Positions 1-64,000 of a stretch of 64,000 nt of DNA are shown one piece after another (within the stretch, counting starts at the first letter, position 1; each line of letters starts with the position of its first letter). Location of the stretch: assembly GCA_965113315.1 (NCBI GenBank), contig OZ220370.1, one strand, 5' to 3'. The translations under genes were made by a program, and so were the position numbers. Source of the stretch: Podarcis vaucheri (lineage: Eukaryota). Below the pieces are notes generated by a model, which did not search any database, had not been told where the DNA came from, and saw only the letters and a program-made list of their open reading frames with translations.

Positions 1-1893
1 TTTCCAACCCTTGTTTGTGATCACCACCGATTCTCTCCCCCGGCATATACACACACAATGTGATCTTTTCTCAATTGGCTGGGGCTGAAGAAGGCAAGAA
101 ACAGGGGGAGTCGCTTCTACTGCTTGAAAACATCCCCTGTTCTTACTTTCTCCACACTGCAGTGCAAACAGAGAGGAAATCTGTGTGCAGATAGGCATGT
201 TATTGGATTTGAAGACACCTGCTCTTCAATAACTCTAGGAGTAGCCCTTTAATGGATGCAGCTTTAATTGTTCCCTGTAGAACTTCCCTCCACATGGTAA
301 GGCTTCATTTTTGCAGGGGTTTTAATGCAAACCCCTTTCTGATTGGGCAGCCCTCCTAAAATGAAAGGTTTCCTCATTTTACCACCCTGTGGTGAATTGT
401 CTGTCCTGGGAAAAAGTGTGCCCTTACTGCTTATCAGTTTCATTGAAACCAAAATGAGAGGGGGAACTCTGCTTTAGCAGCAGTTTCAGTACAAACTGCT
501 GATGGACAAGAGAGCCAAGTCTGCTTTCTGATGGGGTAGGCAAGTCTTGCTGGCTTCATGGTGCTTTGATGTCCCACCAAATCATCTGATGTCAGTGATG
601 AACACGGTTTTGACACCCCCCCCCATACTTGTCAAATTTTGGCCCATGAGGCCAACCTGATAAGGATTTGGCCCACAGAGCCAAAAAGGTTCATAAATTT
701 AGGTTTGCACAATTAAAGTGGATTAAAGCAGCCTGCCACCATAGCGAATCAAATTCACTTTTTAAAGAATAGACTTTTTGCAGTTAAGAAAGTGGCTGGG
801 AAATGCACTGTAAAGTATGGAATGGATGAATGATTAACAGCAAGATGTATCAGCACAAATCAGGTTGAAGGCTCATTGTTATATAACCTCCCCACAAGCA
901 AATCAGAATTAATCCCCAGTGAAGACTACACATTGTCTAACCTCAGTGTAAGCCTAGTGCAAGCAAATCAGGATGAATGGTCAATAAACAAGTTACCCTA
1001 GGAGGAGCTTTATACTTATCCTTTAAATATTTAAAGGATCACTCTAGTGATCCTTTAAATATTTACAAATAAATGTCAGTTGCTTATTTTGAATCAAGAT
1101 AGCCTTTATTTATTTTTTGGCTTCTAATTTCCTCATTCCATCCACACAACTGTTTTAGAAATGTTATGCACAAAGGCTACACAGGTGATTCAAAACCTGC
1201 CAAGTTTGTACAGTTCTCATATGAATTACCTTGCTTGCTGTAAAACGAACTATTGTCAAGTTTGTCCAGATGATAAAACATAAGGAAGATATTTTTATTT
1301 TTCCTGTAATGATATGTGTGGCGGCAGCAGTCACTGAATGGGGACTGGTTCGTTGGAGGAGAGCTTCCTGCCAAGTAGAGCACAGCATTTTTATTGACGA
1401 GTACACACAAAAGGGGGGGGGAGAAAAGAAAGCAACATTTTGGAAAGCGGAAGAAAGAAAAGCAATGCAGTCACCCAAGGGAGTTACTGCAGAAGCAGTA
1501 ATCTGAAATATCCAGGCATCTTGCCAGCTGCTTCAGAAGGCTGAGTTAATCAACACTTTGATGTTTCTTGCCAATCCATGCTGTGGTGTAATACTTCCTT
1601 AGTGCAAAAGTATATGTTAATTTCCCCCCTGTTTATTGCCACCCTAAACCTTTAAACATCTTCTATGGATCCATTTATTTAGATGTATGCAAGAAGTAAA
1701 CTACTGTTATCTTTGAAAGATACATCTTTATTATTCAATTTGCTGCAGTTAATAATTTCCTGGTGGTAGCTTTTATCAGTGCTATGATTTGATATAGCAT
1801 TTACATTCTCTACACTAAGCACAGTGATTTGCGCAGTGCTTCTGAAGCACCCAACCACCAGCTGGTTGACAGGCACTTTGGAAGTGCCATGTA

Positions 1894-2413
1894 CCGTATT
1901 TTTCGCTTTATAAGATGCACATTTTCCCCTCCAAAAATTAAGGGTGAATGTGTGTGCGTCTTACGGAGCGAATGCAGGCTCCTTGGCTTCAGTGATGGCA
2001 ATGCAAGGCCTCCGAAGCGCAGTGGGAGCGCTCCCGCCGCGCTCTGGAGGCTTCGCGTTGCTTTCGCTGAAGCCTGGAGAGGGAGAGGGATCGGTGCGCA
2101 CCGACCCCTCTCGCTCTCCAGGCTTCAAGGATAGCCACCTGAAGCCTCTGGAGCGCAGCGGGAACTCCTGCTGCACTCCGGAGGCTTCGGGTTGCCTTCA
2201 CTGAAGGCGAAGGCAATGTGGGAGAGGGGGAGGGAGAGCTGCGCAGCACCCCTTCAGCTAATTGGGAGGAGAAATGGAATGGGCTCCATTTCTCCTGCCA
2301 CTTTGCTGAAGGGGCGCTGCGCAAAGAGGGGGAGAATTTTTTTTCCTTGTTCTCCCCCTCTAAAACAAGGTGCGTCCTATGGTCGGGTGTGTCCTATAGA
2401 GCGAAAAATACGG
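1894..2413. mobile_element. Non-autonomous Tc1/mariner-pogo-type MITE (CCGTATTTTTCGC TIR family)
   Basis: TIRs ccgtatttttcgctttataag / ctatagagcgaaaaatacgg. TA at 1892-1893 and 2414-2415. Interior made of serial GC-rich hairpins. Confidence 0.85.
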
Positions 2414-3579
2414 TAATTAACAGTGCCTGACCCTTCCCACCAATCCTTGCCTATCCCACACATAACATCATATATGATATATATGGGGGCCAAATAGCCT
2501 GACAGAGAAATGGGGAGGCCTGACAGGTGGGAGTTCTACACCTGATTTCAAAAATAATATTGGTGCAAAGTGGACTCCTCTAGTAAGTGCAGCTTGGTCT
2601 CCAAGCTGTTTCTGCTGACTGCTGAGAGCAATCAATCTTCTGGTTCTGGCACTTGAGCCTAGAGGTGCTATCCCTGCTTTTCTTCACTGATTCAGCCAAG
2701 CACTGCTGGTCCTCCCTTGCTTGTTCCTTGATTCCCAGGCCAGAGTTTAGGTAGAGACATGGTATCTTCCCCTGAATCACTGGGTAGGCCCATGGGACAC
2801 TCCAGCATCAGACTTCTCAAGAATAGAGCCCACATGTTGCAACATTTGGTCAGGTGTGTTAAAACATCATGGCTTGAATATGGCTAGGTACTGAGTAAGA
2901 ACTTCCCAACTCTCAGTCACCACACCACTTCAAACTCTAGATTACATAATCCGTATTTGCTGCATATCAACACCTGAAAAAAATCTTCTGTATTTTTCAG
3001 AATGTATATATGTATATATGACTTCACTGTTGCATCTCAACTGAATGAAGCAAGGCAGTGCCAGCTGTTGAATTATTAATTATTAATCAATTGTCATCTA
3101 AGGTCAGTTTGCTGTCTTCAAAGCACTTGATGCTATTTCTTTTTGAGATAGAGAAGAAAAGAGTTGGTCTATACATGCATCACAATGAGAGGGTAGAATG
3201 AACCGTACAACTTCAGACTGCAGGTGGGGAGCAAAACTTGAGGACACAAAACCAGCACAACAGAGTCTTTGTCAAAAATCTTCTAGTTTTCCATTTGTTA
3301 TGTGGGGGAGAATTCAAAAATAGTATCCCACTTGTAGTCCGAAGCAGTGTAATCTATTCTGCTGCCATTTATCTTTAAATTTTATGTTGTTGCTTTTAGA
3401 ATTGTATGGTTTGATTTATTTGCATTATGATTTTAGATAATATATTGGAAACTGCCCTGTGATTTTACTTGTAACGAATAGCAGTTTACACATTTCGTTA
3501 ATAAACGTTAAATATTCACCTACCTCATTCTGTGTGCCATGTGTAGAGCCAGACAGAGAAACTAAGGAAAACAGCACGT

Positions 3580-3581
<2 letters not shown>

Positions 3582-3613
<32 letters not shown>
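3582..3613. repeat. (GT)16 microsatellite
   Basis: Read directly from the sequence. Confidence 0.95.
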
Positions 3614-3615
<2 letters not shown>

Positions 3616-5472
3616 AAATAAATTGGCATTCACCTGACACTGTTGGGTTGCTGCTCTAGTTACTTTGACTCTTAATATCAACGATTAATTTTCAGTTGCA
3701 CTGCTTAAAAGTTTCAGGCTTCATTTATATTGATTTCTCCTGTACCTGGTAATCCTGGGAAGATGGACCATATGCTGATACATTATAATCCATTAAGTCT
3801 CTCTGAAGTTAATGAAGTTGCCCAAAGTGCGTGTAAGCATGAGAATTGGCCTGCATGTGATTCTTAGATGGCTTATAACTGGGTCACAAATAATTAACTT
3901 TCAGACATTTTAGATTAATATCAATGTAGCATGTACATTAGCCAGGCTTTGGGGTGATTTTGTTGTTGTTGTTTGCTATTTGAATAGATAGCGCTGTGGT
4001 TTTGGTTTTGGCTGATGAAGATGTATAAATCTTGCGTTCTGCTTCTCTAGTTTATTTTTAACAAAAACAAAATCAAAATAAAATAAAGCATGTAATTAAT
4101 TTGAGAAAGATCAGTAATTGTGAATACTCCAAGTATGGTGAGGCGATGACAGTAGCTTTCTGGGTTGTTGGGCTCTCTTAAAAAGTTGGTGAAAGAGGCT
4201 TGCTAATCCTTAGTGGTTTCTTTTGAAATTGAATAGCGGTAGATATTTATTACTCAACATGCAGCAGAGGTCATTAAAAAAGACAACTATATACGTCAGT
4301 TGCTTGACTTTGGCAGATGGTTCTACATACACGGACATTTAGCATATGTTTTCAAAAGCCAAAATGGAAATCATATGACTTGCAAGGCTGTTTTATAAGA
4401 TTGGAGGTCTCTTATAGTTACTGTGAGACCTTTTGTTAAAGGTAGATCTGCCCTGAGAGTTTCTGAGCAAATTCTAATAACAAACAGGATCTGGTTTTTT
4501 ATTAGCAGGGCAATTATATTCTTACATAGCTCCCAGTTGGCTTTTGCAGAGTTTTCAAGCAAACTGTTTTCAAGGACTGCTGAGATACTAGAAAACAAAA
4601 TAAATGTGCAAGCTAGCTTCATGAATCTCAAGCGTTTGACTAACACACACTTGGTAATGTAAAGTCAGCCTGGCTATGATTTCTTGTATACACCAGGCTC
4701 CTTTGTCCATCTGTGCTTAATTGTAAGTGATAGGCAAAGGCAGAAGCTTTTAGCGGTTTAATCGCCAGCCAATTTCTTCCTCTTGAAAATGGATGTGACA
4801 GTGAAATGCCTTCTACCAGGCCAGGTATTTATGGTCTTTTAAAATTAGTTAAATGTTTGTCGTCCATCTTAGTTTATAGTGCTTCCTATGTACTATATGT
4901 ACAGTGTACTTCTATGAACCCTGTCTAGAGTTAGATAATGTACATGCCATGGCTTCTATAAATGGTGAAAGAAAGCAGCAGGGATGGCAAGAAATCCCCT
5001 CTTCCCTTAAGAATCGACCTCATAGATAAACAAAAGTTGTACTCTTCCCTGAACTCTGTTTTGCATGCTTCCACAACGACTAATGACAGCAACACTTAAG
5101 CTGCTTTCAGACAGCACTTTATTCCATTTTCATGTGTTACCTTACCAGATAATTTCCTCATTATTTGATCTTTCACATAATATAAAGGCCAATTCTGGAA
5201 ATCTTGTCATAATTATGGGTCCTGCTACTGAAATCAGGTTGCATGACTGAGTTTTGAACACATTGTTTATCAACTCGAGTACCAAACTCCTAAGCAATTA
5301 CTTGATGCATAACTTCAATATAATTCCTTGGAATTTCAGATTTCAAATAGACTGAAAATTGAACAAACTGCCCTGTTTACCACACCCTGAGCAATAGTAA
5401 ACTGCATTGTAGCTGCTAGGTGGCATACGTTCCCTCTGGATGACAAATGCCATCAAACTGACAGAGACTTGC

Positions 5473-5905
5473 TGTAATGGTTGTAGGGGTTGCTCGTGCG
5501 TAAATCGGCGCCACACCTGGTGGGTTGCCTGAGTGAACCCTTTCTGTCTGGACAGCCACTCGCCCGTGGCTGTCTCAATCGCTGGCAGAATCCATCAGTG
5601 GGCGTTTCTTGAACTTCTTCCAGCAAAGAAGCTCCTTGACGCCTAGTCTCCGCCTAGTCTCCCTGCGCGGAAGCCTTCTGCGCAGGGAGGGCGTGGGCAG
5701 TGGAGGACCCGTGCTCTCCCCGCTGGTCCCCGGCGAGGAGTCATGGAGCCACCTCGCCGATTCCCCCATCTGCCCCCCTTTTCCACTGGTGCTACGCTGA
5801 TTTCCTTCCCCAGAAGATGTGCTGCTTCTCTCCCTCCCGGGACGCTCTCTGGAAACCCTCTGGAGCCCTCCCTCTCCCTCTGGCTCCGATGGCAGTTCCC
5901 TGACA
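5473..5905 (-). repeat. 3' LTR of the Gypsy element
   Basis: Matches 10603-11035 with 7 substitutions and no indels by eye (about 98.4%). Confidence 0.97.
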
Positions 5906-5920
5906 TCCACCTCCTCCCCA
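5906..5920 (-). promoter_or_regulatory. Polypurine tract (plus-strand primer)
   Basis: Minus strand reads tggggaggaggtgga, abutting the TGTCA start of the 3' LTR. Confidence 0.85.
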
Positions 5921-8900
5921 GGACGCCCTCCACCCCGGCGCGATTTTCTGACACAACCTCGTCTCTTTCCTCGGCCGACGATGCGGGGAATCCCTTGAAG
6001 GAGCTGTCACCATCCTCTGAGGATTCAAAACCAGCCTTCCACCCACTCCGATCTCTCCCCGCAGGGTGGACCACCCAGTCTGATTCTTCTCCCTCTGACA
6101 CCTCTCCTCCCTCCTCTTCAGAGGCAGGAAGACCCACAAAGTCCCCTTCGTCGTCTGTGGTTCCAAATTCTTCCTCCCAGAATCTCGCTAGTGGTTTGGG
6201 CTTATCCGGGAACAAACTGTGAAATTCTTCCACCAGATACCCGTCATTGATTGACTCAGCGGGGACCCACGGGTTCTCACTCCCAAGCTACCAAGTACTC
6301 CACCTGGCGACCTCGCCACCTTGAATCAAGTATTTCCGTGGCTTGGTTGCGGTGTTCCCTCTCCTCTACCCGCGGGTGGGTGGTGACTCCTCCCTCCCAC
6401 CCCGGATATTCCCGCCCCTCCCTGTTTGGTGTGAGTAGGGACCTATGGAACAACAGATGTATCTTCATGCTGTCCGGCAACTTGAGTTTGAACGCCACTG
6501 GGTTCACCTGCTGTGTTACCTCAAAAGGCCCCAGCCGCCTCGGCTGCAACTTCTTGCACCCTTCCTTTAGGGGTAACCCTTGTGTTGACAACCACACCCG
6601 GTCTCCTACCCGTATGGCCTCCCCCTCCCGATGGTGCTTGTCTGCCTGCCTCTTGTAAACTTCCTTGGCCCGCTCCAAGTTCATCTTGAGTTGCTGGTGC
6701 AAGGCCTCCATTTCTTCTATAAACTGCTCGGCCACAGGTATACTCCATGCTTCCTCCCCCCTCCCCGGGAGGGCCCTGGGGTGACACCCATAATTGGCCA
6801 TGAACGGGCTCATTCCCATGGACACATGTTCAGCGTTATTGTACGCAAATTCAGCCAAAGCTAGTTTCTCTACCCAATCGTTCTGTCTCTCGCTGACGTA
6901 GCAGCGTAGGTATTGCTTGAGTATACTGTTCGCTCTCTCTGCTTGTCCATTGGTTTCTGGGTGTCTCGCCGTTGAGAAGCTCACCTCCACCTGTAGCAGG
7001 CTCATGAGCTTTTCCAGAACCTGGAAGTAAATTGTTTCCCGCAATCCAAGATTACCCTCGAGGGAGCCCCATGCAGTCTGAAAATGTGATCCACAAACAA
7101 CCTGGCTGTCTCCTCTGCCATCACCGCGTGTGAGCAGGCTATGAAATGTCACATTTTTGTCAGTAGATCGACTACTACCATGACTGCTGTCTTCCCCCTT
7201 GACTTGGGCAAATCTGTCATAAAATCAATAGACACTACCTCCCAGGGCCTTCCCGGTGTAGGTAAGGGTTCCAGTAACCCTGCTGGGGCAGCCCTCTCTC
7301 CCTTTGCCCTCTGGCATCGGTCGCACCCCCGTACATATTCCCGTACGTCTTCCCTCACCTTTGGCCACCAGAACTGCCTGGTGACGAGCAGCATGGTCTT
7401 GTGCTGTCCAAAGTGGCCAGCTGTTGGGTTGTCATGGAGCTGTTTAAATACCTTCCCCCTCAAGGTCTCCCCCGGTACGGACAGTGCCCCCTTATAGTAC
7501 AGTAGCCCTTCCTTTTCCTCAAACCCTCCATGGTCTTCCCTTCTGTCCCAGAGTTCCCTGATTTTTGCTTGAGCGAACACGTCGTCTCTAGTAAGCCCTG
7601 CCAGTTCTCGTTTCCCAACCAACGTTCCCCCACACACCCACCGGTCCTCGGGAAACACGTGTCGGGTTTCCGGTGGTCCCTCTCCCTCCAGGTATTCTGG
7701 TTTCCGGGAGAGAGCATCTGCTCTTACATTTTCCTCTCCCGGCACATATCTGATCTCGAAGGAAAACTTGGCGAACTCCTGGGCCCATTGAACCTGTCTC
7801 TGGTTGAGCACTCGCGCGGTCCGCCAGTATTCCAAGTTCTTGTGGTCAGTACAAACCTGGATCTTGTGCCGCGCCCCTATCAACAGATGTCTCCATTGCT
7901 GAAACGCCGCGTAGATCGTAAGCAGTTCGCAGTCATACACTGTGTAGTTTTGCTCTGACTTGCTCAGCTTCCTTGAGAAAAAGGCACATGGCCTCCAGTC
8001 CTGCTTAGCCCTGGGCTGCAAAAGGACCGCTCCCACAACTTGGTCGGACGCGTCCGTCTCCAGTCTCATGGGCTTCTCCAGATCAACGTGCAGGAGCTGC
8101 TCTTCCGAAGCGAACGCCCTCTTCATCCTTTCAAAGAATTGCTGGGCACTTTCTGTCCACGCGAACTTCTTTTTGCTACTGAGACAATCTGTTATGGGCG
8201 CTGTCAAGTGAGCGAAATTCTTTATGAACTTCCTGTAGAAGTTGCTGAACCCTAAGAACCTCTGCACATCTTTCCGGGTTTGGGGGGCTTTCCATTCCAG
8301 CACTGCCTTCACCTTGCCTGGGTCCATAGCTAGGCCCTTGTCTGACAACTTGTACCCCAGAAACCCGACCTCCCTGGCGTGAAATTGGCATTTTTCCAGC
8401 TTGACCCACAACTGATGCTTCTGCAGTCTCTGTAGCACTTCCCTGACGTCTCTGACGTGTTGCCTCTCATTGTCTGAATAGATTAAGATGTCATCCAAAA
8501 AGGCTACGCAATTCTTGTACAGCAGGGGCCCCAACACGTGGTGCATGAATGCTTGAAAGCAGGTGGAGCCCGATTGTAATCCAAATGGCATGACTAAGTA
8601 CTCGAAGGCCCCCAGGGGGGTGAACATGGTCGCTTTCCATTCGTCCCCCTCCCTTATCCTAATTAAATTGTATGCCCCCCTGAGGTCCAGCTTGGTAAAA
8701 ATCTTCTCCTGCCTCACCCGGGTTAAAATGTCATCAATCCTTGGCATTGGGAAGGTCACGGGTTCTGACACCAGGTTCAAAGCCCTATAATCTACGACCA
8801 ACCTGGGCTGATTGGTCTCCTTTTTGTCCACAAAGAACACTGGACTGCCCCCCACCGCCTTTGATTCCCCCTCTTCAGGTTCTTGTCAATAAACTGCTGC

Positions 8901-9539
8901 AACTCCTGCATCTCCCGGTCGGACATGGTGTACAGCTTACCCACCGGCAACTGAGCCCCTAGGAGTAGGTTGATTTGGCAGCCAAAGGGCCTGTGGGGGG
9001 GTAGTCTATCTGCCTCCCTCTCGCTGAAGACCTCCTTCAGATCAGCATATTGTGGTGGCATCTCCCCTTTTTGTTCCACATCCAGCCCAACCACCCTGAC
9101 CACCGTCATTCTTGGGTTCTTCCCTCCCAGACAGTGTCCTAAGCAGTAAGCTGACCCAAAGGTGACTGACCGCTGATGCCATGACACTACTGGATCATGC
9201 AGTGCCAGCCAGCTCATTCCCAGTATTATTCAGGGTTCTGCCAGTGTGGCCACGTGAAAGGCAATGGTCTCTGTGTGCCTGGAAACCCTCATTCGCATTG
9301 GTGGGGTCTGGTGTGTCACTTCCCCTCCCAGAAGTTCCCTGCCATCGATAGTTGTCACCTGCAAGGGAAAATCCAGAGGCAACAGGTGGAGTTGGTGCTC
9401 CAGAGCGAAGTCTCTGCTGAAGAAATTACACGAGCTGTCCGAATCCAGCAGTCCCTTAACTTTGACAGGGTGCCCATTCGGGAGTTCTAGCACCACTTCG
9501 ATGGCTATAGCTGCCTTGGGAGGTCAGGCTGGGTCACTT

Positions 9540-10552
9540 CTATTGGTTGCTGGCCTGGCTACTGCCCCTGCTGGTTGGCAGCCAGGCGTTGTCGTTTCCC
9601 TGTGCCTGCCCTTCCTCCCCCTTCTCGTCATGACCTGCTGCCCCCACCATCTCTTGCCAGGCTTTTCGTTGAGGGCAGACCTTAGCAAAATGTCCTGGTC
9701 GTTCACAGAGGAAACACTTCTTGGTAGTTTTCCACTCCTTTCCCTCCCTTTTACGACCTTCACCGGAGTTTGAAACCTCGCGCGCGCCATCAATTTCCAT
9801 TGGCTCTGCCGCCTGGGGAGGCTCCCTTGGTATCTCAGGAATGTGGTAGTCATGGAAATGTTCCCCTCTCATTTCCCGCTTCTCCTGAGCCCGCGCTTCT
9901 TGGCGTACGCCTATCGCGAGCACAGCCTTTGTGAGCTCATCCATCGACCGTGGCTGGGGCGCTCGGGACAACTCGCCTTTCACTTCGGGGGAAAGACCCG
10001 CCTCAAACAACATTTGTATCGGTTCAGAGTCCAGATCCCACCCGAGCCGGTGTACTAACATCACAAAACGTGACCAGTAGCTTCTGACGGACTGGCTCCC
10101 CTGCTTGCACCCCATCAGTTCCCGCCGTGTCACGCTTTGCTCCACCTCACTGGAGAACATCGCGTCCATTCCCTGAAGGAATTTCTTAAGGTCCTTCAAG
10201 GCATCATGTTGCATCGCCATTAGGGGCCTGATCCATTCACGCGCCCCATCCTGCAGATGCCCCACAATGTAAGCCACCCTCTCCCCGTCATCAGCAAAGT
10301 CATTTTTTGGGAAGCTCCAAAGCATACTGCACTTCCGTTCGGAAAGCATTGTAGTCTTGGGGCTTTCTACAAAATTTGTGTACCATTCCTTGCGATGGGG
10401 GTGGCTCTGACCTGTGCATGCTGAGCCCGTCTTTCCTCCAGCCGCGCCGTCAGGATAGCTACGTGCGTCTCCAAGTCTCGGTTCCTCTTGACCAGACTCC
10501 GCACCGCAGCTGGTTGCTCCGTCTCTCCAGCTGTTCCTGTTTGGCTCATCAT
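9540..10552 (-). pseudogene. gag: Gypsy gag (coiled coil, capsid, CCHC zinc knuckle), frameshifted
   Basis: ATG at 10552 (MMSQTG...). Two apparent frameshifts near 10390 and 10305. Capsid-like ERVAYIVGHLQDGAREW and QGSQSVRSY, then PMEID and the zinc knuckle CFLCERPGHFAKVC. Confidence 0.9.
9553..9600 (-). promoter_or_regulatory. -1 programmed ribosomal frameshift signal (G GGA AAC plus stem-loop)
   Basis: Slippery heptamer at 9600-9594 in gag frame. Six nt downstream, GCCTGGCT...AGCCAGGC forms a stem. The -1 frame is the protease frame. Confidence 0.8.
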
Positions 10553-10589
10553 GCTGCCTCTCCGGGGCTGCGCACAAGCAATGTCAGGG

Positions 10590-10600
10590 ACTGACGGATT
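10590..10600 (-). promoter_or_regulatory. Self-priming primer-binding site (non-tRNA)
   Basis: Minus-strand AATCCGTCAGT lies 2 nt after the 5' LTR and is the exact complement of ACTGACGGATT inside the LTR (10729-10719). There is no TGG tRNA-type start. Confidence 0.8.
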
Positions 10601-10602
10601 GC

Positions 10603-11035
10603 TGTAATGGTTGTAGGGGTTGCTCGTGCGTAAATCGGCGCCACACCTGGTGGGTTGCCTGAGTGAACCCTTTCTGTCTGGACAGCCACTCGCCCGTGGC
10701 TGTCTCAATCGCTGGCAGAATCCGTCAGTGGGCGTTTCTTGAACTTCTTCCAGCAAAGAAGCTCTTTGACGCCTCGTCTCCGCCTAGTCTCCCTGTGCGG
10801 AAGCCTTCTGCACAGGGAGGGTGTGGGCAGTGGAGGACCCGTGCTCTCCCCGCTGGTCCCCGGCGAGGAGTCATGGAGCCACCTCGCCGATTCCCCCATC
10901 TGCCCCCCTTTTCCACTGGTGCTACGCTGATTTCCTTCCCCAGAAGATGTGCTGCTTCTCTCCCTCCCGGGACGCTCTCTGGAATCCCTCTGGAGCCCTC
11001 CCTCTCCCTCTGGCTCCGATGGCAGTTCCCTGACA
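10603..11035 (-). repeat. 5' LTR of the Gypsy element
   Basis: Direct repeat of 5473-5905, followed by TSD CTTGC. Confidence 0.97.
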
Positions 11036-14019
11036 CTTGCTCTTGAGTAAGCATGCACAGAATCTGCATGCTTTGTGGGCAGTTGATGTTTTAGTGCTAT
11101 GTATCTGTCCTGCTAATATGGCTAATTAAAGGAGAATGCAAGCTTACCAGCAAGATAGGAATTTGAATCCGCTTTAGCGACTGGAAGTGAAGAACCAGGG
11201 GTGGTTGCTATTCTAGGCTGATTCACCTGTCGCCCAGCTAGTGTGGGGCTTTGGGAAGGAGGTTTGAGGCTCTGGCAGGGTCCTAGCACCCTCCTTCCTT
11301 CTTCCCAAAGTTGGGCAACCACTAACTAGGCTTTAGGAAGGTGGAAGGAGGACTCTAGGACTTTGTCAGAGACTTCATGCTTCCTTCCCCAAGCCCAGTG
11401 CCTAGTAGTGCCATGCTTACGAGGCTTTGAGAAGCTCCCTGCAGTTTAGCAGTTGTAATCCAGGATTTTGCATGGCAGAGTAAGAAACCATGATGGCATA
11501 ACATTTTATGTGATGTTCCCATGTTTTCGGGATGGTTGATGAGTATGCCTACAGGTAGACTGCGTAACAGCAACCACAGAATGCTACAAAGCTAGCCATG
11601 GTCATCCTCACTCCTACTTTTCTCCCACTTTGATTGCAATCCTATACATGCTTACCTGGGAATAAAGCCCATTGGACTTTGGTGGCCCTACTTCTGAGCA
11701 GAAATACAAAGGGTTCCACTTGTAAGCACACATTTTTTAAAAGGTTGCAAACTTCCCACTGTTAACTGCTTGCTAAGTTGTTTATCTGTATTTACCCAGT
11801 GTTCTGTTTTACTTGTTCCACACAGAAATCTTTGTGAGGACGCAATGTATGAAGGCTCCTGTAACCACCATATCTTAAAAATAATTCCTAAGTGACTCAT
11901 TATGCTCTGCCTTCCATCAGGTGAGCTATATTCCAGCACATCTAATGGCCTTATTTAAAAAAGACTCACTAAACAGCTGCTGCTGCTCCTTATTGGTCCC
12001 TCTCTTTTCAGTGGCTGCTTTATCCTGCTTTGCTGTTTTACATGCTCTGCTTTTATTTTTTGCTACATGGGCTTTTTAAAATTCCGAATTATTATGTTAT
12101 ATATTATGTTGGCCAGTTATTTTCTTAATTACCTTGAACACATAGTATAAAAAGTGAGATATAAATCTAGTAATGAAATAAACTATCAATATTCCATTAG
12201 GACTTGAGCCATAATGCCAGCTCTGAAATTGAATTTGATCACCCACTTGTAGTGATTCAGACATCCTGCATAGGAAGGTATGCAAATGGTGTGAAAATAA
12301 TCAGCACTGAGAATTCCAAGTCCCCTTTTTTTTCAGTGTTCTGAAGAAAAATTATCTGCAACTCACCCACTCTCCGCAGAGTTCAACAAATATAGAACAC
12401 TCCTTGGGTAATTTGCCTTCCGTTCCTAAGAGAGGAAGCAGAATGGCTCTCATTTCAGACATGCAGATCTAAATATTTATACAGGAGGATTATTTCCCGA
12501 TTAGGCCAGAAAAGAATTTGGCCTAATTTGTTGTATTGCTGCATTTATCAAGCAGTGTGTTCACAGTAGAGCATGACATTTGAGTTTTTCTGTCCTTGCA
12601 GATAAAATGCTGAATGTTTTGTAGAAAACACAACCGCTCCATGAACAAACAGTCCCACCTTTCCAACCTGTAAAGATTAGAGGATCACTGAGAAAAGAGA
12701 GCACTTTCTGAATAGTTACAGAAAACTGAACCAATATTCAACAGCTTCAAGTATCTGCAGAAATGTCTTGTCCAATATCAGCTGTTTAGTTAAGATAAGC
12801 AGGGGAGGGGGCTCTGCAGACAGTCCCCATATGAGCAGGATGCTGGTGGAAGCCATATTTACATCAAGGGGTCTTGTGAGAGATTAGTAACATGAGCTTT
12901 TCATGTTTTATAAAATTCAAGGACTGTGCAGCATAGCATAATCCTACAGCATAAACCTGGAAGAATTTTACTGATGAGCCTCCTCTTAAATCTGAAGGGG
13001 CAAAATTGTTAATGTATCATTCTTTCCCACTTTGCTTTTTCTGCCATTAATTTTCCTGCCATTAATTTCTTCTACTCCTTGCCCCAAACACTGATGAATA
13101 CCCAATGTCAGTTTCCAATCTATAGTATGGAATGTGGCCTCTAACAGCCTTGGTCATGGCCATGCCAAACATTTTACTGGGTTAGTGGCAAAAAGCTGTT
13201 GAAGAAGAAACCCACGTATATGGCATTCATATACAGTCTTACCCAGGAGTAAGTGCCATGAACTTATTTGGACATGTGTATGGTTAAAGTAGTCTTGTAG
13301 TTTTAGATAAAAGGTTTGATAAGCAAAATGCAGGCTGGAGATTACATGGCACAAAAAAACCAATAAACGGTCAAGCATTATCAGCAAGCAGGATTAGGGA
13401 GAAATGGAATTTGTCTTGCATTATGAGAGCACTTTAAAGCAAAAGTAAAACCTTCAGTAACAAAGCAGTGCAGTCTATATATTAACTTGCATTGTCATTC
13501 AGATGGTGAAGATGAGTTGATATTGTGGGGCAGCTGTTTGCTGTATTATAGGGCTTAACCTTAACAATAAAACCTATTCATACTGGAAAAAAGGCTTATC
13601 ATATCACAAAGAGTACCATCTCTAAATCCTGAGGTAACTAGGAAAAAACAAGTATTTCCTCTTTTAAACTGGTGATAAACTTTCGTTTGCAGAGTGCTAG
13701 ATAAATGAAAGAAATTCTCTATTAAAAATAGACATTTGAGTCCAGGCACTCAGACTTTGGTAGGGTAGGGAAACAGGCCTTACAGTTTACATTAATCAAA
13801 AAGGCATTTAGAACAAATAAAACTGCCTTTTTCTGCACATTGCAAAATGCTCACACTTATTTCTGTAGTTGTCTTGTAAAAATGAAGACTTAACATGCAC
13901 AGAGATCTCCTGAGCACTTCTGAAAGGATGTCTGCTATTAGTCTGACAAGACCAGTACACGTGGTTAGCTTCCAACTTATATTAAAACACAATAAAACAT
14001 TAAAATTGAAAAAGCTTCC

Positions 14020-14312
14020 CTGTACAGGACTGCCTTCAGATGTCTTCTAAAGGTTATATGGTTACTTATCTCCTTAACATCTGGTGGAAGGGCGTTCCAT
14101 AGGGCGGGTGCCACTACCGAGAAGGCCCTCTGCCTGGTTTCCTGTAGCTTCACTTCTTGCAGTGAGGGAACTGCCAGAAGGCCCTCAGTGCTGGACCTCA
14201 GTGTCTGTGCTGAACGATGGGGGTGGTGATCTTCAGGTATACAGGGCCGAGGCCATTTAGGGCTTTAAAGATCAGGACCAACACTTTGAATTGTGCTCAG
14301 AAATGTACTGGA
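14020..14312 (-). mobile_element. L2/CR1-group LINE 3' fragment
   Basis: Recognised motifs typical of reversed squamate L2 ends (gggcgttccatagggcgggtgccactaccgagaaggccctc; tttagggctttaaagatcaggaccaacactttgaattg). Boundaries approximate. Confidence 0.6.
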
Positions 14313-15288
14313 AGGTTACCTATGCCATTTTGAGCTTGATTCAGATAACCTATAAGTATGTATACTACAACTTCACAACATCTTCTCCACTGCCCAGTAA
14401 GCAAATCAGCAAATGAAACCTGGTTAGCTTTGCCACAGCCTGATGTGGCAAAATGGAGGTAGGCTTTTCTGTGGTAGCACCAGTGTTTTGGAACGCCCTT
14501 TCTATATAAATACAAGAGGCCCCATCACTATTGGCATTCCACTAGCACCTGAAAACACAGCTGTTTAGGAAAGCATTCCCCTGATCTTAAATCTTATCTT
14601 GAACTGATCCTAATGTTTTAACTGTTTTTAACTGACTTCTTTTGTTGTATCTTTTGATTAAGGTTGTTTTAATGTTCTGATAAAATTGTTATTTTGTATT
14701 TTAATTATGTATGGTTTTAGATAATTGTTGAGGGGTATAAGTTGTTTGTGGGTGTGTATGTGTATAAAGGGTTCCTCGTGCACTTCCACATTTTTAAAGT
14801 TAGCTGCTGTTAACTTATAAAAAGAGATTGCTCAACTGAATAATTTTAAGGCAGCTGAAAACATATTTGAAAAGTAAGATTTCAGAAAAACAGTAAAAAT
14901 GGTATTATGGCTTCCTGTTTAGAAAGAAAAGCTATTATTCTCTTTGTTTGCTATCATTTTGCATTAAATTGGTGTCTGAATAGCTTCCATGCCTATAAAA
15001 CATACTTCCTCTTCCATTAGACATCCTCTGTGTAGCACTGTTTTTGCTGGAAGTAATTACTGTTTCAGAGAAGTAATTATCAGCAGAAAACCTCAATCAA
15101 GACGAACTTCATTATTCTGTCAGGTTAGGGCTCCTTATTCAAGCCCTCTCACATCCTAGGGTATTAGTCTAATAAGCCATAACAATATTTTAAGTGCCTT
15201 AAAAAGAAACTGTTGTACAGCATAAGCATGATACCTTCTTGGTCCTACTCTGGCAAGGAATCCTATGTAAATTATGTTTTTTCAGGGT

Positions 15289-15352
15289 TGTGTGTGTGTG
15301 TGTGTGTATGTGTACACACACACACGCACACACACACGCACACACACACACA
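15289..15352. repeat. Compound (TG)n-(CA)n microsatellite
   Basis: About 64 bp of uninterrupted purine/pyrimidine alternation that switches from TG to CA at tgtaca. Confidence 0.9.
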
Positions 15353-16159
15353 TTCTACGCACTTGAATTGATTTTATTGCAATGGGTTATAGTTTTGTTC
15401 ATTTAAAAATTACTGTGCTGCCTTTCATCAAAATACCAGTGTGGATCACAAAAATGCAAATATGTTCATCATAAAATCAACACATTAAAAAACCCACAGC
15501 AAAATACAAAGTATCGGATACTTCAAATGCCTGATTACTGCCTCAGGGTTTGTTTTTTTCCTGTGAAGGGTGATGGTTTGTTTTTATTATATATTTTTAT
15601 TATTGGACATCATCCTGGAATCCAGTTGGTTGAAGGGCAGTTTAGAATTTGTAACAAATAACTGAATACCTAATGATGGTTTCTCATTGGAAACTACAGC
15701 TGGTAGAGATAAAGTAGCCACCAGGATGGTTTATGATTTGTGCTTTTTGTATCATATTATGCTGCTCTTTCATCAATTGCATGGGTTTCTGATTAACCTC
15801 TAGGCTCAAATCAAAGTGCTAGTTCTGAGCCATCAAGGCTTAAACAATTTAGGACCAGGATATCTAAAATATTGCCTCCTCCTGTGTAAGGATGGGCGAG
15901 TATATCGCTTTTGCTTTCTCATGGTTTCTTATTTTTCTGCACATGTTCATATCAGTTTGCCTTTAAAAAAAAGTCCTCGTAAATTTTTATCAGCATTTCA
16001 GTACAAACTTATTCTAATATGCAAATATTGGTTTACAGTTTTGTCCAGTATACACATTTTTGCAATGCAATTTCCTCGAATATAATGCATATTTTTATCC
16101 AATATATCCATTTTTATGAGCATTTTAGGCATACAGTGGCACCTCTGGTTACGAACTTA

Positions 16160-16410
16160 CTATATTTTTCGCTCTATAAGACGCACCAGACCACAAGACG
16201 CACCTAGTTTTTGGAGGAGGAAAACAAGAAAAAAAATATTCTGAATCTCAGAAGCCAGAACAGCAAGAGGGATCGCTGTGCAGTGAAAGCAGCAATCCCT
16301 CTTACTGTTCTGGCTTCTGTGATAGCTGTGCAGCCTGCATTCGCTCCATAAGACGCACACACATTTCCCCTTACTTTTTAGGAGGGAGTCTTATAGAGCA
16401 AAAAATACGG
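16160..16410. mobile_element. MITE of the CCGTATTTTTCGC family nested in the CAGTGG MITE
   Basis: TIRs ctatatttttcgctctataagac / gtcttatagagcaaaaaatacgg, flanked by TA and TG. Shares subterminal sequence with 1894-2413 in the opposite orientation. Confidence 0.85.
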
Positions 16411-16547
16411 TGATTCGTTCTGGAGGTCCATTCTTAACCCAAAACCGTTCTTAACATGAGGTGCGCTTTCACTAATGGGGCCTCCCGCTGCCGCCGCGCA
16501 ACTTACGCTCGCATCCCGGGGCAAAGTTAGCAACCAGGAGCATCTAC

Positions 16548-18778
16548 GTGTGTTTTTTTAAAAATGATGTTTATTGAGAATTTTAAAATTACAAAAAAAC
16601 AAAGAAAAAAAGAGGAAAAAGAACAAGAAAAAAAACAAATAACAATTAAACAATACAAATCGATAAAAGTCAAAAGCAAAAAGCAAAAACAAAACACATA
16701 GCACATCAAAATCAGAAAGCAAAAATAAACCACAAAGATTTAAAAACAGATCTAATATTCCCAAATCCTTAACTGTCATTACCTTATTTCATCAACCTCC
16801 TCACACCTCCCTTTTTTGTATTCTAGTTATTGATTGTCACAGCAAATCCTTTCCATTTTTCATAATATTCTGTCATTAAGTTGCCTTAATCTATTTTAAC
16901 CTTATCTTACCATAAAAAACCCTAAAACTTAAAACTTAAATCTTATTTATACCAATTTCTCATAACCATAGCATATTCTTACATAGTTCTTTTTAACATT
17001 TCTGCTAAAGCCAAATAATTTTGTTCCAACATTTTTCTAATACTCATTAATTTTAGAAAACATTCCTAAATAGAATTTTTTAAAACTTTATTCCAATCTT
17101 CATCCAACGTCTCGTCCTCCTGGTCTTGGGTTTTGTCAGTCCTTTCTATCCCATCCATCTAGTTCATTAACCTGGTAACCTTATGTCCGAGGCCCTTAAG
17201 TCTCTTCCATGTCCCTTCCGCAGATCTTCTTCATATTTATACCTGTACTTTACTTTGTCTTCTGCTCCTTTCACTCGTGGAGACTCCAGCTTGGCAATAT
17301 TTTTGTCCTTTCTCGACAGATCAACCCCTTTTCCATAGTCCACACTGAACTCCATGTGGTATTTAAAAGCATGTTTCAAGGTCCCTCCAAAGTTGAGGAC
17401 CCCCACAACTCCAAACTCCTCCCGGCCCAACGCCAGACTTGAAAAGTCAAAACATCCCTGCATAGGGGGGGTCTATCCAGCCCCCCATCTCCAAGCTAAA
17501 CAAGACTATCTCTCCAAATCTGGCTTTTTCCAGGTTCATTCATCAGGTCCAACAACTCATGTTCCTGCCGGGCCACAGTTCCCTCCATCTCTGCCTCCCG
17601 GGGTCCAGCCGCAACCTCCTCCCTCATCTGTTCTGTTAGAGCACAGTCCTGAATTGATTCCTGAGTGGGTTCTATATAGATACCCACTACCTGCCCAAAA
17701 TTTCTGATCACAACAGTCATCAAATCCGTCTTCTCATGTAACTGTTCCAATAAAGCACTTGTCTTGCAGAAAGCACGCACCAGAGCCTCCGAGTACATTG
17801 TTGTACAAGGTCAAAGTCTGATCCCACGATCTTAATCTGTTGCAGCTGCAAAGCTCCCCAGTTCAGATTTAATAACAGTTTCACAAACTCCCTCTAGGGG
17901 AAGAACTTCTATTTGTATCCATCTCTCTTTTTTAAAAAAAAAACCACACAGATCTAGCAACAAAGCAGATCTAACAACAAAGTTTCCTTTTTCAGATATT
18001 TTGTCAATATTTTTTTCCTTTTAACTGCGAAGGAGAACAATGGAGTCACTATGTTTCTCTTCTTTTAACTGTCTGTCAAAAGCGTTTGCTATAGTCAGTG
18101 AATTCCGGAAACATCTGTCCTGACACCCCGCTCCGAGGTTCAAGACGGTGGAAAATTGCTTTTCTTTACACACTCTTCTGCAGGTTTAAACAGTCCAGAA
18201 AAAAATCCCCCCTCTTCTCCTGCTTCCAAAGGGGGTTAGTAGATTTAGATGGTGAAAGTTGATCCTTTACAAACGATTTTCTAAACTCTAGCTTGCCATG
18301 TCTTTGCTTTAATCTTTCTACAAAAAGCGGAAGGCTGACTTCCTGTTTAGACCTTACCGCTTCGGTACCAAGTTAAAAGGAATTTCTTAGTCCAATTTTC
18401 CGTTCTACTCACGGGTCATTGTTTAGAGTCCAATTGTCCAAATTTATCCTACTCACGGGTAGTTGTTTTTGTAGCCAGATTGTCACAGGAAAAAGGCAGC
18501 GCTCTCCGGCAACGGCTGTGCAGCTTTGCTCCACGGAAGAAGCAATTGACTCTCAGCACCGCGCCACTTGCCCCGCTTCGCTCCGGAGCCCGTAACTGGG
18601 TTCCTTTGCAAATTGGGGGGGCGCGAAAGGTGCCCACCGAGTCCCACGGTCACAGGCTTCACCCGCCTGTGATTTTTTAAAGGGTTCCCGCTTCGCCGTA
18701 GCGGAACAGACCCGATTTCCGTGGAGCTAGTCCCTCCGGATCAGAGGGAGTCTGCCATTACCGATGGCAGGAGCATCT
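16548..18778 (-). mobile_element. Non-autonomous, internally deleted L1-derived retroelement (about 2.2 kb)
   Basis: 14-bp TSD ccaggagcatctac (16534-16547 and 18779-18792). AATAAA (16575-16570) and a short A tail on the minus strand. Degenerate ORF2 C-terminus TDKTQDQEDETLDEDWNK near 17140-17085. CpG-rich 5' end. No EN or RT coding sequence. Confidence 0.8.
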
Positions 18779-19240
18779 CCAGGAGCATCTACTTCCGGGT
18801 TAGCGGAGCTCGTTACCTGAAGCGTTTGTAAGGAGGACGGTACATAACCCAAGGTTCCACTGTAGTGTGCGTGTGTGTGCGCGCACGCGCAGTCAGGCAT
18901 ATAACTGACTTGGAAGAACAATAACTACATTTGAAATAAATGACAGAACATGCTGTGTAGACTGCATGTATTTGCAACTGTGCAGGAATAGGTCCTTCAA
19001 ACATCAAGATATTGTTTCTTTTTAACTATGATTCAATTAAGAGGGCATGAATTCTCTATCAAATTATAGGGGGAATATGAATACCACCTGCTGGTGAAAA
19101 TACTACACTGGTGCATTTATGTACTTGAAGGTCAGTGTATTGTATTTTGAAAAAAGCTAAAAGTTTTTGTGCAAATATGTGAATGAATTGGGCTATGCCT
19201 GTTTCACAATTCTGAGCATGGAAAATGCATAAGATTTTGC

Positions 19241-19411
19241 CAGTGGCAGAGGGATGGGGGTCGGTGGGGTCGGCCCACCCCGGGTGTCATCCCGGGGGGG
19301 GGTGACATCACCGCGCCACCCCCTGGATGCTCTCTGCGGGTGGCTAGCCCCGCCCCCAGGTGCACAGCATGTGTGCCGCTCCGAGTGCCAGAGCAGCTAG
19401 CTCCGCCTCTG
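19241..19411. mobile_element. hAT-type MITE
   Basis: Ends cagtggcaga / tccgcctctg. 8-bp TSD gattttgc / gatgttgc with 1 mismatch. Confidence 0.7.
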
Positions 19412-20189
19412 GATGTTGCAGTTATAAGTTCTGTTCAATAGGATTTGCTCCCAGATGAGTGTACATAGGATCATAGCCTTAGTATGCCACTAAGCTGATT
19501 CATTTTGTATGCTAGAAGAACTGATGCCTGTACTGTTGAAATAAATGTTTGGCTGTGAAAATGAAGCTGTTGCAATACAATCTAGGTGTTGCTAAATAGA
19601 AGGGTTTTGTTTTTTCTTTTCTTTTTTCGCTACAAGTCTTTTCTCAAGGGAAACCTACATTGTAAAGGTCTGCACTTTGGAACTTCCTGCCACTACGGAG
19701 ATTGGGAAGCACAAAACACATTTTTCAAAGTGAACAGAAGAATGTGCTAAGAGGAATCAGTAATATATTTTAAAGTACCAGTACCTAGGATATAAAAAGG
19801 CTTTCAGACACTTTTTAAATTTGAAAAGGAAAGAACAACTACAAATATCTATAAAGAACAGATTCCACAACTGTGGGGTATACCACAGGACAATGGCACA
19901 AAGGACCACCATTCTAGATAAAATGGATCTGAAAACAGCAAATGGTGTCTGAACCCGGAGAGTTTTTAGGTGCACACAAATCCATTAACAATTTCTCTTT
20001 CATATTGATTATACTAGCATGGCTTGGCGAGTGAGCAAAATTTTATTTTCAAAATACTGTAAGATGTCATTTTGAAATTGAATGAAGAAAATCTTTTTTT
20101 TTAAATCTTGCTTTCAATAAAGCAACAACATTACTTTATATATTGAGATGGTTTGCAAAACAAAACTCCAGCTGAGACACAGCAGTCCA

Positions 20190-20530
20190 TTTTATTTAGT
20201 CCTAGCGGTGAGGGAACTGTAAAAACGTACGTCTGGTTTCCACGTATCACTAAACCGAGCTGTAGCTTTGCAAACCATGGCTTAACTATAGTTAGGAAAT
20301 TCTGGCTGCTGGTCTGCTGCTGCTGCTGTTGCCACCGCCACAATGCTGCTGGGAGCTAAGCCATGGTTTGACTTAGTGTTGCATCTGAACCCAGGCTTGT
20401 GATTTGTCTTGCTCCAAACCACAAGTTGTAAATAAGTTTTGTTCTGGGCTTACTGCTTTTAGTTTGGAGAAAGCAAACTATGAGCCCCGGTTTGAACACT
20501 GAGCCAAACTATAACTTAGCTTCTGGTAGC
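20190..20530. mobile_element. Old palindromic repeat or MITE remnant
   Basis: Inverted aaaccatggctta / taagccatggttt motifs around a (CTG)n tract. Boundaries approximate. Confidence 0.4.
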
Positions 20531-21435
20531 ATGCCTGTTAAAAGGGGGGTGGGATAGAATGGCCATTTATTTGCGCACCAGCATGCTTCCTCATTCATGC
20601 TTAGCAATGGTATAGTACAGTGCTATGTGTAAACGAGGCCACACACAACTTCCCTCTTACTCAAGTAACAGATCAATTGTCAATAACTTAAGGAAAATGC
20701 AGAGGACCTGAAAATTTTCTAAAATGTTTCTGAGGACATCTCACATCAACTTAATCCATCGATAAGTGTGAAGGAAGTTCCTGGTTCAAGGCTGCCCCCT
20801 GAAGGTGGAGCTCAGAAGGAGACTGAGAAACAGCTCAGTGTGTGTACCATATTTAATCAAGAGTTATTTGTCTTGATAAGTTGTGGAATATCTTGATTAA
20901 AGGCCCTTAATGACATATTAATTGCTATGTCATGTAGCTATTAGTAATATATATATATGTATACACACACACACACCCTGTAGGAATGTTTCAGTTTTAA
21001 TCGTATAGCATCATTGTTTCATATGAACAGTAACCTGTAATGTAATTTTAGCACCAAATCCTTATTCTTTGACTGCTAAAGTGGTTACAAAGCAGACTCA
21101 ATTGCACCAGACTGTTGACTCATTCATACATGACAAGTGCTCTAAGATGTTTATGGGGAAATGAATACAGTATTAGCACAGGATGAGGGACAGCGTTCTT
21201 TAATCATTCAGAAAACTTGATGAAATGTAGATATTTACAATTAATGAGGTATCACATATGCTGATCACTTTAATTATATGCTCAACAGTCTCTATCAGCC
21301 ATCATTCAATATACACAGAAAGGATAAACCATCAGCAATAAACTGACATGATATTGTTAGTTTAAATATTGTAACTCGAAATTTATGGGAGCAACAATGT
21401 CGCCTAATACTTTAATATTCTCTTCATGTTTTATG

Positions 21436-21573
21436 GTAGTATTTCCCAAACTGATCACTTCCAGGTGTTTTGACCTGCAACTTCCATCATCCTCAGCCAG
21501 CATGACCAATGGTCAGGGATGATAGGTGCTATAATATTAACAACATCTGGAAGGCCACAGTTTGGGGACAGCT
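21436..21573. mobile_element. Old short hairpin DNA-transposon remnant
   Basis: Inverted ends tcccaaact...ccaggtgtt / aacatctgg...agtttgggga, with internal catcatcct...agggatgat. A related copy lies at about 59410-59495. Confidence 0.5.
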
Positions 21574-21899
21574 GTTTATAGTTTTCAGCCTGCATATTTT
21601 TTCCAGCTGTGATCATTTATAATTATTTTGATAGAATAAAGCTGTAGGAGTGGTGATAATAAGAGCATGGCTGGTCATAGTAGTGACTTGCAGGTTCCAA
21701 TCTATAGAATTTTTATTTCATTTGTGGTGTTGTTATGCAATTCAAGGTCATGCACAGGATAAAATAAAAACATGGACACCCATGGCATTTGTAGTTATTT
21801 TATAAATTTCTACTCTTTCTCCCAAAGTTGGTTTGAGACAAATGCTTTCAGGGCTTATTTACACATGCACTTGATTGCTCAGCAGTGGATAATTGCACC

Positions 21900-22630
21900 T
21901 CAATGCCCCCTGGACCCACTCCCCAAAATAAAGACAAGATGACCCAGTAATTAAGATTAATGCTAATGGGTGTAATTTAGGCAACAACTTTATTGATTAC
22001 AGAATGTGAGCAGTATTGGCTTAAGCATTTCCAAGCAAACTATATCTGACTTCCGGCCCGCTTTGCTGGAAGTCAGCTAAGGGTAAACCCCAAAGGGGGA
22101 GCCCTTCCAATATGAACCGACTCGAGCATCCCCTGGGTTCCCTGGGGTCGTGGCATGGCCCTAGCCCCTCTGTGGGCTTCGGACAAGATCCAGACCCCAG
22201 GATTCCTTTAACGGAATACCTAGAGCATGGAGGGGCAGGTAATGGCCGCACCTCCCCTTCCCCCCACACCTCTATTCCAATGCCTAACCGCCAAACCTTA
22301 CAAAGTTATGACGATTGCTGAGAGGTAGGAGAAAACCAAGTGGCCAAATGCCAATTTGCCAAATGGAAAAAAATTCCTGCCTGGCCCCCATTTCAAAACA
22401 GGCGACCGAACGAAGTTCAAAGCAAAGCCAATAGTGAAACCTGAAAGAAGGGGTGGGAGGGCAGGAGAACCACGGTGCGAGGCAAAATGGAACAAAATGG
22501 CGTTGCACCAGGTGCTCGGTGCTGTGACGTGACTGGGACACCTCGCCGTGATGCGGGACGTTGTCCTGCCCACGCTGAGGTGAGAGGAAGTGTGCCCAGG
22601 AGGCCAGCGCGCCCCCGCTGTGAGGCAGAA
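21900..22630. mobile_element. Possible solo LTR or GC-rich interspersed repeat
   Basis: Abrupt GC/CpG-rich block in AT-rich flanks, with AATAAA on the minus strand (ctttattg near 21990). No TSD or TG...CA ends established. Confidence 0.3.
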
Positions 22631-23740
22631 GCGACTTCTAGGATGAACATGTGAATAGTTCAGTTTTGTGATTAAGGTCTCAACATTTGTGTTCAATCTG
22701 TGCTGGTTCATTTGTAATATTTTTATTCTCAAATCAGCACAGATTTAGTGGACAAGCATTTTTAGTCATAATATCATTCCCCAGCCACATGGTCTCTTTT
22801 TGCAGAGGGGACAATAAGGCTGACATTCCCAAGACTACTTGCAACTGTGCTACAACATTAATCTAAATAACCAGAATAAGCAACCATTCTTTATTGTTGT
22901 TTTGTTTTGGTTTAATTATTGGGTTATTGTTTTGTTGTTTTGGTTTAATTATTTACTTGTGTTTTGTCTTGTGTTTTATTCTGTGAACTGCTCTGGGATT
23001 TCTTGATGAAGAGGAGTATATAAATAATTATTATTATCACCACCACCATCATCATCACCACCACCAGTGGACCAGTTGGACATTGCTGTGACTTTGTATT
23101 CTAAAAATATCACAAAGCATAAAATTAAAACCATTTTCCAGGAGTTCCCATTAATGTTATTCAACCTCATGCTAGATGAAATAAATGATAGATTGAATGA
23201 AAAATCGCCTGCCATAATTTGAGCATACTGACTAAAACTTGATCTATGATGTATGTTATGATTTTTTTGGAAGAGAACACCAGGACATTCACTTCATGTT
23301 CCCAAATGCTAAAACTGTCTATCCACCTGCTCCTGGCAATCCTGAAGAAGATAAACAGCTTGTTAGGGTAATGAAATCCATAAATGTTTTCTTACAGGAA
23401 ATTAGTTTTAGAGGCACATGTAATCAGTGTGAGCCATGCTATTTCCTTTCAAGTTGGAATGTTGAGAATTGGCTTAGCATGATTCATACAGAGTAATAGA
23501 TGACGTGTGCTTGGTGGTATTATGGATTGGGACAGTGGCTTACACCAGAAGGATTTGCTGACCTCTGCCTTGCTGAATCACTGCGGCATACTGGGATGGA
23601 GAGTGGAAGGGGCACCACAGCGTGGTCGGTGTGGTGCAAACATGCCTGCGGAGCCAATCTGGCACATTTGCATTGCACTGACCTCACCATTGCTGTCCCC
23701 TCCCCCATCCATCCCGCTGCTGCACCAGCCCAACCAGATA

Positions 23741-23982
23741 CAGTGGTACCTCAGGTTACATACGCTTCAGGTTACATATGCTTCAGGTTACAGACTCCAC
23801 TGACCCAGAAATAGTGCTTCAGGTTAAGAACTTTGCTTCAGGATGAGAACAGAAATCAGGCTCCGGTGGCGCGGCGGCAGCAGGAGGCCCCATTAGCTAA
23901 AGTGGTGCTTCAGGTTAAGAACCGTTTCAGGTTAAGAATGGACCTCCGGAACGAATTAAGTACTTAACCCAAGGTACCACTG
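23741..23982. mobile_element. Tc1/mariner-type MITE (CAGTGGTACC family)
   Basis: TIRs cagtggtacctcaggtta / taacccaaggtaccactg. TA on both sides. Internal repeats of gcttcaggtta. Confidence 0.9.
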
Positions 23983-24692
23983 TAGAAATAAAAAGATTGC
24001 TGCAGCCCCACCCCACCATCCACTGCTGCATGTGACTCATTGGGCTCCTCATCCCAATTATGCCCCCATTCTTTCCAGCCACCATATCCTCCCTAAACAG
24101 TATACCACACCCTTAGTTAAGATTATCCATTGCATTGCCAATGCACCGTTTTGTTGTATGGTTATTTTTGCCATGTGTTTTATTTTTTTTACCCCTAACT
24201 CTCTGGTGTTTTTTTCCAACCAACTTTTAAACTGAAAAAAGAATAATAAATCCTAACAGTTTGATGCAGTTTGTTAATCAGTTCAACTTTACCTTTCAGC
24301 CATTATTGAAAGGAAGCTTTCAGCGCTAGGATGAAAGACGTGAATAACAAACCCATTTTGTAACATGAGGAATTCTTGTTACTTCCCCTGCGATTCACCC
24401 CAGGAAGAGACTGGAGAGGACTTTGGGCTCGTGGCTGCTCATTCACTTCCTCTCCCAGTCTCTGCGGCCCTCTCCTTGCTCTTCTCACCAAAAAGTGCAC
24501 TGGGGAATTTTATAATACTTTGAATATGGCATCTCACCTTACTTGAGGAGATTAACCAATTGTTAACTCTGTATGACAGCTCCAAAAGGCTACAGAGAGA
24601 AATATCCGTGTTCACAGAAAGACGGTACATTATTAAAATGCATACTTCCTGGCTAAGGAATCAACATGCTGTTTCATTTTCTCATTGAAATC

Positions 24693-24976
24693 GTGTAGTG
24701 GTTAAGAGCGGCAGTCTCATAATCTGGGGAACCGGATTCGCTTCCCTGCTCCTCCACATGCAGCTGCTGGGTGACCTTGGGCTAGTCACACTTCTTTGAA
24801 GTCTCTCAGCCCCACTCACCTCACAGAGTGTTTGTTGTGGGGGAGGAAGGGAAAGGAGAATGCTAGCCACTTTGAGACTCCTTAAAGGGAGTGAAAGGCG
24901 GGATATCAAATCCAAACTCCTCCTCCTCCTCCTCCTCCTCCTCCTCCTCCTCTTCTTCTTCCTCTTCCTCTTCTTC
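24693..24976 (+). mobile_element. tRNA-derived SINE (Squam3/CORE-like) with (CTC)n(TTC)n tail
   Basis: A-box-like tgtagtggtt and B-box-like ggattcgcttccc. Core ctgggtgaccttgggctagtcac. Trinucleotide tail at 24917-24976. Family name is tentative. Confidence 0.75.
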
Positions 24977-25850
24977 GTAGTGGCAACCAGCATGCTGAAT
25001 TATGGCTCTACCAACAGCTACCCATGAAATGAAGTTTAAATAAAGTTACCATATCAGTATTGCTCCGCTGGATCCTCTTGGTTTTCCACAAATAAAGTAA
25101 ACCCATTAAAAGTAGTTGGCATGACTAACTTACATCCATTAATATCAATGGGTCTACTCTGAGTAAAGCATATTTGGCTGCACCCAACTGTCACTAAGCC
25201 CTTTTCTTCCATTGATGTGTGACAGACCAGAGACATGTCAGTTGCTGTTACATGGGTAAAATTTATTTTAATGGCAGAAGAGGGTTAGAATGGGTTTTAT
25301 TAATTAATTTTCTTCTGAGTTGCATATTGAATGGCTTTTATATGAATTGTGAAGCACTTTCAGACAAAAGTTGTGTGTGCGCATTGTGGCAAAGGGATGA
25401 TGCGAAAGAATAATTATTCTTGGTGTAAAAATAGTAGCCTAATAATTACGTGAACCATAATACTCTGTTGTTGACTTTAAGGATATTCAAATGGGTGTAA
25501 GTAAATTATAGTATTAAAGGAGTTTAAATTCAGTTGGCTAGCAGAATAAGTAATTGCCTGACTATGGTTTAAAGAGCTATTCTGGTCATATTAATTATAG
25601 AGAAGAAAAACTGAATATGTGTGTTTTTAAGGTAAAGAGGTGTGTGGGTGTAGAGAAATATGACTGCGTGAATACAGCAGCAAGGACACAGAATGTGATT
25701 TTGCAGTACATTATTGTGGGATTTAATACGAAAATCTGAACGCTTTGGAAAAAAGAATTCTAAAATAGCATGTTATAATTCTGCAACCTTGTGCAGTAGT
25801 TGATTACAGGGACATATACTGGAATTGTTTGGCTATTTGTAACACTTTCT

Positions 25851-26291
25851 CTTTTTTAATAAAAATTTTATTGGTTTTACAAAGTTTTTTAAAAAACAAA
25901 CAAACACTTAAAAAGACATACAAACACGTATAATTTCATAACATTTTTTCATAAACCTCTTTTCCGGGACTCCCCCATACCCCCCCTTTCTGCATCCCAA
26001 TGTCCAAAATTTTATAGCAACTCCCAATTGTTCCTTTCCACCCTCTGTCATCTTAGTCTTTTCTGTATTCTGACCTTATATCACTGTATCCCTTTATTCC
26101 TGAAAACCACAACATTCTAACATTCATCAAGTTTATAATAGTCCTTAAGATAGCTTTTAAATTTTCTCCATTCTTCTTCCGCCGTCTCTTTTCCCTGATC
26201 ACGGATTCTGCCTGTCATCTCAGCCAGTGTCATATAGTCCATCACCTTCATCTGCCATTCTTCCAGAGTGGGTAGATCTTGTGTCTTCCAA
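25851..26291 (-). mobile_element. 5'-truncated L1 (ORF2 C-terminus, 3' UTR, A tail)
   Basis: 17-bp TSD tatttgtaacactttct (25834-25850 and 26292-26308). WKTQDLPTLEEWQMKVMDYMTLAEMTGRIR is homologous to WKQEGVPTVEEWRTKLIEYAELDKLTGKIR in the intact ORF2. Confidence 0.9.
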
Positions 26292-26978
26292 TATTTGTAA
26301 CACTTTCTTAACTCATTGTGTATGGGAGGCAGATGAGTGGTATCTTTATATAGCAGAGGAGAAGTTATGGGGGAAACACTTCTGCAAAAAAACCTTATTG
26401 ACATTTGCTCTGATACAGTGGTAAAATGTGGGTTTTCCCAGGGAAACAACAAAAACAAAACCTCTCAGGCATGGAGTTTTAAAGCCCAGATCTGTGTCTA
26501 GAAATGCAGCACAAAAGGAAGACTAGATGAGCCCTATGTTGAGCAGAGGAATGACAGGGAAAGAGGCTGTTTAGGACTTTCCCTTTCCACATTTGTCCCC
26601 TCAAAATCATCTTGCACTAGCTGAGGTTCCCCCCCCCTCTCTGCAGAAGAAATGGTATGGAAACCCCATGCCAGTTGTTTTTTTTTGGGGGGGGAGGTTT
26701 TAGTGGGAAAAGTTTAAAGGCACACTATCCCACTCCTCTTGCACTCCCATTCACAACTTTCAGTGTTGCTTTTCAGCAGCAAGAGGGAATGTCAGGTATC
26801 TGCATGACTAGTTTATCTCTAAATTTATGGGATCAGTCTTTTCTGAGATTGGAAACTTTCAGTTTCCATCTGAAAACATGAGTAACTTATGCAGGCTAGT
26901 TAACACAAAAATAAATGGGTCAGATATGCTGATGGTATATCTCTGGTAATGCATCTGCTTTTGACCTGATTTATACTA

Positions 26979-27239
26979 CAGTGGACGCTCAGGTTGCGAA
27001 CGTGATCCGTGTGGGAGGCACGTTCACAACCCGCAGCGTTCACAACCCACAGTGCCACGTCTGTGCATGCATGGGTCGTGATTCAGCGCTTCTGCACATG
27101 CGCAAAGTGCGATTTAGTTATTCTGTGCATGCGCGAGCGCTGAAACCCGGAAGTAACCCATGCTGGTACTTCTGGGTTCGGCGCGGTGCACAACCCGAAA
27201 TCACGCAACCTGAAGCGTCTGTAACCCGAGGTATAACTG
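26979..27239. mobile_element. Tc1/mariner-type MITE (CAGTGG family)
   Basis: Ends cagtggacgctcaggttgc / gtaacccgaggtataactg with TA on both sides. Related to 61207-61458. Confidence 0.8.
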
Positions 27240-30200
27240 TATTGGTTAACTACAGAAGTTCAGTTTCACTGCTACTTGTATTCAAGGATCGTGATGCATT
27301 AATATTTTCTCTAGGTGATTATTGCTATGCATTGGTCCTTAACTGTTATCAGTAGAGAAAGGAAGAGATGATACACAGGTGCCTTTTTAGGAATTAAAAG
27401 TAAGTGATTAGAACAACAGGTAAACAGCAGTACGTCAGTTGTAGCCCTTTGGGCTCCAGAATGATACCAAAACAATACAAAATAAATAACATACCTTGAT
27501 AGCACAAGTGTTGTAAAAACTCATGTTTGGACAACAGTACACTTGCTCTTCTTCTGTATCGTTCCGCAGCACATTTGAATTGATTTTTAACTTGATCCTA
27601 TTAAACACCTTTCTTTAGCTGCTTACAGCAGAAGTTTTAGAATCAGCACCTGCAGAATGCTTGTCTTCTCCAGAGCTCCCGCCATACTCCTTTTAGAATA
27701 TGGTTCACCTTGCATTCAGATTTCACTTATACTTCCCACGCTATTGGTGCTTAAATCTTCCTAGGCAGGTGCAATTTGTTTGGGCCTTTTTTGCGTGGTG
27801 ACAATTTGCTTTCCTCCAATCAAGAAAAAAGAAGCACGCTGGATTTAAGCCTAAGGACAATTACATTATGCAACACTATCAACATTTAACTCCCCGCCCC
27901 CTTTCCCAGGTCAAATGAAGTTGCTGTATGTGGAAGTAATGCCGTCAAAATTCCTCACTGTTGAAGTGCCATTTAAGGCTGAATGAGACAAGTTGGAAAG
28001 ATTGCTTGTTTCAACGTTGCTTATAGGCTAGCAGCATTAATTGTTACATTTGATTGCATTTCAGAACAGCCAAGAATCAAACATTACAAGTGACATTCTG
28101 CACTGAGAACTGCACACCATTTTCATCTCCTAAACACGCAACAAGTGAAAATGGAAAACTGACTACTGGAGGTATGGTTTCTTTTATTTCTTTCACTGCA
28201 TACGTTTGTTCAGAAATTTGACAGAAGATTTCTAGTGAACATGCTCTCATCAAGGCCAGAAGGACTCTAGCCCCCAGCTTCATTCAGCACATGCCTTGCA
28301 TCTTATGAACATGGAGTGATTGATGATCACATTCCACAACCACCTGGTCTGGTTTCATGATGTTGTTTTTAGTTGCTGCAGGCACATTTATAATGTAATC
28401 ATGCCGAGTCTAAAGGTTACATTTATTGGCATTTGATAATTTCTCATTATTATTCATCGTGGATCATCCCTAGATGTGATCAATGTTTGATGTTTCTTAT
28501 TCTTTGAGGCTGTTTGTGGTTTTGTGATGTTAACACATTACTGCGGCTTATGGCTTTGCACTGGCCTGGCATTCATTGCACCAAATCCAAAGCATCTATT
28601 TTCCTGCACAGCAGCATGTAAGCTCATAAAACATAATTCTTTGGATTTGCTTTTAATGCACCTATACAAATTATGTCCCTGAAGAGGCAACAGCATTTAA
28701 TTTTATATGCATTAAAGGCTCCCTTCAGCCAATAAAAGCATCCGCATTAGAACTGTGTGGTGTTTTATTTCACCTTGGGGATTTCCTTTGGTAGACAATG
28801 AGCTCCGTTCATCAAAGGCACCGTTTGACAGTCTCAGGAGCATTCTTAATGCTAATTATTTTACCTTGCTGCCTAACAAGGTCCAATAGATTTTCTTAAT
28901 TGACGGCAAAGGTATCCTTATATCAGAAGGACTGATGGTGCAGATTATGAGTAGTGTTGTTTTAAATGCAGAAATAAAAACTTAAGCCTCCAGTAATGAG
29001 TAGTTTAGGTTAGTGTTGGACATAGCGTGAACCTTTTAGTTCTAAAGGCTGGAGAAAATGTAGCTTGTCAGAGGAATGGCAGCAAAACCCTCCTCCCTGT
29101 GGTGCTTGATCTCTTCTTGCTTATAACGTTGGAGGTTATTCCATAATCAGGCTGGCCATCATATTGTCAGCCTCCCTGTCATTTCCAGTGTCTACCGAGT
29201 ATGCGTATTCTAGTGCCTACCGAGTATGCACATGTGTGGGTTGATCTCCACATGGTAAGTAATTCTAAATGTCACAGGCCAGATAAGAATCAGTTGCCAT
29301 GGGGAGACCATTCTCAGCAGCAGCTGCACATGGCAACCGAAAAGTGTGTTCCAGCCTTTGAAAAATATTCATGATCAGGAATCTTGAACAGTACATATTA
29401 GGAATGTGCAGCAACTACCTTATTCCTCTTTTATCCGTAGTGTGTGGAAGCAGCTGATCGGTTGCAGTTTCTCTCTGTGTCATTTTGATTCTATTTGTTA
29501 TTTGGTTCCAGATCTGATCTCTTAAATCTGAAGCTCTATTTTGTCCCCGCTATTTAAAAATGGCAATACGTTTTCACAAGGGTGGCTGTCTTCATTAGAA
29601 GTATAAGGATGCCAAATTTCAGGCAGCTCCATCTCCAGGGATTTTTGGGCAGCAAACTTTTAAAATAGTTTTTCTTTAAAGAAAAAGTCTCCATTTTTTT
29701 ATTTTCTGCCAGAATTGCATATAAACTGAAACTTGCCAAATCTCAGAAAGATAAGGTTAAGACAGATAAGTATCCAGTCGTCTTCAGTACCATCATAAAA
29801 CACACATATATACCTGAGGTGCTATAAACAGTCCATATGCTTTTGATGGCATAGCATGACAAAACAAGTTCTTGGGTTATTTTCAGGCAATCTACTACAA
29901 ACAGTTTTGTCAAATTATTGAAAAATCTAAACTAAGTAAAGAAAGCAGGGTGTAATCTACACACATGTTAAAAAGGTTGTGAATATGCTTTTTTTATAAA
30001 AAAAAATCACTATGAAAAATGCATTGAATTTGCTATAGCTCACAGTCCCCATCTAATGTCACAATTGTATATTGCACTTTACAACACATTCACAACGTTT
30101 TATTTGCAGCTGTATAGCGGAGTCACAGGATTTTTTCCTAGCTAAGGGAGTTGGTTTTGCTATCAAAAAATAGGTTTGCTTTCACTTTGTTGCTTGTATA

Positions 30201-30834
30201 TTGACTGAAAACAAGATGCAATGGATGTGTTTAGCTCTGTATGAGGGGGAATGGTTACTGGGGAATGGTTTCAAATGTATGTGAGGCTGGTTGCGTTTTC
30301 CTTTGGTCTGCTACTGTGGATGTGTGGTTTTATTGGTTTTCATGATGAAATTTAATGGGGGGAGTATTGTTTTATAGTTTGAAATAATGCTTTTGTTTTC
30401 TGACTTTTTAGCCACTATGAGTTTGTCAGAAAGGAGGCAAGATATAAGTTTTTAAAATAAGTAAATACAAACTTGCATAGTTAAGTATAAATCAGGAATA
30501 CATTTAATAAAGTTATTATGGAAGCAGATTTTGAAACACAGTATTTTGAAATGAATTTTATTACCACTGATAGGTGGATTTAGCTGTGGACTATTTGATA
30601 AGAAAGGAAGAACAGGATAAATAATGGCATAACCGTGACCTCACTGTTCTGATACATCTTGGATTCAGGGTTTGCTTTCAGAAGCCATCTTGGACTTACC
30701 TCAATTACAAAAGGAGAAAGGTGGGTTTTTTCGTTTATAAGAGTTTAGCTTCAGTCCATCACCCATGCAGTGCTCAAGCTCTTTGTGGGTGGCTGCTGCT
30801 GGTGATCTCATACACATTCCCGGTCCATATATAT

Positions 30835-31085
30835 AATAGGTAGGCAAACTAAGGCCTAGGGGCTTGATCCAGCCCAGTCACCTTCTAAATCTGGCCCATG
30901 GATGGTCCAGGAATCAGTATGTTTTTACATGAGTAGAATGTGTGCTTTTATTTAAAAGGCATCTCTGGGTTATTTGTGGGGCATAGGAATTCATTCATAT
31001 ATATTTTTCATAATATAGTCCAGCCTCCCACAAGGTCTGAGGGACAGTGGACTGGCCCCTTGCTGAAAAAGTTTGCTGACCCCTG
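30835..31085. mobile_element. hAT-type MITE
   Basis: Degenerate TIRs ...ggtaggcaaact / agtttgctgacccctg. 8-bp atatatat on both sides. Subterminal ggccc repeats. Confidence 0.75.
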
Positions 31086-34000
31086 ATATATATATGGATG
31101 TCTTCAAAGCCCCTGTGATTCTGACTCCAGCAGTATTCAAGTCTTGTGGGTTTTCCTTGAAGAAGCTTCTCTGATAACTGAGACCTGCTCTTCACTTACT
31201 ACCAGACTATATGTTTTAGAAGGCATTCTGTACAGAAGATGTCCCTTCACCCTTGCACTTAGGAGACAGTGACAATGGGTGCTTATAGAGTATTCAGACA
31301 CATGCTGGAAGCACCCATTGTCAACTTCCTCACTTCAGATGGATTCAGAAGGAAGCTGTTTGTATTTTGGATTAACTGTAAACTGTGCTAAAGGCAGTCA
31401 TGGTGAAGATTATTGGGCCAACATAGTATTTTGTAGACAGCTTCTTTCTGGCCATACTGAGACATGCTTCCTTCTCTGGAATTGGTGCGTTCACTCTATA
31501 ATATTTCTAGTTGCCACTGAACAGGCAGGAAATGGTATCCCATTTAACAAGCGGTCATTGGTTCTGGATTAATTGGACTCAGCTGTAGGTGTTTTGTTCA
31601 CTCTGTTTTCCAGTTCATATTGGCCTTCATGCCACCTGGCAAAGAAATACACAGTAAAGTGGCTGGCCTTGCTTCAGGCACATGTAGTATAGGTAACCAC
31701 CAGCAAGAATGATGGGGACATGAATGGCTTTCCTACTGCCTAAGCTTCACGTGCAAAATCATACTGCTATACTATGCACATGCACTCTGGGTCCTTAGAG
31801 AACAGCAGCTACTAGATTGTATTGAACTGTAAATTTCAAGGAAGGGTCAAATCAGTCATAGACTATTTTGAGAAAGGCGGGTAACTGGTTCTAGAAAATA
31901 GAAGACCCTTAATTTTATCACTCTTCTGGAAATTGCCTTAACTCTGAAGTCATGTTGATGTTTGTTGATCTGCTATCATGAAAACTGCATTAGCTCTCTG
32001 GAGGCACACATCAGTCTAAATGTTTGTCATTGTATATAATGATTAAAGAGCTCTCTGAGGTCTGTAAGCTCAAATAAGTATATGATTTTATGTAAGTGTT
32101 AAAAGAGAAATCTGTGCCATTGTTCAAAAGCAGCTGCCAGACCTAAAGTTCACGCAAAAACCCTTTCAAGATCATGTAAAATTGCACTGATGTGGCAGCT
32201 GCTAATTTGGTTCTCTGTAAAGAATCTTTCCCATCTGTTCACCGAAGATTTTGAAAGATTCCTTTTTCTTTGCATGTCATTTCTTTCCCCCCTTCCTTTG
32301 CTCATATTTCCTATCAAATTATTTATATATCATAGTGAGGATTTTAAAAATGACTGCCCATTTTGTATCCTTGCATTGTTTATTTTATAGTTTGATTACA
32401 GAACTTTAATCATAGGCTGTAGTTCACAGTTACACATGTGCAACTGTTCCTCAGATTGTTTGGAATCCCACACATGCTAGTCAATTAATGGACTTTGTAA
32501 GTGGTTGTTTGTGCTTGCTCATTTGTCCTCTGTGGCTTGTTCTTCTGTCACTTTACTCTCAGCTCTCTTTCATCTTTGGTAAGCATGGGTGCTTGTACAT
32601 TAGCCATATTCTGTGGTATTCAGAGGAAAAAAACCAGATTTTGAAAAGCTAAACAGCTCAATGAAAGATACAAAGCTTGGGGAAATAAAGAGGTGTTGGT
32701 AGACAGGTGAGCCTCTTTGAGGAGTGCATTCGAAAGCTGGGGTGCCACCACTGAAAAGGCCCTCTTTCCACTCCCTTGTAGACTGTATTCTCAAATATGG
32801 TGAAAAACATAAAGATACCCACTGCTGCCTTGGCCCACATCCTGAACTCCTCTGCAAGCAGGATTCACCATCCACTTTGGTAGAGGCAAATATTTTCCCC
32901 ATCTCTCAGCATGTGCAGGATTGTACCTTCTACTGTAATGAATGGGGAAGCTCTTCAGGGTTTAAGAGCTTTGCATGCCCATCAGAACATTCATGCCTGC
33001 AATAAGGCATTGGATAAAGTCAAATATCTTTAGTGAAATCCTTGCAGAGCCCAGTATTTTAAATTCATTATATAAATTAATTGTGACTTCTGATACCCTA
33101 GCTGCTCTGTTCTGGATATTTTGCAATTCTGATTGTACAAGGCATCTGCTTGACAAACAAGCTCCTTTCCTGAATTGCCGGGGCTCTGACATTGCTGCAG
33201 CGGCTATTTGTCATCCTAAAGAACCATACATCACCATCAGAAGGAAAATTATCCTGACGAGATTGCTGCAGTTTTCATTGTTACGGTGTAGCTGCTTTCC
33301 ATGGGCCATCAATTCCAGCAAAGAGATGTAGCAGCATGTATTTGAAGCAAATTGTTACTGGCACCTGCTTGTGTGTCTTATAAAAAGTTGGAGCCCGCAA
33401 TCGACTGCTAAAAGGCCACTGGGTGTACGTAATTCTGAATGGAAGAAAATGAATGTGGTTAACTTGTTCCTATGAAAATTGGTTTTAATATGGCATATAG
33501 GGGTAAAGTATAGAGTCCGAATACCTTCAAAACTTACATTTATGTAATTGTTGGGAGGGGGCAGTAAGCGGATATAATAACTGGAAGGAGACTGCAGAAA
33601 ACCACCTGCGTGGATTTAAAATTAGATGTGTTCTTATATCACTTTCAGTGCAGCTTAATCTAGTAATTGGTACTCTTGTCTTCTGAAGGCCTATGAATGG
33701 GTATAATAGCCTTGTGCTGGCATCCATAGCCTTGTGCTGGAATTCAGAAGCAACCTTGCCCAGCACTGTCAGACAGTATGGTGGTGGCAGCAGCCAGTTC
33801 CTGCCACATGTAACAGAGCCACTGACACAGTAGGAAGAAGATAAGAGTCATTCCAGGGCATCCTGCCTTTTGGGATGTGGACAACTCCTCTATCTTCCTT
33901 GTGAGCTTTTTGGGGAGGCTAGGGTGGTGGTGGTTCTGCTGCTAATCTGAGGTAAGGGCTGCAGCTAGAGTGCAACAAACCACTGTTTATGCCTGAAAGG

Positions 34001-37000
34001 TGTTTGTAATTGAAGTGCCAGAATATAGCTCGTTATTAGTGACCTTTTAGCCCTAGTACTAAATTAGACCCCTTAAGTCAAATTCTTCAAGACAACCCAG
34101 CGATCCTTCCTTTTTTTTAGAGAGATGGCATAACAAATGGATCAGTTTAGTCCTGCAGCCACACTTACAGTGTCACTTTGTATGTAATACGTGATGGCAC
34201 CAATTGATTAGATTTCTTAAATGATCATGAAAAGTGCTAACCTCTTACAAGGGCATTGGCTTCAAGGGTGTTCTGGAGGAGGGAGGAAGAAGGATTTTGA
34301 CAGCCTACTGTTAGTACTAGTCTAGTTTAGCAGCCAACTAGGCACAACACTTTTGAAAGCTAACTAGGCTATTAATTTATGTTTTTTTAAAGGAGGACAG
34401 CAGTGTTTTCTGACAGCAGTGTTATCTTGACATTAAGCATAACCTTGTTTTATATATCATTTGCTATTGCTGTACAGTATCTTTTGAGAGAAAATATTAT
34501 TTGCAATTTCTATCTAATCAACATTCTTGGAGAATACATAGCAATAATATCTTTCTATGCATTCATTTTTGACTAAGCAAAAAGTGACTCAAATATTACC
34601 TCGATTTTCTAAATGTTTTGTTTTCATTTCATGTGGAAGAGAGCACAAATGAAATGGCAAATTATTTCTTCTTTTTAAACTTTGCTCCTACTGTGCAAAT
34701 AACAGTTTGACCAAATACCTGGTACGAGATGAAATTATCTGGTTTCCTATTATATTGAATTATCTAGTCAAACATTGAGACAACATTTGGATGGCAAAAG
34801 GTATTTCATTACCCCATCTTATTATTCTTCTCTTGTCTTCCAGCTGTTTTATCTCAGCTCCTTAGGATGAAAACAGATATAGCATTTTAAATGTGCACAC
34901 ACTTGCTGCATTCTGAAGTGTTTGTTTTCAGGTTGTGAATGTGGGTTCAAGTAGTTTTCACCACACTTGAAATCATATGTCTTCACAGTTAAGATTCCAA
35001 AAACTCTTTGTAATGGGGCTGTATTTTGTGATAATAAGTTTCTTCATAATTATTTCTGTATTATTCCTGATATTCTCAGTATTCTTCCTAAGATTTATTG
35101 AACAGATTGAATTCTCTGTGTTGCATCATTATCAACTGTTAATTGGATTTAACCTGGAACCTGAGGCAAGAAGGGCTTTCATAAGTCCAGTTCTATTTTT
35201 GCTGATGGAAGGGGTAAAGGAGAAAGAAACTGCTGCTACAGTGATGGAATGGTTGCCATTTTCCATGCATGTTCAGTCTGGGAAGTGAGAAAACTAAACC
35301 AGAAATTGCAAAATGGTGTAAACATGACAGGCATACACCAGGCATCCCTGGGAACACTGTCAGTGTCTACTGTGCCAGTGTACATCCATGGCCAAGGAAT
35401 CAACACACACCGTCAGGTGGGCAAGAGGTCATTCTATAACATAGACAAATCAAACACAAGCATATCATAATATTTCCAAGCTGTGCCTATGGATCTGAGG
35501 GGTGGGGTGGGGACCTGCTTAAATATGGTGAATTAATGGTGGTGAACAGGAGGTGGCCAGTGGCTTGTTGGGACAGCCCCATGGTTGTCACGGCAGCCAT
35601 AAAGTCCCGAGACACCCCAGATCAGCCACCTTGGCATGGATGCTAAAGCCCCCCAGAACCAGCAGTCTGGGAGTCATCAAACACCGCTTACAAAATCAGC
35701 TCTGTCAGCTAAGGCAGGGAGACTGCTGGGCAGTGAGTCAAGTCAAGGTGCAGGACACCAGGGCAGCAAACATATCAGTAGTTTAACATATTGACTGGCT
35801 GTCATGGCCAGTAGTAAACACATATACAGCTTTTATTGTTCTTTGGTTTATCTGTTTACAGTGAAGACAAGAATCTCCTTCTAACAATCAATGACACCCT
35901 TTGATAGACTGTTACAATTTAATAGGGCACTTTTTTGCAGGCATGGTGCATTCTTTATGACAGTTGTTAAGATAAATGCCAACGAAACAAGTAGAATTGT
36001 TTTGTCAGCATTATTTAAATGTAGAGGATGCTGTAAGAGCCTCTTGGTAACAAAAATGCATTTTAATAAGCAGTTGCTTGATTCCAGACCTGACAAAACA
36101 TGCACTCTTTGTTTATTGTAGGAGAGCAATGACAGAACACTAGTTTGAATAAGATTCTCATTTCCATTAGAAGTGTTCTGGCAGTTATGACCTTCTTTTA
36201 AATCTATCAAGAAGGTCTAGAGGGCAGACATATACCTTTTCTGGAAACTGATGTTCTGCTATGATTTAAACATTTTTTTGCGCAACATGAGATATTGCAC
36301 TTGCCTCCAAAAATATATATCTCCTCATTCAATTTGACTTATATACTGTGGATGGCATCCAATATTGTACAAAGAAAGGGCAGTGTGCAACAGATCTTTC
36401 CCTTCTCCTCCTTCCCCATGCAGGTCCCTGTTGCTTTAAAAGCCTCTGCAGAAGATCAGGAGGACCTAGCAAACATTGCATGTTGGGTCATATGGGGTTG
36501 TAGGGGGAGGGGGCAATGGCCTGAAACTGGATTGCCCTGGATGGTCCTCTGCCTGATTTCAGGATATTCCACCCCACTACCTGTGGTCCTGAGTGACACA
36601 GTTCACAGGTCTTGTTGGGACCTCCCAACCTTCTGGAGATGCTTTTTGAGGACTGTTGGGGAGGATAAGGAGGGGAGATTAATTGCACATGCTAGCCTTC
36701 CACTCACACAGTGTTGGATACATATATAATTTAGAAGAGAAGTTTGCTCTTATCAGCTCTTACCTTGAAAGTTCTTGCAGAACATCTGAGATAACGTGCA
36801 TAATTAGCGATGCAAGTTCTGCAGTTTGCTAATACATTGAAAAGAATTCAATGGCAGACAATAGCTAGAAGACTCAAGACTGAAAACATAAAGTCTGAAA
36901 GCATAAAGTCTGTTAGTGGAAAAGCCCTTAAACAATTATGGACTTTGGTCCTTAACCCTGGCATTTATCCCATCTTAGAAGAACTTTCTAAACAGTAGCA

Positions 37001-38429
37001 AGGACATGAAGGATTCTGCTGATGAGATAACTTTTGCCAAAACTATTTTCTTTCAAAAACATGGTCAGGCTAGACTCAAACCAGAGCCTATAATGTTCTA
37101 TTATTATACCTCAGATGGTAGCTAAGATTATTTGAGTTTTCTTTTATGCTTTGAGTTCCTGAACTGAAATAGGATCAGAAAAGGTAGGAAATTTAGTTAT
37201 TGTTTTTAAATTTTGCTTTTCAGATCTGTTGGGGTAGAACAAAAACATCAGTAGTGTTTCCTGTTGAATTCCAAAGATTCCAATAAATGAATGCTTTTAT
37301 GCAAAAGCATAAAAGAAGGTAAAATAAATAAAGATAATCAAAAATGATTTTTCATTTCTGTTTGAGATGGTTAAATCTTTGATGCTGTGTTTGCTCTATT
37401 GGTAGCTTCCGGAAGATGATCTTGACATTGGAATTTTCATCCAAACAAGACAGTATGTCACAATCACTTGCAGTAGCATTTTCCTCCAGGCAGTTTTTCT
37501 TTGCCTCAGGGTAGAGATTTGTAGTGTCCAGCTGGAACTTGACTGTGAGAAAGTTGTCAGTTAACATCTATTGGTAGTTATTTTTAACAGTATACAATAA
37601 CCTCCTATGCTTTAGTAGTTTCCACCAGGAGCTAGCTTTTGCAACCTGGTATTCTCTTAATTATTTGGAAGGGGCTTATTCCTGGCAGGTTTCTTAAGAT
37701 CGCAGCATTAGTCACTTCCTGACTAGATAGTACAATATTCTCTACACATTGCTATCTTTTAAAATATTCTGAAAACTTCCAAAGTGCAGTCACCAGATTA
37801 TTAACTGGGGCATGAAGAATGAAGCATAAAGCTCTAAACTCAATTCGTCTATGCTAGCTGCCTATTCATTTTTCATTTAAAAGTGCTAATGCTAACATTT
37901 TAACCTCAAGAATTTTCTCCTCACAGTAGCACTGGAGTAGACATGTCAGAACAAGAGACAGAGCCTGTTCACTGGTTGTGGCATGACTGTGGCGTATCTT
38001 ACCATTGGAGGTCTGTTTTGGATGGCTTTTGAAAACATTTTTATTTTGAATGAGCTTTTAACATCTAGCTGATTTGTTGTTGTAAGGCAGATGACCAGCA
38101 TCTGGGGGCCTTACTTATTCATGGCCAATCCTTTGGGGGCCACAGGGTGTTGGTGTTGCTGAAGTGTAATGGTCAAAGTATAAAAGTAGGTGTGGCCTGA
38201 TTTTAATTAATTAATTAATATTGTTCTTTAAAAAGAACACATGGGACAGCGGTCCTGAATGGATCAAGTACCACTTGGCATCACAGGGGATCTGCAGAAG
38301 TGGTCACTAAAGAAAATTACTATTATTAAAATGTTTGAATGGTCACTAGAAGTTTTAGGGGATGGTGTAACAAATATGCTGGTGACACCCAGCTCTGTTT
38401 CTCCATAACATCAAAATTAGGTGAGTGTG

Positions 38430-39740
38430 TGCCAGTTCTGGAATGGAACCTGGATGCAATTGCAGACTGGATGAGGGCCAATTAATTGAGTTTAAATTGA
38501 GTGTAAACACTGGCAAGATGAAAACATTGTAGGTGAGTGGTTCCTGTGTTCAGAAGATCAGCCAGTTTCTTGTTCTGAACTCTGTGTGAAGTTCACAGTT
38601 GGGGTGGGGAACATATTGACCCAGCTTTGCTGTTTGAGGCTCAGGTTACCTAAGTGCCTTTCAGGCTGCGACCATTCTTGAATCAGGATAGTTTGGCACG
38701 GGTAACCTAAAAAGAATAGACCATTGTAATGTGTTCTATGTAGGGTTACCCTTGAGGCTGGTTTGCAGCCTGATTCTTATCAGGCATTGATTACCAACAA
38801 CATATAACATCAGTACTGATGGACCTGCACTGGCTGGCAATACCCTTCATGGTCTTACGTATAGTATAGTTGCACTCCACCCCAGTCTCCCAAGTGGTGT
38901 GAGATTCCAGAGGTTCCTAGTGCTTACCCAGGGTTTGTGTTTCCATTTGGAATGAGGCACAGAGGAGGAGACTATGGTGATTTTAGGATATATGATTTAT
39001 TTACACATGTATACAACCTGAGCCCAGGAAGGAGGGGTTCGCAGCATTAACACCCTAAGAAAGTCTTGCTTCTCCCATAGCCACAACCTTGGATTCAAGC
39101 AGAGATCTGGCATGGCTCCCTTGCTTGCCGCTTTACTTCTAGGTCACCTCTAAAACTCTTTGCTCTAACTTCTGGTTGAGAAAGCGGCCCTACCCATTTG
39201 CCTTCTCACACCGAGCCCCTTAATACACCTTTGTTCTCTTTGCACCTGACTAGGAAGCTAGCCTGGCTTTAAAAATAAAAATAAAAAAATTAAAAGCCTT
39301 GAGTGAATTTTAACACTTGCTGGATCCAGCAATTAGAAGAGTCTGGCACTCAAGTTAACACCCCAAACTCATAACAGCATATAAAGTCCTAAACTATCTG
39401 GGGCCAGTATGCTTATAAGATCACCTTATTCCTTATACCCATATCTGACCTGACTGTCCTCAAAAAGAAACTGTGTGTTTGGTGTGTTTGCATAGGTTGT
39501 GGAACTCTCTGTGTAATCAGATTAAGCTGGCACCATCTGCAATGAGTTCTAGGTGCCAGCTTCAGACTTGTTTCTTTCAGCAAGGCTTCTTACGAAAATT
39601 ATTTACCATTTTAAATAACCGTCTTGTAAGATGACCCATTCTTTATTTCTGTTTCCTTAATGTGTTTTGCTTTGGTTTCAGTGCTCCGTTGTGATTTTAA
39701 TTGAGGGTTATTTTACCGCCATCACATAGATGAATTTTAT
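38430..39740 (+). mobile_element. Degenerate L2-type LINE fragment interrupted by an insertion
   Basis: Remnant motifs gactggatgagggccaat (WMRAN), gaccattgtaat, ctgcactggctg (LHWL) and tataaagtcctaaac. Boundaries approximate. Confidence 0.55.
38864..39376. mobile_element. Possible solo LTR inserted in L2
   Basis: About 510 bp splitting the L2 motif ggtctta...tataaag. Ends in TAACA and is flanked by gtata / gcata (imperfect 5-bp TSD). The 5' TG is missing. Confidence 0.4.
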
Positions 39741-42700
39741 CCGAGCTTTGTGGTATAAAAATGAGTATAATAGATGAATAATGTACCAGCCACCTCGTGC
39801 ATCTTTTCCTACACTTGTTTTCTCTTCAGTAGCATCTGTGCCATGAAACACCACCATCCCTTCACCACAAAATTCCCCCAACAGCGCTCATTCACTCAGG
39901 GGCTTGGCATACAGAGATCCACTACTATAACTTCTTGGGTCTACTTGAGTTACCCTGCCAGAGCTGTTAGCACAGCAGAAGCACTGCATCCAGTACACAT
40001 CTCTACCTTTGCAGCAGCTTAAAGGGCTACACAAAAAAGTAACAAATAAAACCTTTCAGAAAAGAAGGTTCTTCTGACAAAAGAAATTTCAGCAACAGAA
40101 AACGTTGAAAGGCTGAGAATAAGAGTAGGTTCCCTAATGCTGAGCTTTAGAAGTGTATATCCTTGAAGTGCCAATTGTGATATAAGAATTAAATTCTAGT
40201 GGATTTGTGAACCAGAGAAAAGCATCTGGCTCCTGCATGCTGATGGGTTGTTGAGTTTGACCCAGAATCAGGGGCAGTACAGTGAAATGTGGTTTGTTCA
40301 GTTTGCTGCAGGTTTCTTTTTAGATTTCAACACCCTGAGTAGAAAAAGAAAGCTGTGTTGAGAACACCTTGAATCTTTTCCTCAGGTGTTTTGTCACTTT
40401 TGCTCTTTGGGCTCTACAGAAAGCAATCAGGAGTTGTCAGTTTTATGTACAGAATGAGCAAATTTGTTTTAACATCCCCTCCCCCAAAAAACCTTATAGG
40501 GGAATTTCCCCAAAGTGCAAATGGAAGGGCAGCAGTGTTGGTTATCAGCATTGGTTCACAATGTAAGGCAAGACACTGCTTGCATTGGTAGGTCTCACAT
40601 ATTTGTGGCACTTGATTTTGCGGGAGATGCCAGTCTCTAGCTGGGAAGGTGTGGAGAGAATGTTCACACAAGCATGTTAGTTTAGCAATCCATTCATATA
40701 CTTTTATTTTCTGCTCCTTTACAGAGAAGTTAAAGTGAGGTACATGCAGGACTGTCTACTAAGGACTCACCCCAGGTGTCACTGCTGTAGGAAACAGGAC
40801 GTAAACATTTTCAGATTTTTAAATGTTCCATAGAAATGAAAGCAATCTGCCCCTGAGCAAACCTTGTTTGCCTTCATTCATTGGAATCTAAATCCTGATC
40901 TAGTAGGTGCAAAATGTTCTGGGAATTTTGAGGAAGAAGCTTGGATGCTTGTAGTTTTTGCTCCACTGTATTTTTTTGTTTTTGTTTTTTCAGGAAACAC
41001 AACTGCTTTGAATAACATTTTTAGATAAATATTTAAAATGCTTAGAGGATTTCCATCAATGAAGCTATAAGAAATTATTGTAGCCAGAGTCCAGAGATCC
41101 TTGGGGCTTAGTTGCATATATGAAGTTCCATGCAACTCTTGACTTTCCTTCTTACTTTGTGTGAGTTTGGAAATGCCTAAGGATGCCAGCAAAGTTCTGA
41201 GCGTGGCTCAGAAACAAACTTCAGGGACTTGATAGAACCACTCTAGCAAACTCCTGAACCTTCTTCTAGTGAATTTAACAGGCCTTCCATCCTGGTTCAG
41301 AATTCAGGGGTGGGGGATGTATGTGATTTCAGGGGAGCTCAGGAGGTCTTGCCTATCTCTAAAAAATTTCCTCATGTACAATGGGAAATCCTCCCCTTCA
41401 TATCAACTGCCAAAATATTAAACAAAAAATAGAAGAATGAGGTAGTACATTTGATTTAAAGTAGGGAATCTATTGACCTTTGTGGTGAAGACTGAGAGGA
41501 ACAGGGGATGGCTGCAGCTGAATGTAAAGGGTCGTATGTCCTGATGTTTGGAAACCCTTCAGTAATTGTGGCTTATATTTGAATTTGAATTTATTTCAAT
41601 TGTTACCCACTGCACTAAGTTCCAGATGTGACAGGAACAGAAACATTTCCCCCTGTGCTGCAGGCCTGATTCACATTTCTTCTTCCCTGAAGGTCCTATT
41701 CTTCACTGAGATGAAACAATACAGGTAGTCATACTCGAAGTGAGATGCGATGGAATAGGATGCCACCCCACTTCTCTTTATCCTGCTTCTTTTGAGTCTT
41801 ACCTAACCAATCCACTTTTTCCTCACGCCACTACATTGGACACTGCAGGTAGCCATATTTCTCCTGTCCCACTCTACCGCTAATATGAAGGATGGGCAGA
41901 TGCAGTGGTGATTAAATAAGGAGGATACCTAAATCTGATGCTAAAATGTTTGATTAGAAAGTCTGCTAAAGTATTTAAATAATTGTGTCCCAACTAAATG
42001 TATTTTTAATTTCAATTATTTTGGGCCAGCACATATTCAAACTAGGGGAGGATGGAGCTTCAAACTTACATAATTTCATCTAAATGATTCCTACAGTTAT
42101 CCTTATATTTCATTGAATTTAAATGCTCTGTTACCTAACTGAAATTTCATGCCTGCTTATGATTTTAACTCTTCTCTTTTTCTCTCCCTTTTTATACCAG
42201 CTTACACAGCATTGTACCATTTTTTTATTTCTGTTTCCCGCTGCTTTTATTTCTAACTGAAGTTTTCTTTTCATCTCATTTCTGTTAAGAGTATAGACCT
42301 ACTTTCCCCACCCCACCCCCGTCCTTCTATCTAAAGTTTCCAAGAAGCAGAAAAATAAGTTTCTGTGAAATAGTACTTGCTTTCTGCTCTACTTCTGCAA
42401 TCCCTTCCCCATCCAGTTTAATTAAAGAAATCAAAAAACAGTTTTGTAGGGGGCGGGGATTCTTTGTTTGTTTTAATGCTGACTTTGGGAAAGCGTCTTA
42501 AAGTAGTTTGTTTTAGTTTTTATTTCAGAGAAAGCAACAAGCCTGTTCAATCTGCTGTGCTCTTTCACCCCCAGGCCAAAGAGCTACTTTTGTGTGCTTC
42601 AGTAATTTTGCATAGCACACTGAGAGCCAGCAAATATTAAATAACTTCAGTCACAAATGATTTCATGTGCAAGCAGTTGCTAGTTGCTTCCTATTACCAT

Positions 42701-43799
42701 TTGTGCACTTTACTCTAATGAGCACTGTGCAGCTCTTGATGCATTTGGTACAAAGAGGACCTTTTATAGTATGCCCTATTGTATTTCAACAAAAAGTCTA
42801 TGGAAATTCATTTCCACTTAAACACATTGCAATGTTATATATGTTGAATGACTATTTTATGTGTAAGTGACTTAAGCAACAGAAGAATTTATAAAAGCAG
42901 GTTGGGGTCTTTATGCCAGATTGATGCCAGATTTTGAGCACAGACACAAGATAAAATGGCTTAATTGAATTTTGTCTTTTAAAACACTCTTTTATAGTCA
43001 AGACAACATGACCTATGTTTATAATAGGGGCTCAAGATAGATAAAAGTACACCAGGATCACATTTCATCATCCCAATAAGAACATTTTTCTAGAAGCCAA
43101 TAAGCATTTACAAAGAGAAATAGAAATCTAGAATTTTAGAAAATCACTATTTGAAATAAATGTGGAACATATATTCTCTCTTACTTAAGGTAAGCAAGTA
43201 GTTAAAGATGGATAAAGTACATAAAGGAAACGGTACTTATTAAATGTAGGCAGCTTTTAATGAGGTTCATAAAGTAGTGACGCAGTAATCACTTAGGCTT
43301 AGGCTGAAGAAGCTGAAGAAACCAAGGCTGGTTTTATGCCACACTGCCTTACGTGGGCAATTTTCTGTGTATCTCATACCTTGCGTAGAAGTTGCATTCT
43401 GGTAATCTCATGTCATTATAGTGATGATGGTCATAATTTTTTTTAAAAAGAAATTTCATGTGCATTTGCTTGTGGAAAGTTCATGAAACTGTTCTGCTCG
43501 GCACTTCTTATATATGTACTTCCTTAACCGAGTGGATAAGCCACACATGCAAAGGAACTCATTGATAAATGGTCCTCCCTCCATTAATCCATTCTTTTTC
43601 AGCAACCACTAAGTTTCCCTTCTACTCATCTTGTCCAAAAATGGGTTTAAAAGAGACTAGGCAGTAGTCAGCATAAGCCTATGCCATGGGTCCAAGGTTT
43701 CCCCAGCATATTTTGCTACCACTTTTTATTTTGCTAAAATAGTCAAGGATTTATAATCCTGACTTAAGAAAGCAATGGGTTTCTATATATTGTTAGCCT

Positions 43800-44010
43800 T
43801 AAGATTGACAAGGATGGTGCCAGGCACAGGTCCCTGAGGAGAGCATTCCACAGATGGGAGGCCCCTACTTAAAAGGCCCCCTCATGTCTGACCACCCTCC
43901 ATACTTTCCTTGGGTGGGGCACACAAAGAAGGACCTCCGATGAGGACTGTAAGTTCCAGGCTGGTCCATATGGGGAGAGGTGGTCCTTGAGGTATTGTGG
44001 TCCTAAACTA
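43800..44010 (-). mobile_element. L2-type LINE 3' fragment
   Basis: Minus-strand translation LGPQYLKDHLSPY...LCVP...GAF is typical of the L2 ORF2 C-terminus. Confidence 0.6.
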
Positions 44011-45376
44011 TGGTTTTCCTTTGCTGCTGCTTCACTTTCCTGTACTTTCTGCATTACTGTGCTTTCAAAGAACACTAGAACTTACGTATGTTTGGCTTGA
44101 TACAATATCACAAAGCAAGTTAGCATGACTGTCTTTCACCCAAGGCTTCATTTGATAGAAGAATGTAGAACCTCAGCAACCAGGGGACACAAGCAACGTC
44201 AAAAACCAGATAGCTGTGTAGATAACTATACTGTCAGAAAGCAGAAACCAAGTTGGAGCCTGAGGATATTTCAGATTTGTAGTTATTTCAAATTTGGAGA
44301 TATAAAACTGCAAAGAGTGTGAACTAAGGCCAGAAGCAAAAAGAAAAGGGAAGAGAAGGTACATGTCTGCAGCACAAAGACTACTTTAAACCAGGGAAAT
44401 TCTGGGACTTTAGTGAAGAATGTAATTCTCTGTGCGGGTATAGGCAGTCACTGAACAAGGGTTTCAAATTGTAGATCTTGTTCTTCATTTGGTTGGTCTG
44501 ATTTGGATGCCTCCACCTTTCTCTTTTGTAAATGGATATTCAAAGACCCACTGACAATAACTGTTGCTTAATGCTTATGTGATTAAAGATATAGCTTGTG
44601 TTGTGTTTCCTTCTCCATATTTCCCACATTTCGATGTGGAACAGCTGGGGAAAGTTCACTTGTTTCCCTGTTTATGGATTGCTTGGATGGCAAATTTAGC
44701 TCCAGCTGAGATTTCCAATCTGAATCTGCTGTACCTTCTTGCTGAAAGAGAATAGTCTCATATAAGACTTGGACATTTCACTGAATTAAAAATAATCTCT
44801 CAACAGGCTACCAAGACAGCGCAGTGCCTGTGCTATTTTCTAAACCCACGGTTTGATATTTCCTGGCTCTGCATGAATTATTGACAGATTAATAGCTAGT
44901 CTTCAAAACACACAGCAAAGAGAATTTCAAGACAATATTAAATGAAGAGAAGACAAAAGAGTTGTCTTTGAATAGCTTGTCTTCATTGTATTGCTATTAA
45001 GAACTGGAGTGTTCAGCTATTCTGGACACCTTGTAATTGCATGGTCATTCTATGTTTTCTGTCTTAGATGATAGGGAGGAAAGGGGGAAATCTAAAAGTT
45101 TAGTCATAATTTTTTTTCTTCAGAGGGAACCAACTCAACTTGCTCCAACCTATAGTTTAAACTTTATCTTGCATGTGAGGAATAAGGAACCTTCCACTAG
45201 CAAGTGAAGATCTCCTTATTCCAACAAGGCTTTTGAAAACTGACTGCTTTTCATGAGGGGGCTGGTGCCATGCTGCTTTTGTTATGCTTTAATTATGTTA
45301 ATGTTTCATTGTTTTCAATGGCTTTTTTCTGTTTCTGACTGTTCTTATACGTCTTATCCAGACGTATGGCAGCCCT

Positions 45377-45712
45377 GGGATGTGGGTGGTGCTGAGGGTT
45401 AAACCACAGAGCCTAGGACTTGTCGATCAGAAGGTTGGCGGTTCGGATCCCCATGACGGGGTGAGCTCCTGTTGCTCGGTCCCTGCTCCTGCCAACACAG
45501 CAGTTTGAAAGCACATCAAAGTGCAAGTAGATAAATAGGGCGGGAAGGTAAACGGTGTTTCCGTGCGCTGCTCTGGTTTGCCAGAAGCGGCTTAGTCATG
45601 CTGGTCACATGACCTGGAAGCTGTACGCTGGCTCCCTTGGCCAATAAAGCGAGATGAGCGCCACAACCCCAGAGTCGGTCACACCTGGACCTAATGGTCA
45701 GGGGACCTTTTT
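45377..45712 (+). mobile_element. Sauria SINE
   Basis: Head gggatgtgggtggtgctgagggttaaaccacagagcc, B-box ggttcggatccc, body gtgcaagtagataaatagg, and 3' end ggtcaggggaccttt. Confidence 0.9.
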
Positions 45713-46107
45713 ATGTGCCTGTTACTCACAGAATTTAGGGTATATATTTGCATTGTTTCTCTCACATTTCAAATAGGTAGATATTTTATTTGAGAGAAAA
45801 GTCAGTAATATATTTGAAAGTGTAAACATTATTGTCTAGCATTTCATATTATGAACCCATAGGAGAGAAAAAAGAATAAAATACAGTGTGTATTTTATTT
45901 ATGAGACAGCCTTATAAGCTATTGAATGTGAATAACTTTACCATAATATGCGGATTGTTTCAGGTATTTGTCTTCTCAGACCAATTTCATCATCTCATAT
46001 TTTAGGCCTTTAAAATAAAAAGCTCCCTTGGTATGTTCTGTGCTGTCTTGATGCAGGCATAGGTGTCGCATAAACAAGCGATAATTCAAAGCAACTTTAA
46101 TAAAATA

Positions 46108-46749
46108 GGTATGTATTATCCTGTAATAAAAGTCAGTGGTGGACAAGTGCTGATATACAGTTCATTTGGGACTAATTTAATACTGCCATTAAATTTTATT
46201 TTGCATTGTTGTCCAACAGAGATTATCTCTGATGCTGATTGGTATCTAATGATGCTGGCATAAATCACCTTGGCTTTATCCTTTGGTAAATTAGGTATCT
46301 GAAACTCCAAACAACTATAAGAGAATTGTGGAGGGTTGTGTGTGTGAGAAAGAAAGAGAATTGAATTACTGTTCACAAGGTATAATCTGGGAAGTGGAAC
46401 ACATTTGCATATTTTGCAGAATTGTGGAACAAAAAAACTTCAACACAGTAGAGATATAGGAAAATCTAGTTTGAAGTTTTTGGGAGAGAAAGGGCTATAT
46501 TTTCACTATGTTGTACATTGATAAGTGACATAAGTTGATGGCAGAATTAATATTGGTAGTGCTGGAGAAGGAAGACTTAAAGATAAAATAAAGGCTAAAT
46601 ACCTTATCAACAGGATAGATAGTGGATCTGAGAAGAGGATGGCTTGGAATGAAGATTTAAATTTGAACACATTGGGTTTGAGTTGCCAATCAACTAGCCA
46701 AGTAGACTTAATTACTGGAACTGGAAATGCAGCATTGGGTGTAGGGGTA
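46108..46749 (+). repeat. First copy of a 638-bp tandem duplication, containing the empty L1 target site
   Basis: Identical by eye to 46746-46783 plus 53342-53945. GGTA microhomology at the junction. Confidence 0.95.
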
Positions 46750-46783
46750 TGTATTATCCTGTAATAAAAGTCAGTGGTGGACA

Positions 46784-47200
46784 GACTTCCGGTAGAGCGC
46801 GGACCCGAGGCAGGCGAGGGTTTTTTCGGGAGAGAAAGCCCTAGCTATTTTTGGCCGAAAAAAGGGGGTTTGAGGGCGGAAAACCCCCCGTTGACCTTCC
46901 GGAGGGTGTCTGGAGGTACAAGTTCCCGGCGGAGCCAAAAGCTGATCGTTCGGTCGCCAGGTAGCCCTAGGTGAAGAGTGTGACGGAACGCGCAGCGGGC
47001 AATCGGGCAGCCATTGCAGCGGCCAAATAGCGAAGCCCCGAGCCTGCAGGGAATAGCGCTCTGCTCTCAACACAAAGAAATTCGGATTCCAACAATAAGT
47101 TTGTAAGACCTGAGGTTTTAAAACAGCAAGGAAGTCTCCGAAAACAAAGAGAAGAATCCGAGCTCAGCGGTTGTCTGGTATCACAAAAGAATGACGCAGC
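46784..47200 (+). promoter_or_regulatory. CpG-rich L1 internal promoter region
   Basis: Begins with the ETS-type motif ACTTCCGG and has high CpG density against the flanks. A YY1-type CGCCATATT lies further in at 47430-47438. Confidence 0.55.
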
Positions 47201-48298
47201 GTTACCAGCAGAGCTGAAAGCGAAAGTAAGTTGCCGCTAGCGGTTACAGTTGCCGCCTCCCCTGTAACTTTTGACATTAAGTTTCCTTCTAAAGGATTGA
47301 GAAGGGGAGTAGCGAAACTTTGGGACAGAACAGAAATCTCAGTGAACACTGAATTACTGTAAATTGAATATAGAGGGACCACCTGTTGCTGTATCTGCAA
47401 TTAACTATTTCATAAGGAGGAAGCTCCGGCGCCATATTAACCCGGGGCTAAGAAGAATCTCCGACTCTGACGCTAGACTAAGAGACTTAAAAGACAGTGT
47501 GGCTGAGAAGATAAGAGTACTTAGATGTTTCCTTTGGCCGTCTTTTGAGGGTTCACTCTTCCCCTTTGAATAAGACTATCAAAATTAAGGGGTAGAACTG
47601 GAAGAATAGGGGAAATAACCATTTAAAACTTTCCCTCTAAACTTGGCTCTCTGGCCCCATCTTGTGGCTTGATCTAATTACTACACTCCAATGCTGAAAC
47701 CTCTAATGGAAACCGTATAAAGTTTGTGAACTCAGCTGATTAGAAACTTCCTTAGAGAAACTCCTTCTCCTAACAGCTCACACTTTATGAACTGCTCAGT
47801 ATAAAGTATATTGAGTAGATTTTGGAGCCTATAAATTAGAATCTGGTTTGACTTCTTTTTCTACTTCGACGCCCTCCTCTGGATTATAATTGAACTACAT
47901 CTGAATCTTACCTGACTTTAGAAATTAGACTTTGGCCTGACAAATCAGTGTACTGTTCAACCAATGCCACGGATGGATTAGCCCAATTAGGGGCAAGAAG
48001 AAAACAGAAAGATACAGACAGAGGCGATAAATTAACAATTTTTCTTAACTTCTTTTTTGTTCTTTCTCCCCTCCCCCGGGGGGGGGGGGTAGAAATATTT
48101 AATGGAAAGCTTCCGGGTGTGATAAGTCAAAGAAGCAGAAATTGTATCTGTTATATTGATTTTTCTTTTTCTTCTTTAGGCTGAATCTGTTATACTGTTG
48201 GCTTCTGGTTGGTACTTCATTAATAATTAATTAGAATTGGGTGGCAACGGTATAGTAAGCAAGTGGTGTGAATACCTGATATCTCAATACCTAAGAAA

Positions 48299-49291
48299 AT
48301 GTCACATACACAAAAAAAAGGAGGCGAGGGGGGGACTCCAACAGAAAGGAGACCCTCAAAGCAAGAAACAGAATTTAGAACAGAAATATTGAAGATGTTT
48401 GCAGAAATAAAACAAAGCGAGAAAAATTTAGAGACGAAATTAGAACAGGTCGATAATAAAATCGGGAAGATGGATAAAAAGATTGAGGAGACAGTTAGTG
48501 AACTGAAGGGACAGATCAGAGAGGTTTCAAAGAGAGTGGATGAAGGATTTAAGAAATCAAAGCAGGAAATGAAAGAGTTGAAACGGGAAGAAGAGAAGAT
48601 GAAAAATGAGATTGCAGACTTAATTAAAACACAGGAAGAAATGAAAGACTCTATTGCAATGAATGAACTAAAACAGAGAGAAGTGAATTTAAGATTGAGA
48701 CACATACCGGAAATACAAAACGAAAATATAAAAGAAAGATTGACAAAGGAAATTGCGCAGTGGATGGACTTACCGGAGGAAGAAGTTGCAAAGAGAATAC
48801 AAAATGCATTTAGAATGAAAATCAAAACAAATAAGTTAAAGAAATTCCCGGGTGATTGTTTAATAATCTTTAAAGATAGAGAAATGAGAAATTTGGTACT
48901 CCAAAGGAATAGAGAGAGAAGATTATACATAGACGGGAATTACATAATTCTATTCAAAGACATACCAATAAGACTGTTGAAACGAAGAGAAGCTTACAAA
49001 CCGCTGGTGCAATTACTTAAGAAAAACAAGATCGACTTTAGATGGGAATTCCCTGAAGGAATTTCGTTCTTCTATAAAGGTGTAAAAAGAAGACTAGTAA
49101 GTCCGGAGGAAATAGGAAAATTTACAAGAAGATATAAAGAACTACAACAAGGAGAAGAAGAGGCAAAAGGAGCAGAAGGAGGAGCAAGAAGGAAGGAAGA
49201 CTCTACATCAGAAGGAGAAGAAGAATTGACCGGGAGAGAATCAGAAGAAGAGGAGGAAGAGGAAGAAGGAGAAAGGACAGAAAAACTTTAA
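48299..49291 (+). CDS. ORF1: L1 ORF1p (coiled coil, RRM, CTD, acidic tail), 330 aa
   Basis: Long heptad-rich N-terminal half, then REVNLRLRHIPE, PGDCLIIF, ILFKDIP and FRWEFP motifs. Lies upstream of ORF2. Confidence 0.93.
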   Translation: MSHTQKKGGEGGTPTERRPSKQETEFRTEILKMFAEIKQSEKNLETKLEQVDNKIGKMDKKIEETVSELKGQIREVSKRVDEGFKKSKQEMKELKREEEKMKNEIADLIKTQEEMKDSIAMNELKQREVNLRLRHIPEIQNENIKERLTKEIAQWMDLPEEEVAKRIQNAFRMKIKTNKLKKFPGDCLIIFKDREMRNLVLQRNRERRLYIDGNYIILFKDIPIRLLKRREAYKPLVQLLKKNKIDFRWEFPEGISFFYKGVKRRLVSPEEIGKFTRRYKELQQGEEEAKGAEGGARRKEDSTSEGEEELTGRESEEEEEEEEGERTEKL

Positions 49292-49320
49292 AGTAAACTC
49301 AAATCCAAACAGCTAAAAGA

Positions 49321-52300
49321 ATGACGCTAAAATTATGGAATTGGAACATCAATGGAATGAACGATAAGAAGAAACGAAACGGAATTGAACATATTTTGAA
49401 AAAGAAAAAGTTGGACATCATATGCTTGCAAGAAACGCACGTGGCAAGAAAGCATAGGAAAATTCTGATTAATAAAAGACTAGGGAACGAATTTATATCT
49501 TCGGATAAAGAGAAAAAAAGAGGCGTTGTTCTATATATTCAAAACAAAATCGAATCACACCAATTATTTAAAGATGAAGAAGGGAGAATCATTGCGGTCC
49601 AAATTAATTGGCAAGGGGAAAAACTAATAATTGTTGGGATCTACGCACCAAATGGGAACAAGACAGAATTTTTTAGATCGCTCGAAGAGAAGTTATTTGA
49701 GTATATAGACCAAAAAATTATACTAATGGGAGATATGAATGGTGTGACTTCAATAGAAATGGATAGATTAAGAAAAACGATGAATAAAGAAGGGAAACTA
49801 CCCAAAACTTTCTTTATGATGACGAAGAACTGTAATCTGGTAGATATGTGGAGGCTCAGACACCCATTGGAGAAGCAGTTTACCCATCACTCAGAACCAA
49901 ATCAATCTTTTTCAAGAATAGATCAAATATGGGTCTCGAACGAGTTAACCCCAAGAATACAAAGAATTGAAATACAAGCGAGGGTGATCTCCGACCACAA
50001 TCCAATAGTAATGGAGTTAAAAAGTTTGGAAGAACGATCTTTTAGGTGGAGACTAAACGACAATTTATGGAATGACCAAAAGTTTGTTGAAAAAGTACAA
50101 AGAAACCTAACTGAATTCTTTATGAATAATATGGATAAAGGGACAAAAACGAGTGTGGTGTGGGACGCGAGTAAGGCAGTGATGAGGGGCCTCTGCATCC
50201 AACAGAATGTATGGAAAAGGAACAACAAAGAAAGAGCGACAAAAGAGATTCTGAGACAGATTATGAACAATGAACAAAAGTTGATTAAAAAACCCAACAA
50301 CGTGAAGATAAAACAGGAAATAAAGATTCTCCAAACCCAATTTGCAATGTTAGTTAATAAAGAGGTTGAATGGAACGTGAAAAGATTAAGACAGATAAAC
50401 TTCGAGTTCGCCAATAAATCAGGAAGATGGCTCGCCTGGCAGGTTAAGAAAAAAAAAGAACAAAACACAATTCTTAAAATTGAGTTGAATGGAGAAGAAA
50501 CATCAGAACCGAAGGAAATTAGGAGAGCATTTACGGACTTTTATAAGCAACTATACAGAAATAAAGATAGAAATAACAAAAGAAAAATAGAAAGATACTT
50601 GAAAGAAAAAATGGTAAGGAAGATCCCGGTAGATCAAAAAGAACAGCTGAATGCACCAATATGCAAGGAAGAGGTAGAAGAAGTTATAAAAGAGTTAAAA
50701 AGAGGGAAAGCACCAGGACCGGACGGATTCACTTGCAGCTACTACAAAGAAATGAAAGACATATTAATGGTTCCGTTGATTAAAGTAATGAACAACATCT
50801 TAAAAGAAAAAGATATCCCTGGAACATGGAAAGACGCATTTATTACAATAATACCAAAACAAGATTCGGACCTCACACAAGTCAAGAACTATAGACCCAT
50901 CTCGTTATTAAATATAGACTATAAGATTTTCGCAGGAATTCTAGCCAAGAGATTAAAAAAGATACTAGTAAAGATCATACATAAAGATCAAGAAGGCTTT
51001 CTACCCGGCAGACAAATAAGAAATAATATAAGAAGCATAGTGAACATTATTGAATACCTATCTGATAGATGCGATAAACCAGCAAGTCTAATATTCGTAG
51101 ATGCGGAGAAAGCCTTCGATAATGTGGTTTGGGAATTTATGTTGAAGAACTTGGAGCTTATGGAGGTGGGTCAAGACTTTTTTAACGGCATTGAAGCAAT
51201 ATATACGGACCAGAAGGCAAGATTGATAGTAAACAACTCTATCACAGAAGAAATAAAGATATGTAAAGGTACAAGGCAGGGCTGCCCACTTTCGCCTCTA
51301 CTATTCATTGTAGTTTTGGAAGTCCTTCTAAATGCAATTAGACAAAATAGCCAAATTAAAGGGGTGACACTAGGAGGAAATGAATACAAAATCAAGGCCT
51401 TCGCGGACGACGTGGTTTTGACGGTGGAAGAACCCATAGAAAGTATAAAAGAGATATTAGAGGAGATGGAACAATTCGGAAAAATGGCAGGATTTAGGCT
51501 GAATAAGAAAAAGACTAAAATGATAGTAAAAAATATGGATGGCGATAAAATCAAATTATTACAACAAAGAATGGAAATTGAGGTTGTGAAAAAGATTAAA
51601 TACTTAGGAATATGGCTTTCCGATAGGAACATAGATTTATATCAACTTAACTATATCCCAGTATGGAAAGGCATAAAAAGAGATTTAGAGAGTTGGACCA
51701 GAATGAAATTATCATTCTGGGGAAGAATATCGATGGTAAAAATGATGGTTCTTCCTAAGTTGCTATTCCTATTCCAAACTATACCTATAATTAAAGACAC
51801 AAAAATATTTAAAGAGTGGCAAAAGGCGATTTCAAGATATGTATGGGAAGGGAAGAAGCCCAGGATTAAATTTAAATTACTAACAGACACAAAAGAAAGA
51901 GGTGGCTTCGCCCTACCAGACATGAAACTTTATTATGAGGCAGCGTGTCTGTGCTGGATTAAAGAATGGGTAAAGTTGGAGAATAAGGAATTATTAGATC
52001 TTGAAGGGTTCAACAACAAAGCCGGGTGGCATATGTATTTGTGGAGTGACAAAAAGAAGGCAGATAAAGGATTTACGAATCATATTTTCAGAGGTGCTCT
52101 AATAGAGGTATGGAACAGATACAAAAACATATTGGAACCAAAAATCCCGCACTGGTTATCCCCGTTAGAAATGATGTCTGTAAAAAAAGTTAATATGAGA
52201 GGGAAATGGGGAAACTATGGAGAAATGGTTACCAAGGAAGGAGGGAAGTGGAAATTAAAACCCTATGATCAAGTTAAGGAGTTAACACACGATTGGCTGC

Positions 52301-53082
52301 ATTACTTTCAGATAAACGAAATGTTTAAAAAGGAGTTGAAGGAAAGAAATTACGTAGAAAAAGAGTCAACTTACCAAAAAGAGATAATAGATAACGAACA
52401 TAAAATCCTGTCAAAAATGTATAAAATACTACTGGAGTGGCATATGAAGGATGAGGAAGTGAAAGTGGTGATGGTACAATGGGCAAGGGATCTAGGCTAT
52501 AACATTCAACTAGAGGATTGGGAAAGGTTGTGGAAAGAGAACATTAAATTTACGGCTTGCATTTCATTGAGGGAAAACATGATGAAAATGCTCTACAGAT
52601 GGTACCTGTCACCTGCCAAATTGGCAAAGATCTATAAGGTGGACAACAAGTGCTGGAAATGTAGATATAAAGAAGGGACTTTCTTCCATCAGTGGTGGGA
52701 GTGTAAGAAAGTTAAAAGCTTTTGGGAAGAGATATATAACGAGATGAAAAAGATGTTAAAATATACTTTCGTGAAAAAACCAGAAGCATTTCTATTAGGT
52801 ATCGTAGGGAAGGATGTCAAAAGAAAGGACTGTAGACTTTTCCAGTACGCGGTGACAGCTGCCAGAATTGTGTTAGCCCAGAAGTGGAAGCAGGAAGGAG
52901 TTCCAACGGTGGAAGAGTGGAGAACAAAACTGATAGAATATGCTGAATTGGATAAATTGACAGGGAAAATCAGATATACTAAGGACCAGAAATTTATAAA
53001 GGACTGGGAGAAATTTGTGTGTTATTTGGAAAATAATTATGGGGCAAAAATAACGCTAGTGGGATTTAAAGAGGCTTTGTAA
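49321..53082 (+). CDS. ORF2: L1 ORF2p (APE endonuclease, reverse transcriptase, CCHC domain), 1253 aa
   Basis: EN motifs WNINGMN, LQETH, YAPN, GDMN, SRID and SDH. RT motifs KAPGPDGF, NYRPISLLN, DAEKAFD, GTRQGCPLSP, FADD and KYLG. C-terminal CWKC...HQWWEC. No stops. Confidence 0.98.
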   Translation: MTLKLWNWNINGMNDKKKRNGIEHILKKKKLDIICLQETHVARKHRKILINKRLGNEFISSDKEKKRGVVLYIQNKIESHQLFKDEEGRIIAVQINWQGEKLIIVGIYAPNGNKTEFFRSLEEKLFEYIDQKIILMGDMNGVTSIEMDRLRKTMNKEGKLPKTFFMMTKNCNLVDMWRLRHPLEKQFTHHSEPNQSFSRIDQIWVSNELTPRIQRIEIQARVISDHNPIVMELKSLEERSFRWRLNDNLWNDQKFVEKVQRNLTEFFMNNMDKGTKTSVVWDASKAVMRGLCIQQNVWKRNNKERATKEILRQIMNNEQKLIKKPNNVKIKQEIKILQTQFAMLVNKEVEWNVKRLRQINFEFANKSGRWLAWQVKKKKEQNTILKIELNGEETSEPKEIRRAFTDFYKQLYRNKDRNNKRKIERYLKEKMVRKIPVDQKEQLNAPICKEEVEEVIKELKRGKAPGPDGFTCSYYKEMKDILMVPLIKVMNNILKEKDIPGTWKDAFITIIPKQDSDLTQVKNYRPISLLNIDYKIFAGILAKRLKKILVKIIHKDQEGFLPGRQIRNNIRSIVNIIEYLSDRCDKPASLIFVDAEKAFDNVVWEFMLKNLELMEVGQDFFNGIEAIYTDQKARLIVNNSITEEIKICKGTRQGCPLSPLLFIVVLEVLLNAIRQNSQIKGVTLGGNEYKIKAFADDVVLTVEEPIESIKEILEEMEQFGKMAGFRLNKKKTKMIVKNMDGDKIKLLQQRMEIEVVKKIKYLGIWLSDRNIDLYQLNYIPVWKGIKRDLESWTRMKLSFWGRISMVKMMVLPKLLFLFQTIPIIKDTKIFKEWQKAISRYVWEGKKPRIKFKLLTDTKERGGFALPDMKLYYEAACLCWIKEWVKLENKELLDLEGFNNKAGWHMYLWSDKKKADKGFTNHIFRGALIEVWNRYKNILEPKIPHWLSPLEMMSVKKVNMRGKWGNYGEMVTKEGGKWKLKPYDQVKELTHDWLHYFQINEMFKKELKERNYVEKESTYQKEIIDNEHKILSKMYKILLEWHMKDEEVKVVMVQWARDLGYNIQLEDWERLWKENIKFTACISLRENMMKMLYRWYLSPAKLAKIYKVDNKCWKCRYKEGTFFHQWWECKKVKSFWEEIYNEMKKMLKYTFVKKPEAFLLGIVGKDVKRKDCRLFQYAVTAARIVLAQKWKQEGVPTVEEWRTKLIEYAELDKLTGKIRYTKDQKFIKDWEKFVCYLENNYGAKITLVGFKEAL

Positions 53083-53323
53083 AATATCAATAAATATTGT
53101 TTAGTAGAGATTAGGAGGAAGGATGGAATAACTGGCAATAGGAACAAAAAAGATGGAATGTGTATTAAAAGGTTAACTATGAATGATGTCAGCAACGCTG
53201 ATGGAAGTCCAAAAGGAAAATGATTTGTTGTACATATGGTTTTACTTTTATTGTTATTTTTTCTTTTTTTCTGTATATGATATTTTCTTTTTTTGAAACT
53301 CTAATAAAAATTATAAAAAAAAA

Positions 53324-53945
53324 AAAAGTCAGTGGTGGACAAGTGCTGATATACAGTTCATTTGGGACTAATTTAATACTGCCATTAAATTTTATTTTGC
53401 ATTGTTGTCCAACAGAGATTATCTCTGATGCTGATTGGTATCTAATGATGCTGGCATAAATCACCTTGGCTTTATCCTTTGGTAAATTAGGTATCTGAAA
53501 CTCCAAACAACTATAAGAGAATTGTGGAGGGTTGTGTGTGTGAGAAAGAAAGAGAATTGAATTACTGTTCACAAGGTATAATCTGGGAAGTGGAACACAT
53601 TTGCATATTTTGCAGAATTGTGGAACAAAAAAACTTCAACACAGTAGAGATATAGGAAAATCTAGTTTGAAGTTTTTGGGAGAGAAAGGGCTATATTTTC
53701 ACTATGTTGTACATTGATAAGTGACATAAGTTGATGGCAGAATTAATATTGGTAGTGCTGGAGAAGGAAGACTTAAAGATAAAATAAAGGCTAAATACCT
53801 TATCAACAGGATAGATAGTGGATCTGAGAAGAGGATGGCTTGGAATGAAGATTTAAATTTGAACACATTGGGTTTGAGTTGCCAATCAACTAGCCAAGTA
53901 GACTTAATTACTGGAACTGGAAATGCAGCATTGGGTGTAGGGGTA
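53324..53945 (+). repeat. Remainder of the second copy of the 638-bp duplication (starts with the 3' TSD)
   Basis: Identical by eye to 46128-46749. Confidence 0.95.
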
Positions 53946-54230
53946 GAATTCTACAGTAGAGCACTGTCATTGGCTGGCACTGCAATCTGCAGTGTAGGAT
54001 ACGATGAGGTCATCTAGAAACAAAGTATAAATAGAGAATAGCAGGTGGCTGGGAACAGATCCCTGAGGGATCCCAGTGCAGAAGGGAAAGCAGAGGAAGA
54101 GCTTTCTTTTGTGAAATTGACAGGAAGGGAAACAAATCAGCTGAGGACAAAGTCACACAAATGTAAGATGGCATATGTCAGGCTTGAAGAGTGCACCATT
54201 GCTATTCTCCCATGACTGCATGTTATGGGA
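53700..54230 (-). mobile_element. Ancient L2-type LINE remnant (RT region)
   Basis: Minus strand at 54074-54021 translates GIPQGSVPSHLLFSIYTL, an RT motif. Extent approximate and probably runs into the duplicated segment. Confidence 0.6.
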
Positions 54231-54315
54231 GAAGATTTGTTTTGGTAGGAAAGTTGTGTTTCAGAAAAGTTGGCCCACTACTAATCTTCTTCTCATTTAG
54301 GGTCTCCTTATAAGT

Positions 54316-54690
54316 GGCGCTGTGGTCTAAACCACTGATCCTCTTGGGCTTGCCAATCAGAAGGTCAGCAGTTTGAATCCATGCAATGGGGGTAAGCTCC
54401 CATTGCTTTTTCCCAGCTTCTCCCAGCCTAACAGTTCAAAAGCACACTAGCGCAAGTAGATAAATAGATACCGCTGTGGTGGGAAGGTAAACGGCGTTTC
54501 TGTGCACTCTGGTTTCCGTCTCCGTGTTCCATTGCACCAGGAGCGGTTTAGTCATGCTGGCCACATGACCCAGAAAGCTGTCTGTGGACAAACACCAGCT
54601 CCCTCGGCCTGAAAGTGAGATGAGCACCGCAACCCCATAGTCGCCTTTGACTGGGCTTAATGGTCCAAGGGTCCTTTACCTTTACCTTTA
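54316..54690 (+). mobile_element. Sauria SINE, slightly 5'-truncated
   Basis: Homologous to 45377-45712. (ACCTTT)n tail. 10-bp TSD ccttataagt (54306-54315 and 54691-54700). Confidence 0.92.
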
Positions 54691-56403
54691 CCTTATAAGT
54701 ATCCAAGGAATGACAGATTCCCCTTTAACCCAGTTTGAAAACCATTCTTCCAGGGGAATCCTAAGTAAAGCAGAATTGGTGTTGTAGGTTGCTTTTCAAA
54801 ATAGTAAAAAAAAAGTGCATATCAAAGGAAAATATTTAGTTTTTCATAACTGAAGTAGACACGATGCATATGTCTCGGTGCTCATTGAAATTCTGGCTCT
54901 CAGGTGGCAGACAACAGAAGTAGAAAGAGGGAACAAAACTGCCCGTAGAGATAATCTGCATAAATTAAATGCAAAATGTCGACATATAATTAAATTACAA
55001 TGGATTTTATAATAATAATACTTGTTGGACTTTAATAATAATACTTAGCATTGAATCAGCACGTTGAACACTCTAAAGTGCTTCACATACATTTTGCTCT
55101 AGTTTGCTCCAAGTCCTATTTACACAGTTGTACAAACAGGCAAATGTACATGATGGCAGATCCACAGATGCGTTCTCTGTTTGCTTAGTAAACAAAAATT
55201 ACAAAATGTAATATAATTTGTTAAGAAAACAAGGGGCTTCTATACATGCCAGCCATCTTACAACTTTCAGTTATCAGCAAATAAAAAAAAACCTTGTTTC
55301 ATTTGACATTTCTCTCCAACAACTGAAAAGACAAAATTCCATGAATGTCAAAAACGTTTCTTTGAACCTTTGTATAATATAAAAAATGACAGAACATTTA
55401 ACAGTATAGTGTCAGGGGAAATCCAAACCCCTCAATTTTCTATATTAGATAACCCTTATAAGGTCAGTAGTGTAACATTTCTAATATATTAATGTCATAA
55501 ATATGTTAATGGAAATTATAGAACATCAAACAATGTAGAATTTGAGGAAATGCACACTCCCACATTGCCTGCTATCATATAGTGCCAGGCTGACAATCTA
55601 TTATATAGTGAAATAAAAAGCTAAGGACAATATGTTCTTATGCAGGTCCTGCTGAACATTTCTTCCAAAAAGTTAACTGCCAAGTTTTCAATTGAGTTAA
55701 TTGAGAAATGCAATTGCATCATTCAGATCTATGTATATATAAAAGCACCATGCCAGCAAATGACAACCACCCAACTACATCGATTCTAGTCTGCTACGTA
55801 TCAGCCATAAGTTCAGTATGAAATCCAGTTCCTCTGGCATTCCTGTATTAAGATTTGAAGACACTGATTGGGAGCCAGTTGTGTGTCACAGCGACATTCA
55901 GCACTGATGGGGAAAATGTATTCTCATAAGCAAATATTTCTGATGCAAGACTATTTTATTATCTCAAGCAGAACTGATACAGTAATGATGAACGCTAAAC
56001 ACTTTCAAATGCATGGGTATTGTGTCCCTCTGAACAGAATGGATTCACTAGCATAAAACAAATTTATGTTCTGTTTTTATTAGAAGTAGAACCCCTACTT
56101 CTAATCTCATCATTGCTGTGAATTTTCTAGGTTGCCTTATGCAATCCACTTTCCCTGAACCTCAGCAGCCCCTCGTCACTGGTTACTTGGAGTAGAGCAG
56201 CAAGAATCCAGGGTCAGCTGACTGAAGCTGGATACCATGAATGACTGGAGTCAAGTTCCCTTTCTTCGCAACCTGACTACATGTCCTACTTTGCCTGCTC
56301 TTAGAAACTTCTCATTCTACATTGTTCTGCATGGATATGATTTATCTAAATTAATATAAAAGCTGGCTTCAGTCACAGAAATTTAGATGCCTCTATTCTC
56401 ATT

Positions 56404-56456
56404 GGGATGCGGGTGGCGTGGGTGGCGCTGTGGGTTAAACCACAGAGCCTAGGACT
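56404..56456 (+). mobile_element. Sauria SINE head fragment
   Basis: gggatgcgggtggcgtgggtggcgctgtgggttaaaccacagagcctaggact matches the head of 45377 and then stops. Confidence 0.8.
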
Positions 56457-59400
56457 CTTAAGAATAAGAAACTCCTGGAACAAATTGGCCTCCAGTAGAA
56501 AAACAATCCAGTCAGATATTTGGGGATATGACAACATTCTGAAAACAGATAATAAAAGAATATAACTGTAATAAAATGACAACAGAAATAAAAATTTGGG
56601 AAACTGGAAGACATTCTCTCTATCCATGATAGGCAGGTTAGTAACTATTCTCCCCCGCCCCCCCCCCAAAAAAATTACTTAACACACTCCCGTTAGAAAT
56701 CAAACACTGCAAAGTAACAAAACTGCAATAAAAAATAGCAAAAGGTACTTGGGGGATTTCTGCGGTACAAGCCAAAAACACAAATTCTGGATCCCAAACT
56801 TACCTCACTCACCAAATCTGTACTGGAAATTTGAAATGAGCTTCGAAAACTAGCACCAGCTACATCCCTATTGACCTCCATAATGTCCAAATGAATTTAT
56901 AGGTAATCAGTTATATCCTACCGTAAACTCATCAATTTGGGCCTAGCAAAACATGTTATATCTTGTTAAATGGTGCAGAGATGGATATGTAATTTTGTAT
57001 GATCAAGCCTTAGAAGCTCTAAATCAAATAAGACCCCCGATGTTCCACTTCTTTCAATTTAGACTCTTAGTGGAACAAATGACTAAATATGGATTATTAT
57101 GTCAATATTCAGTTTGTGAAGATCTTTTACTTAGCACCAGCTAAAAAAAAAACCCAATTAGCAAAATGTATCTCTTACTCACTGGCATTGCATACACTCA
57201 GTTACAGCCTACATATAAAACCAAATGGGAGAAAGACTTGGCAAATCACAGTCCTGCTATCTCACAAGAAGAATGGTCCTAGCTATTTAAATCAGTTTTG
57301 AGAACACAAGTACTGTTCTGAAAGGTTTTTCTTTTCTTTTCAAATCCATGTATCAATGGTACTTACCTCCTAATAAACTATATAAGAAATATTAACTGAA
57401 TCTGTTTTACTGGAGATGCAGGAAATCAACAGCACATTATATCCATAACCTACATTTTCTGGAAATGCATATGAATAAGATTATTATTATTTTTTGTCCT
57501 TGCCATCACAACATAGAAAGGGCCATGGTGCAATTATGCTGCCTTTGTTCTGGTTAGGAATCAATTGGCAGAGCTTTACTTAGATAATTTGGAGCTGTGA
57601 AAGATGTGGATTTATTTATTTTTTAATGGCAATGTTCATGACTACACAGAAGTTCAGAAATCTGTTCAGACACTAAAACAAGCCTTGAGCTGACATTCAA
57701 TGATCTGTGTGTCTCTTTTTCTTTTTCTATGTTCTTACTACTTTTCTCTGTGGAACGCTCCTAATCTTTCCTGGTATTTTACACATCCCATGACTAGTCT
57801 ATATGTTTCAGTGTTATTAGATGCACTGGTGTGCATTTGCAGCAGTGGCAGAAGTGGCACATGTCCTCATAGTTCTTCAGTTTGTCTGTTGGACCAGTCA
57901 AGGGCTGTCAACCCCAGAACCATTATTTTTAATAGCTCACTGTAAAAACCCAGCTAAGCAATTTTCTGACGGGAAATGAGCACTTGTTACTGATTCAGGA
58001 ACTTGTCCTTTCTTCCTTCCTCCAGCCCTGAAGCAAGATACAATTTGTGCTTGGGTGTGCTTCCTCTCCCACACGGCTTTATAACATCCAAAGCCACACT
58101 TGTAATTTTGTCTGCATCCTACCTCATGGGCAACTTTTCCAAGACTACTACAGAGATGGGGAAAGAGTGTATCGGGATTGTTGTTTTGTCAGTGAGAGTT
58201 TTCAGGTCTGGCAAGTGGCTTGGAGCCTTTGTCACAATGAATATATAAAAATATTCCTTGCGGGAATTTCTCATCTTCTGTCCTTTGACTTCTGTATCAT
58301 GAGATATATATGAGAACTTGAAGCTGGAGCTTTGCATTTGAAGAAGCACGAATCATCCTAGTGGCAAGAAAAAAAAGGCATGTAGGCCAAGTCTAAAATT
58401 AGCATCCTGTTCAAGCAGATCATCCACTACTCCACTATCTTGAAAGGAGTGTTCATCTTAAGATTCAAGCAGGTTTAATAGCATGACAGACAGTTTTCAG
58501 TGTTGTTGTGGACAAAAGAATAGTGGAACTCCAGAACTGTAAAGTTGTATAAACATACTGTAGTATGCATAGCTTTTGTAACCAGGAGTTGCATTCAATG
58601 TAGCACTAAGCAGCTTGTTCTATGAGAGCAAGGATTTCTCCTTGCTCAGTGGAATTATCTCCCCCTCTCCTCCCTCCATGTGCCCCCTAAAACTGTCCAG
58701 GGGTTTCCCCCCAACCTTCAGGGCAGATCTGGGTGTTGGTTTCTGCTTTCTTCACTGTGCAGCGAAGTGCTTGTCACGGGACAATGTTTTGCATTCCACA
58801 GTCAGAGTACTGTTGGGTTTTCCCACGGGAATGGGAGACTGGATGTGACGTACACTGGTTTCCTGTTTTTCACTCCTCTCTTGGGTGTTTATTGTTCCGA
58901 GGAGAAAGAGGTTGCTTCTCTGCTCCCGCAGAGGCAAGATGCATGTTTGTAATCTCTCAACATTGAAGTGAAAATAAAGCAAAGTTAAGCATGTGGCACG
59001 TACTGCTCATCCTTCCACTGTGTACAGGACTCTGCAAATACAACACTGGGGAGTGTGTGGAGTGTGTGCATGGGTAAGGATAAGGGTCATCCCCCTGCGC
59101 TAGTGCTGTATGCCTCTTACCCAGCCTGCCCCACCTCCTACACTATACCTCCCCCTACCCTGATCCACTATGATTGGGCTGCCCTGCTCTCCCCAGCTCC
59201 TCTCTTTTAAACAGTTGGGGCAATAAAACCAAGAACCAAGCCCCCAACACATGATGCTCTGTTGATATTTCTTCAAACAATTTGCTGTTGTTCTAACATA
59301 GGAGTGGAGAATACTCAAAAAACAAAATAAAACCAGCCCACCTAGACTAGGTGTCCAGCGTTGTATTAACCTTCCCACCTCTTTCTCCTGAATGCATTCC

Positions 59401-61206
59401 CATAGATAAGGCTTACCCAGCCTGGTGCCCTCAAATATTGTGGGACTCTGATCATCCCAGTGTCCATGCTGACTGAGGTTGTTGGAAGTTGTAGTGCGAA
59501 ACAGTAGCTTATGCAGCTGCCATAAGGCAATTGGTGTTAGATGACATTTTGTAGGAGGAGACATTCCAACCAGAGCAGGTTTCTGGTTGGGTTTTTGTCT
59601 GCATGTCTCTCTCTTTCTTAGCTGCTGGGAATACAAAAACTTCAGATCATTCCAATAGACAAATTGATAATGCTTAAAAATCACTAAACAGAGGACATAA
59701 ATAACAGACCAAAAGAACAAAGAACACAGTGAACATCACAGGAGACAACTTGTATATTTATATCAGCTATACAATATGAAATGAATTTCATTCTGGGAGC
59801 AAAAAAGCACAAAGGGGAAACAGAAAATTGATGTAATATAAACAGCTATACCTTTGTGACTAGTGGTTGCCCAGGCAATGTGAGGCTCTTGCAGTACAGT
59901 TTGAAAGTAGCAGTGTGGAAATGCAGCTTTTTAAAATACCATTCATAGATGATGCTGGCAATTGTCAAGCCAATTACTATTCAAACTGAGGGGAGTTCCG
60001 TTCACACCATGGACCTTTGGGACACATTCTCTGGCAGCTACTTTGCTTATACCTCTGAAACGCCCCTGCCTCATCAGCCTTGCTGCTTCCTAGAACCTTG
60101 TACAGGATAAAGCCTAAGCTCTGGTGTGCAAACAAATGTGAATGTGTAGTCAAAACTTCTCACATTTGTTTGCATTAAGACATCCCCAAAAGCTGTTTGG
60201 AATTACCCTTGCTGAAAGTTAATTCTTATTGAGATTGTCATTCTTTCATATTCTTTTCCTGCTATTAAACTCCCATCTTCATTAAAGATCTTCAGCTTTC
60301 CCCAATTAATGTTGCCTTTTTAGCAAATTGTGTAGTACCATATATTGTAGTCTGTTGAATAGCCTCTGATTTACAGCCCCTGGTATATTCAAACAAAAGT
60401 ATGCAGTTATTCTTTTATCTTAATAATGGTTATTGAAAAACATTGTCTTGCTCTCATAAAAATGTAATATTTTTACTGCATTTCACTTATTGGACTGTGT
60501 GTGTGTGTGTGCACGCGCGCATGCATACATTAGTGGTTACTTTTATACTAAGCAAAATGCAATTTCACTTTGGGTGAATTTTTGTTAATTGCTTTGAGAG
60601 AAGTAAAATAATGTGGCTTTCTCACATCAGCATCTAGGCATGTATGGATAGGATCCACTAGATCCACAGAGAATCCCACAAAAGGAGGCTGGCAGAAGCT
60701 GATTCCCATTCACAGAAGGTGCCTCTAGCTTTTTCTTGGGGGGTCTCACTTTTCACTCAGTCCACTGAACAACAGCTCACCCCATTGAATAGTGCCCCCA
60801 GTCTTTTGGGGGTTGGATTTTCAGGTGTTGTGGGGCATCTAGGAGAAGGAAGATCGACTTCCGCCAGCCCTCTTCTATGGCCTTTTCGGTGGCTCCAAGC
60901 CAGTATCTTTTGCAGAGCAGAATTCTGAAGCTTTCGTATGAGATTTCACTAGAAATTGTTGTTTATTTCCCTCCAGTTTAAATGTAGAGGGTTTGTGTTA
61001 ACTTTTTTTGCAAGGTTGCTATATCTACTAGTGATGTGAAATTGTATAATTTATCTCAAAAACTACTAATGTTCAAATATTACTGGGTTGTATACAATCC
61101 TAGGCAGACAGAAGTCTACTAATGCAAGGGAGAACACAGGCTTCTTTGAACTCCTGGAATATCATGGACTCTCTGTCCTTGATCATGAAATAAACCACAA
61201 CTTATA

Positions 61207-61458
61207 CAGTGGTACCTCTGGATGCGAACGGGATCCGTTCCGAAGCCCTGTTCATATCCTGGGTAGAACACAACCCGCGTCTGCGCGTGCATGGGTCGCA
61301 ATTCGCCGGTTCTGCACACGTGTGTGACATCATTTTGAACGTCTGTGCATGCGCGAGTGGCATAACCTGGAAGTAACCCGTTCCATTAGTTCTGGGTCAC
61401 CGCGGGACGCAACCTGAAAAGATTTAACCCGAAGTGACTTTAACCCGAGGTATGACTG
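61207..61458. mobile_element. Tc1/mariner-type MITE (CAGTGG family)
   Basis: Ends cagtggtacctctggatgc / taacccgaggtatgactg with TA on both sides. Colinear with 26979-27239. Confidence 0.82.
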
Positions 61459-64000
61459 TATTTTATCTTCCTTGGCTATATATTTTCTTCACATACTTTG
61501 TTTCACTTCTTAGAAATAATTAAGCATGTTTGCTAATCTAGTCATTTATGTTCTCCGAGCTTCACTGAAGTCCTGGGCATTGTTCAGTTTTAGTTTATTT
61601 CTCATTGAAAGAATGATCCCAGTGTACTCATCCACAGTGGCTATTAATGAAGTGAAGTCACAAGATAATTAATTATGAAGTGATTTGCTTCATGCCATTT
61701 ACAATCCTGTCATAGATTTGGGGTATCCAGACCATGAAGCTGCCCTCTTCTGAGCATCTTGGCTAATAGACAATGAAGGACACATCTTGTATGGTTGTTA
61801 ACTAGTGGTACGTGGATGCTATATCCACAAAAATTCAAATAAAATGAAACCACTAGTAGCATCATTATTGAAACAAATATGATGTAAGTATAAACAAATC
61901 AGATCACGCTTATAGAAATTTTAGGTTATTACAAGTTTATGTTTTTTGAAGATGTAAATAATATTTCAAAGGGTAATACTATTAGTTTACATTTTCTTCA
62001 GTGATTCCTTCAATTTACGTCATTACAGAAACTTTCAAAATTATTTAAATCTGCATCACATATTTCCATAGCTACTTCTCTAGGCTGAAACTGAGACTGA
62101 AGCAACTTTTATATTAAAGTAGCTAGGAGATTGGCTGTGTAATCCTATGCATGTCGACTTCCAGGTAAGTGTGTATAGAACTGCAGCCTGAGCTAAAAAT
62201 CAGCTAAAAATCCTTGATTCAAACGTTGCCTCACCTTAAGAATGTCCTTCTCTCGCAGCCCTATGATATAAAAGAATATAATATGAGGATAATAAAACTG
62301 GCCTACCTTACATTATTGTTGTAAACATTAAAAGATCGTGAATGCAACACACTATAAATCATCATATAAATGCCAAATATTATTAAGCGTGCTTTATCCT
62401 GTGCCTTTTTCTTAATGATTTTGATGATTGACCAAAATCAATGCCTTTACGGACAGCTGCCTCCATTTCTGTTTTGAAGCCAAAAAACCTATTGGAAATA
62501 ATAAGCCATGAGCTTCGGTGGGTTTTCAATCAGACCCTCTATAAATACAGCTGCCAAAAACATCCCCACGGAAAGAGGGAAAGCTGCTTTTAAAAACTGG
62601 CTTATTGCTCCTGTACAAAGAATATTAGTAGCCATCCAAATTAAGAATGGAACACGTTGTTCCCTCTGATGACAGAAGTCAAATATGTTCTAACAAAAAG
62701 AGAGGTTTCAAGCCATACATAGTTTTCAGTTTTATTATAGCCCTCAGTTTCCCTTTTCAAATTCCAAGGACCATCATCTAAAAGACTTTCCTCCTTGGTT
62801 CAGGACAGAACCATGAGTTAACTTAGGCAAAGTTCTTTTTCTGCCTTGAAAACCTAGAGACCTTTTGCTGTGCCCAAGAAGCCGTTCATTTTGCTTGTGC
62901 CTGTGTGCAACCCCTAAATCGATGGAGATGCATAGAATGGAAGGTGAAAAGCGGGGTGTGCCAATGTTTGGCATTGCACAGGGTACCACTGATATTTGAG
63001 ACTCTAAAGTTCACCACCAGGAACAGGATCTATCCAGGTTGTTATCTCCCTCACCCAACATTGACCAAATTTGATGTGTAAGTGGGGCTACCTGCTTGTC
63101 AATCACCTGATGTCACAATGACATCAGGTGAACCTTTTTTACTTGCACAGTTTTAAATCAAATGCTGCAGACAAATGTACAGCCTGCAAAGTGTTTTTCA
63201 AAGCACTCTGCAAGACACAATGTTCAGCTGTTTATAGGCCATTGTGGGTACCACCAGCCAGGTGATTAGCAGAGCCTGCCAACTCATTTCAGCTCAACCA
63301 GGTCTTTACCTGCCTTACTCCTGATGTTATGCAAACACATTTGACCTTTTTTAATCAATATCATTAGCTTTTTTCTAAAATGTTTTATACTGGTATGAAA
63401 TAATATGAGTTTGATTGATGTCAACTTGTCCATCCCTATTGTTTTGCCTCAGCTATTGAGTCAAGGATTTTACAAAATAACCCTTGTTTAATAACTACAG
63501 ATTTTTCCTAAATGAGCAAATAAGCAGTGGCAGTGTGTATGTATATAAGTACAGTGGGTTTGAATTATCAGAGACAGATTGAGGCAAAATGATTGATGGC
63601 AGTGATTTTGACCTGGAGTTGGCCAGTGCTGGGCTTGGGGCCTGCATTGCCCTCAGTTGCTCTATTAAAACTCAAGGAGTAACTGCTGAAGGATTTTTTG
63701 TTCCCCCCCGCCATGTGCTCTTCATTTATTTAAAATCAAATAAAGCGAATATTACACAAGACACTAGAAATTTCTCATCCAAAGGAAACTAAATCCAGAG
63801 GTCCTGGGTTAATGTCTAAATCAACCATAATATGTAATGTCACTTTTTAATCCTTTTTGCTCTGATGGACTGTGATTGCTGTTTTGCAGCCAAACAGATC
63901 TTCTAATGTTCCCTTTCCTTAAACTGTTTTGCAGTTTGGGTGATAAGCATTATCTATATATAACCTGGCACTTCAAGTATCTAACAACTTTCAGGAAGGC

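Follow-up and report, generated by a model that had tools for sequence, protein, structure and literature searches.

In a clade of Ty3/Gypsy chromoviruses of the lizard Podarcis vaucheri, the integrase chromodomain is followed by an acidic tail with two copies of a motif that ends in FxGF and that, judged from its sequence, likely binds the host proteins LEDGF/HRP2. It also appears rather probable that the bound motifs steer insertion toward transcribed chromatin and thereby replace the lost aromatic cage of the chromodomain.

Architecture of the element

The window (the whole 64,000-nucleotide stretch that was analysed) holds a Ty3/Gypsy chromovirus, as defined by its LTRs, polypurine tract (PPT), target site duplication (TSD), gag-PR-RT-RH-IN order and integrase-C-terminal chromodomain (Table 1). 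The 5' and 3' LTRs are 97.8% identical over a 449-nt local alignment, and the copy is broken at several places. The chromodomain is assigned from PF00385 matches on relatives and from a sibling model that matches CBX7, CBX4 and HP1 (best E 5.7e-4).

Table 1. Features of the chromovirus copy, in positions of the window
Feature	Position	Strand	Basis or remark
Full-length Ty3/Gypsy element	11035 to 5473	-	LTRs, TSD, PPT, Pfam domains
TSD, 5 bp, upstream copy	11036..11040	-	same five bases outside both LTR ends
5' LTR, TG...CA, 433 nt	10603..11035	-	junction sequences
gag, capsid and CCHC knuckle	9540..10583	-	PF03732 E 7.5e-11, PF19259, PF00098
Protease region, two broken frames	8792..9523	-	PF13650 E 2.7e-4, PF08284 (both under the curated cut-off)
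RT, RNase H and integrase zinc-binding domain	7149..8885	-	PF00078 E 3e-31, PF17917, PF17921
Most of the integrase core, Tf2-type SH3 and first half of the chromodomain	6277..7224	-	PF24626 E 1.9e-17
Chromodomain, broken in the window copy by the 14-nt deletion near 6271	6200..6348	-	
Motif 1: predicted helix to F, 8-residue acidic linker, FVGL	6129..6191	-	
Motif 2: W-xxx-F, 9-residue acidic linker, FKGF	5988..6041	-	
Polypurine tract	5906..5919	-	tail frame of siblings passes through the PPT
3' LTR, 433 nt	5473..5905	-	sibling U3 codes for ~110 more tail residues
Basic C-terminal segment with hydrophobic-Cys-Trp motif, inside the LTR	5575..5650	-	
TSD, 5 bp, downstream copy	5468-5472		

A tRNA-type primer site is absent after the 5' LTR (10579-10602, minus strand); this position is taken by a short hairpin with nine bases complementary to the first nine of the LTR, which presumably recalls the self-priming of the Tf1/sushi group. 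Elsewhere in the window, a LINE that is apparently intact occupies 48272-53079 (plus strand); its first frame has 339 residues and its second, of 1,261 residues, includes the endonuclease and reverse transcriptase. Among the longer window frames outside the element, no host exon was detected in 99 of 135.

Reading frame of the tail

The original prediction was of two peptides on the minus strand (6191-6129 and 6041-5988) in a pol frame that continues past the chromodomain. The translations of both peptides are identical to those quoted, while the continuity of the frame is borne out by the siblings of the element and not by the window copy itself. In the window copy, a 14-nt deletion near 6271 shifts the integrase frame into a stop (6279-6277) inside the chromodomain, and the tail is read in another frame (5643-6287). 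Compared to its siblings, the copy is without the 14 nt near 6271 (5/5 siblings), 1 nt near 5935 (5/5) and 1 nt near 7012 (4/4, the only alignments reaching there).

The siblings were obtained from a genome search in which 40 of 423 candidates were scored and 30 loci fetched, of which 29 are siblings. In 28 of the 29 loci, one stop-free frame covers motif 1 together with the chromodomain core; motif 2 lies in frame in 26 loci, and FxGF closes both motifs in 22. Motif 1 alone ends in FxGF in 25 of the 28 in-frame siblings, and in FVGL in the window copy. None of the siblings has a stop right after the chromodomain, which would have spoken against the original prediction. The frame extends in most siblings for ~137 residues beyond motif 2, across the PPT and into the 3' LTR. 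Continuity from the integrase core to the tail rests on siblings such as L002, which has 537 stop-free residues from the integrase core through the tail; it does not rest on L026, which has a stop within the chromodomain, nor on seven siblings (L005, L008-L013) in which the frame starts only within the chromodomain. In other loci with tails that were read (L054 and L075), the matched region lies within frames of 1,366 and 1,353 stop-free codons.

The seven siblings L005 and L008-L013 are near-identical copies on a 41-Mb contig (C41, 33.4-37.5 Mb) with a common rearrangement just upstream of the chromodomain, accompanied by a short duplication in six of the copies; the group was probably amplified by tandem or segmental duplication. 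At the far end of the tail, the 3' LTRs of L002-L089 and the window (5575-5650, minus strand) code for a basic terminus with a conserved hydrophobic-hydrophobic-Cys-Trp, which in the window copy lies in a different frame from the motifs. This segment is kept across families that are ~50% alike, with the two Cys codons used in 61 and 15 of 76 matches (three of them unrelated), and could possibly serve as an NLS, a lipidation site or a second host-binding motif.

Conservation of the two motifs

Further families of the same genome were collected in searches with two diverged proteins, with 150 of ~5,900 candidates scored in each. Of 120 loci examined, 97 have at least 115 open residues past the chromodomain core and 79 have an acidic in-frame tail, with two strict motifs in 54 of these tails and one in 25. 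The 79 tails reduce to 27 representatives of less than 80% identity (mean 50%, minimum 28%), and 25 of these form the two-motif group.

Across the 25 representatives, the F, F, G and F of motif 1 are present in 25, 24, 25 and 25 sequences, respectively. The W, F, F, G and F of motif 2 are kept in 21, 24, 22, 18 and 22 of the 25, and several of the misses are in copies that are frameshifted at this point. The hydrophobic residue at -4 and the helix F are each found in 24-25 of 25 sequences. The original prediction was also of S/T-x-x-D/E sites of the CK2 type in the linkers, and these occur in 37 of 39 motif linkers of the representatives; the linkers of the two-motif clade have 3-7 acidic residues. 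When expressed as the mean modal fraction, the ten core columns (0.86) exceed the chromodomain (0.80), linkers (0.64), spacer between the motifs (0.46) and downstream tail (0.39), and conservation is far higher in FxGF than in the tail around it. The rank test (p = 1.7e-5) is descriptive, as the sequences are related and the loci were retrieved with motif-containing queries, which can inflate conservation. In a young family (L054, L075 and L076), L replaces the first F of motif 1.

The two-motif pattern is beyond chance. Both motifs arose in 0 to 3 per 10,000 shuffles of the tail (four two-motif tails, 20,000 shuffles each). When the window is read in all six frames (127,996 codons), three matches to a looser pattern (hydrophobic-xxx-F-x8..10-F-x-G-[FL]) are seen, namely the two motifs and one sequence without any acidic or S/T residue in the linker.

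The constraint on the motifs points to the protein. The three F codons of motif 1 are TTT or TTC in ratios of 14/11, 10/14 and 11/14 among the 25 representatives, and all four codons are in use for its Gly. In the 63 of 79 tails that were parsed, 16 to 35 residues separate the two motifs, while the distance from F to FxGF is constant (8 residues for motif 1, 9 for motif 2). Synonymous variation and a variable spacer around near-invariant F and G residues thus argue for selection at the protein level. A deep sister group has only a single motif with a wholly different 8-residue linker (25/25 readable of 29 loci), which is rich in S/T and devoid of D/E.

Likeness to ligands of LEDGF/HRP2

The motif layout of hydrophobic-x-x-x-F, an acidic linker of 8-9 residues and FxGF is that of JPO2 and POGZ. 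The comparison was made with PDB fusion constructs that were retrieved with the host LEDGF exon. In the solved LEDGF complexes, JPO2 motif 1 and POGZ are spaced as F-x8-FxGF; JPO2 motif 2 is F-x10-FxGF and KMT2A is F-x14-FxGF. The JPO2, POGZ and KMT2A ligands have a hydrophobic-x-x-hydrophobic stretch ahead of the F, and most element families follow this pattern with V before the helix F. By contrast, the family of the window copy has E or G before the helix F, unlike the aliphatic residue of the known ligands.

The element motifs also resemble a motif of the host itself. An exon of a CDCA7-like gene (the name is inferred from the query) encodes LADIF-NTPSDDED-FLGF, which has F-x8 spacing and a linker near-identical to that of the elements, such as family P0005 with FEQVF-GPTDDEED-FKGF. 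When the genome was searched with the JPO2 motif 1 peptide, the one candidate was the host exon (E 0.017) and the element tails were unmatched; thus, this search shows no kinship of the tails at the sequence level beyond the pattern. Host exons of the LEDGF family are at two loci, read from their translations as PSIP1 and HDGFL2, and lizard and human IBDs are nearly identical.

In AlphaFold2 models of 19 natural frames, the chromodomain has a pLDDT of about 90, a helix (61-69) ends on the F of motif 1 and a short helix (111-114) precedes the F of motif 2. The motif helices are of low confidence (block pLDDT 63 and 51), the rest of the tail is disordered (pLDDT mostly <55) and no fold is seen past residue 70. 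A complex prediction of the lizard LEDGF IBD with a two-motif tail, run without alignments and with no control folded, gave a score of 0.02 (mark 0.34) and weighs neither for nor against binding. In the ESM Atlas, all matches were chromodomain clusters, none above 0.87. Three RNA runs from a related organism were uninformative, with 87-108 reads each, mostly from the LTR and with almost none over the motifs.

Loss of the chromodomain cage

The classical group I chromodomain cage is formed by Y24, W45 and Y48 (PMC3350952). In a census of 163 proteins, 141 span the SH3-chromodomain region, of which 8 are of the motif clade and 133 are other chromoviruses. The motif clade is without this cage: the first and third positions are non-aromatic in all 8 rows, and the W is kept in 6/8. 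By contrast, the cage is complete in 124 of the 133 others, and none of the 133 has the motif. Frames from the genome itself agree, with an aromatic residue at the third position in 0/97 and the W also gone in 24. In a second set, the SH3 anchor is present in 67 of 114 proteins and the motif only in four Podarcis members; the named relatives of the element are from Podarcis muralis and P. lilfordi. The motif clade is well separated in a quick tree (SH-aLRT 100, stem 0.87), and motif gain and cage loss map to the same branch. As this amounts to a single event, a swap is suggested but not proven.

The chromodomain of the motif clade stays conserved (0.80), folds well in models and matches chromodomains of CBX and HP1. 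Plant group II chromodomains are without the same two residues and yet their elements are mostly heterochromatic (PMC3350952); thus, cage loss is no proof that chromodomain function is lost. The original prediction was of a second targeting route in addition to the chromodomain. Since the clade lacks two of the three cage residues, it is more likely that the motif stands in for methyl-lysine reading than that it supplements it.

A cage-intact family from this genome likewise carries an acidic tail that runs into the LTR, but this tail is without FxGF. Other short motifs are seen in related elements. In 39 of the 133 cage-intact chromoviruses (among P0024-P0163), an RGRP stretch, which is taken here to be AT-hook-like, directly follows the chromodomain in the slot of motif 1. 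In a young cage-intact family (L125, L128, L130 and L133), the acidic tail that enters the LTR has a basic RRSARL end, which presumably resembles the anchors that bind the nucleosome acidic patch. One control locus seemed to match the motif; the match instead belongs to an element of the motif clade, a fragment of which lies next to the control copy. At this locus (L126:342-1019 and 1108-3087), a cage-intact copy adjoins a motif-clade tail fragment, into which it was apparently inserted.

Chromosomal distribution

Of the 40 full-length best matches of the window's family, 27 are on C41, as are about half of the matches of the control family and about half or more for every Gypsy family searched. 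The excess on C41 is common to the control family and is, therefore, probably a matter of retention; C41 is likely a W-like chromosome or other non-recombining region. Outside C41, copies within 5 Mb of a contig end number 30 of 60 for the two-motif clade and 30 of 70 for the cage-intact, motif-free family (p = 0.48), with an expected share of 12%. Because the control family is equally concentrated, enrichment at contig ends as a motif-specific trait of the two-motif clade was rejected. The one-motif group, with 56 of 72 copies within 5 Mb of contig ends, stays higher (p = 3e-5); several identically scoring copies, found at different chromosome ends, may be the product of duplication. By the proxy of distance to contig ends, surviving copies give no support to the predicted gene-body pattern.

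Proposed mechanism and alternative readings

In the proposed mechanism, the tail would stay on integrase after polyprotein processing, and each motif, by analogy to the cellular ligands, would bind to the LEDGF/HRP2 IBD at its two pockets and its basic patch. Phosphorylation by CK2 may tune or strengthen this binding, and two motifs on a multimeric intasome may give avidity. The PWWP domain of LEDGF/HRP2 would then hold the intasome at H3K36me2/3 nucleosomes, as in the cellular and lentiviral cases, such that insertion may shift to H3K36-methylated, transcribed chromatin.

A broader form of this idea is plausible but falls a little short of being probable. The clade may have swapped its targeting, by losing the cage and gaining tandem, phospho-switchable LEDGF/HRP2 motifs through CDCA7-like mimicry or capture, with the position behind the chromodomain acting as an exchangeable cassette for short motifs. 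If so, the slot would hold a chromatin-binding motif that is presumably AT-hook-like in other chromoviruses and FxGF in the lizard clade, and the host tether used by HIV would have been reached through a cellular interface.

Among the alternatives, binding of LEDGF/HRP2 for a purpose other than targeting is unlikely but survives best. The motifs may keep integrase in the nucleus or stabilise it, recruit repair factors, or capture chromatin and so raise integration efficiency, while the chromodomain still picks the site in a manner independent of the cage. Motif conservation and the ligand match would serve such roles equally, the distribution of copies is no different from that of the control family, the chromodomain is conserved and folds well, and in HIV, LEDGF has a stabilising effect on the integration complex as well (PMC8149907). 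Targeting is favoured instead by the coincidence of cage loss and motif gain on one branch and by the known integrase-tail motifs of MLV, Ty1 and Ty5, which set target choice.

The partner could be another TND protein (IWS1, TFIIS, ELOA, PNUTS or MED26), with the motifs acting as TIMs that couple integration to the elongation machinery, though this is improbable. According to the accessible text of PMC9987994, every TIM has a helix and, after it, an acidic linker of 8-16 residues that is phosphorylated by CK2, whereas FxGF is optional. All TND ligands have the first two parts in common, and JPO2 has two such motifs (PMC9987994). However, FxGF is the most conserved part of the element motifs and is uniquely important for LEDGF and HRP2: all of their known partners have it, while many other TIMs do not (PMC9987994). 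The original prediction had named both LEDGF/HDGFL2 and elongation factors as candidates, and this feature points to LEDGF/HRP2 over the elongation-factor TNDs.

About equally improbable is an unrelated partner or packing within the protein itself, in which the tail would carry a W-acidic trafficking motif or act as a latch on the basic SH3/chromodomain surface. Several stretches of the tail are indeed W-acidic, and a search of the tail against PDB sequences found nothing meaningful, with only weak, unrelated matches (E 0.7-1.5). By contrast, just 9 of 25 representatives have kept the W of motif 1, whereas FxGF hardly varies, and the fixed spacing of 8-9 residues between F and FxGF occurs twice. 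Gamma-adaptin-ear motifs have G at the second position, whereas the invariant G is third in the element motif. Conservation at the nucleic acid level, as by a cis element (the region is just upstream of the PPT), or chance in an acidic tail is very improbable and already largely refuted by the synonymous codons, frame-keeping spacer changes and shuffle null.

Comparison to known systems

Binding of LEDGF/HRP2 by the FxGF motifs, the preferred reading, would relate the lizard clade to several systems. Like the cellular IBD motifs of JPO2/CDCA7L, POGZ, KMT2A, IWS1 and fly JIL-1, the motifs have a helix ending in F, an acidic S/T-rich linker of 8-9 residues and FxGF, and the tandem arrangement is that of JPO2. 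They differ from these in that they are on the integrase of a multi-copy retrotransposon, with predicted binding, and in that the linker of one subgroup is of uncharged S/T. POGZ, a domesticated pogo/Passer transposase, is likewise a DDE-family protein with a C-terminal FxGF, which in its case is bound to LEDGF. However, POGZ is encoded by one host gene and showed no transposition activity in an assay (PMC9976928), whereas the lizard elements are multi-copy and some have long open pol frames.

Plant group II chromodomains similarly lack the first cage residue and, in most cases, the third (PMC3350952), and the coding region of CRM group A enters the 3' LTR (PMC3059260). Unlike group II, which as of 2012 had been identified in plants alone (PMC3350952), the lizard clade is of vertebrates; no FxGF motif is described for plant group II or CRM group A in the accessible text of these sources. 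MLV IN-BET ET, Ty5-Sir4 and Ty1-AC40 share with the lizard clade a short motif on a flexible integrase C-terminus and a host chromatin partner, which is predicted in the lizard case. Their motifs and partners are different, and the lizard clade has two copies of its motif, after a chromodomain.

The predicted host factor and chromatin target are the same as those of lentiviral integrase-LEDGF/p75. However, HIV-1 integrase binds the IBD by a cleft between two folded protomers and not by a linear FxGF (PMC8149907), and the use of LEDGF by integrases has so far been treated as a lentiviral trait of a folded integrase surface. No report of an FxGF/IBD-binding motif in a retrotransposon integrase was found in the literature searched, which is mostly non-subscription, and earlier motif scans were possibly missed. 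Each principle is separately known; the combination of a linear motif of the LEDGF type with the tail of a retrotransposon integrase did not appear in that literature. If the preferred reading is true, the LEDGF strategy would have had an independent origin that uses the host's own linear motif. Cage-intact and motif-bearing chromoviruses of one genome would then offer a natural comparison that could directly test the role of the chromodomain in vertebrate target choice, and dozens of diverged natural variants show which motif positions tolerate change.
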